Positions 1 through 64,000 of a stretch of DNA of 64,000 nucleotides are shown piece after piece. The stretch is from Nitrosopumilus sp. (GTDB lineage: Archaea; Thermoproteota; Nitrososphaeria; Nitrososphaerales; Nitrosopumilaceae): the NCBI GenBank assembly GCA_965205215.1, contig OZ242041.1, positions 1,120,001-1,184,000 on the forward strand, written 5' to 3'. The notes below the pieces were generated by a model that was given only the letters and a program-made list of their open reading frames with translations, searched no databases and was not told the origin of the DNA. Numbering within the stretch: position 1 is the stretch's first letter; the number at the start of each line of letters is the position of its first letter. The translations under genes were made by a program, and so were the position numbers.

Positions 1-3000
1 CGGGGCCCGACCAGGCGGCGGCCCCCGGCGGCACGGTCACGCTGGACGGCTCGGGCTCCACGGGCCTCGACATCACCTTTTCGTGGGAGCAGACGGGGGG
101 CGCCCCGGCAGTCCGCCTTGACATAGTCGACCCCCGGCCGGCGGGGCATCTCGCCGACACGGACTCCCTCCTGCTTGGCGGCGCCGAGAACGTCGCCACC
201 TTCGAGCACGGCGGTACAACGTACGCCGCGGTCGTCGCGCTGTACGACGACGGCGTCCAGCTGATCAATTTGTCCGACCCCTCAATCCCGCGTGCGGCGG
301 GCCAGCTTAGCGACACGGAATCCCTCGCGCTCGACGACCCGACTGACATAGCCGTCTTCGAGCACTCCGGGATACCGTACGCCGCGGTCACCTCGTTTGG
401 CGAGGACGGCGTCCAGATAGTCAACATGTCCGACCCCGACAACCCGCGGGCGGCGGGCCATCTTATGCACGGGTCCTCGACCTTGCTCGAGTCCCCCACG
501 TACATCGCCGCATTCGAGCGCAACGGCACCGCGTACGCGGTGGTCACCTCGTCATACGACGACGGCGTCCAGATAGTCAACATGTCCGACCCCGCAGACC
601 CGCGGGCGGCGGGCCGAATCGGGGACAACGGCACCCTCCTGCTCGGCGACGCGAGCGACATAGCCACCTTCGAGTCCGGCGGCGCCACGTACGCGGCAGT
701 CGCCTCGTTTGGCGAGCACGGCGTCCAGCTGATTGACGTGTCCGACCCCGCTGACCCGCGTGCGGCGGGCAGCATCGCCGACACCACCGGCACCCTGCTC
801 AACAATACGTCCGGCATCGCCGCCTTCGAGCACGGCGGCACCGCGTACGCGGCCGTCGCCTCGCAGGACGACGCCGGCGTCCAGATAATCAACATGTCAA
901 ACCCCGCAGACCCGCGGGCGGCGGGCCAGCTCGCCGGCACCGCCGGCACCCTGCTTGCCGAAGCCCAGAACATCGCCACCTTCGAGGCGGGCGGCCTTAC
1001 CTACGCCGCCGTCACCTCGCTTGAAGGCGGCGTCCAGATCATCGACCTCTCGAACCCCGAGAAGCCGCGGCCCGCCGGCCGGCTCGCCGCCACTGCCGCC
1101 GGCACCCTGCTCGCCGAAACCTACGGCATCGCCGTCTTCGAGGCGGGCGGCAGCACCTACGCCGCGGTCGGCTCTGTGCCCCAGTCACCCCGCGCCGTCC
1201 AAGGCGTCCAGATAATCGACCTCCTTGACCGCTCGGCCCCGACGTTCACCGCCCCGGCCGCCACCCCCGCGGCCCTCGAGTTCACCCTCACCGTCACGGA
1301 CGCGGGGAACCGGACCGCCGCAGATGCAGTCACGGTGACGGTCCGGGATGCGGCGTCCACTAACAGAGCGCCCGTCGCGGACGCCGGGGACGACCAGACT
1401 GTCAATGAGGGGGCCGCCGTGATCCTTGACGGCTCCGGCTCGTCGGACCTCGACGCGGGTGACACCATCGCGTACTCTTGGCGCCAGACTGCGGGCAGCC
1501 CTACGGTGTCGCTCTCAAACGCCACCGTGCAGCGCCCCGCGTTCACGGCCCCCGAGGTGTCGTCGGACACCGTCCTCGCATTCGAGCTTACCGTATCCGA
1601 CGGGTCCCTGTCGGACACCGATACCGTCAACGTCACCGTAAGGCACGTCAACCGCGCACCCGCCGCGGACGCCGGCGACGACCAGACGGTCACGCAGGGC
1701 GCCGCCGTGACCCTTGACGGCTCCGGCTCGTCGGACCCCGACGCGGGCGACACCATCGCGTACTCTTGGCGCCAGACGGCCGGAACGACGGTCACGCTCA
1801 CGGGCGCGGACACCGCAGCACCGTCGTTCACCGCCCCCGCGGGCCCCGCCACCCTCGTATTCAACCTTACAGTAACCGACTCGGCGTCCCTGGCCGCCCA
1901 CGACGCCGTTACGGTCGCCGTACCGGAGATGACGGTGGATGCCGGGCCCAACCAGTCGGCAACCGTAGGCGACGCGGTCACGCTCACGGGCACTGTGCAG
2001 AACGCGGGCAGCGGGGCCGCGTACCGGTGGACCCAGGACTCCCCGGCGGCCCCGGTCATACCCATAGCCAACAACGACACGCGCGTTGCCACCTTCACGG
2101 CCCCCGCCGTCACGGCGGACACCGCGTTCACGTTCCGGCTGTCTGTCACCGCCGGCACCGTCACCAAGAGCGACACCATTGCAGTCACCGTCCGGGACTC
2201 GACGCCCGCAAACAGCAAGCCCGCCGCGGACGCCGGAGCGGACCAGGCGGTCGACGAGAGGGGGGCCGTGACGCTTGACGGCTCCGGCTCGTCGGATCCC
2301 GACGGTGACCCCATAACGTACTCTTGGCGCCAGACGGCGGGAACTCAGGTCACGCTCTCGAACGCCACCATACAGCGCCCCGCGTTCACCGCCCCCGAGG
2401 TCACAACGGACGCCGTTCTCACCTTTGCGCTTGCGGTATCCGACGGCTCCCTGTCAGATACGGACGCCGTCAACGTCACCGTAAGGCACGTCAACCGCGC
2501 GCCCGTAGCCGACGCGGGGGACGACCGGACGGTAAGCGGGGGCGCCGTTGTGACGCTTGACGGCTCCGGCTCGTCTGACCCCGACGCGGGCGACACTATC
2601 GCGTACTCGTGGGCAAGCAATGAAACGACCCAGAGGACGCTGACCGGCCAAAACCCGGCGTTTACGGCGCCAAGCGTCACGTCCGCCACGGCCATCACGT
2701 TCACCCTCACGGTATCCGACGGCTCCCTGTCAGACACGGACACGGTCGTCATAACGGTGCAGGACGTTCCGCAGCCGCCGCCATCACCGCCGCCATCACC
2801 GCCGCCATCACCGCCGCCATCACCGCCGCCATCACCGCCGCCATCACCACCACCACCCGCGCCCGCAAACATGGCGCCCGACGCGGACGCCGGGGACGAC
2901 CGGACGGTGGACGAGGGCGCCCCCGTAACGCTCGACGGCTCGGGCTCGTCGGACCCCGACGGCGACCCCGTCACGTACTCGTGGCGCCAGACGGCGGGCA

Positions 3001-4850
3001 GCCTGGCGGTCACGCTGTCCGACACCACCGTACAGCGCCCGACGTTCACGGCCCCCGAGGTGTCGTCGGACACCGCCCTCACCTTTGCGCTCACCGTATC
3101 CGACGGGTCCCTGTCGGATACCGACACGGTCACGATAACGGTAAGGGACGCCACCTCCCCCGCGCCGCCGCCCGCAAACATGGCGCCCGACGCGGACGCC
3201 GGGGACGACCGGACGGTGGACGAGGGCGCCCCCGTAACGCTCGACGGCTCGGGCTCGTCGGACCCCGACGGCGACCCCGTCACGTACTCGTGGCGCCAGA
3301 CGGCGGGCAGCCTGGCGGTCACGCTGTCCGATGCCACCGTGCAGCGCCCGACGTTCACGGCCCCCGAGGTGTCGTCGGACACCGCCCTCACCTTTGCGCT
3401 CACCGTATCCGACGGGTCCCTGTCGGATACCGACACGGTCACGATAACGGTAAGGGACGCCACCTCCCCCGCGCCGCCGCCCGCAAACATGGCGCCCGAC
3501 GCGGACGCCGGGGACGACCGGACGGTGGACGAGGGCGCCCCCGTAACGCTCGACGGCTCGGGCTCGTCGGACCCCGACGGCGACCCCGTCACGTACTCGT
3601 GGCGCCAGACGGCGGGCAGCCTGGCGGTCACGCTGTCCGATGCCACCGTGCAGCGCCCGACGTTCACGGCCCCCGAGGTGTCGTCGGACACCGCCCTCAC
3701 CTTTGCGCTCACCGTATCCGACGGCTCCCTGTCCGACACGGCCACCGTTGTCATAACTGTCCGGGACGCGCCGCCGCCGCCCCCGGGCGCGGGACTGGGT
3801 CCGGAAAACGTCACCATAGTCACTTTATACAACGCCGCCATAACGGACGCGGCCGTGTCATCCGACGGCTCCGTCCTGATCGTGACCGCCACCACCCCCA
3901 ACGGCACCGGTACCATACTCTCGTACGACCTGCCCGTGCGCCACGACCCGGCGTCCGCAGTTCCGCGCAACGGCACGGTGGGGATCCCGGCAGAGTACGG
4001 GCAGCCCACCAGCGTTACCGTATCGCCGGACGGCACGAGGATGTTAGTTACCACGGAGGCGTCCGCTGGGGGCTCTTCCTCCCCCGCGTCCGCGCTGCCG
4101 CCGGCCCCGCCGGCCCCGGCCCTCCTCGGACGCGGCGGCCACGCGCCCGCGTTCCTGCCACTGTCGCCCTCCTCCCCGGCCGCCGGCATCGCGCCCCCGC
4201 ATACGGCGTCTTTCCACGACGGAGCCACCGCCACGTACATGCTCGGGTATTCGCTCTCCTCGCCCTTTGACATCTCGACTGCCGTCCTCTCAGATCCAGA
4301 CCTGCTCTCCCCCGGCCGGCTCTCCTCCCCCCCCGCCGGCGCGGCGTTCTCCGGCAACGGCACCATGATGTACGTCGCCGTCCCCTCGCCTGCAGGAGGC
4401 GGCTTCGTACGCTCGTACACCCTGGCGGCCCCGTTCGACCCGTCGTCCCGCGCCCCCGCGGCCGCCCTTCAGGTGCCGCCCTCGCGCGGCGCCATATCGG
4501 ACGTGGCCGTGTCCGCGGACGGTACGGTCATGCTCGTGACGGCCTCCGCCCCCGCCCCCGCCCCCGGCGGCGGCGCCATGCTCTCGTACGCCCTGCCCGC
4601 GCCCTTTGACCTCTCGACCGCGTCCCCGGCCCCGGCCGCGTCCGTGGACGTCCCGGCCGCGCGCGGCGCGCCCGTGGGTATAGCGTTCTTTGGCGACAAC
4701 GGCAGGGCCGCCCTGGTGGCGGCCGCTCTCGCCCCTTCCGGCGGCCAGCCCCCCTCGGCCGACGCCCCGCGCGCGGTGCCGCTGCCCGCCCATCCGGCGG
4801 CCGCGCCGCCCGCGATCCCGGATCTGCTCCCCCTGCTGGTCTGCAGGTGA
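1..4850 (+). CDS. Giant surface protein, 5' end outside the window: LVIVD-like beta-propeller repeats, multiple PKD/K319L-like Ig domains, Pro-rich linkers, C-terminal 'YxLxxPFDxSTA' propeller repeats
   Basis: Frame is open from position 3 (GPDQAAAPGGTVTLDGSGS...). Repeated 'GVQIINMSDPADPRAAG' units and 'NRAPVADAGDDQTV.EG..VTLDGSGSSDPDG..ITYSWRQTAG' units. 'YSLSSPFDISTA' repeats as in Cenarchaeum-type giant proteins. Confidence 0.9.
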   Translation, partial: GPDQAAAPGGTVTLDGSGSTGLDITFSWEQTGGAPAVRLDIVDPRPAGHLADTDSLLLGGAENVATFEHGGTTYAAVVALYDDGVQLINLSDPSIPRAAGQLSDTESLALDDPTDIAVFEHSGIPYAAVTSFGEDGVQIVNMSDPDNPRAAGHLMHGSSTLLESPTYIAAFERNGTAYAVVTSSYDDGVQIVNMSDPADPRAAGRIGDNGTLLLGDASDIATFESGGATYAAVASFGEHGVQLIDVSDPADPRAAGSIADTTGTLLNNTSGIAAFEHGGTAYAAVASQDDAGVQIINMSNPADPRAAGQLAGTAGTLLAEAQNIATFEAGGLTYAAVTSLEGGVQIIDLSNPEKPRPAGRLAATAAGTLLAETYGIAVFEAGGSTYAAVGSVPQSPRAVQGVQIIDLLDRSAPTFTAPAATPAALEFTLTVTDAGNRTAADAVTVTVRDAASTNRAPVADAGDDQTVNEGAAVILDGSGSSDLDAGDTIAYSWRQTAGSPTVSLSNATVQRPAFTAPEVSSDTVLAFELTVSDGSLSDTDTVNVTVRHVNRAPAADAGDDQTVTQGAAVTLDGSGSSDPDAGDTIAYSWRQTAGTTVTLTGADTAAPSFTAPAGPATLVFNLTVTDSASLAAHDAVTVAVPEMTVDAGPNQSATVGDAVTLTGTVQNAGSGAAYRWTQDSPAAPVIPIANNDTRVATFTAPAVTADTAFTFRLSVTAGTVTKSDTIAVTVRDSTPANSKPAADAGADQAVDERGAVTLDGSGSSDPDGDPITYSWRQTAGTQVTLSNATIQRPAFTAPEVTTDAVLTFALAVSDGSLSDTDAVNVTVRHVNRAPVADAGDDRTVSGGAVVTLDGSGSSDPDAGDTIAYSWASNETTQRTLTGQNPAFTAPSVTSATAITFTLTVSDGSLSDTDTVVITVQDVPQPPPSPPPSPPPSPPPSPPPSPPPSPPPPAPANMAPDADAGDDRTVDEGAPVTLDGSGSSDPDGDPVTYSWRQTAGSLAVTLSDTTVQRPTFTAPEVSSDTALTFALTVSDGSLSDTDTVTITVRDATSPAPPPANMAPDADAGDDRTVDEGAPVTLDGSGSSDPDGDPVTYSWRQTAGSLAVTLSDATVQRPTFTAPEVSSDTALTFALTVSDGSLSDTDTVTITVRDATSPAPPPANMAPDADAGDDRTVDEGAPVTLDGSGSSDPDGDPVTYSWRQTAGSLAVTLSDATVQRPTFTAPEVSSDTALTFALTVSDGSLSDTATVVITVRDAPPPPPGAGLGPENVTIVTLYNAAITDAAVSSDGSVLIVTATTPNGTGTILSYDLPVRHDPASAVPRNGTVGIPAEYGQPTSVTVSPDGTRMLVTTEASAGGSSSPASALPPAPPAPALLGRGGHAPAFLPLSPSSPAAGIAPPHTASFHDGATATYMLGYSLSSPFDISTAVLSDPDLLSPGRLSSPPAGAAFSGNGTMMYVAVPSPAGGGFVRSYTLAAPFDPSSRAPAAALQVPPSRGAISDVAVSADGTVMLVTASAPAPAPGGGAMLSYALPAPFDLSTASPAPAASVDVPAARGAPVGIAFFGDNGRAALVAAALAPSGGQPPSADAPRAVPLPAHPAAAPPAIPDLLPLLVCR
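2775..2852 (+). repeat. 12-bp tandem repeat (ccgccgccatca) encoding (PPPS)n linker
   Basis: About 6 consecutive copies read directly from the sequence. Confidence 0.95.
2860..3775 (+). repeat. Three near-identical 309-bp tandem copies, each encoding one PKD-like domain
   Basis: 'aacatggcgcccgacgcggac' ATGs at 2871, 3180 and 3489 (period 309). Confidence 0.95.
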
Positions 4851-5019
4851 TCCCTCCCGGCCGTACACAGCCGGCCAAATGGCCGCGCTTTTTACAAGTC
4901 GTCCAAAGGAGCCATCAGTCAAATGTGGGAGCTCGACGGTATGACGGAGACGTGTGTGGGGCCGCGGCGCCTGCCGCTTCTCCCGCCCACGCTCCCGGTG
5001 TTGTACCCTATGCCCCGTC

Positions 5020-5095
5020 CCCGTCCTAGTGCTGGTGCCCGTCCTAGTGCTGGTGCCCGTCCTAGTGCTGGTGCCCGTCCTAGTGCTGGTGCCCG
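5020..5095 (+). repeat. 18-bp tandem repeat (cccgtcctagtgctggtg) x4
   Basis: Read directly. Intergenic. Confidence 0.95.
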
Positions 5096-5653
5096 GCGTC
5101 TGTCAAAGTCTAAAGTCTACAAAGTCGAAGACATTGACGACACCCGTACCCGGATGCCCAGAGAGTCTACAAGACGCCTCATGTGGGAGCGCGGAGAAGG
5201 GGCACAAACGTGATGTGCTCTGGGCGCCAAGACATGTTGCGCGGTTGGTACGTGTGGCGGAGGCCGGCGGCGCGCCGCTGGCCGGACGTGCCTTTCGCGG
5301 GAAGCCGGGCCGCCAGGCCCGGCTGTAGTGGGAGGGGGCCGCCGCCAGGCGGCCCCCGGTTGTTTCGGGATCGTCGCGCGTGGGGAACGTTCGTTTTTCT
5401 ATATCTGTGGGTAAATGCGAGTCCTGGCGCCTGCCTGCCCGATGCGGCGTGCCGGGCCGGAGCGTTGCCCGGATGCATGTTCTGCACGTGTACGGTGCAT
5501 ATCATGCGTCTGGGATGTGCGGATTGTGCATGCCGGAAAGTCCCGGAAATGCAGATTGTGTACCGTACGCGTGCAGATTGTGCACGCGGGGGACGCCTTG
5601 CGGGCCGCGCTCGTGCACATTGGGCCTTTTATGCATACGGGAGCCTGCGGCGC

Positions 5654-5977
5654 GTGGAGCTTGAAGATGTCCAGAGAAAGGTCCAGTTCCGGCAGGGATC
5701 CTATGTCGTGACCATACCGCTCCGGATAGTACACGCGCTGGGAATCCGCAAGAGTCAGTACGTCAGGTTCGCCGTCTCAAAGAACAAGATCATCATAAAG
5801 CCCGTCGAGTCCAACATTACGAAAAAGGACGTGGCCGAGGCAGACCGGGACTCTGCCGCGCTCGACAGGTACGGGGAGCGGGAGGACGCCGGCTACATGG
5901 GGGACCTCGCCGAGGCCCTGGCGCGCAGGCCGGATGATGCGGGGTTCGGCCGAATCGAGAAGCTCAGGATGAAGTGA
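5654..5977 (+). CDS. AbrB/MazE/SpoVT-family DNA-binding protein (paralogue 1)
   Basis: 'RKVQFRQGSYVVTIPLRIVHALGIRKSQYVRFAVSKNKIIIKP' is a swapped-hairpin AbrB motif. GTG start ~25 bp after a TTTTATG TATA-like box. Confidence 0.85.
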   Translation: MELEDVQRKVQFRQGSYVVTIPLRIVHALGIRKSQYVRFAVSKNKIIIKPVESNITKKDVAEADRDSAALDRYGEREDAGYMGDLAEALARRPDDAGFGRIEKLRMK

Positions 5978-6894
5978 TAGCCGAAGGCCTCTTTTTCTGC
6001 CCCCTCGTCCGGCCGCCCCCCGATTCCTTGTCCGGGGGCTCTCGGCCCATACGTGACACTCTGCCAAGTCCTGCTTGGTGTACGCTTTATCATGCTGTAC
6101 GTGACGTGTTCCGGGCGGTTCCGAGTCCAGCTTGCGGGTTACATCGCGGCGCTTACCGAGACCTCCCGGGAAGTCACAGGCCGCCAAGTCGGCCCGGTCC
6201 CTGCCCTTTTAGATCCGCTGGGTGGCCGTGCCGCGAACAGCCCTTACCTGAGATGTGCCCGGACCGTCTTTGTCGCCGGACCTGCTGGTGCCCGTGCTGG
6301 TGCCTGCCTGCCTGCCTGCCAGAGTCGACAAAGTCGCGCCCGGAGCCTGTTGTTGGAGGGAACAGCTGGCTTCGCTGAGGCGGAATCGACAGGATGGGTG
6401 TAACACGCCGACACGGCGGGCAATCTAATGCCAGTGGCCCGGCCGCTTGATTCGTCCGCGTCCGATGAAAATGGGAGCGCAGGCGCGAAGAGCCCCCACG
6501 ATACGGCCCTCTCGTGCAGGATCGGCGACGGGCGTCCGACCATCCCGGGACGGGAAAGACCCTGAGACTAGAGTTGCTGGATGGCCTGACCCACATCGGG
6601 GACGGCCGTGACGGAACGCGCCCAGGAGCGTGACATCGTGGACGGGACAGCCGCGCCAGATCTTGGGCCGCGTGACGTCGCGCGCGATGTTCTGACCCTG
6701 CTGCCCTGAAGTTGCCCGGGGCGGACTCGCGCCTGCCCGGTGGACTCCCGGCCCTGCCGGAGGGGCGCCGGCTTGGCGGCGCCCCGTATGTGAAACGTGT
6801 CGGGGGATCTCCGGTTGTCGTCTGGGTGACGTGCCAGTATGCGAGTGGTGTGTTCGACTCGTGCCGTCAAATTATGAGCGCGCTCTGGGAGCTT

Positions 6895-7068
6895 TGCGCG
6901 CCCGCCAGAAGCGCCAAAAGCGCCATCTGCGCGCCCGCCAGAAGCGCCAAAAGCGCCATCTGCGCGCCCGCCAGAAGCGCCAAAAGCGCCATCTGCGCGC
7001 CCGCCAGAAGCGCCAAAAGCGCCATTCGCGCCCTTTGCGCGCCCGCCAGAAGCGCCCTTTGCGCGCCC
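6895..7068 (+). repeat. 33-bp tandem repeat (tgcgcgcccgccagaagcgccaaaagcgccatc) x4 plus partial copies
   Basis: Copies start at 6895, 6928, 6961 and 6994, with a partial copy at ~7036. The array ends just upstream of the TATA-like box of AbrB paralogue 2. Confidence 0.95.
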
Positions 7069-7103
7069 TTTTCTCCTTAAACGGATCTGGAATGTCACCG
7101 ACC

Positions 7104-7415
7104 ATGGATGGAGGGAAGACGCTGGAGCGGAGGATTCAGCTGAGGGGGCGCTCCTTTGTGCTGACGATCCCGCGGGACGTGATGGAAAAGATGAAGATCC
7201 GCAACGGGCAGAGCGTAAGATTCCTGGTTGGGGATGGGGAGGTCGTGCTCAGGCCCATGAGCGCGGGGGCGGGCGACAGTGCCGCGGACTCCGCCGAACC
7301 CGACAAGTACGCGAAGGCCATAGAGGAGATGATGGCCAAGAACGAATCCGAAAGGTCCGGCGGCCGGAGTGCGGCACCCCGGAGGAGCAAGCTGGAAAGG
7401 CTCCAGATCAAGTGA
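7104..7415 (+). CDS. AbrB/MazE/SpoVT-family DNA-binding protein (paralogue 2)
   Basis: 'RRIQLRGRSFVLTIPRDVMEKMKIRNGQSVRFLVGDGEVVLRP'. CTTAAA box at ~7076-7081. Alternative start at 7092. Confidence 0.85.
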   Translation: MDGGKTLERRIQLRGRSFVLTIPRDVMEKMKIRNGQSVRFLVGDGEVVLRPMSAGAGDSAADSAEPDKYAKAIEEMMAKNESERSGGRSAAPRRSKLERLQIK

Positions 7416-7620
7416 CCGTGCCCGTCCCCCGCGTTTGCCGAAAACAGCCGAACCTGTCGGATCCTTGGGCCCTGAAACCGCACGCGGCCCCGCCCGGCCC
7501 CGCCCATGTGCCGCCGGATCGTCCCGCCGCGCCCCTGTCGTCTCCCGTGACGCCGCTGTACAGGCTGCCCGGCGCGCAGGCGGCCGGCCCGGGGCCGGCG
7601 GCATCCTACGGCCGCTGCCC

Positions 7621-8385
7621 GGCGCCGCTTCTGCCCCCGTGCCGGCAGATGCCCGGACTGTGCGGAGGGAGGAGCTGGCTGTAGCGTGACGGCAGCGACA
7701 GATCGTGATAATGGCGGTGCGGAAGGCGGCATACGCCGGGAGGCGCCATGGACGGCGCAGTACCCAAAAAGAATCACAGAGCTCTATGATTCTTTCTGGG
7801 TATCTGCCGCGGCCCGTTCCTGCCCCCGTGCCGGCCAGATGCCCGGATTGTATGGTGGGGGGGGGGGCGGAGCCGGTTAGCGTGACGGCAGCGGCAGGGG
7901 CGGACCATAGCATGCGGTGCGGAAAGCGGCATACGCCGGGAGGCGGCCCAGACGACGCAGTTACCCGGTAACAATCACGGAGCTTGTTGATCGTTTCCGG
8001 GTAACCGCCGCGGCCCGTTCCTGCACCCATGCCGGCCAGATGCCTAGATTGTGCGGGGGGCGGAGCCCATCATAGCGTGACGGCAGCGGCAGATCATGAT
8101 AATGACGGTGCGGAAGGCGGCATACGCCGGGAGGCGGCCCAGACGACGCAGTTACCCGGTAACAATCATAGTGCTCTATGATTGTTACCGGGTAACCGCC
8201 GCGGCCCGTTCCTGCACCCATGCCGGCCAGATGCCTGGATTGTGCGGGGGGCGGAGCCCATCATAGCGTGACGGCAGCGGCAGATCATGATAATGACGGT
8301 GCGGAAGGCGGCATACGCCGGGAGGCGGCCCAGACGATGTAGTACGCGGTAACAATCATAGAGCTCTATGATTCTTTCCGCGTAC
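7621..8385. repeat. Non-coding array of four ~185-200-bp units, each ending in a 42-46-bp imperfect palindrome
   Basis: Units start at ~7621, 7806, 8007 and 8198. Palindromes at 7761-7802, 7960-8005, 8151-8196 and 8342-8385. The 191-bp period between units 3 and 4 is not a multiple of 3. Confidence 0.9.
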
Positions 8386-8529
8386 CCTCCTCCGCTCTTT
8401 TCCTCCACAGGCACTGCCACTCCGCAGGCCGGGCTGCACGCTCCACGCGTACGAGGTACCGGGGACATCAGCGGAAGAGTCCCCCGCCGGCGCCTCGTTG
8501 GAAAGTGGAATGCGCGTCCGCGCGCACGA

Positions 8530-8712
8530 TCAGGAACCGTTCTCCGTCCCGTCGCGCTCGTCTCCAAGGCCCAGGAGCGCCGCCCGCACGCGGGCCTGGT
8601 GGGCCCCCAGCGCCGCCCTGAGATCCGCAATCTGGACCCCCATGGACGCCATCTTGGATCTGATCAGCGCGATCTCGTCAGTGGAAATTGAGATTGAAAT
8701 CCTGTGCTTCAC
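8530..8712 (-). CDS. Small putative ribbon-helix-helix/coiled-coil protein
   Basis: 'KHRISISISTDEIALIRSKMASMGVQIADLRAAL' has an alternating beta-ribbon followed by two helices. GTG ~25 bp downstream of TTTAAA (8735-8740). Co-oriented with the integrase. Confidence 0.5.
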   Translation of the reverse strand: MKHRISISISTDEIALIRSKMASMGVQIADLRAALGAHQARVRAALLGLGDERDGTENGS

Positions 8713-8887
8713 TATGCGTAGGCGCGCCTTTGCTTTTAAACACGGCATGCTTGCTTTTGCTTATAGCATGAAAAAACACGGCCGGCGGGTGCGGCAGGCC
8801 CTGCGCCGGTTCTGTCATGTGGTACGCGCCCCGGTCTCGGGGCGTGCGGGCGCGGGACGGGAAAACCGCGCGGCGGCTCCGCGCGGC

Positions 8888-10063
8888 CTATCGGCCGTCC
8901 CTCTTTGAGATCAGGACGTTCTCGAGTATCTCCCGCACCGACGCGTAGCTGCTCTCGAGCCTGGCAATGCGCTCGTGCAGGTCCTCGTTCTCCCGCTCGA
9001 TCACCCCCACCTTCTTGTCGCTTGCCTCGGCCTGCCTCTCGATGGCGCTCCGCAGTTCGGCCTCCTCTGATATGGTCAGGTTCGGCACCGCCGCCGCGTA
9101 CTGCTCCAGCAGGTACTCTTCGGGCGGCTTGTAGTAGTTCTCGGCGTGCCCCATCAGCTTTTCCACGTCGATGGTCTTCATGGTCCGCTCAGCGTTGGTC
9201 TTGAAGTACTTGCGGAACCCGTGGATCTGCTTGAACTCGTGCCCCGCCGCGCGCGCTCGCGTCTTGTTGCGCATGTTGAGCGTCTTGAGGAACCTTCCCA
9301 TCATGTTTGATATGGTCTTGGAGGCAAGGGGCGTGGCGGTGCCCGGATCCTTTCTCCGGCCCTTGCGGTACGGGTGGGTGTCCCAGGCGTCCCTTATGAG
9401 CGGCGAGTCGTCCGTCACTCTTTCGCCCGCCTCCTCGCGCATAGTCCTGTACCTGAGCAGCGCCTCGTGGCACTCGGGGCTCACAAACGTGACATACTCC
9501 TCTGCAGAGTCCCTGTACACCAGGAGGCGCGCCGCGCTAACGCCGCTGCCCTCCTTTGCGGGCACCGGCGTCACGTCTCCCCACCGCATGCCGTCAAACG
9601 CGCCCACCCTTATCCCGGAGCTTGCGCACACCAGGATGATGCACCTTGTGCGCGCGTCGGCCGCGTCCACCATGAGCCGTATCTCCTGTATGGTGGGGGC
9701 GCGGTCGCTTCCCGTCTTGCGGACGCGCGGCATTATCTTTGTGATTTTCTTCCACGATATCGCGTCCTCGGCATCGTTCATCTCAAAAAAGTGCTTGAGG
9801 GACACGACGGTCTGGTTTATCGTCGAGCCGGAGACCTCGTTTCTGCGCTCCTCCACAAAGTCTATGATGCGCCGCCGCACCCGCACCGGGTTTCTGCGCG
9901 CCTCCTCCAGCAGGTCGTCGGGCGCAATCCCGTTGGCATCCAGGAACTGGCACAGCTTGCGCGAATACCCGACCCTCGTCTCCTCGCTTTTGAACCCCTT
10001 GAGGAACTGTTGGACGGACTCTGACTTTACGTCGAGGGCCCTTGGCAGCGGCTGCCGGTACAT
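8888..10063 (-). CDS. Tyrosine recombinase/integrase (thaumarchaeal tRNA-associated type)
   Basis: Catalytic motifs SSGIRVG (R), IHGFRK (HxxR), LMGH and ENYY (Y). C-terminal coiled coil. Starts ~50 bp beyond the tRNA 3' end. Confidence 0.93.
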   Translation of the reverse strand: MYRQPLPRALDVKSESVQQFLKGFKSEETRVGYSRKLCQFLDANGIAPDDLLEEARRNPVRVRRRIIDFVEERRNEVSGSTINQTVVSLKHFFEMNDAEDAISWKKITKIMPRVRKTGSDRAPTIQEIRLMVDAADARTRCIILVCASSGIRVGAFDGMRWGDVTPVPAKEGSGVSAARLLVYRDSAEEYVTFVSPECHEALLRYRTMREEAGERVTDDSPLIRDAWDTHPYRKGRRKDPGTATPLASKTISNMMGRFLKTLNMRNKTRARAAGHEFKQIHGFRKYFKTNAERTMKTIDVEKLMGHAENYYKPPEEYLLEQYAAAVPNLTISEEAELRSAIERQAEASDKKVGVIERENEDLHERIARLESSYASVREILENVLISKRDGR

Positions 10064-10113
10064 CACAACTAGTACGCATGCCCTGATTTTAAGCATTTCC
10101 GAATCATTTGTAG

Positions 10114-10209
10114 TGCAGAGAGTGGGATTTGAACCCACGAACTCCTAAGAGAAGGGATCACTTACGGATCTTGAGTCCCTCTCGGTTGACCGGGCTTCGA
10201 TATCTCTGC
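10114..10209 (-). tRNA. tRNA-Leu(CAA) with 11-nt intron at 37/38 (intron 10159-10169)
   Basis: Acceptor GCAGAGA/TCTCTGC+A. Anticodon stem AGGGA/TCCCT with loop CT-CAA-G^A. Long variable arm. T arm GTGGG-TTCAAAT-CCCAC. Confidence 0.93.
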
Positions 10210-10312
10210 GACTATGCGCCCGTACAGTCGCTATTTTTCAATTTCGATCCGCCCTGCTGCCCGTACCCGCCCGCAACAAAGGCTTATAATTACTTGCATG
10301 AAACGGGGCAGT

Positions 10313-10621
10313 ATGACAGACTACGTAACGGTCGAGCAGGCCAAAAAGATGCGCGGCGGGATTAACATCAAGACTTCCGTCAAGAGGCTGGGCGATCGAA
10401 GGACGGTGACCCTAAGGTCCGGCGAGCCCAAGGACGTGTGCGACCACATACTTGCCGACGACTCCGGCGAGATAAAGCTGACGCTCTGGGGTGACGACAT
10501 CTCCAAGGTCAAGGAGGGCGACATTGTCGAGATCATCAACGGGTACACCAAAGAGTTCCGGGGCGAGATATCGATATCTTCTGGCAAGTACGGCGAGATG
10601 AAGGTCAACCCCAGCGACTGA
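10313..10621 (+). CDS. ssb: Single-OB-fold single-stranded DNA-binding protein
   Basis: 'LADDSGEIKLTLWG...VKEGDIVEIINGYTKEFRGEISISSGKYG', a crenarchaeal-type SSB motif. Confidence 0.9.
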   Translation: MTDYVTVEQAKKMRGGINIKTSVKRLGDRRTVTLRSGEPKDVCDHILADDSGEIKLTLWGDDISKVKEGDIVEIINGYTKEFRGEISISSGKYGEMKVNPSD

Positions 10622-10776
10622 CGCCTTTCTCTTCGTTCTCACATGATACCGCATGCATTCCTTCGGCCCTGGAGGGCGCCGCACGGATGCTATTGTCCAT
10701 ACGCGCGCGTACTGGAAAACGCTGCCTTGTTGTTGTTATTATTATTGCTCTGCGGCCGCCCTGCCGTCTCTGTATG

Positions 10777-11559
10777 TTATTGGGCGACCTGTTGCTGCTC
10801 TTCTACCACCCAGTCGTACCCGTCTTTTTCGAGCTTGTCTGCAAGAGCAGAGTCTCCAGTCTTTAGGATCTTGCCGTTTGCAAAGACGTGCACATAGTCG
10901 AGCTTGTCAAGGAACCTGAGTATCCTTGCATAGTGGGTTATGACTACTATGGTGGACTCGGTGCCTGACACCTGGCTTATGGCCTTTGCGACTGCCTGGA
11001 CTGCGTCGATGTCAAGTCCAGAGTCGGGCTCATCGAGTATCGATATCTTGGGCTTTAGCACGGCCATCTGCAGTACCTCGGCGCGCTTCTTCTCGCCCCC
11101 CGAGAATCCCTCGTTGAGGTATCTTGAGAGAAACTCCTCCTTTAGTCCGACCTTTTCGAGGTTCTCCCTGAGGTACTTTTGGAACTCGCGTACCGTGATG
11201 AAGACCTCGCGGTCGTCCCCCTCGAGCGCCTTGCTCAGCGAGTTGTACGCGGTGCGCAGAAAGTGCGAGAACCCGACGCCGGACACCTCCGTTGGGTATT
11301 GGAATCCCAGAAACAGTCCGCGTCTTGCACGCTCGTCGGCCTTCATGTCCAGTATGCTCTGGCCGTCAAGCAGTATGTCGCCCTGCGTCACCTCGTACTT
11401 TGGGTGCGCAAGCAGCGTGTATGCAAGCGTGCTCTTGCCGGAGCCGTTTGGGCCCATTATGGCATGGACCTGGCCCGCGCCCGTCTTGAGGTTGACCCCC
11501 TTGAGTATCTCCTTGCCGTCCCTGCTGACGTGCAGATCCTTTATCTCGAGAACCGCCAT
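10777..11559 (-). CDS. sufC: Fe-S cluster assembly ABC ATPase SufC
   Basis: GPNGSGKST, 'RYLNEGFSGGEKKR', 'LDEPDSGLDIDA'. Confidence 0.97.
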   Translation of the reverse strand: MAVLEIKDLHVSRDGKEILKGVNLKTGAGQVHAIMGPNGSGKSTLAYTLLAHPKYEVTQGDILLDGQSILDMKADERARRGLFLGFQYPTEVSGVGFSHFLRTAYNSLSKALEGDDREVFITVREFQKYLRENLEKVGLKEEFLSRYLNEGFSGGEKKRAEVLQMAVLKPKISILDEPDSGLDIDAVQAVAKAISQVSGTESTIVVITHYARILRFLDKLDYVHVFANGKILKTGDSALADKLEKDGYDWVVEEQQQVAQ

Positions 11560-11704
11560 TGCCGCGCGTCCTTCGCCTCGATATATAATGCAGACGGTAT
11601 TTAGCTGATCCTAATGGCGGGGGCCGGCCCTGCAGGGGGCGGCGACTGCGGCAAATCCCCCATAATGTAATAAAAAATAAAAAGTCTAGAGGTCGTATGC
11701 GCAC

Positions 11705-12679
11705 TCATCTGGTCAGCATGGCGCGCGCCGCCGTGTTTGTGGGGCGCAGGGCCACTGTGAGCTCGTAGCTTGTCAGTATCTCTCTGCAGCGGTTGCGTAT
11801 GGTGACCTCTGTCACCTCGGCCACGGTTGATATCTCCCTCTGCGGGATCCCGTACCCGAGCAGTATGGACGCCATGTACAGGTATGCTGCGGCTATCCCG
11901 CTTGGCGACTTGCCGTCCGTTATGGACGCGTTCTTGGTCTTGCCTGCCATGTCGAGGGCAAGCCTCTCCACCTTGGTATCGACCTGCGCCATGTTTGCAA
12001 ACTTTGAGATGTACTTGTCCGTGGTGACAGTCGGCGTGTTTATCTGGCCAACACCCATCACCAGGTTGCGGTAGTACTTTGCCGCCAGCCTCGTCTTGGG
12101 CTTCTTTGAGGGGCTCGTGCCGCGCGCAATCTCGTCAATGGAGCGCACGACGCCGCACTGCTTGCATGCCATGTAAAGGATGGCAGATGCAATCGCCTCT
12201 ACTGACTTGCCCTTGATGTTGGTCTGGCCGTCGATGTTCCTGTACAGTATGGACGCCGTCTCAAGCACGGTCTTTGGGAGGCCGAGGCATTCGGCCGCGG
12301 ATCCCATTACCGTCAGGGCCGCGACAAGCCTCCTCTCCTGGGGGCTTGAGACCCTGATCCGCTTCTGCCAGTTCCTGAGGTTGTTCATCTGGCTTGCGAT
12401 GCGCCTGTCTATGGCCTTGCCGCTAAAGTCCTTTGCCGACGGGCCGATTGCAGTGGTCACCCCCAGGTCGTGCTGGGCGTAGGTGTTCAGTCCGGAGGCC
12501 CTGGCGAGCCTGATCTTCTCCTCGTGCTCGGCATTGGCGTTCTCCGGCCCATAGTCTACCATGTGGCTGTCTGTTACGATACCGCATCCGGTACAGATGG
12601 TCTCGCCGTTCTGCATGTCGTCCACTAGCGGGGACCTGCATTCCCGGCAGACTTGCTGTTCTTCTCCTAGCATCTTCAT
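11705..12679 (-). CDS. tfb: Transcription initiation factor IIB (TFB)
   Basis: Zn ribbon CRECx..CTGCG and two cyclin repeats ('GKSVEAIASAILY', 'QREISTVAEVTEVTIRNR'). Confidence 0.95.
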   Translation of the reverse strand: MKMLGEEQQVCRECRSPLVDDMQNGETICTGCGIVTDSHMVDYGPENANAEHEEKIRLARASGLNTYAQHDLGVTTAIGPSAKDFSGKAIDRRIASQMNNLRNWQKRIRVSSPQERRLVAALTVMGSAAECLGLPKTVLETASILYRNIDGQTNIKGKSVEAIASAILYMACKQCGVVRSIDEIARGTSPSKKPKTRLAAKYYRNLVMGVGQINTPTVTTDKYISKFANMAQVDTKVERLALDMAGKTKNASITDGKSPSGIAAAYLYMASILLGYGIPQREISTVAEVTEVTIRNRCREILTSYELTVALRPTNTAARAMLTR

Positions 12680-12963
12680 CTTGTTCTTCTTCTCCTAGTC
12701 TTTTGCGCAAATGCCTGGGACTCGCGCTTTTCGTACTGCTCTTGGCCCGCAAAGACCGCCCTGCCGACGTACTTTTTGATGCTGTTGGTAAGGACTGCTG
12801 CTGAGGCAAACGGGCTACTGACGGGGCCGATAAGCTCCATCACCCTTGCCACGCGCGTGCCACCCTTGTCGCAGAGTATCTGGCCCTCGGGCAGAGGTTC
12901 GGATATCTGTATGATGACCCTGCCGCTGCCTGCCACGTGCAATATCTTGCCGATCTCACGCAT
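12676..12963 (-). CDS. gar1: H/ACA RNP subunit Gar1
   Basis: 'IGKILHVAGSGRVII...VARVMELIGPVSSPF'. Lies in the srp19-gar1-tfb cluster. Confidence 0.88.
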   Translation of the reverse strand: MREIGKILHVAGSGRVIIQISEPLPEGQILCDKGGTRVARVMELIGPVSSPFASAAVLTNSIKKYVGRAVFAGQEQYEKRESQAFAQKTRRRRTR

Positions 12964-13037
12964 TGCAATCGTACTGAGTGCGGCTCATTTAAGATATGGG
13001 TCGATCAAATTTGTTAGATCTAATAGCTAGTTTTGAA

Positions 13038-13370
13038 TCAGGGTTTCTGGTCGCCGGACTTTTTCTTCCTCTTTGACTTTGCGGCCCTCTTGGCGACCAG
13101 TTTCTTTGATATCATGTCAAGTATGACGCCCTTGGTTTTTCCCGCCTTTGGGAGGGATATGTATCCGGATCTAAGGTAGGGCCTCTTTGGAAGACGGGCC
13201 CTCTCATTGGTCTCTGCTATGTCCAGCCCGGCCTCTGTTGCCGCGTCGGACAGCTCCTTGAGGGATGGATCAAAGACGCACCTTGCAAGGCCCAGCTTGC
13301 GGCCCTTTGATTTTTTGAGGTTCTTGTTGAAATAGTCCAGCCACACTATGACCTGGTCGTAGTCCTTCAT
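13038..13370 (-). CDS. srp19: Signal recognition particle protein SRP19
   Basis: 'VIVWLDYFNKNLKKSKGRK...DPSLKEL...RLPKRPYLRSG'. Confidence 0.9.
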   Translation of the reverse strand: MKDYDQVIVWLDYFNKNLKKSKGRKLGLARCVFDPSLKELSDAATEAGLDIAETNERARLPKRPYLRSGYISLPKAGKTKGVILDMISKKLVAKRAAKSKRKKKSGDQKP

Positions 13371-15563
13371 TTCTATCCTGTATTCGGCTCCAACTTGGCG
13401 GCAAATATTTGTTTTGCAATTAACCGCTGCTTGGCGCGCTGCCCCATCGTGTGGGTTGGGGCCGGCCGTGACGGCAGGAAGATGCCGGCGGCAATTATGG
13501 CGCAGATGCCGTGGGAACTTCATATGCGGTAATATAGCGATGACGATGGCGACACCGACTGCAATAATAAAATACGTTGCCGACCGCGACGGCGATCGCG
13601 TGGAATTGGCGCTTCAGTTCTGTGACTGCCATTTCGTGGCCGCGTCCTGCACCCCCGCTCCTCGAATCGGGCCGCGCCATCCTCGACAATTATTACGCGG
13701 CCAGCCGGCCGCGTGGTGCCCTTTATTGTCACACCGAGGACAGTAAGCGGCAGTACGGCGCGGCGCATCCCGTAATTGGGGCCGGAGCCGCGCGCGAAGA
13801 ACCCCAATCATTTTTCCAAGCACCGCGCGTTAAAGGAGTTTTGAAGAGAAACCGCCTAAGAGGAACCGTCTAAGGAACCGTGCGGGCTTGGAATGTGTTT
13901 TTGATGGCGGCTGGGGAGGGGGAGGGGGAGGGAAAGGAGCAGCGGGGTGGGGGAGGGTAGAGAGAGTGGCATCTACTTCAGGACGGTCACGTCGGCTTGG
14001 TGGGCGCCTGCCGCGGCGCCGTGCCCTATCTGCCGCGGGCCTTGCCGCCTGAAAGCCGCCAAAACGCATGAAATCCGTGCGTGTTGGGCATGACTAGCAC
14101 AGTTGCTCGTGCGGCATGCCTGTTGGACTGCCGGAGGGCGGCCTGACTGGGCATGCGGGCCCCTGCAGGCCTCCGCCGTTCTTGGGAGGGCAGCCCTCTG
14201 CCGTGGATGCGGGATGGGCTGCCCTGTCATGGGATGGCGTGAGGGGCAGCCGTCCGGCCCCCAGCTCGCCGCATGCGTAACTGGACTGACGGACGTCAAG
14301 TCGGCGCAAGGGGTCTGTACTCCGTCTGCCCCCTCTTCTGGGTGAGTTCCATGACGGCTGTTATCTGGATCTGCGAACTGCAAGGCCGCGCGGCGCGTTT
14401 TTTTCAGAGATTGGTTGTAAAGAATCAGGAGGATGGAGATTATTCAAGCGCACCTGCAACCGCCATAAAAGATCCCGGCGTCTCTTCGGGCCTTTTCTGC
14501 CCTGCTTGCTGCCGTTTACAGGATCTCGTGCATCTTGTCAGATGCGGTGATCCAGCAACTGTTCCATTGATTGGCGTGATTTTCGCCGTAACGTTGCGGC
14601 CCGGATACAGCATCGTCTGTTTTTTGGATGGCGGGTATGGCATATTTTTATGATCTGCATTTGTAATTAGGTATCCGCGTGTCTGATTGTATTTTATTGA
14701 CATGGAATATTTTTAATTTGTGCAAAAGCAACGCAAGGGCCAAAATCAGCATCCGAGAAAAGACATGGTGGCATATGCGTGCGTGAATACGGAGGGAAGT
14801 CGAAGCGCTCTGCCTTGCAAGATCGTGCAGCCTGCATGCGCGCGTCTGTCCTCTATACGTGCAAGCATGAAAAATGCTCCCCGCCTGCAACAATTAGCGT
14901 CCGAGCAAAACCGTAACACGCGTGATCCGCCGATATTGTTTTGCCCACGCATTTCATATTTTTTGGACTCGCCGGATCCGAAACCGGATACTCATTCGTC
15001 TTCAAACGTGTATTTGCAAAATTTTAACCATGGATAAATTCCCGTTATGATTATTGGATACTGCCTGTTGAATCCCAAGGGCAGCTCGGCCTTGCCCGTT
15101 AATCTTGGCCTTTTTTTGATATTCGGCTTGGTGCCTTAGTCATTTGTCGGCGCATTCGTGACTACTGTCCTGCGGATGTCGCGTTTTGGCGAATTCTGCC
15201 GTATTTAGCTCCAAGCGCGGATCGTTGGCATTCCATGCCGGCCTCCTGCCTGTCTGGCAGGCGCGGACTCTTATGCTCCGCCTGCCGGCATCGGCGCAAG
15301 CATCAGAAGCTGCGCTGTGGGCGCAGTTTTGCCGTACGCGTTGCCGTACGCGTTGCCGTTGTTGTCGCTGTTGAATGAGTGATGCCGTCATGTCTAACGC
15401 GCCGTTGGGTTACGGCGTGCCTCCGGCATGGGGCAGATCCCTGTGCAGGAATGCGGGGTGCGTCCATGTCCACCCCCCTCACTCCTCCGCCCACCCACGC
15501 CCAGATTCATTCCCGCCCGCCAGCCTGCAACGTTTTTATTTTCAAACCCCGACAAGAGGCCTG

Positions 15564-15731
15564 ATGAGTAGCAAAAAGAGGTCCGCCCCACTTCCTGCGT
15601 CTAGCGGGGGGCTCATGAGATTCTTTGAGGATGAAACCAAGGGATTCAAGATAGATCCGCGAATAGTGGTGTCGATTCCCATCAGCCTTATTGTGGTGTC
15701 GTGGGCAATCGAGCTCTTTTTGGCGCCGTGA
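15564..15731 (+). CDS. secG: Preprotein translocase subunit Sec61-beta
   Basis: 'SSGGLMRFFEDETKGFKIDPRIVV' followed by a single TM helix. Confidence 0.92.
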   Translation: MSSKKRSAPLPASSGGLMRFFEDETKGFKIDPRIVVSIPISLIVVSWAIELFLAP

Positions 15732-15736
15732 GCAAC

Positions 15737-17494
15737 ATGGACACACACGACCGCCCGGACGGCGAAGACGGCGTCTCTGTCATACATAACAGGTTCTCGC
15801 TTACCCTGCTGAATCCCGCATCGCATTACTTTTCGCTGGCCGCGTCGCTCGGCATCGCCGCGGCGATATCTGCGATCATACACGTGTTTTACCTGCCCGA
15901 CTCTGGAAACATCGCGGCCGTCGTATTCGCATCGGTGGCAGTCCTGTTTCTGACCCAGCTGCTCGACACCCGGTTTACGAGAAAGAAGGAGTATTCCAAG
16001 TCCCTGCACTCGTCGCTGTTTGCGAACCTGCTGTGGCTTGCGTCCCTCCTTGCCGGCGTCGCCGCCGGACTCGTGCTGGCAAAGGAGCTGACGCCGTTTT
16101 TTGTCACGCTCGGGATGTTCCTGTTTGCAAGCTTTAGAATCGGCATATACACCACCACGCTCGGCGTCTCGCTGAGGCGCGCGTGGGCCATCTCAATGGT
16201 GCAGCCCCTCGCGATGTTCCTTGTAATCGTGCCGTATGACGCGTGGGCCGACGTGCTCGGCGACCTGCTTGCGCTGGGATACGGCGTGTCGTTCATGGTC
16301 ATCGCCACCGTGTGGTCGCACCTCACCGACGTGGCCGGCCGCCCCGGCATGGAGAGCACGCACAAGACCATCCAGGCGTATCTGGCCTCGCAGGTCGACG
16401 ACTACGAGGATGCCGAGAAGATAATGGAGCAGCGCTCAAGCGAGGCCCGGGTCTCCACTGCGCAGATCCGGCTCTCGTCAAAGGACTCCGACGGCCAGTT
16501 CCACATAGTGCTGCCGGAAATCCACCCAGGCCCGTACCATCCGGTGGGCGGAAGCAACATTCCGTACCTGATATACAAGAACCTGGACTCGTCTGCCATG
16601 GTGATGCACAGCGTGTCGGACCACGCGCTGAACCTGCCGTCCAGGGCCGAGGTCGCAAACTACCTGAGGACAATCGAGGAGTGCAGCGTGACGGAGGAGG
16701 GGCTCCGTTGCACCGAGCCGGTCACGGTCACCATAAACCGCGCCCGCGTGATGTGCATCCTGTTTGGGCGGCGCCCGATACTGTTCCTGTCCCTGTCACC
16801 GCACGGAATGGAAGACGTGCCGAGCTACGTAAAGACTGAGATTGTGCAGTATGCCGAGAACCGGGATTATTCGGGGGCGATGATCGTGGACTGCCACAAC
16901 GCGATGGGCGCCACCCTCTCCGAGGACGACGGCAGGGACATGCTGGAGGCCGCAAAGTCGTGCCTTGACAACCTGGTTGCAAAGGATACCCATCCCATAG
17001 AGTTCGGCTATGCAAACTCTGATGCCATGGACATACGCGCCAACGACATGGGGCTGGGCGGCTTGGGGGTGGTCTGCCTGAAGATAAACGGCAGGAAGTT
17101 CCACATTGGATGGGCCGACGCCAACAACATGGAGAACGGGGTGCGCGAAAAGATAATCGAGCACCTCGCCTCAAAGGGGCATGAGATGCTTGAGATATGC
17201 ACGTCTGACACTCACTTTTCGCGCGTAAAGGTCAGGAACCGCAACGGGTACTACCATCTGGGGCTAGTGACCCCCGCCGAGAAGCTGTCCGGGTGGTTCG
17301 AGGAGCTGGCCTCGGCGGCCGAGCGCGACACGTCGGCGGCCTCCTACGAGATACTGGAAAACGAGGCCGTGATCCGTGTGATGGGAAGCGGCATATTTGA
17401 CGACTATTCAAAGGCGCTCGAGAACTCGCTGCGGATCACAAAGTATTTTGCTCTCGGCGGCGTAATCCTCTTTGTAACCGGGCTGTTCCTCTAG
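15737..17494 (+). CDS. DUF2070-family membrane protein
   Basis: N-terminal TM helices, 'HPGPYHPVGGSNIP', 'VDCHN', 'DANNM', 'TSDTH'. Confidence 0.88.
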   Translation: MDTHDRPDGEDGVSVIHNRFSLTLLNPASHYFSLAASLGIAAAISAIIHVFYLPDSGNIAAVVFASVAVLFLTQLLDTRFTRKKEYSKSLHSSLFANLLWLASLLAGVAAGLVLAKELTPFFVTLGMFLFASFRIGIYTTTLGVSLRRAWAISMVQPLAMFLVIVPYDAWADVLGDLLALGYGVSFMVIATVWSHLTDVAGRPGMESTHKTIQAYLASQVDDYEDAEKIMEQRSSEARVSTAQIRLSSKDSDGQFHIVLPEIHPGPYHPVGGSNIPYLIYKNLDSSAMVMHSVSDHALNLPSRAEVANYLRTIEECSVTEEGLRCTEPVTVTINRARVMCILFGRRPILFLSLSPHGMEDVPSYVKTEIVQYAENRDYSGAMIVDCHNAMGATLSEDDGRDMLEAAKSCLDNLVAKDTHPIEFGYANSDAMDIRANDMGLGGLGVVCLKINGRKFHIGWADANNMENGVREKIIEHLASKGHEMLEICTSDTHFSRVKVRNRNGYYHLGLVTPAEKLSGWFEELASAAERDTSAASYEILENEAVIRVMGSGIFDDYSKALENSLRITKYFALGGVILFVTGLFL

Positions 17495-17654
17495 GTGCAC
17501 TGCCATCTTTTTCGAATCGGCTGCAACTGGAACATTGCCGTTCGATTCGTGCCTATCGGTGTACAGATTCAGGGAAAAGTGAAATTTGGCCGGGTTGTGC
17601 GACAGAACAGGTCCTCCTGCGTCACTTATTATCTAGCGACACTGCAGACGTTAC

Positions 17655-19043
17655 GTGGCTGAAGACTACCTTCCGGCACTGCTGCTGGTTGCCGCGCTTG
17701 CGGCGGGCGCGTCATTTGTCCCGCTGTCGTATTCGGACTATCCCCCACCACTGCAGCAGATCAGGGACGACGGCGTGGATCCCGAGGACGTGCAGTGCAA
17801 CGCCGGCCTCGTACACGCGGTCCGCGCAAACGGGGCCCATGTCTGCGTGAAGGAAACTACTGCCGGGAGGCTGGGCTGGGAGATCTTCGTGACGGAGGAC
17901 GCGCAGCAAGACGGGGCGGCGCCGTCGCCAGTGGACATGCAGGCTGCTAACAACGGGTTTGCAGTCGAGTTCTACAAGAGGCTGCCCGTAGATGAAAACG
18001 CGTTCTTCTCACCCACGAGCATGTACGTTGCCTTTTCCGCCCTTTACGAGGGCGCAAAAGGCGACACTGCTGCACAGATGCAGGGCGTGTTCGGACTCGA
18101 TCCTAACGACGAGACGCGCCACAGCTCCGCGGCACACGCGATGGCATCGATAAACCGTGACGATCCGGGCGCCACGCTTGAGATGGCAAACGCCCTGTGG
18201 GTCGCCGACTGGTTCACGCTATCGCAGCCGTATCTGGATGCGGCGCGCGGAACATACCTTGCCGACGTCGAAACGGTCAACTTTGTTGCAGACGCAGCCG
18301 ACAGGATAAACCAGTGGGCGTCAGACAAGACGCACGGCAAGGTCAAAGATGTGGTCACTCGCGAGACCGTGGACTCGTTGACCGCGATGATAATAAGCAA
18401 TGCCATATACTTCAAGGGAACATGGGTAAACCAGTTCCCCGAAGATGCGACCCGTGAGTTGGATTTTTGGACAAGCGACACGGAGAACTCAAAAACCGAC
18501 TTTATGAACGTCGAGGGATCGTTTGAGTATGCGAGCTCTGATGGCGCCCACGTCCTAAAGATGCCCTATGATGGCGACAGGCTCTCAATGCTGGTCATCC
18601 TGCCGGATGAACGCAGCGGGCTGGCAGACCTGACGGAGACGTTGTCTGCAGAGCAGATATCAAAATGGTCAGAGGGACTGCAAAATAGTTCTGTGTCTGT
18701 GTCGATGCCAAAATTTGAAGTGCGCAAATCCTACGCATTAAATCCAATCCTTGTGGGCATGGGCATGACAGACGCATTCAACCCGGAACTTGCCAACCTA
18801 GGCGGCATCGGATCTGCGCCGGATGGCAAAAACTTGTACGTAGACAGCGCAGCGCAGCACACATACATCAATGTCGATGAAGAGGGAACCGAGGCAGCTG
18901 CCGTCACTACCATTGAAGTTGGAGTTACGTCGGCGCAGCCCCCAATCCCGCACTTTGCGGCCGACCACCCGTTCCTCTTTGTAATACAGGACGACGAGAC
19001 CGGCATGATACTGTTCATGGGCAGCGTTGTAGATCCAACGTAA
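17655..19043 (+). CDS. Secreted serpin (serine protease inhibitor) with N-terminal thaumarchaeal Cys-pair module
   Basis: Signal peptide, 'NAFFSPTS', 'NAIYFKGTW', hinge 'EEGTEAAAVT', 'FAADHPFLF..ILFMG.V.DP'. Confidence 0.95.
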   Translation: MAEDYLPALLLVAALAAGASFVPLSYSDYPPPLQQIRDDGVDPEDVQCNAGLVHAVRANGAHVCVKETTAGRLGWEIFVTEDAQQDGAAPSPVDMQAANNGFAVEFYKRLPVDENAFFSPTSMYVAFSALYEGAKGDTAAQMQGVFGLDPNDETRHSSAAHAMASINRDDPGATLEMANALWVADWFTLSQPYLDAARGTYLADVETVNFVADAADRINQWASDKTHGKVKDVVTRETVDSLTAMIISNAIYFKGTWVNQFPEDATRELDFWTSDTENSKTDFMNVEGSFEYASSDGAHVLKMPYDGDRLSMLVILPDERSGLADLTETLSAEQISKWSEGLQNSSVSVSMPKFEVRKSYALNPILVGMGMTDAFNPELANLGGIGSAPDGKNLYVDSAAQHTYINVDEEGTEAAAVTTIEVGVTSAQPPIPHFAADHPFLFVIQDDETGMILFMGSVVDPT

Positions 19044-19074
19044 CATATCCATGATCCAGTTTATCCTGGCAGCT

Positions 19075-19731
19075 CTATCCCGGCGGAGCGCCGCCGTCGA
19101 CCCCTGTTATAGTCCTCATCCTGTCCAGATGCCCGTGGAACTCGTCTACGAACGACGAGAATCCGGCTATGGGCACTATGGGCACGTTGCCTACGAACTC
19201 TGTCTCGTGCCGGTACAGCGTCACTATGACCGGGGCCGCCACTGCGCCCGGCGTCTCGGCCACGTACCTGCGCGTGCGCTCGATCTGCTTTGAGACCGCG
19301 TCGGAGACGGCCGACGGGGTTGTGCGCTTCCAGTGCTTGCAGTCTACAAGCATCGCGACCCCCATGCGTATGCCCACCACGTCTATCTCGACCACGGGCT
19401 TTTTGAACCTCAGGTTCTTCATCACCGCAAAGTTTCTCGAGGCCAGTATCTCGCCGGCCAAGCCCTCAAAGTCCCTCCAGTCCATCTCTTCGGCTATCTC
19501 GTCTAGCCGCGCGGCCCCCTCCTCCAGCATCATTATCGCGGCCCGCAGGCGGTCCCCCTGCTCAAAGTGATACGCGCCGCCTACGGAGCGGCCGATCCCT
19601 GACTGCTCGAACCGGTCCAGTATCCTCCGCGCGTCTTGTACACCGACGCCGGTCACGGCGCTGTAATCCTTGGGGGACACGCCCCCCTGTATCATCCCGC
19701 GCAGTCCGCGTGCGGTCATCATGCCGGCCAT
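19075..19731 (-). CDS. Mrr-like PD-(D/E)XK restriction-endonuclease-fold protein
   Basis: 'WRDFEGL...EIDVVG...LVDCKHW'. Confidence 0.8.
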   Translation of the reverse strand: MAGMMTARGLRGMIQGGVSPKDYSAVTGVGVQDARRILDRFEQSGIGRSVGGAYHFEQGDRLRAAIMMLEEGAARLDEIAEEMDWRDFEGLAGEILASRNFAVMKNLRFKKPVVEIDVVGIRMGVAMLVDCKHWKRTTPSAVSDAVSKQIERTRRYVAETPGAVAAPVIVTLYRHETEFVGNVPIVPIAGFSSFVDEFHGHLDRMRTITGVDGGAPPG

Positions 19732-19889
19732 GGCCGTCGGGCGCGCCCTTGAGATATAATGGTTGATCGGTGTCTGCGCGGCATGCCCTCGGCGCTACGG
19801 CGGCCGGCCTGCACTGCCGCGTGGCGCGGCAGCGGAAAAAGGGAAGCTGCCGGGGGCGGGATCGTGTTCAATAGTTTTATTACAACAGG

Positions 19890-22694
19890 GTGGAATCGAC
19901 GCGCATGAATGGCGCGGCGCGCGGCAGTGACGGCTTGACTGGCGGCACCCCCCGCTCTGGGCTCTTTATCCCGTGCGCGGCCGCGCTGCTGTTAGCGCTG
20001 GCAGTCCAGGCCTCGCCGTGCGACGGTTTCTGCGAGGCCCGCGCCGACGGCGGCGCCACGTACGTGGACTCTGTGAGGTTCGTGCAGTACCTCGATGAGA
20101 ACACCGCGCTCGAGGAGGTGCGGGGCGGCGGCCTTGACATGTATTACTACCACGTCTCGTCTGACCAGCTCGAGTCGCACCAGTCGCGGCAGGGACTAAA
20201 CGTGCACGAGTCGACGGGCGGCTCTTACAGCATACTTGTAAACCCCGCAGTCTCCGAGTCCGCGTTCAACCCGTTCCAGGACAGGGACGTCCGCTTTGCG
20301 CTAAACTACCTGATAGACCGGCGCCTGGTCGTAAACGAGCTGATGGGCGGTTACGGCGTGCCGACAATATCCCACTACGGGCCCTACGATCCCGAGTACC
20401 TCACGGTCATCGGACGGCTTGCGGCCTTTGAGTTTGGGTACAATCCGGCGCTTGCCGAGCGGATGATATCCGACCGGATGCATGCGATGGGCGCGACCAG
20501 GGACGCGGGCAGCGGCGCGTGGATGGCAGGCTCCGAGCCCGTCTCCGTTTCGTTCTTCATACGGAGCGACGATCCCGTGCGAAAGTCGATAGGGGAGATA
20601 CTCGCGTCCGAGCTTGAGCGTATGGGATTCGCCGTACAGAAGGAGTTCGGCGACCTCAACAAGGCCTTCGTGGTGGTGTACGGCTCGGATCCGGCGGACC
20701 TGAAGTGGAGCCTGTACACGGAGGGGTGGGCAAAGTCCGCGTTCGTAAGGTATGACTCGACGGGACTCAGCCAGATGTACTCGCCGTGGTTCTCAAACAT
20801 GCCCGGGTTCAACGATCCCTCGTACTGGAACTACGAGAACGAGATGCTTGACAACGCGACCCAGCGCATCTACACGGGGGACTTTGAGGAGGAGGAGGAG
20901 CGCGCAGAGCTCATCCGGTCCGCCATCGCCGAGGGAGTCTCCGAGTCCGTCCGGATATTCATCGCGGGCAAGAACGTCCTGTACGTGACGCACGAGTCCG
21001 TCAGCGGGGTGGTAAACGACTTTGGCGCCGGGCTCCCGAGCCGGTTCACCCCGATAAACGCCAGGGTGGACTCGCCCGCGCCCGGGTCGCATGACGGTAG
21101 CGGCAGCAGCAGTGGCGGCGCCGCCGAAGGCGAGCTCCGCATAGGCGTCAAGCAGATCTACCAGGGATCGTGGAACCCCGTGATGGGGTTCAGGGACGCG
21201 TACAGCAGCCAGATCGGGACGCTCCTGTCGGATCCGGCAGTTTTTCTGCACCCGTATACGGGCAGCGTGATCCCGCTCCGCGCGGAGTGGAACGTCACTA
21301 CCGCGGGTCCCACGGGCGCCCTCGGCGTGGCCAGTGACGCCATCCTCTGGGATCCCGTGCAGCAGCAGTGGCGGGAGGTGGGCCCCGGGGTCAACGCGAC
21401 CAGCGTGGTGACGTTCCGTTACGCGCTGGGCAACTGGCACAGCGGCGCCGCGATGGACATGCTTGACATCGTCCACTCGCTGTACTTTGCAAAGGAGTGG
21501 GGGACGCATACGGGCCCCGACGACGCCACGTTTGACACGGAGTTTACGTCAGTCGCGGCCCCCAGCGTGCAGACCATAAAGGGGATCAGGCCGACCGGCC
21601 CTGACACCGTCGAGGTATACGTGGATTACTGGCACTTTGATGAGGGGCAGATCGCGCAGTGGGCGTCGCCGGGGGTCAGCATGCCCTGGGAGATGATTGC
21701 CGCAATGGAGGGCGTGGTGACCGACGGCAAGGCCTCGTTTTCGCGGTCCGGGGCCGCAAGCAAGGGCATCGGATGGCTCTCCGTAATCGTGCCCAACGAC
21801 TCTGCCATGATACGCGACGAGCTGGAGTCGATGAGGGACGCCAGGCATGTGCCTGCCGCGCTCGCGGACGCGGGGCCGCTTGCGGGGCTGGTCGGAGGCC
21901 CTGGCGGCGGTGGCGACGGCGGCGGCCAGCACTACTTCCAGTCGCGGTACGATTCTGCCATATCGTGGATCGACGATATGGGGCACGCCATGGTGGGCAA
22001 CGGGCCGTTCTATCTTGACTCGTATTCGCCGGAGTCCCGCAGCATCAGACTGATATCCTTTGGTGACGAGACGTACCCGTTTGAGCGCGGCAGCTGGTCG
22101 GGGTTTGAGCGCGCGGCGTTCCCGGAGATTGCGGGGGTGGATATCCGCGCAAGGCCCGTCGTGGCCGGGGGCGAGATGCGCGTGGATGTGTCCACCCGGG
22201 GGGCGGACTCCGTTCTGTATTTCGTGACAAGCGGGCGCGGCGAGGTCGTGTCGTCCGGGACGCTGCCTGTCACTGTTGCTGCCGCCGCTACCGACACAGG
22301 CGCCGCCGACGTGACCTCCGTCGTGATTGATTCTGGAGACACGAGACTCCTAAGCGAGGGGGCAAACACGGTGCGCATATTCGCCCTGTCAGAGACTGTC
22401 CTGAGGCCCGACATCTACGAGGCCGGGTTTCTGGCAGTATCGTCAGGCGGCGCGGATTCTGGTGCGGGAGGCGGCGGCGGTGACACCGACGCCGCTGTCT
22501 CCGGTATCGGCTCCCCTGATGTCCCGTCATTAGTGACACCGCTGCCGCCGCCGGATGTGGCCGCCGACGAGTCCTCCGTGCCGTATGCGGTTGCAGCCGG
22601 CCTGGCGCTGGCAGCACTCGTGGCCGCGGCGTACTGGGTGCGCAAAAGAAAGACGCAGGCCTCGGATGTGATGGCCGCCGCCTCCGGAAAATGA
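19890..22694 (+). CDS. ABC-type peptide/nickel substrate-binding protein with C-terminal membrane anchor
   Basis: 'NPFQDRDVRFALNYLIDR', 'GNGPFYL', C-terminal TM plus basic tail. Start codon uncertain. Confidence 0.88.
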   Translation: MESTRMNGAARGSDGLTGGTPRSGLFIPCAAALLLALAVQASPCDGFCEARADGGATYVDSVRFVQYLDENTALEEVRGGGLDMYYYHVSSDQLESHQSRQGLNVHESTGGSYSILVNPAVSESAFNPFQDRDVRFALNYLIDRRLVVNELMGGYGVPTISHYGPYDPEYLTVIGRLAAFEFGYNPALAERMISDRMHAMGATRDAGSGAWMAGSEPVSVSFFIRSDDPVRKSIGEILASELERMGFAVQKEFGDLNKAFVVVYGSDPADLKWSLYTEGWAKSAFVRYDSTGLSQMYSPWFSNMPGFNDPSYWNYENEMLDNATQRIYTGDFEEEEERAELIRSAIAEGVSESVRIFIAGKNVLYVTHESVSGVVNDFGAGLPSRFTPINARVDSPAPGSHDGSGSSSGGAAEGELRIGVKQIYQGSWNPVMGFRDAYSSQIGTLLSDPAVFLHPYTGSVIPLRAEWNVTTAGPTGALGVASDAILWDPVQQQWREVGPGVNATSVVTFRYALGNWHSGAAMDMLDIVHSLYFAKEWGTHTGPDDATFDTEFTSVAAPSVQTIKGIRPTGPDTVEVYVDYWHFDEGQIAQWASPGVSMPWEMIAAMEGVVTDGKASFSRSGAASKGIGWLSVIVPNDSAMIRDELESMRDARHVPAALADAGPLAGLVGGPGGGGDGGGQHYFQSRYDSAISWIDDMGHAMVGNGPFYLDSYSPESRSIRLISFGDETYPFERGSWSGFERAAFPEIAGVDIRARPVVAGGEMRVDVSTRGADSVLYFVTSGRGEVVSSGTLPVTVAAAATDTGAADVTSVVIDSGDTRLLSEGANTVRIFALSETVLRPDIYEAGFLAVSSGGADSGAGGGGGDTDAAVSGIGSPDVPSLVTPLPPPDVAADESSVPYAVAAGLALAALVAAAYWVRKRKTQASDVMAAASGK

Positions 22695-22778
22695 CGCCCG
22701 CGCATGCCCGTGCAGCTGATGTCTGCCGGCTCCGATGCTCGCGTCCCCCCAAGGACGTTCACGCAGCGGCGTTCCCAC

Positions 22779-23336
22779 TCATGCCAGCCCGTACCCTGCC
22801 GCTATCTCCGACGCGTCATCCTGTTTTGTCATTGCTGCATACTCTGCCAGAATGTTGCGGTTCAGGTCGTAAAACGTGTGGCCCCACCTGAACCTGCCAA
22901 GCACGTCGTGGGCCATATCGTCGTATCCCATGATGAACAGCGAGGCCGCTATGGCCTCTGCAGTCGTCAGCATGCCTACCTTTGCATAGTTTACGGGGTT
23001 TCCCGCAAGGAGCGGCGGTAGGCGCCTTGAGGATCCCGCGTCGTACCGCCGCGTCGCGCCGCCGGCTCCTCTTTCTCTTTTGCGCACTCCTTCCGCATCG
23101 TGGGGCGCGCCAAACTCCCCTCCTGCAAGCCTCCATGAGCAGTCCACTCCGACTACCGCCCCTGCTGTTCGTCCGTCAGACGGCATCAGTATGGTGTCGC
23201 TGTAGGGGTTCAGTATTATGGCCCTGCGGCCGTGCGGCACCCCCCTGATCTTGCGCGCAATGCCCGCCTTGAGTAGGCGCGCCGCGGTGCACTTTTTGGG
23301 ATCATCCTGGTATCTCATCAGGACATCTACTCTCAT
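22779..23336 (-). CDS. tsr3: rRNA aminocarboxypropyltransferase Tsr3
   Basis: 'QDDPKKCTA', 'VDCSW', 'RRLPPLLAGNPVNYAK...LTTAEA', 'FRWGHTF'. Confidence 0.95.
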   Translation of the reverse strand: MRVDVLMRYQDDPKKCTAARLLKAGIARKIRGVPHGRRAIILNPYSDTILMPSDGRTAGAVVGVDCSWRLAGGEFGAPHDAEGVRKRERGAGGATRRYDAGSSRRLPPLLAGNPVNYAKVGMLTTAEAIAASLFIMGYDDMAHDVLGRFRWGHTFYDLNRNILAEYAAMTKQDDASEIAAGYGLA

Positions 23337-23615
23337 CGCGCGGCGTGGGCCGCCTTCATATTTGATGCTTTTCTGGGTTCTACTGCGAATTCATGAGCTG
23401 CTGACCGGCAGGCGTCCGTATGAGTTTTTGTCTACACGCGTGAGGGTTGCGGCGGCCGTATCATACGTGTGGAGAAGCGCGAGTGTGGTTTTGCAGTCGG
23501 GGTTAATGAACACTGGGGGTGTGACTAGGATATGATGGTAATTGTCCGCGCCACATAATCGCAACTATGGTTGCCCGCCATATTTAAACAAAAATAAAAA
23601 ATGAAGAGAATTGAA

Positions 23616-23942
23616 CTAGTCGTACTGCTGAGAGAGGTTTCGTATTGTATTCTCTATGTCCGCGGGGGTGGCATCGCCCAAGAAACCTGACTTGAGCGAC
23701 GTGCCGTCATGTTTCAAGAACCCGTAGTGGCCGTCTAGAACGTCTTCTCCATCGATCTTATCTATGAAGAATATGCCCGATTCATCACCTTCGTAGGAAA
23801 TGGAGTTGTCATACCGCACCTGTATCCTCTCGCCATTTTCGGTCACTATGGAATCTAGATTGTCCCTGACCTGCACGGTTCCGTACAAGTTGCCCTTGAT
23901 GAATTCGCTCACCTGACTTGCTGTGCGATGTTGGAATCTCAC
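23616..23942 (-). CDS. Hypothetical protein, possibly a 5'-truncated fragment
   Basis: Protein-like composition, lower GC, 4-bp overlap with the stop of the upstream gene. No recognised motif. Confidence 0.45.
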   Translation of the reverse strand: MRFQHRTASQVSEFIKGNLYGTVQVRDNLDSIVTENGERIQVRYDNSISYEGDESGIFFIDKIDGEDVLDGHYGFLKHDGTSLKSGFLGDATPADIENTIRNLSQQYD

Positions 23943-25693
23943 CTGCTTATGATGCCTTCCATTATCAGGTACTGTATGCCTGACACGAATGACCCATCGT
24001 CAATCTGGCCGTCGGCCCACCATCCGGCGTTGGTCTTTATCCATGGCGGTATGGTCGCAGCACTGGCCTCCGCGCTGCTGCTGTCGTCAACGGATGGCAC
24101 CACCAGTATACCGTTCTGCATCAGGTATTCCAGCGCCGTCACGAACGTGGCATCGTCAATCTGGCCGTCGGCCCACCATCCGGCGTTGGCCTTTATCCAT
24201 GGCGGAATCTCTGCCGCCATATCGGCTGTGGGGTCTGGGGTTCCAGCGTTTGGCGCCGTGATGATTGTGCCCAGCTGCTGCTGACTGGGCCCGATCTCTA
24301 CAAGTCCCGAACCTATGCCCGAGTACGTTGGGTCGTAGTCCAGTCCAGTCCCGTACGCTATGACGTCTATCCTGATCAGGCCCTCTGACGGGATTCTGAT
24401 GGTCTGGACGTCTATGCCCTCTGTGGAGAGTATGCCCGTGTTGAGGGGGTCGTCTCCGGAGAACCTTGCGATCTCATTGCCTGACTCGTCGCTTACGATA
24501 TACCCGTACCACACGTCCTTGATCAACTGCCCGTCCTGGTCAAGAAAAGTGAATTCAAACGGTACGTCGTCACCGGCGCCGTACTTGACATCCCACGATA
24601 CTTTCACGGTAGTCTGGGTGGGGCTGCTCATGGTCTCAAGGTCCACCAGATAAAACTCCGTAGATCTGGTGGTGGTCTCTTCGAGCGGAACCAGCTTCAG
24701 GTTCATATTCTTGCTCTCAAACCTGTCGTGTTCCATGTTCGCACTGATCCTTTGCAGCTCACTGTTGGTTATCAAGAAATGCACCACGTTGGTGTCACTG
24801 TATGAGTATGGATCATTTAGCAGCGTGCCCTGTTTTATCTCGACCCCGTTTACGTAGCCGCGAAACTGCTTGCCCTCCGCGTACGGCGCAAAACCCTTGG
24901 GGAACCTGACCTCTTCGTGCACCATCGGCACCAGATCCACGTACTCCGGGGTCCAGTCAAAGGCCATGTCAAACTCGATCGAGTCGTCCGCCGGATCAAA
25001 TGCAAAGTTCCGGACATCGTCATAGTACGTCTTGATTACGACCGGGATCTCCTCGGCGTGGGCGGCCTGCATGACAAAGTCCTGCTCTTGCGCGATGCTC
25101 ACAAACGTGTCGTAGCTCAGCCTCTCTGCAATCTGCACCTTGGGGCTTGTTGCCCCCTCTATGTCGACGCGTACGTGGTACAGGCCGCCTTTTTCTAATA
25201 CGGGCCCTGTTATGGTGGGCCTGGCGCATATGTCATAGTTGTCGCCATTGCACGGTTCGCCGTACACGGACAGCGCGCCGGGCGAGCCTGCACTCTTCGA
25301 TCCGCCATACACGCTGCATCGCCACAACTTCTCCTGGTCGCAGTCTGGGTTGGGGCGTATCTCCACGTCCAGTTGTCCGTCGGGGTCGTAAAACAGGCTT
25401 CTTGCCAGCAGATCCCCTCCGCGCGATATCGACACCCTGTATGTAACTTTTTCAAGCGTGGTGTCCGTCAGCGTGTCAAAGAACCTGATCTTCATGTTGA
25501 TGTCGTCTATGTCCCCTATCGTGATGTCAGACGGCGTGATGTCTGTTCGAACCGTCACATTCATGCCCGCAAAACTGATCGGAGGCGCCTGGTCGCCGCC
25601 CGGTCCGTGTCCGGATGCTGGCTGGGACGCCATTGGAATGACAAGCATGGTTGCGGCTACTGCCGTTATAGCCACAAAACGCAAGCGCAACAA
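23939..25693 (-). CDS. Secreted thaumarchaeal protein with two C-terminal 'IPPWIK.NAGWWADGQIDD' domains
   Basis: Signal peptide and a duplicated thaumarchaeal C-terminal domain. Confidence 0.85.
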   Translation of the reverse strand: MLRLRFVAITAVAATMLVIPMASQPASGHGPGGDQAPPISFAGMNVTVRTDITPSDITIGDIDDINMKIRFFDTLTDTTLEKVTYRVSISRGGDLLARSLFYDPDGQLDVEIRPNPDCDQEKLWRCSVYGGSKSAGSPGALSVYGEPCNGDNYDICARPTITGPVLEKGGLYHVRVDIEGATSPKVQIAERLSYDTFVSIAQEQDFVMQAAHAEEIPVVIKTYYDDVRNFAFDPADDSIEFDMAFDWTPEYVDLVPMVHEEVRFPKGFAPYAEGKQFRGYVNGVEIKQGTLLNDPYSYSDTNVVHFLITNSELQRISANMEHDRFESKNMNLKLVPLEETTTRSTEFYLVDLETMSSPTQTTVKVSWDVKYGAGDDVPFEFTFLDQDGQLIKDVWYGYIVSDESGNEIARFSGDDPLNTGILSTEGIDVQTIRIPSEGLIRIDVIAYGTGLDYDPTYSGIGSGLVEIGPSQQQLGTIITAPNAGTPDPTADMAAEIPPWIKANAGWWADGQIDDATFVTALEYLMQNGILVVPSVDDSSSAEASAATIPPWIKTNAGWWADGQIDDGSFVSGIQYLIMEGIISR

Positions 25694-25750
25694 TGTGCAT
25701 TTAGTAGTTCCAAATTGTATTTAAACAAAGGCCGCGCCGCCGCTACTGGC

Positions 25751-25960
25751 TAGAGTGACGATCATTGAAAATTCCACTTCATACGTAGCGGTACAGAAAT
25801 TTGTGGATGTCGAGCATGATTGAACACGTCCTGAAATATTCGGACACCGCGCGTGCCAAGTCCTCCGGTGCCTCATAGTGTTCGGAAGTGACAAGCCTAT
25901 TTTGCATCACTCCAGACGGACTCGACTGCGCCGGGCGGGTACGGGATCTCCATTCTAGGT
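25751..25960 (-). pseudogene. IS630-family transposase C-terminal remnant with probable element end
   Basis: Minus strand reads 'YPPG-AVESVWSDAK / RLVTSEHYEAPEDLARAVSEYFRTCSIMLDIHKFLYRYV*' across a frameshift. This resembles the IS630 'LP..SP.LN..E..W...K' C-terminus. TA dinucleotide at 25751. Confidence 0.6.
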
Positions 25961-26200
25961 ACTGTTTTCAATTCGTGGTATGTTGCTGTCATGGACTGGG
26001 TCACAAATTGGAAGAAGAATTCTTTTCTTTTGGGCTGTGCCGCGCGGCCCCGTGACGCCGGCTGCGCCCTCAACAAAATACAGCACCTGTTCGTAACAAG
26101 CCCGCCCCTGCGAGGTCCGCAGGGCAAGGAATCCTGACTGGGAACTGACAATGCGCCGGGAGGATCATTAGGACTGATGCCGCGCGGCCGCGCCCGGCCG

Positions 26201-27541
26201 CTACACTGCCGCAAACGGGTCGGCTGACTGGTCGCGTGACGTGTACGTGCGGCCCCGCCATGAAAGCGACGGGTTGGGGCGCACGAGGCCCGCGAGGAAC
26301 CCCGCCGCGACTACGAGGCCGCCTACCGGCGCAAGCAGCCCGTACGGCACGCCTATGTCCAGGCCCGTCCTCGACTCCAGGACGGCCCCCGCCCAGACCA
26401 GGGCGGATGCCACCGCGCTGGCGGACGCGGCCAGGACTGCGGGGACGAGGCCCGCCCACGGCCCGCCCGATGCGGCGGCGACGGCGGCGGGAATGACGGT
26501 ACCTGGGAGAGCCAGAAACGGCGCAAACAGCAGGAACGTGACCGCGGCCGCAATGCCGGCCGCGGTGCGCAGCCCGTACTGCGTGCGCAATGGAATCATC
26601 AGCCTCTTTAGCGCATTCCACAGCGTGTGCCCGTCCCGGGCCCAGACGGCCTCGATCAGGTGCTCGCCCCGTAGCATCAGCATGCGGTGCCCCGCCTCCT
26701 TTGTGCGGCGGCCCAGCGCGCCGTCCTCTATCATCTCGCCCCTGACGCCCTCGTGCGCGCCGACTGACAGGTACGTTTCGCGCCTTATGATGAAAAAGCT
26801 CCCAAAAAAGTAGCCGGTCTTGCTGTCCGGACTGTTGACGTTGAGTGCAGAGAACCGCGTGTGGAGAAAGACCGATATCATGGGCAGCGTGGCCCTGGTC
26901 CAGAACTCGGGTGCAAGCATCCGCGGCATCACCGTCAGCGCGTCGAGCCGGCCCCCGAGCAGGCGGCGCACGGCGAGGCCGATCATCCCCTTTGTGTGGC
27001 GCGTGTCGGCGTCCGTGAACAGCAGCAGGCCGCCCTTGGCCCTGCGGTACCCCTCCATGCAGGCCCAGTTCTTTCCCATCCAGCCGTCAGGCTTTGGCTT
27101 GGCAGAGACGGGCACGATCACGCCGGGGTGGCGTCGGGCGCACCGCTTGATTATGTTCATGGTATCGTCACCAGACGAGTCGTCGATTGCGACGATCTCG
27201 TAGTTTGGATAGTCTTGGACGGCGAGCGACTCGAGGCAGCGCTCTATGTAACCCTCCTCGTTGCGGGCCGGGAGTATGACAGACACCATCGGGCTGTCGG
27301 CGGGGCCGGGGGCGGTGGTGGTGGGTTTGGCACTGTCTTTGCCGCCACTATTACCACTACCACTACCACCATCATACTCACCGTCACTCTCATCATAATC
27401 GTCATCAAGGTACGGGACCAGCCTGAACGTGGCCGACATCGAGCGTATCAGGTACACCCAGGCGCCTGCCACGCATGTCATGATGGCCGCAACGGCGCAG
27501 AGCGCCACGTCTGCCGCAAGGGTCTCAGACATTGCGCGCAT
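26201..27541 (-). CDS. Glycosyltransferase family 2, membrane-bound
   Basis: 'VSVILPARNEE', 'DDSSGD', 'GWMGKNWAC', 'FTDAD', 'EDGALG'. Confidence 0.93.
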   Translation of the reverse strand: MRAMSETLAADVALCAVAAIMTCVAGAWVYLIRSMSATFRLVPYLDDDYDESDGEYDGGSGSGNSGGKDSAKPTTTAPGPADSPMVSVILPARNEEGYIERCLESLAVQDYPNYEIVAIDDSSGDDTMNIIKRCARRHPGVIVPVSAKPKPDGWMGKNWACMEGYRRAKGGLLLFTDADTRHTKGMIGLAVRRLLGGRLDALTVMPRMLAPEFWTRATLPMISVFLHTRFSALNVNSPDSKTGYFFGSFFIIRRETYLSVGAHEGVRGEMIEDGALGRRTKEAGHRMLMLRGEHLIEAVWARDGHTLWNALKRLMIPLRTQYGLRTAAGIAAAVTFLLFAPFLALPGTVIPAAVAAASGGPWAGLVPAVLAASASAVASALVWAGAVLESRTGLDIGVPYGLLAPVGGLVVAAGFLAGLVRPNPSLSWRGRTYTSRDQSADPFAAV

Positions 27542-27969
27542 CACACCGACTTTTCCGCGGCCTCCTTGATGGACTGCATGGCCATCTCGGTGCCGTTTCT
27601 GATGTGTCCCTTTAGCATGCCCGTAAACATGCCCATCATGCCGGTCATCTTGACGTCCCATACGGTGCGGAGCAGCACAGAGCCGTCGCCGCCGCGCTGC
27701 TCCATGCTGACTGTCTTTGTGCCCTTTATGATCCCGTCCGTGAAGACCGCCTCGATCTTTTCTTCCGGGTACAGGATCACGTCCTGCATGCACTTTTGGT
27801 CCCGGAACGCAATCGTAATCTCGCGGCGAATTGTGTTTTCCTGCCTTGAGATATTGCGGACGGACTTTGTGCCCTTCCAGTACGTGGGCTCGTTGTCGAC
27901 GTCGGATATGATCTTCCAGACCGTGCCGGGCGGCGCCCGTATCTCGACGTCCACTACGATCTCTGCCAT
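27541..27969 (-). CDS. SRPBCC/polyketide cyclase-dehydrase family protein
   Basis: 'VEIRAPPGTVWKIISDVDNEPTYW', a START-like fold pattern. Confidence 0.85.
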   Translation of the reverse strand: MAEIVVDVEIRAPPGTVWKIISDVDNEPTYWKGTKSVRNISRQENTIRREITIAFRDQKCMQDVILYPEEKIEAVFTDGIIKGTKTVSMEQRGGDGSVLLRTVWDVKMTGMMGMFTGMLKGHIRNGTEMAMQSIKEAAEKSV

Positions 27970-28135
27970 GGTGGTACGGTAAACCGCATTAAATATATTA
28001 GATTCCGCCACTGCACATGCAGGCTGTGATGGGCACCACGCCTAAAATCCAGAACAGTAACTCCGGTTCTAACGGCGTGTGCCATTCTTCCGTCACAGCC
28101 ATCACTTAAAATGACCCCTTGCCGCGGCACCCAAC

Positions 28136-28363
28136 GTGGCGCCAAGGGGCAGAAGCGGCAGAAAAAAGATACGCACGTTTGACGGCCCCTCGTTCTGGAA
28201 GAACGCGTACGCGCACCAGAGGGCGGCGCTGCTGCGCATGGTCGGCGTGCCGGAGGACAAGGTTGCAGAGATGTCGAGCTCCGCGTATCTGGACCTCCCG
28301 GTTGACGCCAGATACGACATAGAGACCTCGCCGGACGTGGACGTGCGCGGAATACTGGACTGA
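28136..28363 (+). CDS. Conserved thaumarchaeal hypothetical protein
   Basis: 'FWKNAYAHQR...RYDIETS'. TTAAAA box ~25 bp upstream. Confidence 0.7.
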   Translation: MAPRGRSGRKKIRTFDGPSFWKNAYAHQRAALLRMVGVPEDKVAEMSSSAYLDLPVDARYDIETSPDVDVRGILD

Positions 28364-28485
28364 GTGCCGCGCGCAGATGCGGGCAGTGCGGGTCCTGCTA
28401 CTGCTGTTGCTGCCGCCTCCTCCACCACCGTCCTATGCAGGCGCGCAAGCGAAATTCATTTTAAGGCACCTGCGTGCCGCAACAC

Positions 28486-28815
28486 ATGGAGCTTGCAAGT
28501 TATGGGGATTTTGCAAAGTTGGACATACGGGTGGCAAAAGTGACTGACGCCAAGCCCATAGAGGGAAAGACGCGCATAATGGAGGGGCGCGTCGACCTGG
28601 GCGGCGGCGACGAGCGCAGTGTGATAATCGGAGGCGCCCAGTACCATACCCCGGAGGACATGATCGGGAAGACCGTTATCGTAATAGCCAACTTGGAGCC
28701 AAAGAGGGTGGCAGGCATCGAGTCGGACGCCATGCTTCTTGCCGCAGACGTGGATGACAGGCCGGTCTGGCTGACGCCGTCCGGCGAGGCCCCTGTCGGG
28801 GCGCCGGTCAAGTAA
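28486..28815 (+). CDS. tRNA-binding domain protein (CsaA/Trbp111/MetRS C-terminal-like)
   Basis: 'DFAKLDIRVAKV...VIANLEPKRVAGIESDAMLL'. Confidence 0.92.
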   Translation: MELASYGDFAKLDIRVAKVTDAKPIEGKTRIMEGRVDLGGGDERSVIIGGAQYHTPEDMIGKTVIVIANLEPKRVAGIESDAMLLAADVDDRPVWLTPSGEAPVGAPVK

Positions 28816-28850
28816 CTGCGGCGGTAGGATCCGCACTCGCAACGCGCACC

Positions 28851-29411
28851 CTACTCGTACGCCATCAGATCGTACTCCTCCAGCATGGAGTGGAGGTTGT
28901 TGACCGAGCGGTCGACGTCGGCCTCTTTTTTTGCGCCCGTGCAGACCAGCTTGCCGGAGGAGAACAGCAGTATGACGGTCTTCGGGTCTAGCGTGCGGTG
29001 GATCAGCCCCGGGAATTGCTCTGGCTCGTACATGCTGCGGGGCAGCGAGCGCGCGGCCTGCTCCAGGTGGATCCGCCCGCCCAGGTTTATCGAGGCTACT
29101 ATGTTCTGAATCTCCACCGTGGCCTCGTTTTTGACGCTTATGCCCCCCTTGCGCAGCCTCTGCACCACGGTCTTGACGGCCTTTCTTGCCAGCTTCTCGG
29201 ACTTGGAGCCGGTGCATACCATCTTGCCGGAGGTGAATATCAGGGTGGCAGTCTTCGGGGTCCGGAGCCGGAACACCAGCCCGGGAAACTGGTCGGGATG
29301 GTACTCGACGTCCGGAAAGGTGCGCGTAATCTCGTTGAGGTCCATCGGCTGGTCTACTGAGGCGGATGCGACCACGTTCTCCACGCGGATTACGGGCTTG
29401 GTCTGCGGCAT
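28851..29411 (-). CDS. tbp: TATA-box binding protein
   Basis: Two repeats 'ENVVAS..YHPDQFPGLVFR..LIFTSGKMVCTG' and 'YEPEQFPGLI..LFSSGKLVCTG'. Confidence 0.98.
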   Translation of the reverse strand: MPQTKPVIRVENVVASASVDQPMDLNEITRTFPDVEYHPDQFPGLVFRLRTPKTATLIFTSGKMVCTGSKSEKLARKAVKTVVQRLRKGGISVKNEATVEIQNIVASINLGGRIHLEQAARSLPRSMYEPEQFPGLIHRTLDPKTVILLFSSGKLVCTGAKKEADVDRSVNNLHSMLEEYDLMAYE

Positions 29412-29580
29412 GCCATGTGTGCACAAACCGCATAATAAAAGGACTCGCCGACCCCGGATGCAGTAATCCCGGTGGCGGAAGGAGGGGGGGGGGCAGAAGA
29501 GGTGGACGGCCGCCATGTCATGGCGGCGCAGGTCCGCCCTTTCGAATCATTTATGTTGAAAACGGTCCCTGCGCACTCCA

Positions 29581-30750
29581 GTGAATTTTACGGGATTTGA
29601 ACTGGACCAGCTGCTCGGGATGGGAGAGGAGTCAAACCCGCTGATGATGCTCGTGTGGATACTTCCCGTAATACTCTTCGTGTTTTATGGCCAGAGAATA
29701 CAGCTCTATGTGACGTCAGGCGAGATCAAAAAGGCGATAAAGAAACTTGACGCGTACAGGTCAGAGTCAAGGGATGAGCTGCTCGGGCACCTCAGGGATG
29801 TCACGGGCAGTCAGCAGCAGCAGCAGCAGCGCCGGCCGCCTGACCAGGCCAAACCAGACGAGCTTGCAGGCAAGGTATCCAGGTTCATAGACTATATCAC
29901 GATAATGCCGGTGGACATGGATCCGTCGGGAATAGTGCCAAAGGTAAAGCACGTGATGCGCACAAGGGAGGACGTGACGAGGAGGCAGGTCAGGGCCCTT
30001 GCCCCGGGCGTGGCAGACGAGCTGCAGGCGGCAAGGGTGCAGGTTCTGCTTGAGATTGCGTCCTCGCTGCACATGATACACAAGACAGTCAACCACATGT
30101 TCCTCACCGCAAAAAGGCAGAACAACTATCCGCTCATCCTGCCGCTGCAGATGGCGCTGCCCTTCGTAATGGAGCAGGCCGAGGCCCTCAGGAACGCCAC
30201 CGGGGCGTTCAGGAAGGGGCATCCCGTAGGCGACGGAATCGGGCCCATGATAGTCGGGAGGATGATGCGCGGGCTCAAAAAGGAGGAGGCCGCCCTACAC
30301 ACGGTGCTTGCAAGGGACTCGTACGAGGGGCGCAGCCTGCTGCTGCTAAAGGCGCGCGGCCCCGCCCCCGTGGTCGGAAGGCCCGCAGACGCCATATCCT
30401 ACATCGCGGAGTCGGGGCAGGAGATACATGCCATCATAATGATAGACGCGGCCCTCAAGATGGAGGGTGAGGATTCGGCAAGCGTATCGCACGGGTTTGG
30501 CGCCGCGATAGGGGGGATCGGCACGGAGAGGTACGAGATCGAGGAGTACGCGCTGGGGGCCGGGATACCGATCTTTTCGATAGTGGTAAAAGAGTCCGTA
30601 GAGGAGGCCGTTACCATAATGACAGAGGAGATAGCGCAAAGGGCCGACGAGATTGCAGTCCAGGTGCGCGAGATGATACTCGAGAACGCCGATGAGGGCC
30701 AGACAGTGCTGGTCATCGGGGTCGGAAACACGGCGGGTGTCGCGCAGTGA
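29581..30750 (+). CDS. DUF1512-family protein
   Basis: 'PVGDGIGP', 'IMIDAALKMEGE', 'GAAIGG.G.ER', 'IGVGNT.GVAQ'. Confidence 0.88.
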   Translation: MNFTGFELDQLLGMGEESNPLMMLVWILPVILFVFYGQRIQLYVTSGEIKKAIKKLDAYRSESRDELLGHLRDVTGSQQQQQQRRPPDQAKPDELAGKVSRFIDYITIMPVDMDPSGIVPKVKHVMRTREDVTRRQVRALAPGVADELQAARVQVLLEIASSLHMIHKTVNHMFLTAKRQNNYPLILPLQMALPFVMEQAEALRNATGAFRKGHPVGDGIGPMIVGRMMRGLKKEEAALHTVLARDSYEGRSLLLLKARGPAPVVGRPADAISYIAESGQEIHAIIMIDAALKMEGEDSASVSHGFGAAIGGIGTERYEIEEYALGAGIPIFSIVVKESVEEAVTIMTEEIAQRADEIAVQVREMILENADEGQTVLVIGVGNTAGVAQ

Positions 30751-30941
30751 CATCTGAGCGCGACAGGAAAAAGAAGAGGCTCGTGACGGAGTACACCATA
30801 ACCATATGCCACGGGTGCGGGGCCTCTGGCAAGAGGAGGTTCAGGCACGGCGACGTCGTATTTGAAGACGCGCCCGAGCCCTGCCTCGAATGCGGTGGTG
30901 CCGTAATGATAGACAAGATCTTCGGAGAGATTCTGGAGTGA
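30747..30941 (+). CDS. Small Zn-ribbon protein
   Basis: CHGC...CLEC. GTGA overlap with the DUF1512 stop. Confidence 0.75.
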   Translation: MTSERDRKKKRLVTEYTITICHGCGASGKRRFRHGDVVFEDAPEPCLECGGAVMIDKIFGEILE

Positions 30942-31021
30942 TGCGGGGCCGGCTGCAAGCCGGGTGCAGTGGCAGCAGCAACAGCGGCATCTACAACCGC
31001 GTCAAGGGTGCGGCACCGTGC

Positions 31022-31918
31022 TCAGGGCGCCGCGGTCACCAGCGTCACGCCCTCGTCGGTTGGAATGAACGTGTGCTCTGCCTGCGCCACCCGCTGCCCC
31101 TCGGCCTCTACAAGCACGGGATAGGCCTGGACGGCCTTTTTCTTTACGAGCAGCTCTAGCAGCTTCCTGGCCTCCCCCTCCTCCCATTCGGACGTAAGCC
31201 ACCTGAGCGCGAATGGCAGCGTGTTGAACCTCTCCCAGATGCGGTCAAGCATCCGGTCGGCCTCCTCGCTCTTTGTCCTCTTGCGCGACACGAGCGCAAA
31301 GATGTTCTTTATGCTGCCGTTGCGCACAAAGCCGCCGCCGTCACGCGTCGTGACAAACGGCTCGCACGCGTACGCGGACTGGTCCGACAGCGAGAATCCG
31401 CCGATCGACCATATGTTCGGGATGGTTTTGCCGGCGTGTATCGTATACTGGTCAAGGGAGTGTCCGCTCAGGTTGGCGATGGGCTTGAACCCCATGTCCC
31501 TGATCGACGACTCGATGGTGCGGCCTATGTCGCGCGCCTTTACCCCCGCCTTCATCATGGAGAGGGCCTTTGCGAGGGCCTTTTCGGCCGCACCGACAAG
31601 CGGGTCGTACTCGGGATCATAGCACACGGATACGGCCGTGTCGGCAATGTAGCCGTTGACGTGGGCCCCGAGATCAATCTTTACCAGATCATCGTCCTTT
31701 ATCTCGAGGTCGTCGCCGGGCTCGGCCGTATAATGGGCCGCAATCTCGTTGATGCTGACATTGACTGGAAAGGCGCAGTCCGCGCCGCGTTTTCTGATCT
31801 CGGATTCGACGTACTCGCACAGGTCGTATGCGGTCCGGCCCACCCAGTCGGTGCTGCGCGCAATCTCCCTGACCTCGCCTGCGATCCGGCCCGCCTTTAG
31901 ATAATCCTCGACCTGCAC
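31022..31918 (-). CDS. map: Methionine aminopeptidase type II
   Basis: 'AFPVNVSINEIAAHYT', 'KIDLGAHVNGYIADTA', 'NLSGH', 'AQAEHT'. Confidence 0.96.
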   Translation of the reverse strand: MQVEDYLKAGRIAGEVREIARSTDWVGRTAYDLCEYVESEIRKRGADCAFPVNVSINEIAAHYTAEPGDDLEIKDDDLVKIDLGAHVNGYIADTAVSVCYDPEYDPLVGAAEKALAKALSMMKAGVKARDIGRTIESSIRDMGFKPIANLSGHSLDQYTIHAGKTIPNIWSIGGFSLSDQSAYACEPFVTTRDGGGFVRNGSIKNIFALVSRKRTKSEEADRMLDRIWERFNTLPFALRWLTSEWEEGEARKLLELLVKKKAVQAYPVLVEAEGQRVAQAEHTFIPTDEGVTLVTAAP

Positions 31919-32056
31919 AGCGCGACGGACGGGACGCGCACTTAAAACGATTGGCAATGGGGCCGCCTGCGTCCGGCGCGGCCGCGGTGCGCGCGGCGTG
32001 CCTGAAGGGGCCCGATGTCATGCTTAAATTGGGTCTGGCAAGAATGCGCAAATACT

Positions 32057-32130
32057 GGGATCGTGGTCTAGCTTGGTATGATTCTGCGTTTGGGACGCAG
32101 GGGTCGCAGGTTCAAATCCTGCCGGTCCCA
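32057..32130 (+). tRNA. tRNA-Pro(TGG)
   Basis: Acceptor GGGATCG/CGGTCCC+A. Anticodon arm CTGCG-TT-TGG-GA-CGCAG. T arm GCAGG-TTCAAAT-CCTGC. Confidence 0.96.
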
Positions 32131-32374
32131 TTTTGCCATACATTACATTGCCGCTGCCATACGCCGCCGCTGCCCTTGCCATACGCCGCAGCTTTCGCGC
32201 CGCGCCGCTGCGTATGGGGAGCCGGCCTCCCCCCCAGCGCATCCATACTTTTATCACATGTAAGAACGCCACTAGCCGCGCCGGGCAATGAGGACGAGTT
32301 AGAGTATTGACAGATGAGATGACTCAATTGCCGAGCTCGGCATCATTTTTACAAGCGCAGGTTCGGCACACGGC

Positions 32375-32638
32375 ATGGAGTTTGGCAGGCGCGACATCCT
32401 ACTAGTGGCCGGGCTGGTGCTGTTTATGATAGGGCTGATTCCGTTCATGGCGCCCGTGTACGCGGCTGTCATAGTCATAGCAATGTACTTTGGCATCAAG
32501 GTGTTCGTTGCAAGGCGCAACCAGGCCGTCCGCGACGACCTGGGCCCGGAGGGCATATGCATGGAATGCGGCGGGAGCATATCGGGCGGGAGGTGTCCTG
32601 ACTGCGACGCCGCCGGTGCGGAACGGCCTGCTGCATGA
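32375..32638 (+). CDS. Small membrane protein with C-terminal Zn ribbon
   Basis: Two TM helices followed by CMEC..CPDC. TTTTTA box upstream. Confidence 0.75.
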   Translation: MEFGRRDILLVAGLVLFMIGLIPFMAPVYAAVIVIAMYFGIKVFVARRNQAVRDDLGPEGICMECGGSISGGRCPDCDAAGAERPAA

Positions 32639-32817
32639 CGGCGCCTCGGCGGCGCCCGTGACTCGCCGTTGCATGGCCGGGGACGTCGGGCTTGCGCGTG
32701 AAGAACATCTTTTTGGCCTGAGGGTTGGGCACGTCTGGCCAAGTACATACTATTTAACAACTAGCTCAAATTCGACCAAGTCCAACTATAAAAGCAAAGT
32801 GCGCTACAACCATACGT

Positions 32818-35800
32818 ATGACATTAAATACGCAGGCCGCGCAGACGTGCGGCTCGCGCAGCAGGCGGGGCTGCCGCGCCAAGACGAGCGGGAGCGGCGC
32901 GAGGATCCTGCTGCCTGCCCCAAGCGTGATTATGATTATGGCAGTGGCGGCAACGGTGGCCCTGGCAGCAACGGCCGTAGCGGCCCTGACATACGACGCG
33001 CAGGAGCCGCACGAGGCCATCCGGGAGACCTTGGACGTGAGCCGCGCCGCGTACGCGCAGGGCGTCGCGGGCGTCGCCGGGCACGTGGTGATAAACGAGA
33101 TAGACACAAACCCGCCCGGCAGCGACACGGCAAACGTCGCAGAGTGGGTGGAGCTGTACAACCCCACGTCCGAAGCAGTCGAGATAGGCGGATGGCAGAT
33201 ATCCTCCACCACGGGACTCAGGAAGGCCATGACAATACCGGAGGGGACCAGCATAAAGCCGGGCCAGTACCTGACGTACACGTACGAGCGAATATGGTTT
33301 GCAGACGTGGGCGAGACGGCGGAGCTGCGCGACGGCGACGGCACCGTAATACACAGCACTCCGAGAATTTCCGATACGGCAGACGACTCAAAGTCGTGGC
33401 AGCTCCTATACGACGGGTACTCGTCTGGCGACAGCGCCCTGGACTGGAGGCTCCACACGTCGACGCCGGGGTCCTCAAACGGCAAGATTCCGCAGGCGGG
33501 ATCCGCGGAGCAGCTTACAATCACGCTGTCCACGGACCGCGAGTCGTACAGCTTTGGCCAGACTGCCACCATAAACGGCGCCGTCTCGGAGAGGAGGTAC
33601 ATCGAAAAGCCGTTCTTCACGACAGAGTCGGTCACGCTTGAGATAAGCGGGCCCGGTTACAGCGAGACGGTCACGATGTACCCCGATGCGAACCTCGAGT
33701 TCTCGACCCTGCTCATACTGCAGCAGGTGCGCGGGATCCAGGGCGGCACGTACGAGTTGTCGGCCCAGTATTCCGGAGCGTCCGCGTCGGCCTCCTTTGA
33801 GGTGGGGTACGAGGAGGTGGAAGGCGCGGCGCCCCTAGACGACAGCATTACGATAACTGTAGACAGCACGACGTACACCCCCGGGCAGGAGGTCGTCGTG
33901 TCCGGCACCGTCAAGAGGGCCGTCCAGTTCGCCACGTTTGACGTTACGGTCGTGGGCCCCGACGGCAGTATAATATCGACCGGAAGCCTCGGCCCCGTAA
34001 ACGGCAGGGTCGGGACGTCCTTTTTGCTCAGCGCGGTGAACCCCGCGTACGGCACGCACACCATACACGCCTCGTACGCCGGCAAGAGCGCCACCGCCTC
34101 ATTTGAGGTCGTCGCCGAGCAGCGGGTGTCTGAGCGCATAACGCTGACATCCGACAGTCCCGCATACGAGCCGGGCCAGTCGGCAGTGATAAGCGGCAAG
34201 ATCAACAACGTCTGGGCCGCCGCGCTAGACCTGAAGATCGTGCAGACGCGGCAGGGCTCCGTGCCCGACAGCAGCACGGGCAGCCACACCGGATTCAAGA
34301 GGGGGGAGCTGCTGCACGTGGCAGGCGACGGCTCCTTCGAGTACACGTTCCACATACCAAACAGCACGCAGAGGCTCGGGGACTACTGGGTTACGGTTGC
34401 AGGCGGCGGCGGGACGGCGGGAATAGTGATATCGGTAGTCGAGGACGCCGACTCGTTCGTGGCAGTCAGCGGCCCGCTCACCATCACGACGGGCAGCCCC
34501 GTATACGAGCTCAACGAGCCCATAGTGTTCACGGGATACGCCACGGACGCATACACGGGAACCACCACCGAGTACGCCACCACGTCAGTCAGGATACACA
34601 TAACGGACTCCGACGGGTCGCCGCTGCGCAGCCAGCTGGAGGGAGACGACGTAAGGAGGGGCTTTGGAGGCGGCATGGAATCCACCATATACGAGGCAAT
34701 CGCGGTGCCAGAAGAGTCCGGCAGGTACACCGCGACCATAAACGCGCTGCCGAGCATCTTTGGGGCAGGAAACTACACGGCGGTCGCGACATACAAGGGA
34801 CTCACGGCCACGACGGAGTTCTCCATCTCCGACCAGTACGACATATCGGAGCCGGAGATCACGACGGACAAGGAGGTGTACGGGCTGGGCGAGACCGTGA
34901 CCGTCAACGGGGCCCTGCCGGGAAGCGGCACAAAGCACGTGTCAATCACGCTTACAAAACCCGACGGCTCGACCATACACAGCAGCGCGCCGGTAGTGGG
35001 GCAGCACTTTTCATGGGAGTGGGACGCGCCAAAGGCCGAAAGGAAGCACACGCTCAAGGAGGGCGAGCTGCGCGGCAGCAAGATGACCGTGTTTGGCGCG
35101 TACACGATAAAGATCTCGACCAGCTCGCACAACGACATAGTGTACTTCAAGGTCTCAGAGGACCCCCTCAACGACTCGCTTGCAAAGGAGCCGCTGATCG
35201 TCACCACCTCAAAGGCGCTCTACAAGCCCGGCGACGACCTGGAGGTCTCCGGCATAGTGACGCTGTACGAGCACGGCGGGGATGGCCTCAGGGCGCCGCT
35301 CAGGGTCGCCATAACGGTGAGCCAGGACTCGTTCCCATATACGAAGATCTACGAGGCGTGGGTCTATCCGGACAACGGCGGCGAGTTCTCAAGCGAGTTT
35401 GACCTGCCCCTGGGCGTGTTCAAGGAGGGATCCTACAAGGTCTCGGCCCTGTACGGGCCCGCCAAGACAAGCGTGCTGTTCCGCATGGCAAACGACTACG
35501 TGGTGAGCTCAAGCGATCCCCTCTCCATGAGCGTCTCGACTGACGCCGAGACGTACCATCCCGGCCAGACGGTTACGATATCGGGCGGGCCCAACAAGAT
35601 CATATACGTGGAGGACTACAGGGTCAGCGTGTACAAGACGACGGGCCAGGAGATAGACTGCGGCACGGCGGCCTGCGGCGACCACAGGGGCCCCGTAACA
35701 AAGATCAAGCCCGGCCCCACCGCCTCGTTCGTGCACCACTTTACGATACCGGAGGGCAGCGGCGCGGTAGGCACCTACGAGGTGACGGCCCAGTCGACAA

Positions 35801-36336
35801 ACTGGCTTGAGCGCATAACGTTTGAGGTCGTTGAGGAGCCGCAGCAGCAGCCGCCGCCTCAGGAGGAGGAGACGTCCCCGCCCGTCCCGGAGGTCGTGAT
35901 TACAAAGCACAACAGGCTTCCGGGCTCGGAGTTCGTGATAGACGCGCGAGCAACCGACTCGCTGGTGTTCGGGGACGTGACGCTCGGCGCCAGGCCCGTG
36001 TCCGTGTCCGGCTCCATGATCACGACTGCAGGAGAGGAGCAGTCGGTGAACCTGCAGGTGCTCTCAGAAGACGGGGCCTGCCTGATAGGCCCCTCCGAGT
36101 CCTGCATGATAAGCGGCTCGACTGAGTCCCAGGGCGGGGCGTACGCGACAGTCCAGCTCGAGGACGGGACTCCCCTGAGGGTGGTGTACGGAGGGCCCGA
36201 CAAGAGGCTCGAATACTTTGCCATACATACCGGGGCCGGGGAGGACTATCTGCCTGACATGACGTGGACCGTAAACGTACTCAAGGACGACCAGGTGTCC
36301 AGGTTCTACTACAAGGTCGCGTACAAGGTAGACTGA
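32818..36336 (+). CDS. Large secreted protein with lamin-tail domain and Ig-like repeats
   Basis: 'VVINEIDTNPPG...EWVELYNPT...IGGW' (LTD) and repeated 'TDK..Y..G.TV.I.G' units. Start uncertain. Confidence 0.88.
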   Translation: MTLNTQAAQTCGSRSRRGCRAKTSGSGARILLPAPSVIMIMAVAATVALAATAVAALTYDAQEPHEAIRETLDVSRAAYAQGVAGVAGHVVINEIDTNPPGSDTANVAEWVELYNPTSEAVEIGGWQISSTTGLRKAMTIPEGTSIKPGQYLTYTYERIWFADVGETAELRDGDGTVIHSTPRISDTADDSKSWQLLYDGYSSGDSALDWRLHTSTPGSSNGKIPQAGSAEQLTITLSTDRESYSFGQTATINGAVSERRYIEKPFFTTESVTLEISGPGYSETVTMYPDANLEFSTLLILQQVRGIQGGTYELSAQYSGASASASFEVGYEEVEGAAPLDDSITITVDSTTYTPGQEVVVSGTVKRAVQFATFDVTVVGPDGSIISTGSLGPVNGRVGTSFLLSAVNPAYGTHTIHASYAGKSATASFEVVAEQRVSERITLTSDSPAYEPGQSAVISGKINNVWAAALDLKIVQTRQGSVPDSSTGSHTGFKRGELLHVAGDGSFEYTFHIPNSTQRLGDYWVTVAGGGGTAGIVISVVEDADSFVAVSGPLTITTGSPVYELNEPIVFTGYATDAYTGTTTEYATTSVRIHITDSDGSPLRSQLEGDDVRRGFGGGMESTIYEAIAVPEESGRYTATINALPSIFGAGNYTAVATYKGLTATTEFSISDQYDISEPEITTDKEVYGLGETVTVNGALPGSGTKHVSITLTKPDGSTIHSSAPVVGQHFSWEWDAPKAERKHTLKEGELRGSKMTVFGAYTIKISTSSHNDIVYFKVSEDPLNDSLAKEPLIVTTSKALYKPGDDLEVSGIVTLYEHGGDGLRAPLRVAITVSQDSFPYTKIYEAWVYPDNGGEFSSEFDLPLGVFKEGSYKVSALYGPAKTSVLFRMANDYVVSSSDPLSMSVSTDAETYHPGQTVTISGGPNKIIYVEDYRVSVYKTTGQEIDCGTAACGDHRGPVTKIKPGPTASFVHHFTIPEGSGAVGTYEVTAQSTNWLERITFEVVEEPQQQPPPQEEETSPPVPEVVITKHNRLPGSEFVIDARATDSLVFGDVTLGARPVSVSGSMITTAGEEQSVNLQVLSEDGACLIGPSESCMISGSTESQGGAYATVQLEDGTPLRVVYGGPDKRLEYFAIHTGAGEDYLPDMTWTVNVLKDDQVSRFYYKVAYKVD

Positions 36337-36469
36337 CCGTGACAGCGGCAGCGGCGGCGACATAGGAGCGACTGCCAGCACCCCCGGCGAATCCGGACCG
36401 GTGCGGGGCTAAGAGGCCGGACCGTGTCGGTTGGCAAACCCTTTTAGGTCAACCTAGCGGTCGCGGGTC

Positions 36470-37651
36470 ATGGGAAACTCTGGCGTGCTTGCCGGCGGCG
36501 TGGTGGGCGCCATAATCGCGGCCTCCGTAATGTTCGTGTTTGTAGTGGGGCCCATGTGGAACGCGGACGGCGGCGACCCGACTGAACCGGCGCCCTTTGT
36601 TACCAACGGCCACGGCGGCGACCTGCAGGTGCTCTCCGAGCATGCCGCCCCGGGCGCAAAGGCGCCTGAATCCTCTCGCGATCTCACGCTCGTGCAGATA
36701 TTTGAAAAGACCGAGCCCGGCGTGGTTCGGATCAACGTGCAGCGCAGCTCGGACGTGGTGGTCAACGACGGCGGCGTCGGTTCGGGATTCGTATACGACA
36801 AGAAGGGGCACATCATGACAAACTCGCACGTGGTGCAGATGGCCGAGAGCATATACGTCACGTTCCTTGACGGCCGCTCATACGTGGCCGAGGTGGTGGG
36901 CGTGGACAAGTTCACCGACATTGCCATACTGCGGGTGGACGTGGATCCCGACCTGCTGCGGCCCCTTGCGTTTGGCGACTCCTCCGGCCTCAGGGTCGGC
37001 GAGCCGATTGCCGCAATCGGGAACCCGTTTGGGCTGTCCGGCTCCATGACGGCTGGAATAGTGAGCCAGGTGGGCAGGCTGCTGCCGTCCGGCTCGGGCT
37101 ACTCGATACCCGACGTGATACAGACCGACGCGGCCATAAACCCGGGCAACTCCGGCGGGCCCCTGCTGAACATGAGGGGCGAGGTCATAGGCATAAACAA
37201 CGCCATACAGTCCACCACGGGCGAGTTTGCGGGGGTCGGGTTCGCGATATCCTCCCAGACCCTGGTAAAGGTCGCCCCCACCCTGATTACAGACGGCTCG
37301 TACGCGCACCCCTGGATCGGGATATCCGGCAGGGACATAGGCCCCGAGACTGCCAGGCTCATGAACCTTGAGGAGACAGTCGGGTTCCTCGTAGTGGACA
37401 TAATCGGCGGCAGCCCCGCCGACGAGGCCGGGCTGATGCCGTCTGAGGATACCGTGGTGATACGCGGCGAGGAGCTGAGGATAGGCGGGGATGTCATACT
37501 TGGAATAGACGGCCAGGACGTCAGGAAGATAGACGACATACTGATACACCTGCAGCGCTCAAAGTCGGTGGGCGACACGCTGGAGCTCGACATCCTGCGC
37601 GACGGCCAGATGATGGAGCTGCAGCTGACGTTGCAGCAGAGGCCGGACTGA
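36470..37651 (+). CDS. htrA: HtrA/DegP-like serine protease with PDZ domain
   Basis: 'GSGF', 'TNSHVV', 'DIAIL', 'IQTDAAINPGNSGGPL' and a PDZ domain. Confidence 0.96.
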   Translation: MGNSGVLAGGVVGAIIAASVMFVFVVGPMWNADGGDPTEPAPFVTNGHGGDLQVLSEHAAPGAKAPESSRDLTLVQIFEKTEPGVVRINVQRSSDVVVNDGGVGSGFVYDKKGHIMTNSHVVQMAESIYVTFLDGRSYVAEVVGVDKFTDIAILRVDVDPDLLRPLAFGDSSGLRVGEPIAAIGNPFGLSGSMTAGIVSQVGRLLPSGSGYSIPDVIQTDAAINPGNSGGPLLNMRGEVIGINNAIQSTTGEFAGVGFAISSQTLVKVAPTLITDGSYAHPWIGISGRDIGPETARLMNLEETVGFLVVDIIGGSPADEAGLMPSEDTVVIRGEELRIGGDVILGIDGQDVRKIDDILIHLQRSKSVGDTLELDILRDGQMMELQLTLQQRPD

Positions 37652-37798
37652 TCTTTTCCTAATTGTCGCCTTTGAGTGTACCATGATGGTTCGCGCAGCA
37701 GGCTGCAAACTCTGCTGCGCCGAGGCCGTCGGCCCGTCAATCCTATCGATGCCCGGAACGGTCCGGCCGCGCCATTCCCGTACAAGCATAAATACCTC

Positions 37799-39076
37799 AT
37801 GACTCGAGTCGAACTGTTGAGCAAGCTCGTACCCGGTTCCGAATGCCTCAACGGCGTCCTGGAGGGCGGCAGGGCGGCAGGAGTCACTGAAATGACAGAT
37901 ATCGTGAGCGATGCTGCTGCCGCCTGCTCGGAGTACCGCGGCGCCCGTGACTCGTCCCTCCGTCCTGCAAGCCGCGATCACGATAATGGCGATCCGCGCG
38001 AACTGTTCGCGGCCGCGCGGATACTCCAGTCACGGCACAAGTCCCGTACCGTGACGTTCTCAAAAAAGGCGTTCATCAACGTGATAAACCTGTGCCGCGA
38101 CATCTGCTCCTACTGCACGTACAAGGCCGAGCCGGGGCAGCCAAAGTCCGTGATGATGTCCAGACAGCAGATCGACCTCTCGCTGCAGATGGCAAGGAAG
38201 TACGGGTGCATAGAGGCGCTGCTTGTCACGGGCGAGCGCCCCGAGGAGCGGTACGAGGAGGCCCGCCGGTGGCTCGGCGAGAACGGGTTCGAGTCGACGG
38301 CAGACTGCCTTGCATACGCGTCTAGGAAGGCCCTTGAGCTGGGCCTGTTCCCGCACACCAATGCCGGCAACCTCACGCGGCCCGAGATGGCGGAGCTGCA
38401 GGAAACCAACGTCTCGATGGGCGTGATGCTGGAGACCTCGAGCGGCCGCCTCGCGTCGGAGCCCGGGGGGGCACACTACCTGGCCCCGAGCAAGCGCCCT
38501 GAGGCCAGGATCGCCGTGCTGGAGGACGCAGGCCGGCTCCGCATCCCCATGACCACTGGAATACTGCTCGGGATAGGCGAGACCGTACGCGAGGCCGTCG
38601 AGTCGCTTGGCGTCATACGCGACATACACAGGCGGTACGGGCACATCCAGGAGGTGATAATACAGAACTTTTGGCCAAAGCCGGACACTGCCATGCGCCG
38701 CGCCCCCCCTGCCGACAGGGCCTACTTTATGGCCGTCGTGGCGGCCTGCCGGGTGATGATGCCTGACATGAACATCCAGATTCCCCCGAACCTGTCGCCT
38801 GGCACGTACGGGGAGTTTCTGTCTGTCGGGATAAACGACTGGGGGGGAGTCTCCCCGCTCACCCCGGACTATGTAAACCCGGAGTTTCCGTGGCCCGCGA
38901 TACGGCGCTTGAAGCGGGACACGGAGGCGGCAGGGTACAGGCTCGAGTGCAGGTTCCCGGTGTACCCGGAGTTTGCGCACATGGTGCCCGGACACCTCCG
39001 CGACATGATGTCGCGCGTAGCGCAGGCGGGCGGCGACGGCGGGGCGATGCTTGTAAAAAGGGAACTCTGGGAGTGA
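37799..39076 (+). CDS. cofG: FO synthase subunit 1 (radical SAM)
   Basis: CRDICSYC, 'PHTNAG', 'SMGVMLE', 'IQIPPNL', 'GINDWGGVSP'. Start approximate. Confidence 0.93.
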   Translation: MTRVELLSKLVPGSECLNGVLEGGRAAGVTEMTDIVSDAAAACSEYRGARDSSLRPASRDHDNGDPRELFAAARILQSRHKSRTVTFSKKAFINVINLCRDICSYCTYKAEPGQPKSVMMSRQQIDLSLQMARKYGCIEALLVTGERPEERYEEARRWLGENGFESTADCLAYASRKALELGLFPHTNAGNLTRPEMAELQETNVSMGVMLETSSGRLASEPGGAHYLAPSKRPEARIAVLEDAGRLRIPMTTGILLGIGETVREAVESLGVIRDIHRRYGHIQEVIIQNFWPKPDTAMRRAPPADRAYFMAVVAACRVMMPDMNIQIPPNLSPGTYGEFLSVGINDWGGVSPLTPDYVNPEFPWPAIRRLKRDTEAAGYRLECRFPVYPEFAHMVPGHLRDMMSRVAQAGGDGGAMLVKRELWE

Positions 39077-40539
39077 TGGTGACGATGGCGGCGACAACAA
39101 CAACAGCAACAGCGACGACTGCCACCATACCTGACGAGCGCGCGTCTTCCGGCGCGGCCCCGGAGGGCGGCGACGGCGGCGCGTTCTCCCGCCTCGCAAG
39201 GGGGGCGGACCCGGACATCCGCGACATACTTGAGCGGGCGCTTGCCGAGGAGGAGATATCCGAGCGCGACGCCCGGGCGCTGTACGCCGTGCCTGACACC
39301 GACCTGCACCTGGTGGGGATGGCCGCCGACGAGCTTCGCAGGCGCCGCGTGGGCGACGTGGCCTCGTACGTGGTGAACCGCAACATCAACTTTACAAACG
39401 TCTGCATAAAGCAGTGCGGATTCTGCGCGTTTAGCCGCGACTTTAGGGGGGAGAAGGAGGGGTACATGCTGCCCGTCCATGAGATCGTGAGGCGCGCAAG
39501 GGAGGCGCACGAGCTTGGCGCCACCGAGGTATGCATCCAGGCCGGGCTGCCGCCGGACATGGACGGGGGGCTGTACGAGCAGATATGCCGCGAGATAAAG
39601 CGGGAGGTCCCCGGCATACACATACACGGGTTCTCGCCGGAGGAGATCCTGTACGGGGCGACCCGCTCGGGCGTGCCGGTGGAGGAGTTTCTGGCGCGCG
39701 TCAAAGAGGCCGGGGTGGACACGCTGCCGGGAACGTCGGCCGAGATCCTCGACCAGGAGCTGCGCGACTCGATATCGCCGGGGCGCATAACCGTGAGCGA
39801 CTGGGAGCGCGTGATACGCGGCGCCCACGCGGCGGGCCTCCGGACCACGTCCACCATGATGTTCGGGCACGTCGAGACGATGCGGCAGAGGGTCGCCCAC
39901 ATGGCCCGCATACGGGACATCCAGAGGGAGACCGGCGGGTTCACCGAGTTTGTGCCGCTGAACTTTGTGCACACGGAGGCGCCCATGTACATACGCGGCA
40001 CGCATGACAACATACGCAAGGGGGGCAGCGGGCGCGACGTGCTGCTGACGCACGCCATTGCAAGGATAATGCTCAACAACTACATAGACAACATACAGAT
40101 GTCCTGGGTAAAGGAGGGCCCCGGGATGTCCCAGATTCTGCTCAGGTGGGGCGCAAACGACTTTGGGGGCACGCTGATAAACGAGAGCATATCGACCTCT
40201 GCCGGCTCCGCGTACGGGCAGCTTCTCAGGCCCCGCGAGATACGCCGCATGATCAGGGAGGCCGGGCGCGTCCCGGTCGAGCGCGACACGAGGTACAACG
40301 TACTGCGCAGGTTTGCGCCGTCAGACGACGACGATGATGACGACTGCTATGGTGACTTCCACGGCGGCAACGGAAAGGCCGCCGCCGGACTGCGCAGTGG
40401 TAGCGGCCCCGGCCCCGGCAGTGCAAAATCAGACGGGCTTGACTCTGCCGACGTGTCCTCGTTTGGCTCCTATGCGGAGCTGATAACGATCTCAAAGTTC
40501 CGCTATCAGAACCCGCGCGGCAAAAAGCAGTCGGAGTGA
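39076..40539 (+). CDS. cofH: FO synthase subunit 2 (radical SAM)
   Basis: 'VNRNINFTNVCIKQCGFCAF', 'LPGTSAEIL', 'TMMFGHVE', 'GANDFGGTL..ESIS'. Confidence 0.95.
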   Translation: MVTMAATTTTATATTATIPDERASSGAAPEGGDGGAFSRLARGADPDIRDILERALAEEEISERDARALYAVPDTDLHLVGMAADELRRRRVGDVASYVVNRNINFTNVCIKQCGFCAFSRDFRGEKEGYMLPVHEIVRRAREAHELGATEVCIQAGLPPDMDGGLYEQICREIKREVPGIHIHGFSPEEILYGATRSGVPVEEFLARVKEAGVDTLPGTSAEILDQELRDSISPGRITVSDWERVIRGAHAAGLRTTSTMMFGHVETMRQRVAHMARIRDIQRETGGFTEFVPLNFVHTEAPMYIRGTHDNIRKGGSGRDVLLTHAIARIMLNNYIDNIQMSWVKEGPGMSQILLRWGANDFGGTLINESISTSAGSAYGQLLRPREIRRMIREAGRVPVERDTRYNVLRRFAPSDDDDDDDCYGDFHGGNGKAAAGLRSGSGPGPGSAKSDGLDSADVSSFGSYAELITISKFRYQNPRGKKQSE

Positions 40540-42203
40540 GGCGCCCGTCCTTGCCCTCCGGTCAGTCCGCCGCATCGCCGCGTCCGCCTGACCCGCCGGC
40601 GGATCCCGAGCGCCTGCTTGGCACGGCAGTACGGCTTGGCGCCGACGAGTGCGAGGTCGTGCGCGCGGCCCGTCGCGTCACCACCATTCGGATCACGGAT
40701 TCCGCCGTGTCGGAGGCAAAGCAGATCTCAGACGATCAGTACGGCATACGGCTGGTGGCGCGAGGGCGCATTGCGTCGGCCTCGGTCCCCGCCGGCCACG
40801 GCCGGTTCTCTGAGGTTGTCGGGCGCATGATGCACGCGTCCGGAAGCATCCAGCGGCCCTGCAGGTTCTGGCGTGGGCTTGCAGAACCCGCATCGCGCGG
40901 GCGGCCGGGCGAGCTGCGCGGCACGTACGACGCGCGCCTTGACCGCATGACCTGTGGGGAGGCCGAGGATCTGGCAGAGCGCATGATTGTGGCCGCCTCG
41001 AACAAAAAAGTCGGGGCAATTACGGGCTCGCTCCACGTCGTATGCGAGACGTTCGAGGTGTCAAACACCCGCGGCCTGCACGATGTCGAGACGTCCACGT
41101 ACGTGGCGGGACTTGTAAATGCCGAGTCGGCCCTGCGCGCGGGCGGCGCGTCTGCGTCTGGCGCAGCGGCGCAGCAGCAGTCGCAGCAACAGCAGCCGCC
41201 GCCATACCCGACCGTCTCTGGAATCGGATACGGCAGCGCCAGGACGCTTGACGGCTTTGATCCGGAACGGGCCGGGGCCGACGCCCGCGAGATGTGTCTC
41301 CGCTCGGAAAATCCTGTCTCTGTAGACGGCGGCACGTACACGGTCGTATTCGAACCGTACTCGGTCGGCGAACTGCTGGCCTTTGTCGTGGCCCCGAACT
41401 TTGAGCTCAAGCGTGTCCTGGACGGACGCAGCTGCTTTTCGGGCAGCGCGGGCCGCCCCGTAGCATCCGAGATGCTCACCATACGAGATGATCCCCACGC
41501 GCCGGACGCCATCGGCTCGCATCGCATAGACGCGGAAGGCATGCCGACTGCAGGCCGCCCGCTTGTAGAACGCGGGGTGTTTGAGGAGACGTACTCTGAC
41601 CTCTTTGACTATTACAGGGCCGTTTATGATAACGATGACAATGATGACGACAGCGACACCAATCACGGTGGCGCCAACGGTAGCGCCGCGCCCGACGACC
41701 ATGATGCCGCAGATGAATCCTCTGCAGGTATATCTGGGTCTGACCCTGCGGCACGCGGCCCCGTCGGAGAAGATCGTGTATTGGCAGCTGCCAGGCCTGG
41801 AAACGCGACGCGCATGGCGGTCCCACTGGGCCGCGGCGCCGACCCGATACCGGTGTCCGCCCCGCACAACATGTCCGTATCCTCAGATGTGGAGCTGATC
41901 CCCCCTGATGAGATGATTCAGGATGTAAAAAGAGGGCTGCTGGTAGGCCGCCTCTGGTATACGTACGCGGTAAACCCGATAAGCGGTGACTTTTCGTGCA
42001 CGGCGCGCAGCGGGATCTTTCTCATAAGGGACGGGCGAATCGTATCCCCTGCAAGGCCTGTCCGCATCATGCACAGTCTTCCTGCACTGCTCTGCGATAT
42101 ATCTGGCATCGGCAACGACGCGCGCAACGTCGTGCAGTGGGCGTCACTGTCATCAGTCGCGCCGTCCCTGCGTGTCGAGAACGTCCCCGTGATTCGCATA
42201 TGA
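40536..42203 (+). CDS. TldD/PmbA family protein (PmbA/TldE-like, no HExxxH)
   Basis: 'D.EG.P....LVERG', 'GNA', 'NPISGDFS', 'PSLRV'. Confidence 0.88.
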   Translation: MRRPSLPSGQSAASPRPPDPPADPERLLGTAVRLGADECEVVRAARRVTTIRITDSAVSEAKQISDDQYGIRLVARGRIASASVPAGHGRFSEVVGRMMHASGSIQRPCRFWRGLAEPASRGRPGELRGTYDARLDRMTCGEAEDLAERMIVAASNKKVGAITGSLHVVCETFEVSNTRGLHDVETSTYVAGLVNAESALRAGGASASGAAAQQQSQQQQPPPYPTVSGIGYGSARTLDGFDPERAGADAREMCLRSENPVSVDGGTYTVVFEPYSVGELLAFVVAPNFELKRVLDGRSCFSGSAGRPVASEMLTIRDDPHAPDAIGSHRIDAEGMPTAGRPLVERGVFEETYSDLFDYYRAVYDNDDNDDDSDTNHGGANGSAAPDDHDAADESSAGISGSDPAARGPVGEDRVLAAARPGNATRMAVPLGRGADPIPVSAPHNMSVSSDVELIPPDEMIQDVKRGLLVGRLWYTYAVNPISGDFSCTARSGIFLIRDGRIVSPARPVRIMHSLPALLCDISGIGNDARNVVQWASLSSVAPSLRVENVPVIRI

Positions 42204-42396
42204 TGCGCGTCAGGCGGCCGAACTGACTACGGGCGACTGCTGACAAAGCCAGAATTGTCCCCAGACCGTACAGACTCTGATGAACCTGCCGACCTTCTAA
42301 AGTCCCAGCACGGCGTTTGCCAATACTCACGATGTTCTAGACACGTTCAGAAAGTCAACATACGCGCTACAATCCGTAGAAGACACATGCGTACAA

Positions 42397-42573
42397 TTAG
42401 CGATGATGAGTTCTGGCATTCGACATAAGCGGGGCTTGCTCATCTGCCTCTTTTACTGCCCTTACGCAGAAGCTTATGCCGTGACTCTTGCTTGCAAATC
42501 TGCCACGCTTTACTTCAGACTCGATCCACTTTAGCAAGTCTATGTCGATTGAGACGGCCGTCTTTGTCTTCAA
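42397..42573 (-). CDS. Ribbon-helix-helix (CopG/ParD-like) regulator
   Basis: 'KTKTAVSIDIDLLKWIESEVKRGRFASKSHGI'. TTG start ~27 bp after ATTTAA. Confidence 0.8.
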   Translation of the reverse strand: MKTKTAVSIDIDLLKWIESEVKRGRFASKSHGISFCVRAVKEADEQAPLMSNARTHHR

Positions 42574-42579
42574 TAGATT

Positions 42580-42626
42580 GGTATGACAGAGTATAACTGT
42601 TAAATTGGGTATAACTTTGTTATACC
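42580..42626. promoter_or_regulatory. Putative operator: perfect palindrome GGTATAAC-ttt-GTTATACC plus two half-sites flanking the RHH TATA box
   Basis: Palindrome at 42608-42626. Half-sites GGTATGAC (42580) and AGTATAAC (42590). Confidence 0.7.
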
Positions 42627-42782
42627 ATAGTGAGACGATGGTAGTATCTCGCATATGGCAGTACAACCTACACAGGATCCGCTTAGGGTCTTGCGATACA
42701 GGCCTGTCTTGTAGGCACGCCTGCAGGGGGATAGAACGTCCTCTGCTAGAAGTTACTGATATTGCTCAACCAAGTGACGTCT

Positions 42783-44324
42783 ATGGCTAGGCCAAACTGG
42801 AAGAACAGAACACTGTTGCATGGAGATAACCTAGAGTTTCTCAGGTCAATGAACAGCGAATCCGTGAACCTGATAGCAACTGACCCCCCCTTCAACAAGG
42901 GGCGCGATTTTCATGCGACACCCGACTCCATGGCCAATGGAGCATCGTTCCAAGACAGGTGGTCGTGGGACGTGGATGTCCACGAGTCATGGGTCGACAA
43001 GCTGCAGGACGACTTTCCAAAGGTCATGAACGTCATAAACGGAAGCCGCGAATCATACGGGGACGACATGGGTGCGTTCCTGTGCTTCATGGGGGTGCGC
43101 ATCATAGAGATGCACCGCATACTCAGGGAGACCGGGAGTATGTATCTCCACTGCGATCCAACGGCAAGCCACTATCTCAAGGAACTGATGGATTCCATAT
43201 TCGGTAGAGATAACTTCCGGAACGAGATCGTTTGGAAGCGCTCAATGGGGCCCAAAGGCAGTAACCACATGCCTAAGAAATTTGGAGCCATGCATGATGT
43301 CATCTTGTTCTATTGCAAAGATTACAGTGCGTGGGAATTTACAAATCCTTGGAAACCGTTATTGCAAGAAGAGATTGAATCAAAATTCCCGAATGTGGAC
43401 GAGATGGGCAGGCGTTGGAAAGATGATTCGGCCCATATTTGGGGCATACCATTTGATGCAAAACGTCCTAATTTATGCTACGAATGGAGAGGTTTTACGA
43501 ATCCTGACAATAAATGCTGGCGATTCATGAAAAGCCGTCTTGAGGAAGAATATCAAAAAGGCAATTTTGTAATCATAATGAAAAACGGCAAAAGAAAACT
43601 TCAGAGACGTATGTATGCCGATACGTATCGAGGTGAACGAATGGATGATTTTTGGGATGACATTCTAATCCCGTTAGGAAGGGAAAAAGTCGGTTACCCC
43701 ACCCAGAAGCCCCTCGCCCTCTACGAGCGGATCATTGGAACAAGCTCAAGCGAGGGGGACATCGTGCTCGATCCGTTCTGCGGCTGCGCCACCACGTGCG
43801 TGGCCGCCGAAAAACTGGACAGGCAGTGGGTCGGCATCGACATCTGGGACAAGGCGCACAAGGTGGTCATAGACCGGCTCCGAACGGAGGGATTCCTTGC
43901 GGGGCCGAAAGAACTGAGGCGGCAGGACCTGCTGATAACGAGAGGTGAAATCACGTATACTAAGAAACCACTCAAACGTACAGACGGGGGTTCAGAGGCA
44001 GTGCCGTTCTTAGAAACCAAGATGAAACAGTATGATGATCGTGAACGTGATCCACACAGTAATCAGAAGAAAAAATGCATATTGTTAGAACAGAACGGTT
44101 CATGTTGCCAGGGGTGCGGCATCGAACTACATGAAAGGTATCTTGAGCTGGATCACAAAGAGCCTAGGTCTGCAGGCGGTTCAAACCTACTTAGAAACAG
44201 GATTCTACTATGCGGCCCATGCAACAAACTAAAGAGAGACCTGCACACGATAGTGTGGCTTAGAAAAGAGAACAAGAAGCTAGGCTATATGATGAACGAG
44301 AAGGCACTAGTATCATTGAAGTAG
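42783..44324 (+). CDS. Beta-class amino-DNA methyltransferase fused to C-terminal HNH endonuclease
   Basis: Motif IV 'TDPPF', 'YPTQKP', motif I 'LDPFCGCATT'. C-terminal CQGC..'LELDH..P...GG.N...N..LLC..CN..K'. Confidence 0.92.
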   Translation: MARPNWKNRTLLHGDNLEFLRSMNSESVNLIATDPPFNKGRDFHATPDSMANGASFQDRWSWDVDVHESWVDKLQDDFPKVMNVINGSRESYGDDMGAFLCFMGVRIIEMHRILRETGSMYLHCDPTASHYLKELMDSIFGRDNFRNEIVWKRSMGPKGSNHMPKKFGAMHDVILFYCKDYSAWEFTNPWKPLLQEEIESKFPNVDEMGRRWKDDSAHIWGIPFDAKRPNLCYEWRGFTNPDNKCWRFMKSRLEEEYQKGNFVIIMKNGKRKLQRRMYADTYRGERMDDFWDDILIPLGREKVGYPTQKPLALYERIIGTSSSEGDIVLDPFCGCATTCVAAEKLDRQWVGIDIWDKAHKVVIDRLRTEGFLAGPKELRRQDLLITRGEITYTKKPLKRTDGGSEAVPFLETKMKQYDDRERDPHSNQKKKCILLEQNGSCCQGCGIELHERYLELDHKEPRSAGGSNLLRNRILLCGPCNKLKRDLHTIVWLRKENKKLGYMMNEKALVSLK

Positions 44325-44352
44325 GGAATAGATGTGCCAAGTACGCTTGAAG

Positions 44353-44500
44353 ATGAAGGTATTCAAACCGGCGGTATCTGGCCCATATCTTGGTCGGCAT
44401 CGTTGGCGGCATTATCGTGTTCTTTGCACTGCGGGGGGACGCGCCGCACACGTCCAAGTACCATCTCACTGCTTGTCGGCATTATCTCATAGGTCATACA
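44353..44500 (+). pseudogene. Degraded small membrane-protein gene
   Basis: 'RYLAHILVGIVGGIIVFFALRGDAP' lacks an in-frame start and has frameshifts. It resembles thaumarchaeal 'WYL.PI..G.IGG.I..F.L..DDP' proteins as I recall them. Confidence 0.35.
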
Positions 44501-44595
44501 CGCGCCGACTCTTCATGCAATAGATCCCTGTCGTAATTGGCCTCCTGGACTGCCATGATTTCAAAGTTATAAGACCCCGCGTGCGGATCAACGCC

Positions 44596-45714
44596 ATGAG
44601 AAACATAATGATCATGACGGCCGCCATTGCAGTGGCGGCGGTGGCTCTGTTGGCTGCGGGGACGGCACAGGCGCAGGCGCCACCGAGTATCCTGAGCATA
44701 ACATACATTGAGATGGGCGGGTCCGGAGACGCGACACTGATTCAGGCACCAGACGGCTCAAACATACTAGTGGACGCAGGCGACAGGTTCAAGTCAAGAT
44801 ATCAGGAGGTCAAAAGCGTCTTGGAGCAGAACAACGTGGACGTAATCGATCTGGCAATAGCCACGCATGGGGATGCAGACCACGTGGGTGGATTTAACCA
44901 CCTGCTGGAAGACCGCGATTACACGGTAAACGAGATATGGTTTATGGATACGGAAAAGACGACGGCCACGGTAGGGAAGTTTCTAACACTATCGGCAGGC
45001 ATAAGAACCCACGTAAGCGCAGGGCAGACAGAGAGCTTTGACGGCATGACAATCGAGGTTCTCAGTCCACCAACGCAAGGCATAGGAGGTGATGAGAACG
45101 CAAACTCAATTGTGTCGCTGCTGGAGTATGGGGATCTGGAGTTTCTGTTCACAGGAGATGCCACGGAAGCCACAGAATCATGGCTTGTCAACAACGTTCC
45201 AAGCGACAAGCTGGACATAGACATCATGAACGCGCCGCACCACGGCTCAATCAAGACATCCAACACGCAGGCGTTCATTACGGCTACGTCACCGGAACTG
45301 GTAATATTCTCTGCAGACGAAGACAATCGATACGGCCATCCGCACCAAGAAACCCTGGACAGGTATGCGTCAAACGACGTAGTTCAATTACAAACAGGGC
45401 GCGACGGGCACGTCAACATACGGACAGACGGCACAAAATGCTCAATACTGTTTACAGACGGTACGGAGATTGCATGTTTTGAGGGCGTGCCAAGACTGTC
45501 AGATGTGACACCAAACTCGGGCAATCGGGATTCGCCGCAACAGCCGCCCGGGAATGCGGAACCGCAGGAGACGGGCGCTATGGAACGCGACATTCCCGAC
45601 TGGGTACGACAGACCGCCGAATGGTGGGTTCAGGGACTGATACCTGATGAGGTGTACATTCAGTCCCTCGAGTATCTGATCAAAGTAGGAATAATCAACG
45701 TTGGTACATCGTGA
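44596..45714 (+). CDS. Secreted ComEC/Rec2-like metallo-beta-lactamase-fold hydrolase with thaumarchaeal C-terminal domain
   Basis: Signal peptide, 'G.GDA.LI', 'THGDADHVGG', 'LFTGDA', 'PHHGS', 'NRYGHPH', 'IPDWVRQTAEWW'. Confidence 0.9.
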   Translation: MRNIMIMTAAIAVAAVALLAAGTAQAQAPPSILSITYIEMGGSGDATLIQAPDGSNILVDAGDRFKSRYQEVKSVLEQNNVDVIDLAIATHGDADHVGGFNHLLEDRDYTVNEIWFMDTEKTTATVGKFLTLSAGIRTHVSAGQTESFDGMTIEVLSPPTQGIGGDENANSIVSLLEYGDLEFLFTGDATEATESWLVNNVPSDKLDIDIMNAPHHGSIKTSNTQAFITATSPELVIFSADEDNRYGHPHQETLDRYASNDVVQLQTGRDGHVNIRTDGTKCSILFTDGTEIACFEGVPRLSDVTPNSGNRDSPQQPPGNAEPQETGAMERDIPDWVRQTAEWWVQGLIPDEVYIQSLEYLIKVGIINVGTS

Positions 45715-46080
45715 TCGTGTGGACTAATTTACGTCTGAAATCTGTACTGACAGGTGGGCATGAATCTTCCGTGGGTCTGAGCGCATGTTCGTGATCCGCC
45801 AGACGCGCCCGGTGCATTGCGGGGCGGGTGTTTGGCGCCTGCCGTGAAATGATGGCTGGGGGTGTTCCTAGCGATCGCATGCTGTCCACAAGCGACGTTA
45901 TCCCATCTCTCCTATCCTCCCCCTCCAGAAATCATACGCCGCTGCCCCTAATCTGAACGCCTGTGGTGTGGGGGGGGGGGAGTGTAAATAGGTGACAAGA
46001 GCAGAGTGAGCGAGGGAAAGAACCGTATGCGATAGAGTGTGACTGGTGGCGCCCATTTTCGTCTGCAAGCGCGCCGTCGG

Positions 46081-47079
46081 CTACCTCAGGAGCGACATCC
46101 CGAGGTATGCGACGTATCCCGCGACCAGACATATGCCGACTGACCTGTTGATTATGTTTGTCTTTATCGCGACCAAAAGCGACGCCCCGAATGCCAGCAT
46201 TATGCCGTAATCCAGATAGACGTCCTGCGATATCGAGACGCCCCCGAGGACTGCCCCGACCCCCATTATCATGAGCACGTTGTAGATGTTGCTCCCGATT
46301 ATGTTGCCCACGCCTATGTCGTGACGGCCCCTCCGGATCGCCATTATGGACGTGATCAGCTCGGGCAGCGAGGTGCCTATTGCCACCACAGTCAGGCCTA
46401 TGACCTTTTGCGAGAGCCCGAACGCCTCTGCCAGTATGACCGCGTGGTCGACTGTCAGGATTGCCCCCACGTACAAGAGCGCGATTCCTGCGCCCAGCAT
46501 GCCGACATTTTTTGCATAGAACCTGCCTCCTGACTGCCGCAGGACTGACTCTGACGCGGCGTTGCCATTGCCATCGGTGCCGGACTCCGCGGCCGCCGTC
46601 CCGCCTGCCGCGCCCCGCGCCCTCTGCCCCGAGATCATCCTCACGGTGCGAAACGTGACTATGCCAAGGCCGCCAAGCAGGGCCAGTCCGTCATACGTGG
46701 ATATGCTGCCGTCCATTGACAGCGCGACTAGCAGCGCCGACACGGCAATCATGATCGGTATCTCCCTGCGCAGGACGCTTCTCCCTATCGCAAGGGGCAA
46801 GAGTATGGCCGACGCCCCGATTACCATCCCGATGTTGGCGATGTTGCTTCCCACGACGTTTCCAAGTATTATGGCGCTGTGCTGTCCCGCGGCAGCTATG
46901 CTGGCTGCCAGCTCGGGCGTGGACGTGCCGTAAGCGACTACGGTCATGCCGATTACAAAGCTGCTTATGCGAAGGCGCCTGGCAATGTTCTCGCCTCCGC
47001 CTACCAGCCAGTTGCCGCCAAAACAGAGCAGGGCCAGCCCCGCCGCCACGAGAGCGGCGCTGGCCAAGACCTCTTCCAT
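46081..47079 (-). CDS. Calcium/sodium antiporter (CaCA family)
   Basis: Alpha repeats 'GTSTPEL..GNVVGSNIAN' and 'GTSLPEL..GNIIGSNIYN'. Confidence 0.95.
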   Translation of the reverse strand: MEEVLASAALVAAGLALLCFGGNWLVGGGENIARRLRISSFVIGMTVVAYGTSTPELAASIAAAGQHSAIILGNVVGSNIANIGMVIGASAILLPLAIGRSVLRREIPIMIAVSALLVALSMDGSISTYDGLALLGGLGIVTFRTVRMISGQRARGAAGGTAAAESGTDGNGNAASESVLRQSGGRFYAKNVGMLGAGIALLYVGAILTVDHAVILAEAFGLSQKVIGLTVVAIGTSLPELITSIMAIRRGRHDIGVGNIIGSNIYNVLMIMGVGAVLGGVSISQDVYLDYGIMLAFGASLLVAIKTNIINRSVGICLVAGYVAYLGMSLLR

Positions 47080-47327
47080 GCCTGTAGGGCACGAGTGCTA
47101 TGTTTAAAGGAGATGATCATAGGACATGGCGGCAGCAGCGGCAGCCGGCGCTGGCGCCCAAACGCGCGCCGCAAGCGCGGCCCGATGGCGCGGGCCTGCC
47201 CCGAATGTGACTCCCCCGCGCCCTTTCCCTCAGACGCGACTGCCAAAGGTAATTAACACGCATGACGCGGCGCGTTGCTGTGGATGCATGTGAAACAATT
47301 TATCAGGCGCGGCTCGCGCACGGAGTC

Positions 47328-48447
47328 ATGACTCGGCACGCGGCGGCATGCGGGCGCTTGCAGCGCGCCAAGTGGGGGCCGATGTGAAACGGCCACCACG
47401 TACAAGTCGGCCGGGGTCGACATTGCGTCGATCAAGAAGAGCCAGAACCGAATAGGCCGCATAATAGCCGACACGCACCGGGCGCAGGATGCGGTCCGGG
47501 TGGAGCACGGGTTCGGGCACTATGCCGGGATCGTCAGGATCGGCGGCGGGGGCGCGCGCATAGCGACCCATACGGACGGAGTCGGAACAAAGGTGATGGT
47601 CGCAAACGCGCTGAGGAGGTACGACACGGTCGGGATAGACTGCGTGGCCATGAACGTCAACGACGTGATATGCACGGGCGCCATTCCGATATCTTTTGTA
47701 AACTATATCGCGGCGAACCGGAACGACGAGTCCAAGTTCGCCGAGATTGCCCGGGGGCTTGCCAGGGGGGCAAGAAGGGGGACCGTGCCCATAGTCGGCG
47801 GCGAGACTGCGGTGATGCCGGGGCTGTTTGGGGGCGGCGGCAGCGGCAGAAAATTCGAGTTCGACCTTGCCGGCACGGTGGTCGGGCTCCTGCCCCAGTC
47901 AAAGAGGGACACTGCGGGGATCCTTGGCGGCCGCATCGCCAGGGGCGACGTCATAATTGGCGCCCACAGCACGGGGCTGCACTCAAACGGGTATACGCTT
48001 GCAAGAAAGGCGCTCGGCGACACGTCCCTCCGCTCAAAGCTGTATCGGGGAGGGCCCACCGTAGGAGATGCACTGCTGGAGCCTACTGAGATCTACGTCA
48101 AGCCCGTGCTGGACCTGATACGGGACGCCAAGATCGAGATACACGGCCTTGCCCACATCACGGGGGGCTCCTTTACCAAGCTGACTAGGCTCAAGCGCAT
48201 AGGGTTTGAGATCGACGATCTGCCCCCCATGCCGAGGATAATGCAGCTTGTGATGGAGCGCGGCCGCATATCCGTGAGCGAGATGTACCGCACCTTTAAC
48301 ATGGGCGTGGGGTTCTGCGTGGTGGCCCCGGAGGACTCGGCCCCTGCCATCACAAGGGCGTTTTCAAGATACCGCATACGCTCAAGGCGCATAGGCCGCG
48401 TTACGGCAAACGCCGGAGTCACGGTCGGGTCTACACGCATCGCGTGA
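47328..48447 (+). CDS. purM: Phosphoribosylaminoimidazole (AIR) synthetase with an apparent 5' frameshift
   Basis: 'TYKSAGVDI' (47398), 'TDGVGTK', 'DCVAMNVND', 'GGETA.MP', 'GLHSNG', 'AHITGG', 'TFNMGVG'. No in-frame ATG/GTG/TTG before the conserved N-terminus. Confidence 0.9.
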
Positions 48448-48699
48448 CATCGGCCTGGCCGGACGCATTGGGCTGATTCGACGGCGCGGCGCTGCCTGCA
48501 TATGTGGACGCTCGGACGCGTACGGTGGAGCCGTTCGTGCCTGCAGGGGCGCCCGCAGGTACCGGTGCGTCTGGGTGGAGAGCTGCCGGCGCCATGCGGT
48601 GACAACTGCCGGCGCCACGCGGAATACGGGTCTGCGCGCGTGCTCCGGGGCGGCGGGACGGCGTGGCCGTATATATTGCACGCTGGGTACGCGATCTGC

Positions 48700-49977
48700 A
48701 TGGCAGCCGAGGCGGGCTTTATCGAGATTATCATTGCAGTGGGGATCCTGCTGTTTGCCGCAAAGCTGATGGCGGAGCTGTTCCTGCGTCTAAAGCTGCC
48801 GATCGTACTGGGCGAGCTTCTCGCTGGCATGATCGTGGGGCCCTTTGCGCTCGGCTCGTTTCTCATCATAGACGGCTCGAAACTGCTGGAGATAGGGCCC
48901 GAGCTGAAGCTGCTCGGCGAGATTGGCGCAATCGTGATACTGTTCATGGCGGGCCTAGAGATGACGCCGCGGGAGTTTCTGCGCGGCGGCAAGGCATCCT
49001 TTACGGTCGGGACGCTCGGCGTAGTCGTCCCGTTCTTTGCGGGGCTGATGGTCTTCCAGTGGTTCGGGTTCGACGCGCTCCAGTCCATGATGATCGCGAC
49101 CGCGCTGACCGCGACGAGCATAGCGATATCCGTCCAGGTGCTCAACGAGCTTGGCAAGATAAAGTCGCCGGAGGCGCGGCTGATAATAGGGGCCGCAATC
49201 GTGGACGACATACTTGCAATCGCGGTGCTCTCGGTGGTGACGTCGATTGCAGGCAGCGCAGACGGGCTTGAGAGCCTCGACGTTACGGAGGTGACGATAA
49301 CCATACTGCAGGTGCTCGGGTTCTTCGCGGCCATGCTGATAACCTCGGTGGTCATAATGCCCCGCCTGATGTCCACCCGGTTCTGGAAGGCCGAGGGCAG
49401 CGTGGAGGGCATAGCCACGGCGTCGTTCTTCGGGGCCGCCGCGTTTGCCGGCTCCATAGGGCTGTCTCCCATAGTGGGGGCCTTTGCAGTCGGCATGGCG
49501 CTGTCCACCACGAAGATCTTCAAGGTGGTCGGGCTGTACACGCAGAAGATTGCGCTGATATTTGCGCCGCTGTTCTTTGCCATAATAGGGGCCCAGGTGG
49601 ACTTTAGGTCGGTTGACGCGACCGTGCTGATGCTCAGCGGGGTCATAATGGTGATTGCAATCTCCACAAAGCTGTTCGGATGCGGCATTCCGGCGATGCT
49701 GTTCCTGAAGAGCCGGATGCGCGGGATGCGCGTCGGGGTCGGGATGGTCTCCAGGGGAGAGGTGGGGCTCATCGTGGCCGGCGTCGGCGTGGGCGCCGGG
49801 ATACTGACGTCGGAGGTGTACTCGACTGTCGTGATCATGGTCGCGCTCACCACCATAATCACGCCGATATGGCTCAAGATGCTGTACAAGAACGAACCCG
49901 CCTCGGAGCCCGGACAGGCGCCCGAGTCCGGGGAGGACGGGGAGGAAGGCCCCGGAGAGGAGAGGGTGGTGTTCTAG
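48700..49977 (+). CDS. Cation:proton antiporter (CPA2/NapA-like)
   Basis: 'LFMAGLE', 'ATSIAI', 'AAIVDD', 'GMVSRGEVGL'. Confidence 0.93.
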   Translation: MAAEAGFIEIIIAVGILLFAAKLMAELFLRLKLPIVLGELLAGMIVGPFALGSFLIIDGSKLLEIGPELKLLGEIGAIVILFMAGLEMTPREFLRGGKASFTVGTLGVVVPFFAGLMVFQWFGFDALQSMMIATALTATSIAISVQVLNELGKIKSPEARLIIGAAIVDDILAIAVLSVVTSIAGSADGLESLDVTEVTITILQVLGFFAAMLITSVVIMPRLMSTRFWKAEGSVEGIATASFFGAAAFAGSIGLSPIVGAFAVGMALSTTKIFKVVGLYTQKIALIFAPLFFAIIGAQVDFRSVDATVLMLSGVIMVIAISTKLFGCGIPAMLFLKSRMRGMRVGVGMVSRGEVGLIVAGVGVGAGILTSEVYSTVVIMVALTTIITPIWLKMLYKNEPASEPGQAPESGEDGEEGPGEERVVF

Positions 49978-50048
49978 ATGCGGGAACCGACTTCCGCCGG
50001 GGGGCCGCTGCATGTGACTTGCCGCCAAGCCTGGTGCGGTGCCGAGAC

Positions 50049-51902
<1,854 letters not shown>

Positions 51903-51975
51903 TGGTGGCGACGTTGGTGGTGACGGTGACTATGATGCTGGCAGTTGCGACGCCTGGTACGCGGGCGGTGCTGCC

Positions 51976-53676
51976 ATGACTGGCACGCGGGATGCCGCAA
52001 AGGCGACGGCGGAAGGCCCACGCGACGACGGCCGCGGCAGCGGCGGCAACAGCAGCAGCAGCCGCGACAGGAGCGGGGACGTCATCGGACACGGGACGTG
52101 GCTTGACAAGCTTGCATACGAGCTTGTGCGCCGCGAGGAGTCGCTTGGGCGCGACACCGGCATGATTGTAGTCGAGAGCGGGCTTGGCGCCTCTGGCATT
52201 CCCCACATAGGCAGCCTGGGTGACGCGGCCAGGGCCTACGGCGTCAAGCTGGCGCTGGGCAACCTCGGATACGACTCAAAGCTGATCGCCTACTCTGATG
52301 ACTTGGACGGGCTGCGGAAGGTGCCCGACGGACTGCCGGCCTCGCTTGAGGAGCACCTGGCAAAACCCGTCTCGCTCATTCCGGATCCGTTCTCGTGCCA
52401 CGACTCGTACGGCATGCACATGAGCAGCATACTGCTCGACGGGCTTGACAGGGTCGGCATCGAGTACGAGTTTAGGCGGGCATACGACACGTACAGGCAG
52501 GGGCTGCTCAGAGACCAGATTCACGCCATACTGTGCCGCAGCGCCGAGATCGGCGAGAAGATTGCCGAGATGGTAGGCCAGTCAAAGTACCAGATGTCGC
52601 TGCCGTACTTTCCGGTGTGCGAGTCGTGCAGCAGGCTCTACACGGCGCAGGCCGTATCATACGACGAGTCGGCGCGCGCGGTATACTACGAGTGCCGCGA
52701 CACCCAGATGGCCGGCCGCGCCATATCCGGATGCGGCCATTCGGGCTGCGCCAAGATCGACGGGGGCTCTCTTGGCAAGCTCGCCTGGAAGGTGGAGTTT
52801 GCCGCCCGGTGGGCCGCATTTGACGTCAGGTTCGAGGCATACGGCAAGGACATAATGGACTCTGTAAGGGTCAACGACTGGGTGGCCGAGCACGTGCTGG
52901 GGTACGCGCATCCACACCACACCAAATACGAGATGTTCCTTGACAAGGGCGGCAAGAAGATATCAAAGTCTGCAGGCAACGTACTGACGGCGCAAAGGTG
53001 GCTGGAGTTCGGCTCCCCGCAGTCCATACTGCTGCTGCTGTACAAGAGAATCGCAGGCGCGCGCGAGCTTGGCATACGCGAGGACGTGCCCTCCCTCATG
53101 GACGAGTTCAACGAACTCGAGGACGTCTACTTTGGGCGCGTCCGGAAGGAGCTGCGCGGAAACCCCGCCAAGCTTGCCAAGGCCAGGGGGCTGTACCTTT
53201 ATGCAAGCCTGCTCAGGCCGCCAGAGCGCCCCGGCGCGCACGTCGGGTACATGCTTGCCGCGAAGCTTGCAAGGGTGTACAGGACAGACCGGATCAGGCG
53301 CGTCGTGGAAAAACTGCTCGAGTACGGGACCATACCGGAACCCTCGCCGGAGGTGGAGGAACTCGTACGCCTTGCCGGCAACTACGCCGACGAGTTTGAC
53401 GAGGGGGGCGGATCCGCTGAGATTACGGTTGACGACAACATGCGCGCGGCGCTCGGAAGCATTGCGCGCATGCTAGACTCCGGGAGCGGGACCCCCGATG
53501 ACATCCAGACGGGCATATACGACGCGGCAAAGTCGTGCGGAGTCCAGCCAAAGGACGTATTTGCCGCCCTGTACCAGATAATACTGGGGAGCCGCCGCGG
53601 GCCGCGGCTGGGCCCGTTCATAGCCGACATCGGGGAGGCCCGGGTGTCAAAGATGATAACGGAGCGCGTGAGCTGA
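51976..53676 (+). CDS. lysS: Class I lysyl-tRNA synthetase
   Basis: 'SGIPHIG', 'KLAWKVEF', 'KISKSAGN', 'GPRLG'. Confidence 0.96.
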   Translation: MTGTRDAAKATAEGPRDDGRGSGGNSSSSRDRSGDVIGHGTWLDKLAYELVRREESLGRDTGMIVVESGLGASGIPHIGSLGDAARAYGVKLALGNLGYDSKLIAYSDDLDGLRKVPDGLPASLEEHLAKPVSLIPDPFSCHDSYGMHMSSILLDGLDRVGIEYEFRRAYDTYRQGLLRDQIHAILCRSAEIGEKIAEMVGQSKYQMSLPYFPVCESCSRLYTAQAVSYDESARAVYYECRDTQMAGRAISGCGHSGCAKIDGGSLGKLAWKVEFAARWAAFDVRFEAYGKDIMDSVRVNDWVAEHVLGYAHPHHTKYEMFLDKGGKKISKSAGNVLTAQRWLEFGSPQSILLLLYKRIAGARELGIREDVPSLMDEFNELEDVYFGRVRKELRGNPAKLAKARGLYLYASLLRPPERPGAHVGYMLAAKLARVYRTDRIRRVVEKLLEYGTIPEPSPEVEELVRLAGNYADEFDEGGGSAEITVDDNMRAALGSIARMLDSGSGTPDDIQTGIYDAAKSCGVQPKDVFAALYQIILGSRRGPRLGPFIADIGEARVSKMITERVS

Positions 53677-53677
53677 G

Positions 53678-53875
53678 ATGGTCCACTCCGAACACAACCG
53701 CTCAAGAAACGGCGGGTGGTTTGCGCTGATAATACTGGGGGCAGTCCTGCTCTTTCTGGCGCCTACAATACACCCCGAGGAGCCTGAGATGGGAGTGGCC
53801 GCGTTTGCGGCGGGGCTGGTGATAGGAGGCCTGGGGTTCTTCCTGCGCTTTGTGAGGGGCAGGAAGCGGGACTGA
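53678..53875 (+). CDS. Small two-TM membrane protein
   Basis: Starts 1 bp after the lysS stop. Two hydrophobic segments. Confidence 0.7.
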   Translation: MVHSEHNRSRNGGWFALIILGAVLLFLAPTIHPEEPEMGVAAFAAGLVIGGLGFFLRFVRGRKRD

Positions 53876-53931
53876 CTGGCCGGCCGGCGGTAAATGGCAA
53901 GATTCATTTTTCAGTGAGCAGGTGGCACGTC

Positions 53932-55224
<1,293 letters not shown>

Positions 55225-55249
55225 ACGGATCCAGCGACCGTCTCTGCTG

Positions 55250-55747
55250 CTATGACTCTGCAAGGCGCGCACCCCACTTCTTTCTCACCTCTTCCTCAGT
55301 CGCGCCCATGTCATACAGCGGGGACGTCACGCTGGATATTCTCGACACCTCTACGGCGATGACTGCGCGTATCTTGCTCCTGATTCCCATCCTCTCGTAC
55401 ATTCCACGGGCCCTTCTGAGCATGTCGGCGTCCCGTATGACTGAGGCCGTGCCCTCAAACAGGTACCCCTTGCGCAGGACGGGGTCGATCGAGCTGATCT
55501 CCACGCTGTCGTTCTCCTCTATGTTCCTGACCGTGTCCGGGGATCGGATGTCCGCGAAAATCAGCGTGCTCTCGTCCCATCTTGCTATGGTGCCTTTTGG
55601 CGAGACGTTGGGCTTGCAGCCGGGGCCGATCGTCGCGACGTATCCGAGCCTCTGCTTGTCAAGAAAGGCCGAGATCTCGTCTGTTATGATGCGTGCACCG
55701 GTGCGGCTTGCTGGGTCTGGCGGCATGTCCTGCTCCGATCCCATCAT
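55250..55747 (-). CDS. Pyridoxamine 5'-phosphate oxidase-like FMN-binding protein
   Basis: 'YVAT....KPNVSPKG...LIFADIRS..TVRNI..N'. Confidence 0.88.
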   Translation of the reverse strand: MMGSEQDMPPDPASRTGARIITDEISAFLDKQRLGYVATIGPGCKPNVSPKGTIARWDESTLIFADIRSPDTVRNIEENDSVEISSIDPVLRKGYLFEGTASVIRDADMLRRARGMYERMGIRSKIRAVIAVEVSRISSVTSPLYDMGATEEEVRKKWGARLAES

Positions 55748-56012
55748 TCGCGCAAAATCGTGACGGCATTCCTCGTAGCCAGTGCCGCCGCCCCTGCCGG
55801 TGCGCGCATCAGCGCATGACCTCTGCCATATACTGGGAGAAGAAGAAGAATCCTATGCCGCCGCCTATTATTGCAACCCACGCGGCGATCTGCTTTGCCC
55901 TTGACATGGCAGACGTGCGGACTCGTCATTATTGAATCTAGAGACTGGCATGTGCGGCGCAGCGGGCCCCGCCTCACTACAGTCTAATTGGGCCTGCGAG
56001 GGTGCCAGTCTG

Positions 56013-56204
56013 TTGCCAGTGGGAATAAGAAGCGTCGGCCGGTTCTTTCTCTTCATTGCAGGCGGCATCGCCGTAATTATAGTGGGTTTTTTCATGTTGA
56101 GGGGAAACATGAGAATGTGGGACAGGTCCAAGCCGGATGCCGGCGATGATGATGATGATAATGATGCAGCCGCTACCACTACTGCTGCTGCTGATGACGA
56201 TTAG
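56013..56204 (+). CDS. Small single-TM protein with acidic tail
   Basis: 'FFLFIAGGIAVIIVGFFML' followed by poly-Asp. Start uncertain. Confidence 0.5.
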   Translation: MPVGIRSVGRFFLFIAGGIAVIIVGFFMLRGNMRMWDRSKPDAGDDDDDNDAAATTTAAADDD

Positions 56205-56394
56205 GGCGATGATTCTGGTGGTGACGTCGATGGTGGCGCCGGTAATGGCAGCGGCAAGTCGATTGAGTAAAGGGAAGATGCGCCGGTTTACGGCATTGGT
56301 TCCAAGGCGGCAGGCGGTATTAGCGCGCTGATTGGAGCGTGCAATGTGCCTTTTGTGACAAAACCCCTAAAAGAGAACGCCGCATATTATAGTA

Positions 56395-56700
56395 ATGCGG
56401 CTTGATTCGGCGGCGCGGAGATCCCTTGACTCGTACGTGCAGCGGCGCATACTGGAGATACCGGGCGAGATCAGGCAGTCTTTTCCGAGCGCGGGGCGCA
56501 TATGGAAGTGCGGCAGCGAGCCTGACTTTCTGTATGGATACTACATTGGCAAGATAGAGGAGGGCTCGCTGCGGTACCTGCTAAAGGCCACTAGGGCGCC
56601 GGGGGGCGGATACTTGGACATGTTTGAGATCCGGGGGGTGATAGAGTCGCACCGGGTGGAGATCAGGGCCGCCGTCGACTCGGCCTTGACAGTGAGGTAA
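56395..56700 (+). CDS. Conserved thaumarchaeal hypothetical protein
   Basis: 'WKC..E.DFLYGYYIG...FEIR..IE'. Confidence 0.75.
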   Translation: MRLDSAARRSLDSYVQRRILEIPGEIRQSFPSAGRIWKCGSEPDFLYGYYIGKIEEGSLRYLLKATRAPGGGYLDMFEIRGVIESHRVEIRAAVDSALTVR

Positions 56701-56727
56701 AAATACAAGCACGTGCAACCGTGCCGT

Positions 56728-56901
56728 ATGGTGGGACCGCAGGACGGAGGATTTGGATTCGACCAGTCCCGCAAGTACAGCAGCGTCGACAACCTAGATG
56801 AGATCTGCGTGCAGTGCCAGGCGGGCCAGCACAAGCGCTGCCTCAAAAAGGCGGGCCAGCAAGAAGTATGCGAATGCGAGCAGTGCATGATATTTGGCTG
56901 A
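56728..56901 (+). CDS. Small Cys/His-rich metal-binding protein
   Basis: CVQC...H..C...CECEQC. TAAAAATA box ~25 bp upstream. Confidence 0.65.
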   Translation: MVGPQDGGFGFDQSRKYSSVDNLDEICVQCQAGQHKRCLKKAGQQEVCECEQCMIFG

Positions 56902-57220
56902 TCCGGAACCTGCATTCCTTGCGCGGCCGGGATGTCCCATGCGCAGTGCGGCCAGAGGCCACGGCACGTTCCGCTGCCGCCGGTGATTCCGACAACCGTG
57001 GTAATCCCGGGCAGCCGACTGGGCCAAAAGGAACGTGCTAAAATGCGCCGTGCCGCGTGACAGGGGATCAGGGTGAAAAGTAACCGTCGTCACATTTTTC
57101 CTCCCTCCACTTTTGGCGCAAGCGTACGCCGCCTGTGGTGACAGCAGAACTGCGCGGAAACTAACGAGTTACGGCTCTGTCTAGTTTCATGCTTTAATAC
57201 TATGGAACCGCATGTATCTC

Positions 57221-57391
57221 GTGCCAGACGACCAAGCGCGCGCCCAGAGCACGCAGCGGGCCGCATCCCCCTACGTGTTTGAATGCACGTTCTGCGGCAA
57301 GGTCTTTGGCTCTGACGTGATGGGACTGGCCCTTCACATAGGCCGCGCCCACGATCGTACGCGTACGCACCGGCGGCGAGCCTCGGGATAA
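57221..57391 (+). CDS. C2H2 zinc-finger microprotein (56 aa, below the ORF-track cutoff)
   Basis: 'FECTFCGKVFGSDVMGLALHIGRAH'. TTTAATA box at 57193. Confidence 0.7.
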   Translation: MPDDQARAQSTQRAASPYVFECTFCGKVFGSDVMGLALHIGRAHDRTRTHRRRASG

Positions 57392-57454
57392 TCTCTGAAA
57401 ATGCGACGGGCTATTTGCCGCAAGTCGTAGAGCGGGCGCGTAAAACTCCTGCAG

Positions 57455-57994
57455 TCATGGAGCGTCTGGCGCGGCCGGAGAGGCTGCGCCGGTACCGCCG
57501 CCGTTTCTTGCCCCTAGAATCTTGTCTATCTCGTTTACTGCAACGCCGTCCCTTCCTATGGTGTCGAATTTCTGCAGTATGTCCTCAAACTGAGCCTCCT
57601 CGTGCACCTGCTCCTTTACAAACCAGCTCAAAAAGTCAAACGTGGCATAGTCACCGCCCTTTTGTGCGGCCTGGGCCATCTTGTGTATGGCCTTTGTGAC
57701 GGCCTGCTCGTTTTTGAGGGCCGCCTTGACCAGATCCTCGACTGATTTGAACGACGCTACGGACGGCTTGTCGATCTTTGGGATGACGGCCCCCGCACCT
57801 ATGGTGTTCATGTAGTTGACTATTCTCAGCATGTGGCCCCGCTCCTCGGCCGACTGGGCGTAGAAGTAGGATGCGGTCCCCGGATATCCTGCAAGCTCCG
57901 CCCACGAGGCCATTGCCAGGTATGAGTGGGATGCGGCCGCCTCGAGAGCAACCTGATCGTCGAGCTGCTTTTTCATTGCCGGCGATATTTTCAT
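57455..57994 (-). CDS. ftnA: Ferritin (non-haem, FtnA-like)
   Basis: 'Q...E....YL.MASW', 'QSAEERGH', 'E..VT..I', 'FL.WFV.EQ..EE'. Confidence 0.93.
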   Translation of the reverse strand: MKISPAMKKQLDDQVALEAAASHSYLAMASWAELAGYPGTASYFYAQSAEERGHMLRIVNYMNTIGAGAVIPKIDKPSVASFKSVEDLVKAALKNEQAVTKAIHKMAQAAQKGGDYATFDFLSWFVKEQVHEEAQFEDILQKFDTIGRDGVAVNEIDKILGARNGGGTGAASPAAPDAP

Positions 57995-58226
57995 AGATGT
58001 GCCACTTGTCACGTCGATAAAAAGGATTCGAAGGGGTAACCTCGTATCCAAGCTAAGGCAGGGCTCTGCAGTAAAACGGCTGTTTCTGAGTGATGGTGCG
58101 GCGTTCTTTTATGATGCTGTGCACACTGCAGGCATAGGCCAGCCCTGTGGCAACACGCAAGGTTCGTGGCACTGCCCCGCCCAATGGTCGGTAACGAATA
58201 TCATGCGGCCTTTTTTTATTTTCACC

Positions 58227-58505
58227 ATGAAAAGCAAAAGGCTGCTTTTTGCAGGTTTGGCACCAATGTCAGTAGGCATAGCATTGTCATTACGGCCATA
58301 CAATCCTGAACGGTTCAGAACCGTTCACGAGTTTACAGTGCAGTGCCATATGCGTTCGGAGCATTTTCTTGAGGCTTTTGGAGGAACGCTTGCGGAGGCT
58401 GATTGGTGCCTTCACAATACCGGTTTGTCTGTGCTGCTCTATGCAGTTATTGGCTTGGGGTGTTTTCTAGTTTACAGGTCTAGATTGATCAACCCAAAGC
58501 ACTAA
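58227..58505 (+). CDS. Small hypothetical membrane protein, lower GC
   Basis: Two hydrophobic ends. Not recognised. Confidence 0.4.
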   Translation: MKSKRLLFAGLAPMSVGIALSLRPYNPERFRTVHEFTVQCHMRSEHFLEAFGGTLAEADWCLHNTGLSVLLYAVIGLGCFLVYRSRLINPKH

Positions 58506-58627
58506 CAGCATGTCAGATGTCATACCCGTGGGGGAAGATGCTTGCTGCGTCTTGTATGGTGATCTTCCATTTGTTGCTGCCTGCCATCCTGGCGCGCGCC
58601 CGCGGCCCCGCCCCCCTCGGCACCCGG

Positions 58628-59311
58628 CTACAGGTCCTCGAGGTTGTCTTTGAGGTTTGAGCTTGACACGTCGGGCATCGGCGACTCTATCCTGACTATC
58701 TCCACGTCAAGCCCCAGTTTTCTGCAGCCGTTCTCGATGTCCTCCTTTCTGTGCGCCTGGTCGTATCCGAGCGCTATGATGTCGGGCCTTATCGCCCTCA
58801 CGGTGTCAAAGATGCTCCCCTCCGCCCCGATGACGCACGCGTCCACCGTCCTGATCATGCTTACGAGGTACTGGCGTATGTCCTCGGCATGGCGCAGCGG
58901 GGCTTTCCTCTTGCTCCTTCTTGCCGTGCTGTCGGATGCGACCACAACCACCAGCATGTCGCCTAGGGATCTTGCCGCTTCTAGCATGTGCACGTGGCCG
59001 TGGTGTATGATGTCGAACACGCCCCCGGTGAGCACCACCGTGAGGGCGGCGCGGCCGCCCGCCGTCACCCTTGCGTCCTCCGTTATGAGGCCCCGCCGCA
59101 CCAGGCTCTTGATGCGCTCCTCTGTCTCCGACTCTGAAAAGATCTCTGACATTGCATAGCGTGGGTCTGTCATTGTCATGCTACACGCGTGTATGATGCG
59201 CAGCGTGCTCTTGTCATCACGGCTGATCTCGGATTTTTGTCCTGTGTCGGTGCGCGGTTCCGGCCCCGCAGTTTTGTAATGCTGCTTGTCATCATCCGAT
59301 GACTGTTTCAT
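58628..59311 (-). CDS. ribL: Cytidylyltransferase-family protein, archaeal FAD synthetase-like, with N-terminal extension
   Basis: 'GGVFDIIHHGH', 'LVVVVA.D', 'PDIIALGYDQ', 'SSS'. Confidence 0.8.
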   Translation of the reverse strand: MKQSSDDDKQHYKTAGPEPRTDTGQKSEISRDDKSTLRIIHACSMTMTDPRYAMSEIFSESETEERIKSLVRRGLITEDARVTAGGRAALTVVLTGGVFDIIHHGHVHMLEAARSLGDMLVVVVASDSTARRSKRKAPLRHAEDIRQYLVSMIRTVDACVIGAEGSIFDTVRAIRPDIIALGYDQAHRKEDIENGCRKLGLDVEIVRIESPMPDVSSSNLKDNLEDL

Positions 59312-59662
59312 CGCAGTGCGGAGTCACGCATCCAATAAATAGCTTCATGGCTCTGCCGCCGTTTCTGGGTGGCTCCGCGCGTATGGCGCGTTTTGGCAGG
59401 ATCCTAAATATACACATACATTTTGCATGAATCATGTGGGTAGCTCGCGTGCGGGCCTGCCGTTACTCGCGCATGCCGCGGGGGTGGCGTCTGCGCCCTG
59501 TCAAGGATATACGCGCGCGGCAACGGTACCTTTGCAATGAGAGGACAGCGGCAGTCGGCCCCGGCCCCGGTTCGGCCGTTGACTCAACCCCAAAGGTAAT
59601 AACCCGCGCCGTTGCAGGCAGCGCTGGGTGCCGATGATGGAATCGGAAAAGCCTTCTGAGGC

Positions 59663-60466
59663 ATGATGAGGATTATGAGTGATGAGGCACCTCTCTCAAC
59701 GGATGCGCACCGCCCCCTGCCCCGCACGCGCGCGCCGCCTGATTCGGGCCGCGCACCCGAGAAAGGGCTGAGGCTGGCGTCCATGTTCTCCGGCGGCAAG
59801 GACAGCGCGTATGCCGCGTACGATGCGCAGGCGCAGGGACACGAGGTCGCGTGCCTCGTGTCGGCGTTTGCCAAATCCGAGGAGAGCATGCTGCTGCACA
59901 GCCCGAACATCCGGTGGGTGGGGCTGCAGGCCGAGGCCATGCGCGGCGCGCCGCCCCTGCTGTCCCTGGAGGTCGGATCCGATGACACGCAGCGGGAGCT
60001 GGACGCTCTAATGCTGCTGCTGCGGAGGGCAAAGCGCGAGCACGGCGTGCAGGGCGTGGTGCACGGCGGCATCAGGAGCGAGTTTCAGAGGTCGAGGTTT
60101 GCCAAGGTCTGCGACGCGCTGGGGCTCGCGGTAGTCTCACCGTTGTGGATGCGCGAGCCGGCCGGGCAGTACATGCGCCGCGTGCTGGACGCGGGGTTCG
60201 CGGCCATAATAACCGCCGTCTCGGCAGGCGGGCTTGACGGCTCGTGGCTGGGGCGGAGCATCACCCCGGACTCACTTGCCGAGCTGCACGCCCTGTCTGA
60301 AAGGCACGGCTTTGCGCTCGACTTTGAGGGCGGCGAGGCCGAGACGTTCGTTCTGGACTGCCCGCTGTTTGAGAGTCCCATCGAGATACTCGACTATGAC
60401 ACGGTCTGGGACGGGTACAGAGGAAGGTTTGAAATATTGGACGCGAGGATAATGCGCCATGCTTGA
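59663..60466 (+). CDS. dph6: Diphthine-ammonia ligase (PP-loop)
   Basis: 'FSGGKDS', 'SPLW', 'FEGGEAET.VLD.PLF'. Confidence 0.9.
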   Translation: MMRIMSDEAPLSTDAHRPLPRTRAPPDSGRAPEKGLRLASMFSGGKDSAYAAYDAQAQGHEVACLVSAFAKSEESMLLHSPNIRWVGLQAEAMRGAPPLLSLEVGSDDTQRELDALMLLLRRAKREHGVQGVVHGGIRSEFQRSRFAKVCDALGLAVVSPLWMREPAGQYMRRVLDAGFAAIITAVSAGGLDGSWLGRSITPDSLAELHALSERHGFALDFEGGEAETFVLDCPLFESPIEILDYDTVWDGYRGRFEILDARIMRHA

Positions 60467-61793
60467 CGGGCTAAAGGAGAACTTGGGGGCTGCCCTCAAA
60501 AAGGTGCTAAGGTCCTCCACCGTGGACAAGGAGCTGATAGACGAGCTTGCCAAGGACGTGCAGAGGGCGCTCATACAGTCCGACGTCAAAGTGGGGCTCA
60601 TACTGGAGGTGACAGAGCGGCTCAAGGAGCGCGCGCTGGGCGAGGATCTCCCGCCCGGATTCTCAAGGAAGAACCACCTCGTAAAGATACTGCACGACGA
60701 GCTGGCGGGCCTTCTGGGCGGGGACTCGGAGTTTGAGTTCCAGTCCGGCAAACAGAACAAGGTGCTGCTGCTTGGAATACAGGGGAGCGGCAAGACCACG
60801 ATTGCCTCGAAGCTGTCCCGGCTGCTGACGCGGCAGGGCTACAAGGTGGGGGTGATCGGGGCCGACACGTACAGACCGGGCGCGCTCGTGCAGCTGCGCA
60901 CGATGTGCGAGAAGGCGGGAGTCGAGGTGTACGGCGAGGAGAAGAACGACGACGCGGTCGCGGTGGTCGGGAACGGGCTGCGGCACTTTGAGCGGGAGCC
61001 GCTTGACATCATATTGATTGATACGGCGGGCCGCCACAAGCAGGAGCAGGACCTGCTTGACGAGATGAGCCGCATAGGCGCGGTCGCGTCGCCGGACATG
61101 GCGATGCTTGTCATAGACGGCACGATAGGGCAGCAGTGCTTTGGGCAGGCGGAGGCGTTTCACAAGGCGATACCCGTGGGCGGCATCATAATCACCAAGA
61201 TGGACAGCTCTGCCAAGGGGGGCGGGGCCCTCGCCGCCGCGGCCGCGACCGGGGCCCACGTGATGTACATCGGGACCGGTGAGCGCATAGACGATCTTGA
61301 AAAGTTCTCCTCATCGGGCTTTGTCGGCAGGCTGCTTGGGATCGGGGACGTGCAGGCCATTCTGGAACACTTCAAGCGCATAGAGGACGAGTCTGACGAG
61401 GTCAGGATGAAGCGGATAATGGGGGGCAAGATGAACATGGAGGATTACTTTTACCAGCTCGAGGAATTCACAAAGTCCGGCTCCATGCGGGGCATGCTTG
61501 AGAACCTGCCCGGATTCTCCGGGGCCGGCCCGGATCAGCTCGACAAGGTGGACAAGCTGGAGGAGAACATCGAGAGGTGGAGGTACATCATGCAGAGCAT
61601 GACCCCCGCCGAAAAGGCCGATCCGGATCTGATAAAGAATGCGTCCCGGACGCAGCGCATAGCTCGCGGATCCGGGAGGCCTGACTCGGAGGTGAAGAAC
61701 CTCCTCAAGACGTACAAAACGTCAAAGAACATGATGAAGGCCGCCAAGGGGCGCGCCATGCGCGACATGCTCAAGCGGATGGGGATTGGGTAG
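60459..61793 (+). CDS. srp54: Signal recognition particle GTPase SRP54
   Basis: 'GIQGSGKTT', 'DTYRPGA', 'DTAGRH', 'TKMD', M-domain 'RIARGSG'. Confidence 0.97.
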
Positions 61794-61935
61794 CGGTGCG
61801 TATTGTCGCAAGCGGGGGCCGGCGGGACAGGGGCTGGGGTAACAGCAGCAGCAGCAACCGCAGCCGCAGCCGCAACAGCGTCGGCGGCATCAGAGTACAT
61901 GATGCTGAAAAGTACCTGCGGAGGCAGCGCGCGGC

Positions 61936-63288
61936 GTGAAGCCCGACGTGCCCGACCCGCGGGATGCCGCCCGCTCAAAGGCGTCCGTACTGCTTGGCAG
62001 GCATGCCCTGTGCGATCACTGCCTTGGCAGGCTCTTTGCAAGGGGCCCCGGGCTGGCATCATACGAGCCGTCCGGCAGGAGGCTGCGCGGCTCGCTAGAG
62101 GCCGTAGCAGACGGCCCCTCCGCCCAGTGCTATGTCTGCCGCGGGCTCTTTGACAGTCTGCCGGACATGCTTGACCTGATGGAAACGACCGTTGCAGAGT
62201 ACGAGTTTGACACTTTTGCCGTGGGGGCCACGATCAAGCCCTCCATTCTCGACAGGGACGACCACGTGCGTTCCGTGTACAGGCTGCAGGGATCCGACTG
62301 CATAAAGACGGGGCTCGTAAGGGAGCTCGGAGGCCGGTTTGCCAGGATGACGCGCCGCCGGCAAGACCGGCACGAGCCTGAGGTGCTGATCAAGGTGCAG
62401 CCCGCGGACCGGTACTGCGAGGTGAGCCCAAAGCCGGTCGCGGTCTTTGGAACGTACCTCAAGCAGAAGAGGGGCGTCCCGCAAAAACAAGAGGCGTGCA
62501 CCAGCTGCCTTGGCAGGGGGTGCTCGACGTGCGGGTTTCACGGAATACCCGCATGCGGGGAAAGCGTGGAGGGGCAGATATCGGACCTCCTGTTTGACCG
62601 GCTGGGGGGCAGAACGATCCGCTTTACCTGGATTGGCGGCGAGGACAGGGAGAGCCTGGTTGCAGGGCGCGGCAGGCCGTTTTACGCCCGCATACAGCGT
62701 CCAAAAAGGAGGCGCGTACGGATATCCCGGAGCGTGCCGCTCGGTCACGGCGTTCTGGTAAGCCGACTGCGAGATGTCGCCGCGTCCGATGCGGGGCCCC
62801 TGGCCTTCTCGTCGCGCGCAAGGATACAGGTCAGGATGACGCCTCGCGCGTTTGTAGAAACTGAGAACGATGCCGCCGCCGACGGCAGCTACAACGACGA
62901 CCCCGGCAGTGGGGGCGGCGATGAGGGCGGCGCCGGTGCAGGCCCACCGGCCTCCACTCCTGTCGCACCCGACGCGGCCGGCCCGTCCCTGCTTCGGAGG
63001 CTGAGGCGACTTGCCGACCTCCCGCTGATGATCCGCACCAAGAACGGCCGCGAAGCCGTAAAGTCCATAACGCGCCTCACATACAGGAAGAAGGGGACGG
63101 ATTCGTTTGTAGTAACGGCCGACCTGGACGGGGGGATTCCCATAAAACGGCTGGTTACGGGGGACGGGGTCCGGCCCAGCATATCCGAGGTGCTGGGCGT
63201 TCAGTGCGAGTGCGTGCTGTTTGACTTTGAGGACGTGTGGCTGCGTGACGGCCCCGCGGACACCCCTTCAGGCGCACGCGACGCCTGA
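61936..63288 (+). CDS. pus10: Pus10-like tRNA pseudouridine synthase
   Basis: 'LCDHCLGR', 'C.VC', 'G.Y.K..RG.PQ', 'WIGGED', 'GRPF', 'DGG.PIK.LV.G'. Confidence 0.85.
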   Translation: MKPDVPDPRDAARSKASVLLGRHALCDHCLGRLFARGPGLASYEPSGRRLRGSLEAVADGPSAQCYVCRGLFDSLPDMLDLMETTVAEYEFDTFAVGATIKPSILDRDDHVRSVYRLQGSDCIKTGLVRELGGRFARMTRRRQDRHEPEVLIKVQPADRYCEVSPKPVAVFGTYLKQKRGVPQKQEACTSCLGRGCSTCGFHGIPACGESVEGQISDLLFDRLGGRTIRFTWIGGEDRESLVAGRGRPFYARIQRPKRRRVRISRSVPLGHGVLVSRLRDVAASDAGPLAFSSRARIQVRMTPRAFVETENDAAADGSYNDDPGSGGGDEGGAGAGPPASTPVAPDAAGPSLLRRLRRLADLPLMIRTKNGREAVKSITRLTYRKKGTDSFVVTADLDGGIPIKRLVTGDGVRPSISEVLGVQCECVLFDFEDVWLRDGPADTPSGARDA

Positions 63289-63534
63289 CTGACACCTGAC
63301 GGCGGCGCCTGCACGGATCCTGCTTGGCGCGCAATGGCAACAATTAACTGTCGGACATCCTGGCGCAGTGCATGACAAAGAGGAAACGCGGCAAGCACCA
63401 GAGGCACGCGGACCAGATGGCCGCCACGCGCAGGAGAAAAACGTCCGGCAAGCCAAAGGCCTGACAATACGTGGGGCCCGTACGGCCGCTGCGCATGCAA
63501 GCTTTTTTACGTGCATCGCCGCTCTGCCACACAG

Positions 63535-64000
63535 TTGGACCCCCTACAGCGGCTAAGAGATGCGCACGGGACCGCGATGATTCCGGACGACATATTTGAG
63601 CTCGTGGCCAAGAGGTTCCCCATAGCAGTCGACGGGATAAACCGCATCGAGCGGGCCTCGCAGGCAAGGTTCCCCGTCGCATACGTGGAGCCGTCCGTTG
63701 TCATGACCCGCGCGGATCCGACCATAGGATACGGCATACTGTTTGCCAGGACCATACCCGTATGCTCCGGCGACAAGTTTGGGATCGTCATACAGATAAC
63801 GGCGCCACTGATCGCGTACGGCCTCAAGGGCACCATACACGCCGTGCTTGCGCACGAGTTCCTGCATTACCTGGAGCTCGTGTGGCGGGTCTCGCAGATG
63901 AGGATAACCTCCGACTATACGTCCTCGAGCCTGTTTGAGAACGTGTACAGCGACGAGTCCCGGCTGTTTGATCCGAGGGCCGTCTTTGATGACCGCACGC
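63535..64000 (+). CDS. Conserved thaumarchaeal protein with HExxH motif, 3' end outside the window
   Basis: The frame from the TTG at 63535 is open to the window end. 'GINRIERAS...PVAYVEP', 'AVLAHEFLHYLE'. Confidence 0.8.
   Translation, partial: MDPLQRLRDAHGTAMIPDDIFELVAKRFPIAVDGINRIERASQARFPVAYVEPSVVMTRADPTIGYGILFARTIPVCSGDKFGIVIQITAPLIAYGLKGTIHAVLAHEFLHYLELVWRVSQMRITSDYTSSSLFENVYSDESRLFDPRAVFDDRT

Follow-up and report, generated by a model that had tools for sequence, protein, structure and literature searches.

What a gene-less tandem array, each of whose units closes in a palindrome, is doing beside an integrase gene is the question raised by a locus of a Nitrosopumilus sp. (contig OZ242041.1), analysed here within a window of 64,000 nucleotides to which all coordinates without a kb unit refer. 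An earlier note on this DNA, made from the letters alone, had described palindrome-ended units of ~190 bp, and both that description and the palindrome sequences it quoted agree with the window. Tandem Repeats Finder reports 3.9 copies of period 191 at 7631-8384 (83% matches, score 971), and an inverted-repeat search of the window gives four palindromes with loops of 0-10 nt and a unit start at 7615. The array (7615..8385, neither strand assigned) comprises four directional units of ~191 bp, each with a body of ~145 bp followed by a palindrome of 44-46 bp, here termed PAL. H1 (7759..7804, centre between 7781 and 7782) has the outer arm CCCAA/CTGGG and a predicted DNA hairpin of -14.4 kcal/mol (z -6.5), its inverted repeat extending over 7761-7802 with 21-nt arms at 90%. 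H2 (7960..8005, centre between 7982 and 7983; 21-nt arms, 86%) has heterotypic inner boxes, TCACGG and CTTGTTGA, and the weakest hairpin (-11.7 kcal/mol, z -3.5). H3 (8151..8196, centre between 8173 and 8174) has perfect 21-bp arms around TGCT, a hairpin of -23.7 kcal/mol (z -10.9) and an inverted repeat that reaches 8148-8199 (24-nt arms, 96%). In H4 (8341..8386, centre between 8363 and 8364; inverted repeat 8342-8385, 22-nt arms, 91%; -14.2 kcal/mol, z -7.3) the outer arm is GCGG/CCGC, and the inner arms belong to two different subtypes. Allowing up to 3 mismatches, the window contains the half-site GGTAACAATCATAG 7 times where 2.09 occurrences are expected; none of 100 shuffles reaches 7, and six of the seven lie inside the array.

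The unit bodies are 76-99% identical across the array, and no ORF within the units passes a codon-usage caller, those listed overlapping on both strands. Given that likeness of the would-be spacers, and with no CRISPR family among the Rfam matches, the array is not CRISPR-like, as had been said of it from the start. Also borne out is the concentration of differences in the palindromes: units 3 and 4 have bodies that are 98.7% identical, with 2 mismatches in 154 aligned bases, as against about 9 differing positions of 46, by hand count from the alignment, between H3 and H4. Bodies homologous to those of the window flank the PALs at 959 kb, and a match over only about 20-30 nt is present in the flank of the 1898-kb PAL. 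An arm extension, GAACGGGCTGCGG, flanks nine PALs and is found on both sides of the one at 959189. Judged from these sequences, the array units are duplicated control-region DNA.

PAL is a family of sites and not a local oddity. A profile search of the 2.1-Mb genome yields 21 full copies in 11 clusters, every cluster lying between predicted genes, and a covariance model (R1) run over 150 other genomes of the genus picks out four strong carriers and one weak one. Each of four further Nitrosopumilaceae genomes has 5-14 PALs, and in 596 Gb of genomes scanned there is no similar palindrome beyond these Nitrosopumilaceae. (The first collection scans used an 18-letter pattern, with 14 specified bases and 2 W, that was swamped by chance matches: it hit at least 118 stretches, none of 15 matching viral contigs contained a family member by the PAL profile, and a 29-letter pattern replaced it. 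The PAL-bearing species were not in the draw of 60 relatives scanned with the core motif.) In an alignment of 53 distinct copies the core boxes are unchanged, with 10 invariant columns, and the outer boxes are GTTAC...GTAAC. For ten of the 11 clusters the Pfam-annotated neighbours include a gene for an AbrB-domain protein, an integrase or a transposase. The eleventh, at 996 kb, is a fragment of ~210 bp, 93% identical to the 963.6-kb copy, that adjoins an IS630-type transposase gene. All PAL copies sit inside integrated mobile elements. The two outcomes that had been named beforehand as refuting the first interpretation, a REP/MITE dispersed genome-wide and a duplication private to one genome, are answered respectively by this confinement of 21 copies to 11 mobile-element clusters and by the presence of PAL, with covariation, in four other genomes. 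Apparent matches to a second palindrome family in the flanks proved to be neighbouring PALs. The literature searched, including the main text of PMC6563490, holds no description of this palindrome family.

The order of a PAL element is tRNA, integrase, in some cases a small ORF (orf60), one or more PALs, an operon encoding pilin-like, ParM-like and VirD4-like proteins, abrB2, abrB1 and cargo. The version in the window is a reduced one, in which the operon, and with it the ParM gene, has been lost and the PAL unit amplified. Its integration target is a tRNA-Leu(CAA) gene (10113..10209, minus strand), the last 16 nt of which (10113-10128) are repeated 22.6 kb leftward, outside the window; contigs from other samples diverge at 10121-10124, beside this tRNA gene. 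The tyrosine integrase (8888..10066, minus strand) is 392 aa long if translation begins with the ATG of 10063-10066, although it may begin further out, at 10096, and is followed by orf60 (8530..8712, minus strand), which travels with this integrase type and matches no Pfam, PHROGs or NCBIfam family; homologues 75-78% identical follow the integrase at loci L044, L045, L054 and L214. On the other side of the array, and on the plus strand, are abrB2 (7104..7415; 103 aa, AbrB/MazE/SpoVT domain, PF04014 at 4.2e-08 and 33.4 bits, cut-off 24.7) and abrB1 (5654..5977; 107 aa, same domain type, 2.5e-05 and 24.6 bits, just under the 24.7 cut-off), the latter sharing 89-93% identity with its copies at 623 kb and 904 kb. 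Between the two is a non-coding stretch (5978..6894, neither strand assigned) that is 72-77% identical to other loci by blastn, and in which tblastx gave no consistent frame for a hidden toxin or other gene. Directly upstream of abrB2 is an iteron-like tandem repeat (6895..7033, neither strand assigned; 33-bp period, 4.3 copies), and a repeat of this period recurs upstream of every abrB2 copy with a unit sequence that differs each time. A giant gene for a PKD-repeat surface protein, of which the window contains the 3' part (3..4850, plus strand; K319L-like PKD domain, 1.9e-135), falls within the interval that the 16-nt repeat delimits and is probably cargo of the element.

In other genomes the order integrase, (orf60), PAL, orf94/ParM is found at L206, L209, L211 and L220. 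An integrase followed by 2-5 PALs and then abrB2 on the minus strand is found at L207 (3 PALs) and L216 (5 PALs), the latter case spanning two loci of one contig with the abrB2-like match at G155:C2:1922916. Only the side from PAL to abrB is seen at L212 (3), L215 (2) and L219 (3, beside both abrB1 and abrB2), with no integrase in the 2-kb flanks examined. A second context, in which PAL is preceded by a short AbrB gene (abrB60) and followed by a gene for a 231- or 267-aa protein, is present at L204, L213 and L223; in the same context the L218 contig ends just past PAL, and at L222 another gene intervenes. The position of PAL is conserved over five species and two module contexts.

Compensatory change in the outer arms, claimed at first for the window alone, is real and extends to the whole family: double changes occur at 13 of 21 arm pairs, with a score that none of 500 shuffles matches. 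The single-stranded DNA folding of the four array palindromes (-11.7 to -23.7 kcal/mol, z = -3.5 to -10.9) is likewise equalled by none of 200 shuffles of each. Among 83 non-Watson-Crick arm cells 49 are transversion-type, 22 are A.C and 12 G.T, so that in these alignments the variation appears DNA-like rather than RNA-like. Symmetry does not end abruptly at a 4-nt loop, as had been considered, but fades gradually over the central ~10 nt.

The explanation preferred here, tentatively and with less than even confidence, is that PAL may serve the element backbone as a cis-site that can fold and is bound by protein, probably as an operator of AbrB type, with abrB2 as a candidate PAL-binding regulator. 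A PF04014 gene is within 1.5 kb of six of the 11 clusters and within 6.5 kb of nine, the 996-kb and 1223-kb clusters having no AbrB gene nearby, and 11 of the 15 PF04014 matches of this genome are in PAL loci. Over the 150 genus genomes abrB60 is present in exactly the four that are PAL-rich (0 of 146 others), and abrB2 homologues of at least 47% identity are also confined to those four, a match of genome-level profiles of 4/4 that is not a set of independent counts, since the PAL-bearing genomes may form one clade with one element lineage. Relatives of abrB2 with 27-37% identity occur in four PAL-less genomes, and an abrB1 homologue of 71% identity in one.

On this explanation PAL would act in cis as a DNA site of integrative elements, plasmid- or ICE-like in kind, that form a family within a small Nitrosopumilaceae clade. 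Intact elements have 1-2 PALs in a control region between an integration module (tRNA, integrase, orf60) and a putative transfer/maintenance operon (pilin-like orf94, ParM-like actin, VirD4-like ATPase), and other PALs are situated between abrB60 and a second operon. We infer that the elements' own AbrB/SpoVT-type swapped-hairpin proteins, from abrB2 and/or abrB60, bind PAL as double-stranded DNA, with dimers occupying the nested dyads GTTACCcGGTAAC - TCATAG....CTATGA - GTTACCgGGTAAC, and PAL would then be a distal operator that silences the operon during the integrated state. Being a long and AT-centred palindrome, PAL could also pair with itself, as a cruciform or a lagging-strand hairpin, and such intrastrand pairing would keep the arms alike after one of them changes, by selection or by template-switch correction of quasi-palindromes. 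In the window, after loss of the operon, a segment comprising PAL and ~145 bp of flank would have been amplified fourfold by unequal exchange between PALs.

Several features fit an operator less well. By estimates from alignment the orf94 promoter TTTTATCATAT is ~70-330 bp downstream of PAL and the promoter of the second operon ~85-190 bp downstream, and a fixed spacing between PAL and promoter was considered and abandoned, the distances being variable. In archaea a repressor usually covers part of the TATA/BRE/start region, so that a PAL which neither overlaps nor abuts the regulated promoter departs from classic operator geometry. With only 16% identity between abrB2 and abrB60, a common DNA-reading surface is not evident, and the 33-bp-period repeats directly upstream of abrB2 could be its real operator. 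A dimer-binding site alone does not explain compensation at 13 of 21 arm positions, intrastrand pairing being an extra assumption, and an operator role does not predict that operon-less elements should have more PALs (2-5) than intact ones (1-2). The nearest parallel is the operator of VapB2 of Rickettsia felis, a swapped-hairpin antitoxin of PF04014. VapB2 binds a near-perfect 27-bp palindrome (PMC3326315) with one dimer on each half-site, the half-sites being themselves nearly palindromic, and the solved complex has two dimers on one palindrome. Both that operator and PAL are near-perfect palindromes with nested dyads beside genes for PF04014 proteins. However, the former is 27 bp long and lies over the promoter, whereas PAL has 46 bp, is 70-330 bp upstream and comes in arrays of up to 5, with compensated arm variation and no toxin partner present for the AbrB genes, and its binding by an AbrB protein is predicted.

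Part of what is awkward for an operator would suit a cis-site for maintenance or transfer, whether an element of a replication origin, a centromere-like site for ParM partition or a locus for transfer by the VirD4-like ATPase, amplified in reduced elements for service in trans by intact ones in the same cell; we consider this possible, if somewhat doubtful. The operon downstream of PAL encodes a VirD4-like ATPase and a protein that is ParM-like (phrog_691 'partition protein', 1e-18), the gene for the latter being 0.9-1.2 kb past PAL in intact elements, with no adaptor recognised there. Flexible spacing to promoters is what such sites would have, the numbers of PALs in operon-less and intact elements follow the pattern expected of defective elements that multiply cis-sites, and the ~2.5 kb around PAL are mostly non-coding and also contain the iteron-like repeats. 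Foldability and arm covariation, too, are in keeping with an origin or transfer site recognised as a hairpin. Repeated protein-binding sites are familiar from plasmid centromere and iteron arrays, such as parC of ParMRC and sopC of F, and PAL resembles these in preceding a partition operon that includes an actin-like ATPase and in being amplified in tandem; parC, though, consists of short direct repeats right at the promoter, and PAL is a long palindrome at a variable distance from it. ParM elements also exist without PAL. The ParM-like gene is present in 27 of the 150 genomes, including the four PAL-rich ones and the weak carrier, and 22 carriers have no PAL match. Nine ParM plus ATPase loci from seven PAL-less genomes, two of the loci being in the 61%-GC genome G031, have no PAL-like palindrome, though an AbrB homologue (31-71% identity) adjoins eight of the nine. 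PAL also occurs in the abrB60 module, where, in this genome, no ParM gene is near. Replication initiator, relaxase and HUH proteins were recognised in none of the elements with Pfam, PHROGs, NCBIfam or the atlas, and an atlas search with the 485-aa and 421-aa proteins gave hypothetical/DUF8128 clusters only. That PAL might instead act as RNA, as a hairpin for processing, stability or termination in transcripts running from integrase/orf60 or abrB60 into the next operon, the array being a string of hairpin-ended transcripts, is quite improbable. It would accord with the strong covariation, the directional units and the placement of PAL between co-directional genes in most intact contexts. However, the 630-kb PAL lies between divergent genes, the AT-rich promoter-like motif of the units is not kept in unit 2 or in the 959-kb unit, and inspection of the window sequence reveals no T run 3' of the array hairpins. 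Only the 12 G.T and 22 A.C of the 83 arm mismatches could be wobble pairs in one or other of the two strands. Rfam 15 finds only two tRNAs in the window at the gathering score and, for the array at E<=1, only microRNA-hairpin noise (21-23 bits against cut-offs of 62-196). The structured ncRNA array suggested earlier finds no positive support. Of still lower probability is a selfish palindromic repeat, REP- or MITE-like, spread through the non-coding DNA of the elements to no function of theirs. PAL shares with REP/BIME and MITE repeats a multi-copy, intergenic and clade-restricted character, and some copies are short transplanted fragments, that at 996 kb among them. Unlike those repeats, PAL is restricted to control regions of mobile elements (11 of 11 clusters, and not chromosome-wide) at a strictly conserved position, its core boxes are invariant, and Pfam recognises no RAYT/IS200-type transposase partner among 77 neighbouring proteins.

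A further alternative, also raised for the array at the outset and which we judge unlikely, is that PALs are recombination sites at whose conserved centre a tyrosine or other recombinase exchanges strands, thereby shuffling modules and generating deletions, inversions and tandem arrays. Recombinase core sites have inverted arms around a centre, and the layout of PAL, with its conserved centre of 8-16 bp, is alike. Integrase genes adjoin PALs at five of the 11 clusters here and at many loci elsewhere; the ~500 bp first estimated between array and recombinase gene is 503 bp to the stop codon, and at several loci here and in four other genomes PALs are 90-500 bp past the 3' end of the integrase gene or its small downstream ORF. 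The array in the window is inverted with respect to those at 625 kb and 907 kb, a symmetric site allowing both inversion and deletion. PAL arrays exactly fill the variable gap between the integrase-orf60 homology, which ends at 8481-8512, and the abrB2-module homology, which ends at 7418-7419, and at 630 kb homology with the 1898-kb copy begins 7 nt past PAL. H3 and H4 diverge about ten times more than their flanks, and palindromes with arms of two subtypes are common. It is here that the supposed chimerism of H4 has to be divided: mixed-subtype arms stand, but exchange at the centre is disfavoured, because in H4, as in the chimeric PALs at 626042 and 963591, the outer arms match while the inner arms differ, which one exchange there would not produce. 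Moreover, the deletion junction at 996 kb, as read from coordinates, is ~100 nt from PAL. The integrases beside PALs belong to at least three families with 22-29% identity between them, and so are unlikely to share one core site, and they already have tRNA att sites at the opposite end of the gene, that in the window being at the 5' end with the array beyond the 3' end. Nor does PAL track the integrase clade of the window, as had been anticipated, being absent at L044 (integrase 93% identical), L046 (76%) and L054 (71-78%, called as two ORFs). In four DNA runs that were mapped, contigs break at the repeats with joints such as 7803 to 8143; these joints, with sides of ~31 nt, probably reflect assembly at repeats, and several of the loose contig ends derive from paralogous PAL loci. 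Archaeal integrons were reportedly described by Ghaly et al. in 2022, and integron attC arrays, like those of PAL, are integrase-linked imperfect palindromes whose structure is kept while the sequence varies. However, an integron array starts at attI, adjoining intI at its 5' end, and runs divergently from that gene, and each cassette has a different, usually promoter-less ORF followed by an attC with the consensus RYYYAAC...GTTRRRY, to be compared with the PAL outer boxes. The PAL array is at the 3' end of the integrase gene and not its head, its units are gene-less mutual copies, PALs are found beside unrelated integrases, and the integrase of the window scores 39.8 bits against a cut-off of 220 with the NCBIfam 'tyrosine recombinase/integron integrase' model (recomb_XerA_Arch). 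Only in part was the first interpretation right. PAL is not an integron, a CRISPR or a genome-wide REP/MITE. A protelomerase tel site was considered too, but an element contains several PALs and is inserted at a tRNA gene, and the idea was dropped on these grounds. The 'recombination motif' of Sulfolobus conjugative plasmids carries no weight here.

The boldest reading, which we hold improbable, is that PALs work in folded form, as cruciform or single-stranded hairpin, and correspond in archaea to sites of the attC or oriT type, by means of which a family of thaumarchaeal integrative elements would swap integrase, cargo and transfer modules. Stripped-down elements would then hitch rides on intact ones, the arrays would be amplified cis-sites, and covariation would reflect selection for the fold. 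From a practical perspective, gene content is almost all that is known of mobile elements in ammonia-oxidising archaea, and PAL is a sharply defined site of 46 bp that is easy to synthesise and has few candidate partners, namely two AbrB subfamilies, the integrases and the products of the ParM/VirD4 operon. Control of the elements can thus be tested directly in vitro, although the hosts, sponge-associated archaea, are uncultured. Since the cargo includes giant adhesin genes and defence genes, mobility of the elements matters for how the symbionts interact with their hosts and with viruses. A DNA palindrome whose variation is compensated yet shows no RNA-like wobble also offers a clean natural case for weighing selection against template-switch repair in the symmetry of archaeal palindromes.

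The integrase of the window matches phrog_1 (integrase, 4.7e-10) and, at 22.4 bits, falls below the PF00589 cut-off of 27.1. Relatives with 44-93% identity are distributed across Nitrosopumilaceae and Nitrosotalea, and weaker matches (29%) are present on two Nitrososphaeraceae contigs. Integrated elements and ICEs of Thaumarchaeota, as covered by the main text of Krupovic et al. 2019 (PMC6563490), are inserted at tRNA genes, encode a tyrosine integrase and a VirD4-type ATPase and have defence or adhesin genes as cargo, as do the PAL elements. In that main text the terms AbrB, SpoVT, ParM, actin and MreB are absent, and 'palindrom' appears once, in the title of a CRISPR reference. The ICEs it describes carry ParB and TFIIB, whereas the PAL elements carry ParM and AbrB.

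The tandem array of the window (7631-8384; period 191, 3.9 copies, 83% matches), whose first unit starts at 7615 in the register of the repeat families, is wholly as the earlier note described it, with units of about 190 bp each terminating in a near-perfect palindrome: H1 (7759-7804), H2 (7960-8005), H3 (8151-8196, with perfect 21-bp arms and a TGCT centre) and H4 (8341-8386). As folded single strands these four far outdo shuffles (z -3.5 to -10.9). The concentration of change in the palindromes, also claimed in the earlier note, is borne out, with 2 of 154 bases differing between the body of unit 3 and that of unit 4 and about 9 of 46 positions between H3 and H4, two compensated pairs among them (counted from alignment rows). 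The four are members of a family of 44-46-bp palindromes, here PAL. Many PALs have a directional one-sided flank (...GGGGGATGATCTGC...GGAACGGGCTGCGGC) that, in intact elements (those with an operon of pilin-like orf94, ParM-like and VirD4-like genes), sits between PAL and the orf94 promoter. Repeat units are PAL and flank copied together, 124-133 bp at 625 kb of the genome and 191 bp in the window, where their orientation is opposite to that of the units at 625 and 907 kb. Given this composition, the regular 191-bp array is a local tandem amplification; PAL spacings outside it range from 65 to 645 bp.

Alignment, ungapped, of 53 distinct copies from five species yields the consensus GTTACCCGCAAACAATCATAGAGCTCTATGATTGTTTGCGGGTAAC and ten columns free of any variation: C10, TCA at 19-21, TGA at 32-34, TT at 38-39 and G43. 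With the arms set as 21 pairs, 90.9% of arm cells pair versus 80.8% in 500 shuffles, two-sided changes occur in 13 of the 21 pairs (93 cells), and the covariation score, 0.244 versus 0.093, is reached by none of the 500; the signal is lost when the partner is shifted by 1-3 columns. The excess of complementarity over expectation peaks at columns 5, 9, 12, 13 and 16-18, weakens over the ten bases at the centre and vanishes in the three flanking columns. Heterotypic arms (TCATAG versus TCAACAAG; AAT versus TTT) are inherited in several copies, and both alleles also exist as homotypic versions in other genomes. Type-I copies have GTTACCcGGTAAC, a small palindrome in its own right, as the outer part of each arm. 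Bacteria provide a precedent for template-switch correction of quasi-palindromes, and intrastrand pairing could be either selected or a by-product of such correction; whichever reading holds, the arm covariation needs it.

Searched with a profile made from 12 copies, the window's genome (one contig, 2,098,239 bp, 60% G+C) yields 21 full PALs and one half-site, in 11 clusters, every one between predicted genes. The covariance-model search of related genomes that the earlier note had proposed picked up the palindrome in 5 of the 150 other congeneric genomes, at 5-14 places in each of four and as one weak match in the fifth; in the window's own genome it gave 39 strand-matches at about 20 places. 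A 29-letter pattern, one arm plus the centre, matched 19 stretches (two pairs overlapping) in 596 Gb of species-representative genomes, all in four Nitrosopumilaceae MAGs and with no chance matches elsewhere in that set; one metagenome contig also matched.

The array probably lies inside a 22.6-kb integrated element, since the 16-nt 3′ end (10113-10128) of tRNA-Leu(CAA) (10113-10209) is directly repeated 22.6 kb leftward, at genome positions 1107535-1107550, 12.5 kb before the window starts, and contigs of other samples diverge at 10121-10124. At 10121-10159, contigs of other public samples share the tRNA and right flank but have other DNA on the left, which suggests that the site is alternatively occupied in related strains. 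Adjoining the tRNA 3′ end is the ORF of a tyrosine integrase (8888-10066, minus strand; phrog_1, 4.7e-10; PF00589 and the XerA model also match, weakly), after which comes the 60-codon orf60 (8530-8712, minus strand). Left of the array are two solitary AbrB/MazE/SpoVT-domain genes, abrB1 (5654-5977) and abrB2 (7104-7415), between which lie a conserved non-coding stretch of some 900 bp and a tandem repeat of 33-bp period. The non-coding stretch (5978-6890) has 72-77% nucleotide identity to the 623-kb and 904-kb copies; no conserved reading frame was found in that comparison, and the conservation is non-coding. The 33-bp-period array, of 4-8 copies, precedes every abrB2 (6895-7033 in the window; genome 905931-906183, 624366-624518, 958436-958612, 1904396-1904664 and 636326-636561). 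Its unit varies by locus, with GC blocks alternating with A/T tracts in iteron-like fashion, and it may be an AbrB2 operator or an origin element. As cargo the element has two genes for giant PKD-repeat surface proteins, of 2772 and 1932 aa, and the PALs at 996 kb and 1223 kb likewise follow giant surface-protein genes.

Gene calling, Pfam, PHROGs and NCBIfam searches and BLAST between loci give a canonical order from the integration end: tRNA, integrase, (orf60), PAL(s), orf94 (a weak pilin-like match), orf138, an actin/ParM-like ‘partition protein’, ParE-like, a 421-aa product (DUF8128-like by atlas features), VirD4-like ATPase, abrB2 on the opposite strand, the non-coding region, abrB1 and cargo. 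Among the cargo genes are those for giant adhesins, an OLD-family nuclease, and a Dcm methylase with a GHKL ATPase. Two copies of the run from PAL to abrB2(-), with every gene from orf94 to the ATPase, are complete in the window's genome, at 630-636 kb (L036) and 1898-1904 kb (L042), in modules of about 6 kb that are 89% identical; the latter adjoins tRNA-Ile, with no integrase found next to it. The PAL to orf94/ParM junction recurs in other species (L206, L209, L211, L220). The operon is missing from the window's element and from two others, at 625 kb and at 907 kb, the latter integrated at tRNA-Lys. In those two, though not in the window, a decayed orf94 5′ fragment lies between PALs and abrB2. 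Other species also have the operon-less form (L207 with integrase, three PALs and abrB2; L216 with integrase and five PALs), and from this recurrence it is a stable architecture rather than a one-off decay. Three further loci (L212, L215, L219) have 2-3 PALs beside abrB genes, without an integrase within the 2 kb fetched. A third context, at 669 kb and 1978 kb, is abrB60 (a further AbrB-domain gene), PAL, a 231/267-aa gene and a 485-aa gene, with a four-gene operon running divergently from them. L204, L213 and L223 repeat this arrangement, and L218 and L222 have it in less complete form. In PAL-less relatives the four-gene operon is directly upstream of ParM. The 276/368/229-aa genes that the 669-kb/1978-kb module contains have homologues that directly precede ParM-like and ATPase genes in L243-L251 (genomes G163, G157, G081, G031, G159, G161, G078). 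From this adjacency, the two modules, separate in the window's genome, belong to one larger ICE-like, apparently conjugative backbone.

AbrB-type proteins are the best candidate partners of PAL, given their co-occurrence across genomes and the palindrome binding known for PF04014 proteins, whose swapped-hairpin members bind near-perfect palindromes with one dimer per half-site (PMC3326315). Among the 150 genomes, abrB60 is in exactly the four that are PAL-rich, as are abrB2 homologues of at least 47% identity; the ParM-like gene is in 27. In the window's genome 11 of 15 PF04014 matches are in PAL loci. Nine loci with ParM and ATPase, from seven PAL-less genomes, include an AbrB homologue (31-71% identity) in eight cases and a comparable palindrome in none. 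Caution is due, as the PAL-bearing genomes may form a single clade, identity between abrB2 and abrB60 is only 16%, and abrB2 has upstream repeats of its own.

As to function, PAL lies upstream of the conserved orf94 promoter by 70-330 bp and of the second operon's promoter by roughly 85-190 bp, variably in both, so an operator overlapping the promoter is rejected; a terminator is likewise rejected, since at 630 kb PAL has divergent genes on either side. PALs number 2-5 in operon-less elements versus 1-2 in intact contexts. The leading reading, tentatively held, is that PAL would be a foldable, protein-bound cis-site and distal AbrB operator. There are likenesses to the palindromic operators of the AbrB family, though without their promoter-overlap geometry, and to plasmid cis-repeat arrays. 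Ranked next, and somewhat doubtful, is a role in maintenance or transfer, with the site amplified in dependent elements; the higher copy number without the operon is pertinent here.

A recombination site is unlikely. Though integrases do adjoin PALs, they are of at least three families (22-29% identity), and loci with the window's integrase type lack PAL (L044, 93%; L046, 76%; L054, a 71-78% copy called as two ORFs), so the proposed tie to one integrase clade is not supported. Nor is the integron-like reading: of the features tested, the place of the array, the cassette content and the integrase model all fail. An RNA hairpin is less probable still: the 83 arm mismatches (49 transversion-type, 22 A.C, 12 G.T) are not RNA-like. 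Least probable is a selfish repeat; the REP/MITE feature of chromosome-wide dispersal fails, and the dispersed MITE/REP that the earlier note named as a refuting case does not apply. The CRISPR features tested fail too, as it had said. PAL is rated as belonging to a known class, cis-acting palindromic sites of mobile elements, though it would be of much greater interest should the sites turn out to act in folded form, or in recombination or transfer. No description of the family was found in the literature searched. The classification of Krupovic et al. 2019 (PMC6563490) would make the elements cryptic integrated or ICE-like; the main text of the paper has no mention of AbrB, SpoVT, ParM, actin, MreB or a PAL-like palindrome.

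Two minor features of the window may be added. The tRNA-Leu(CAA) is 97 nt by ARAGORN, and since the Rfam alignment spans 96 nt and all 71 model positions, it has either a long variable arm or an intron. The adhesin gene contains a 309-bp repeat (2860-3733; 2.8 copies, 99% identity) and six perfect 12-bp repeats (2775-2848) encoding a PPPS run.
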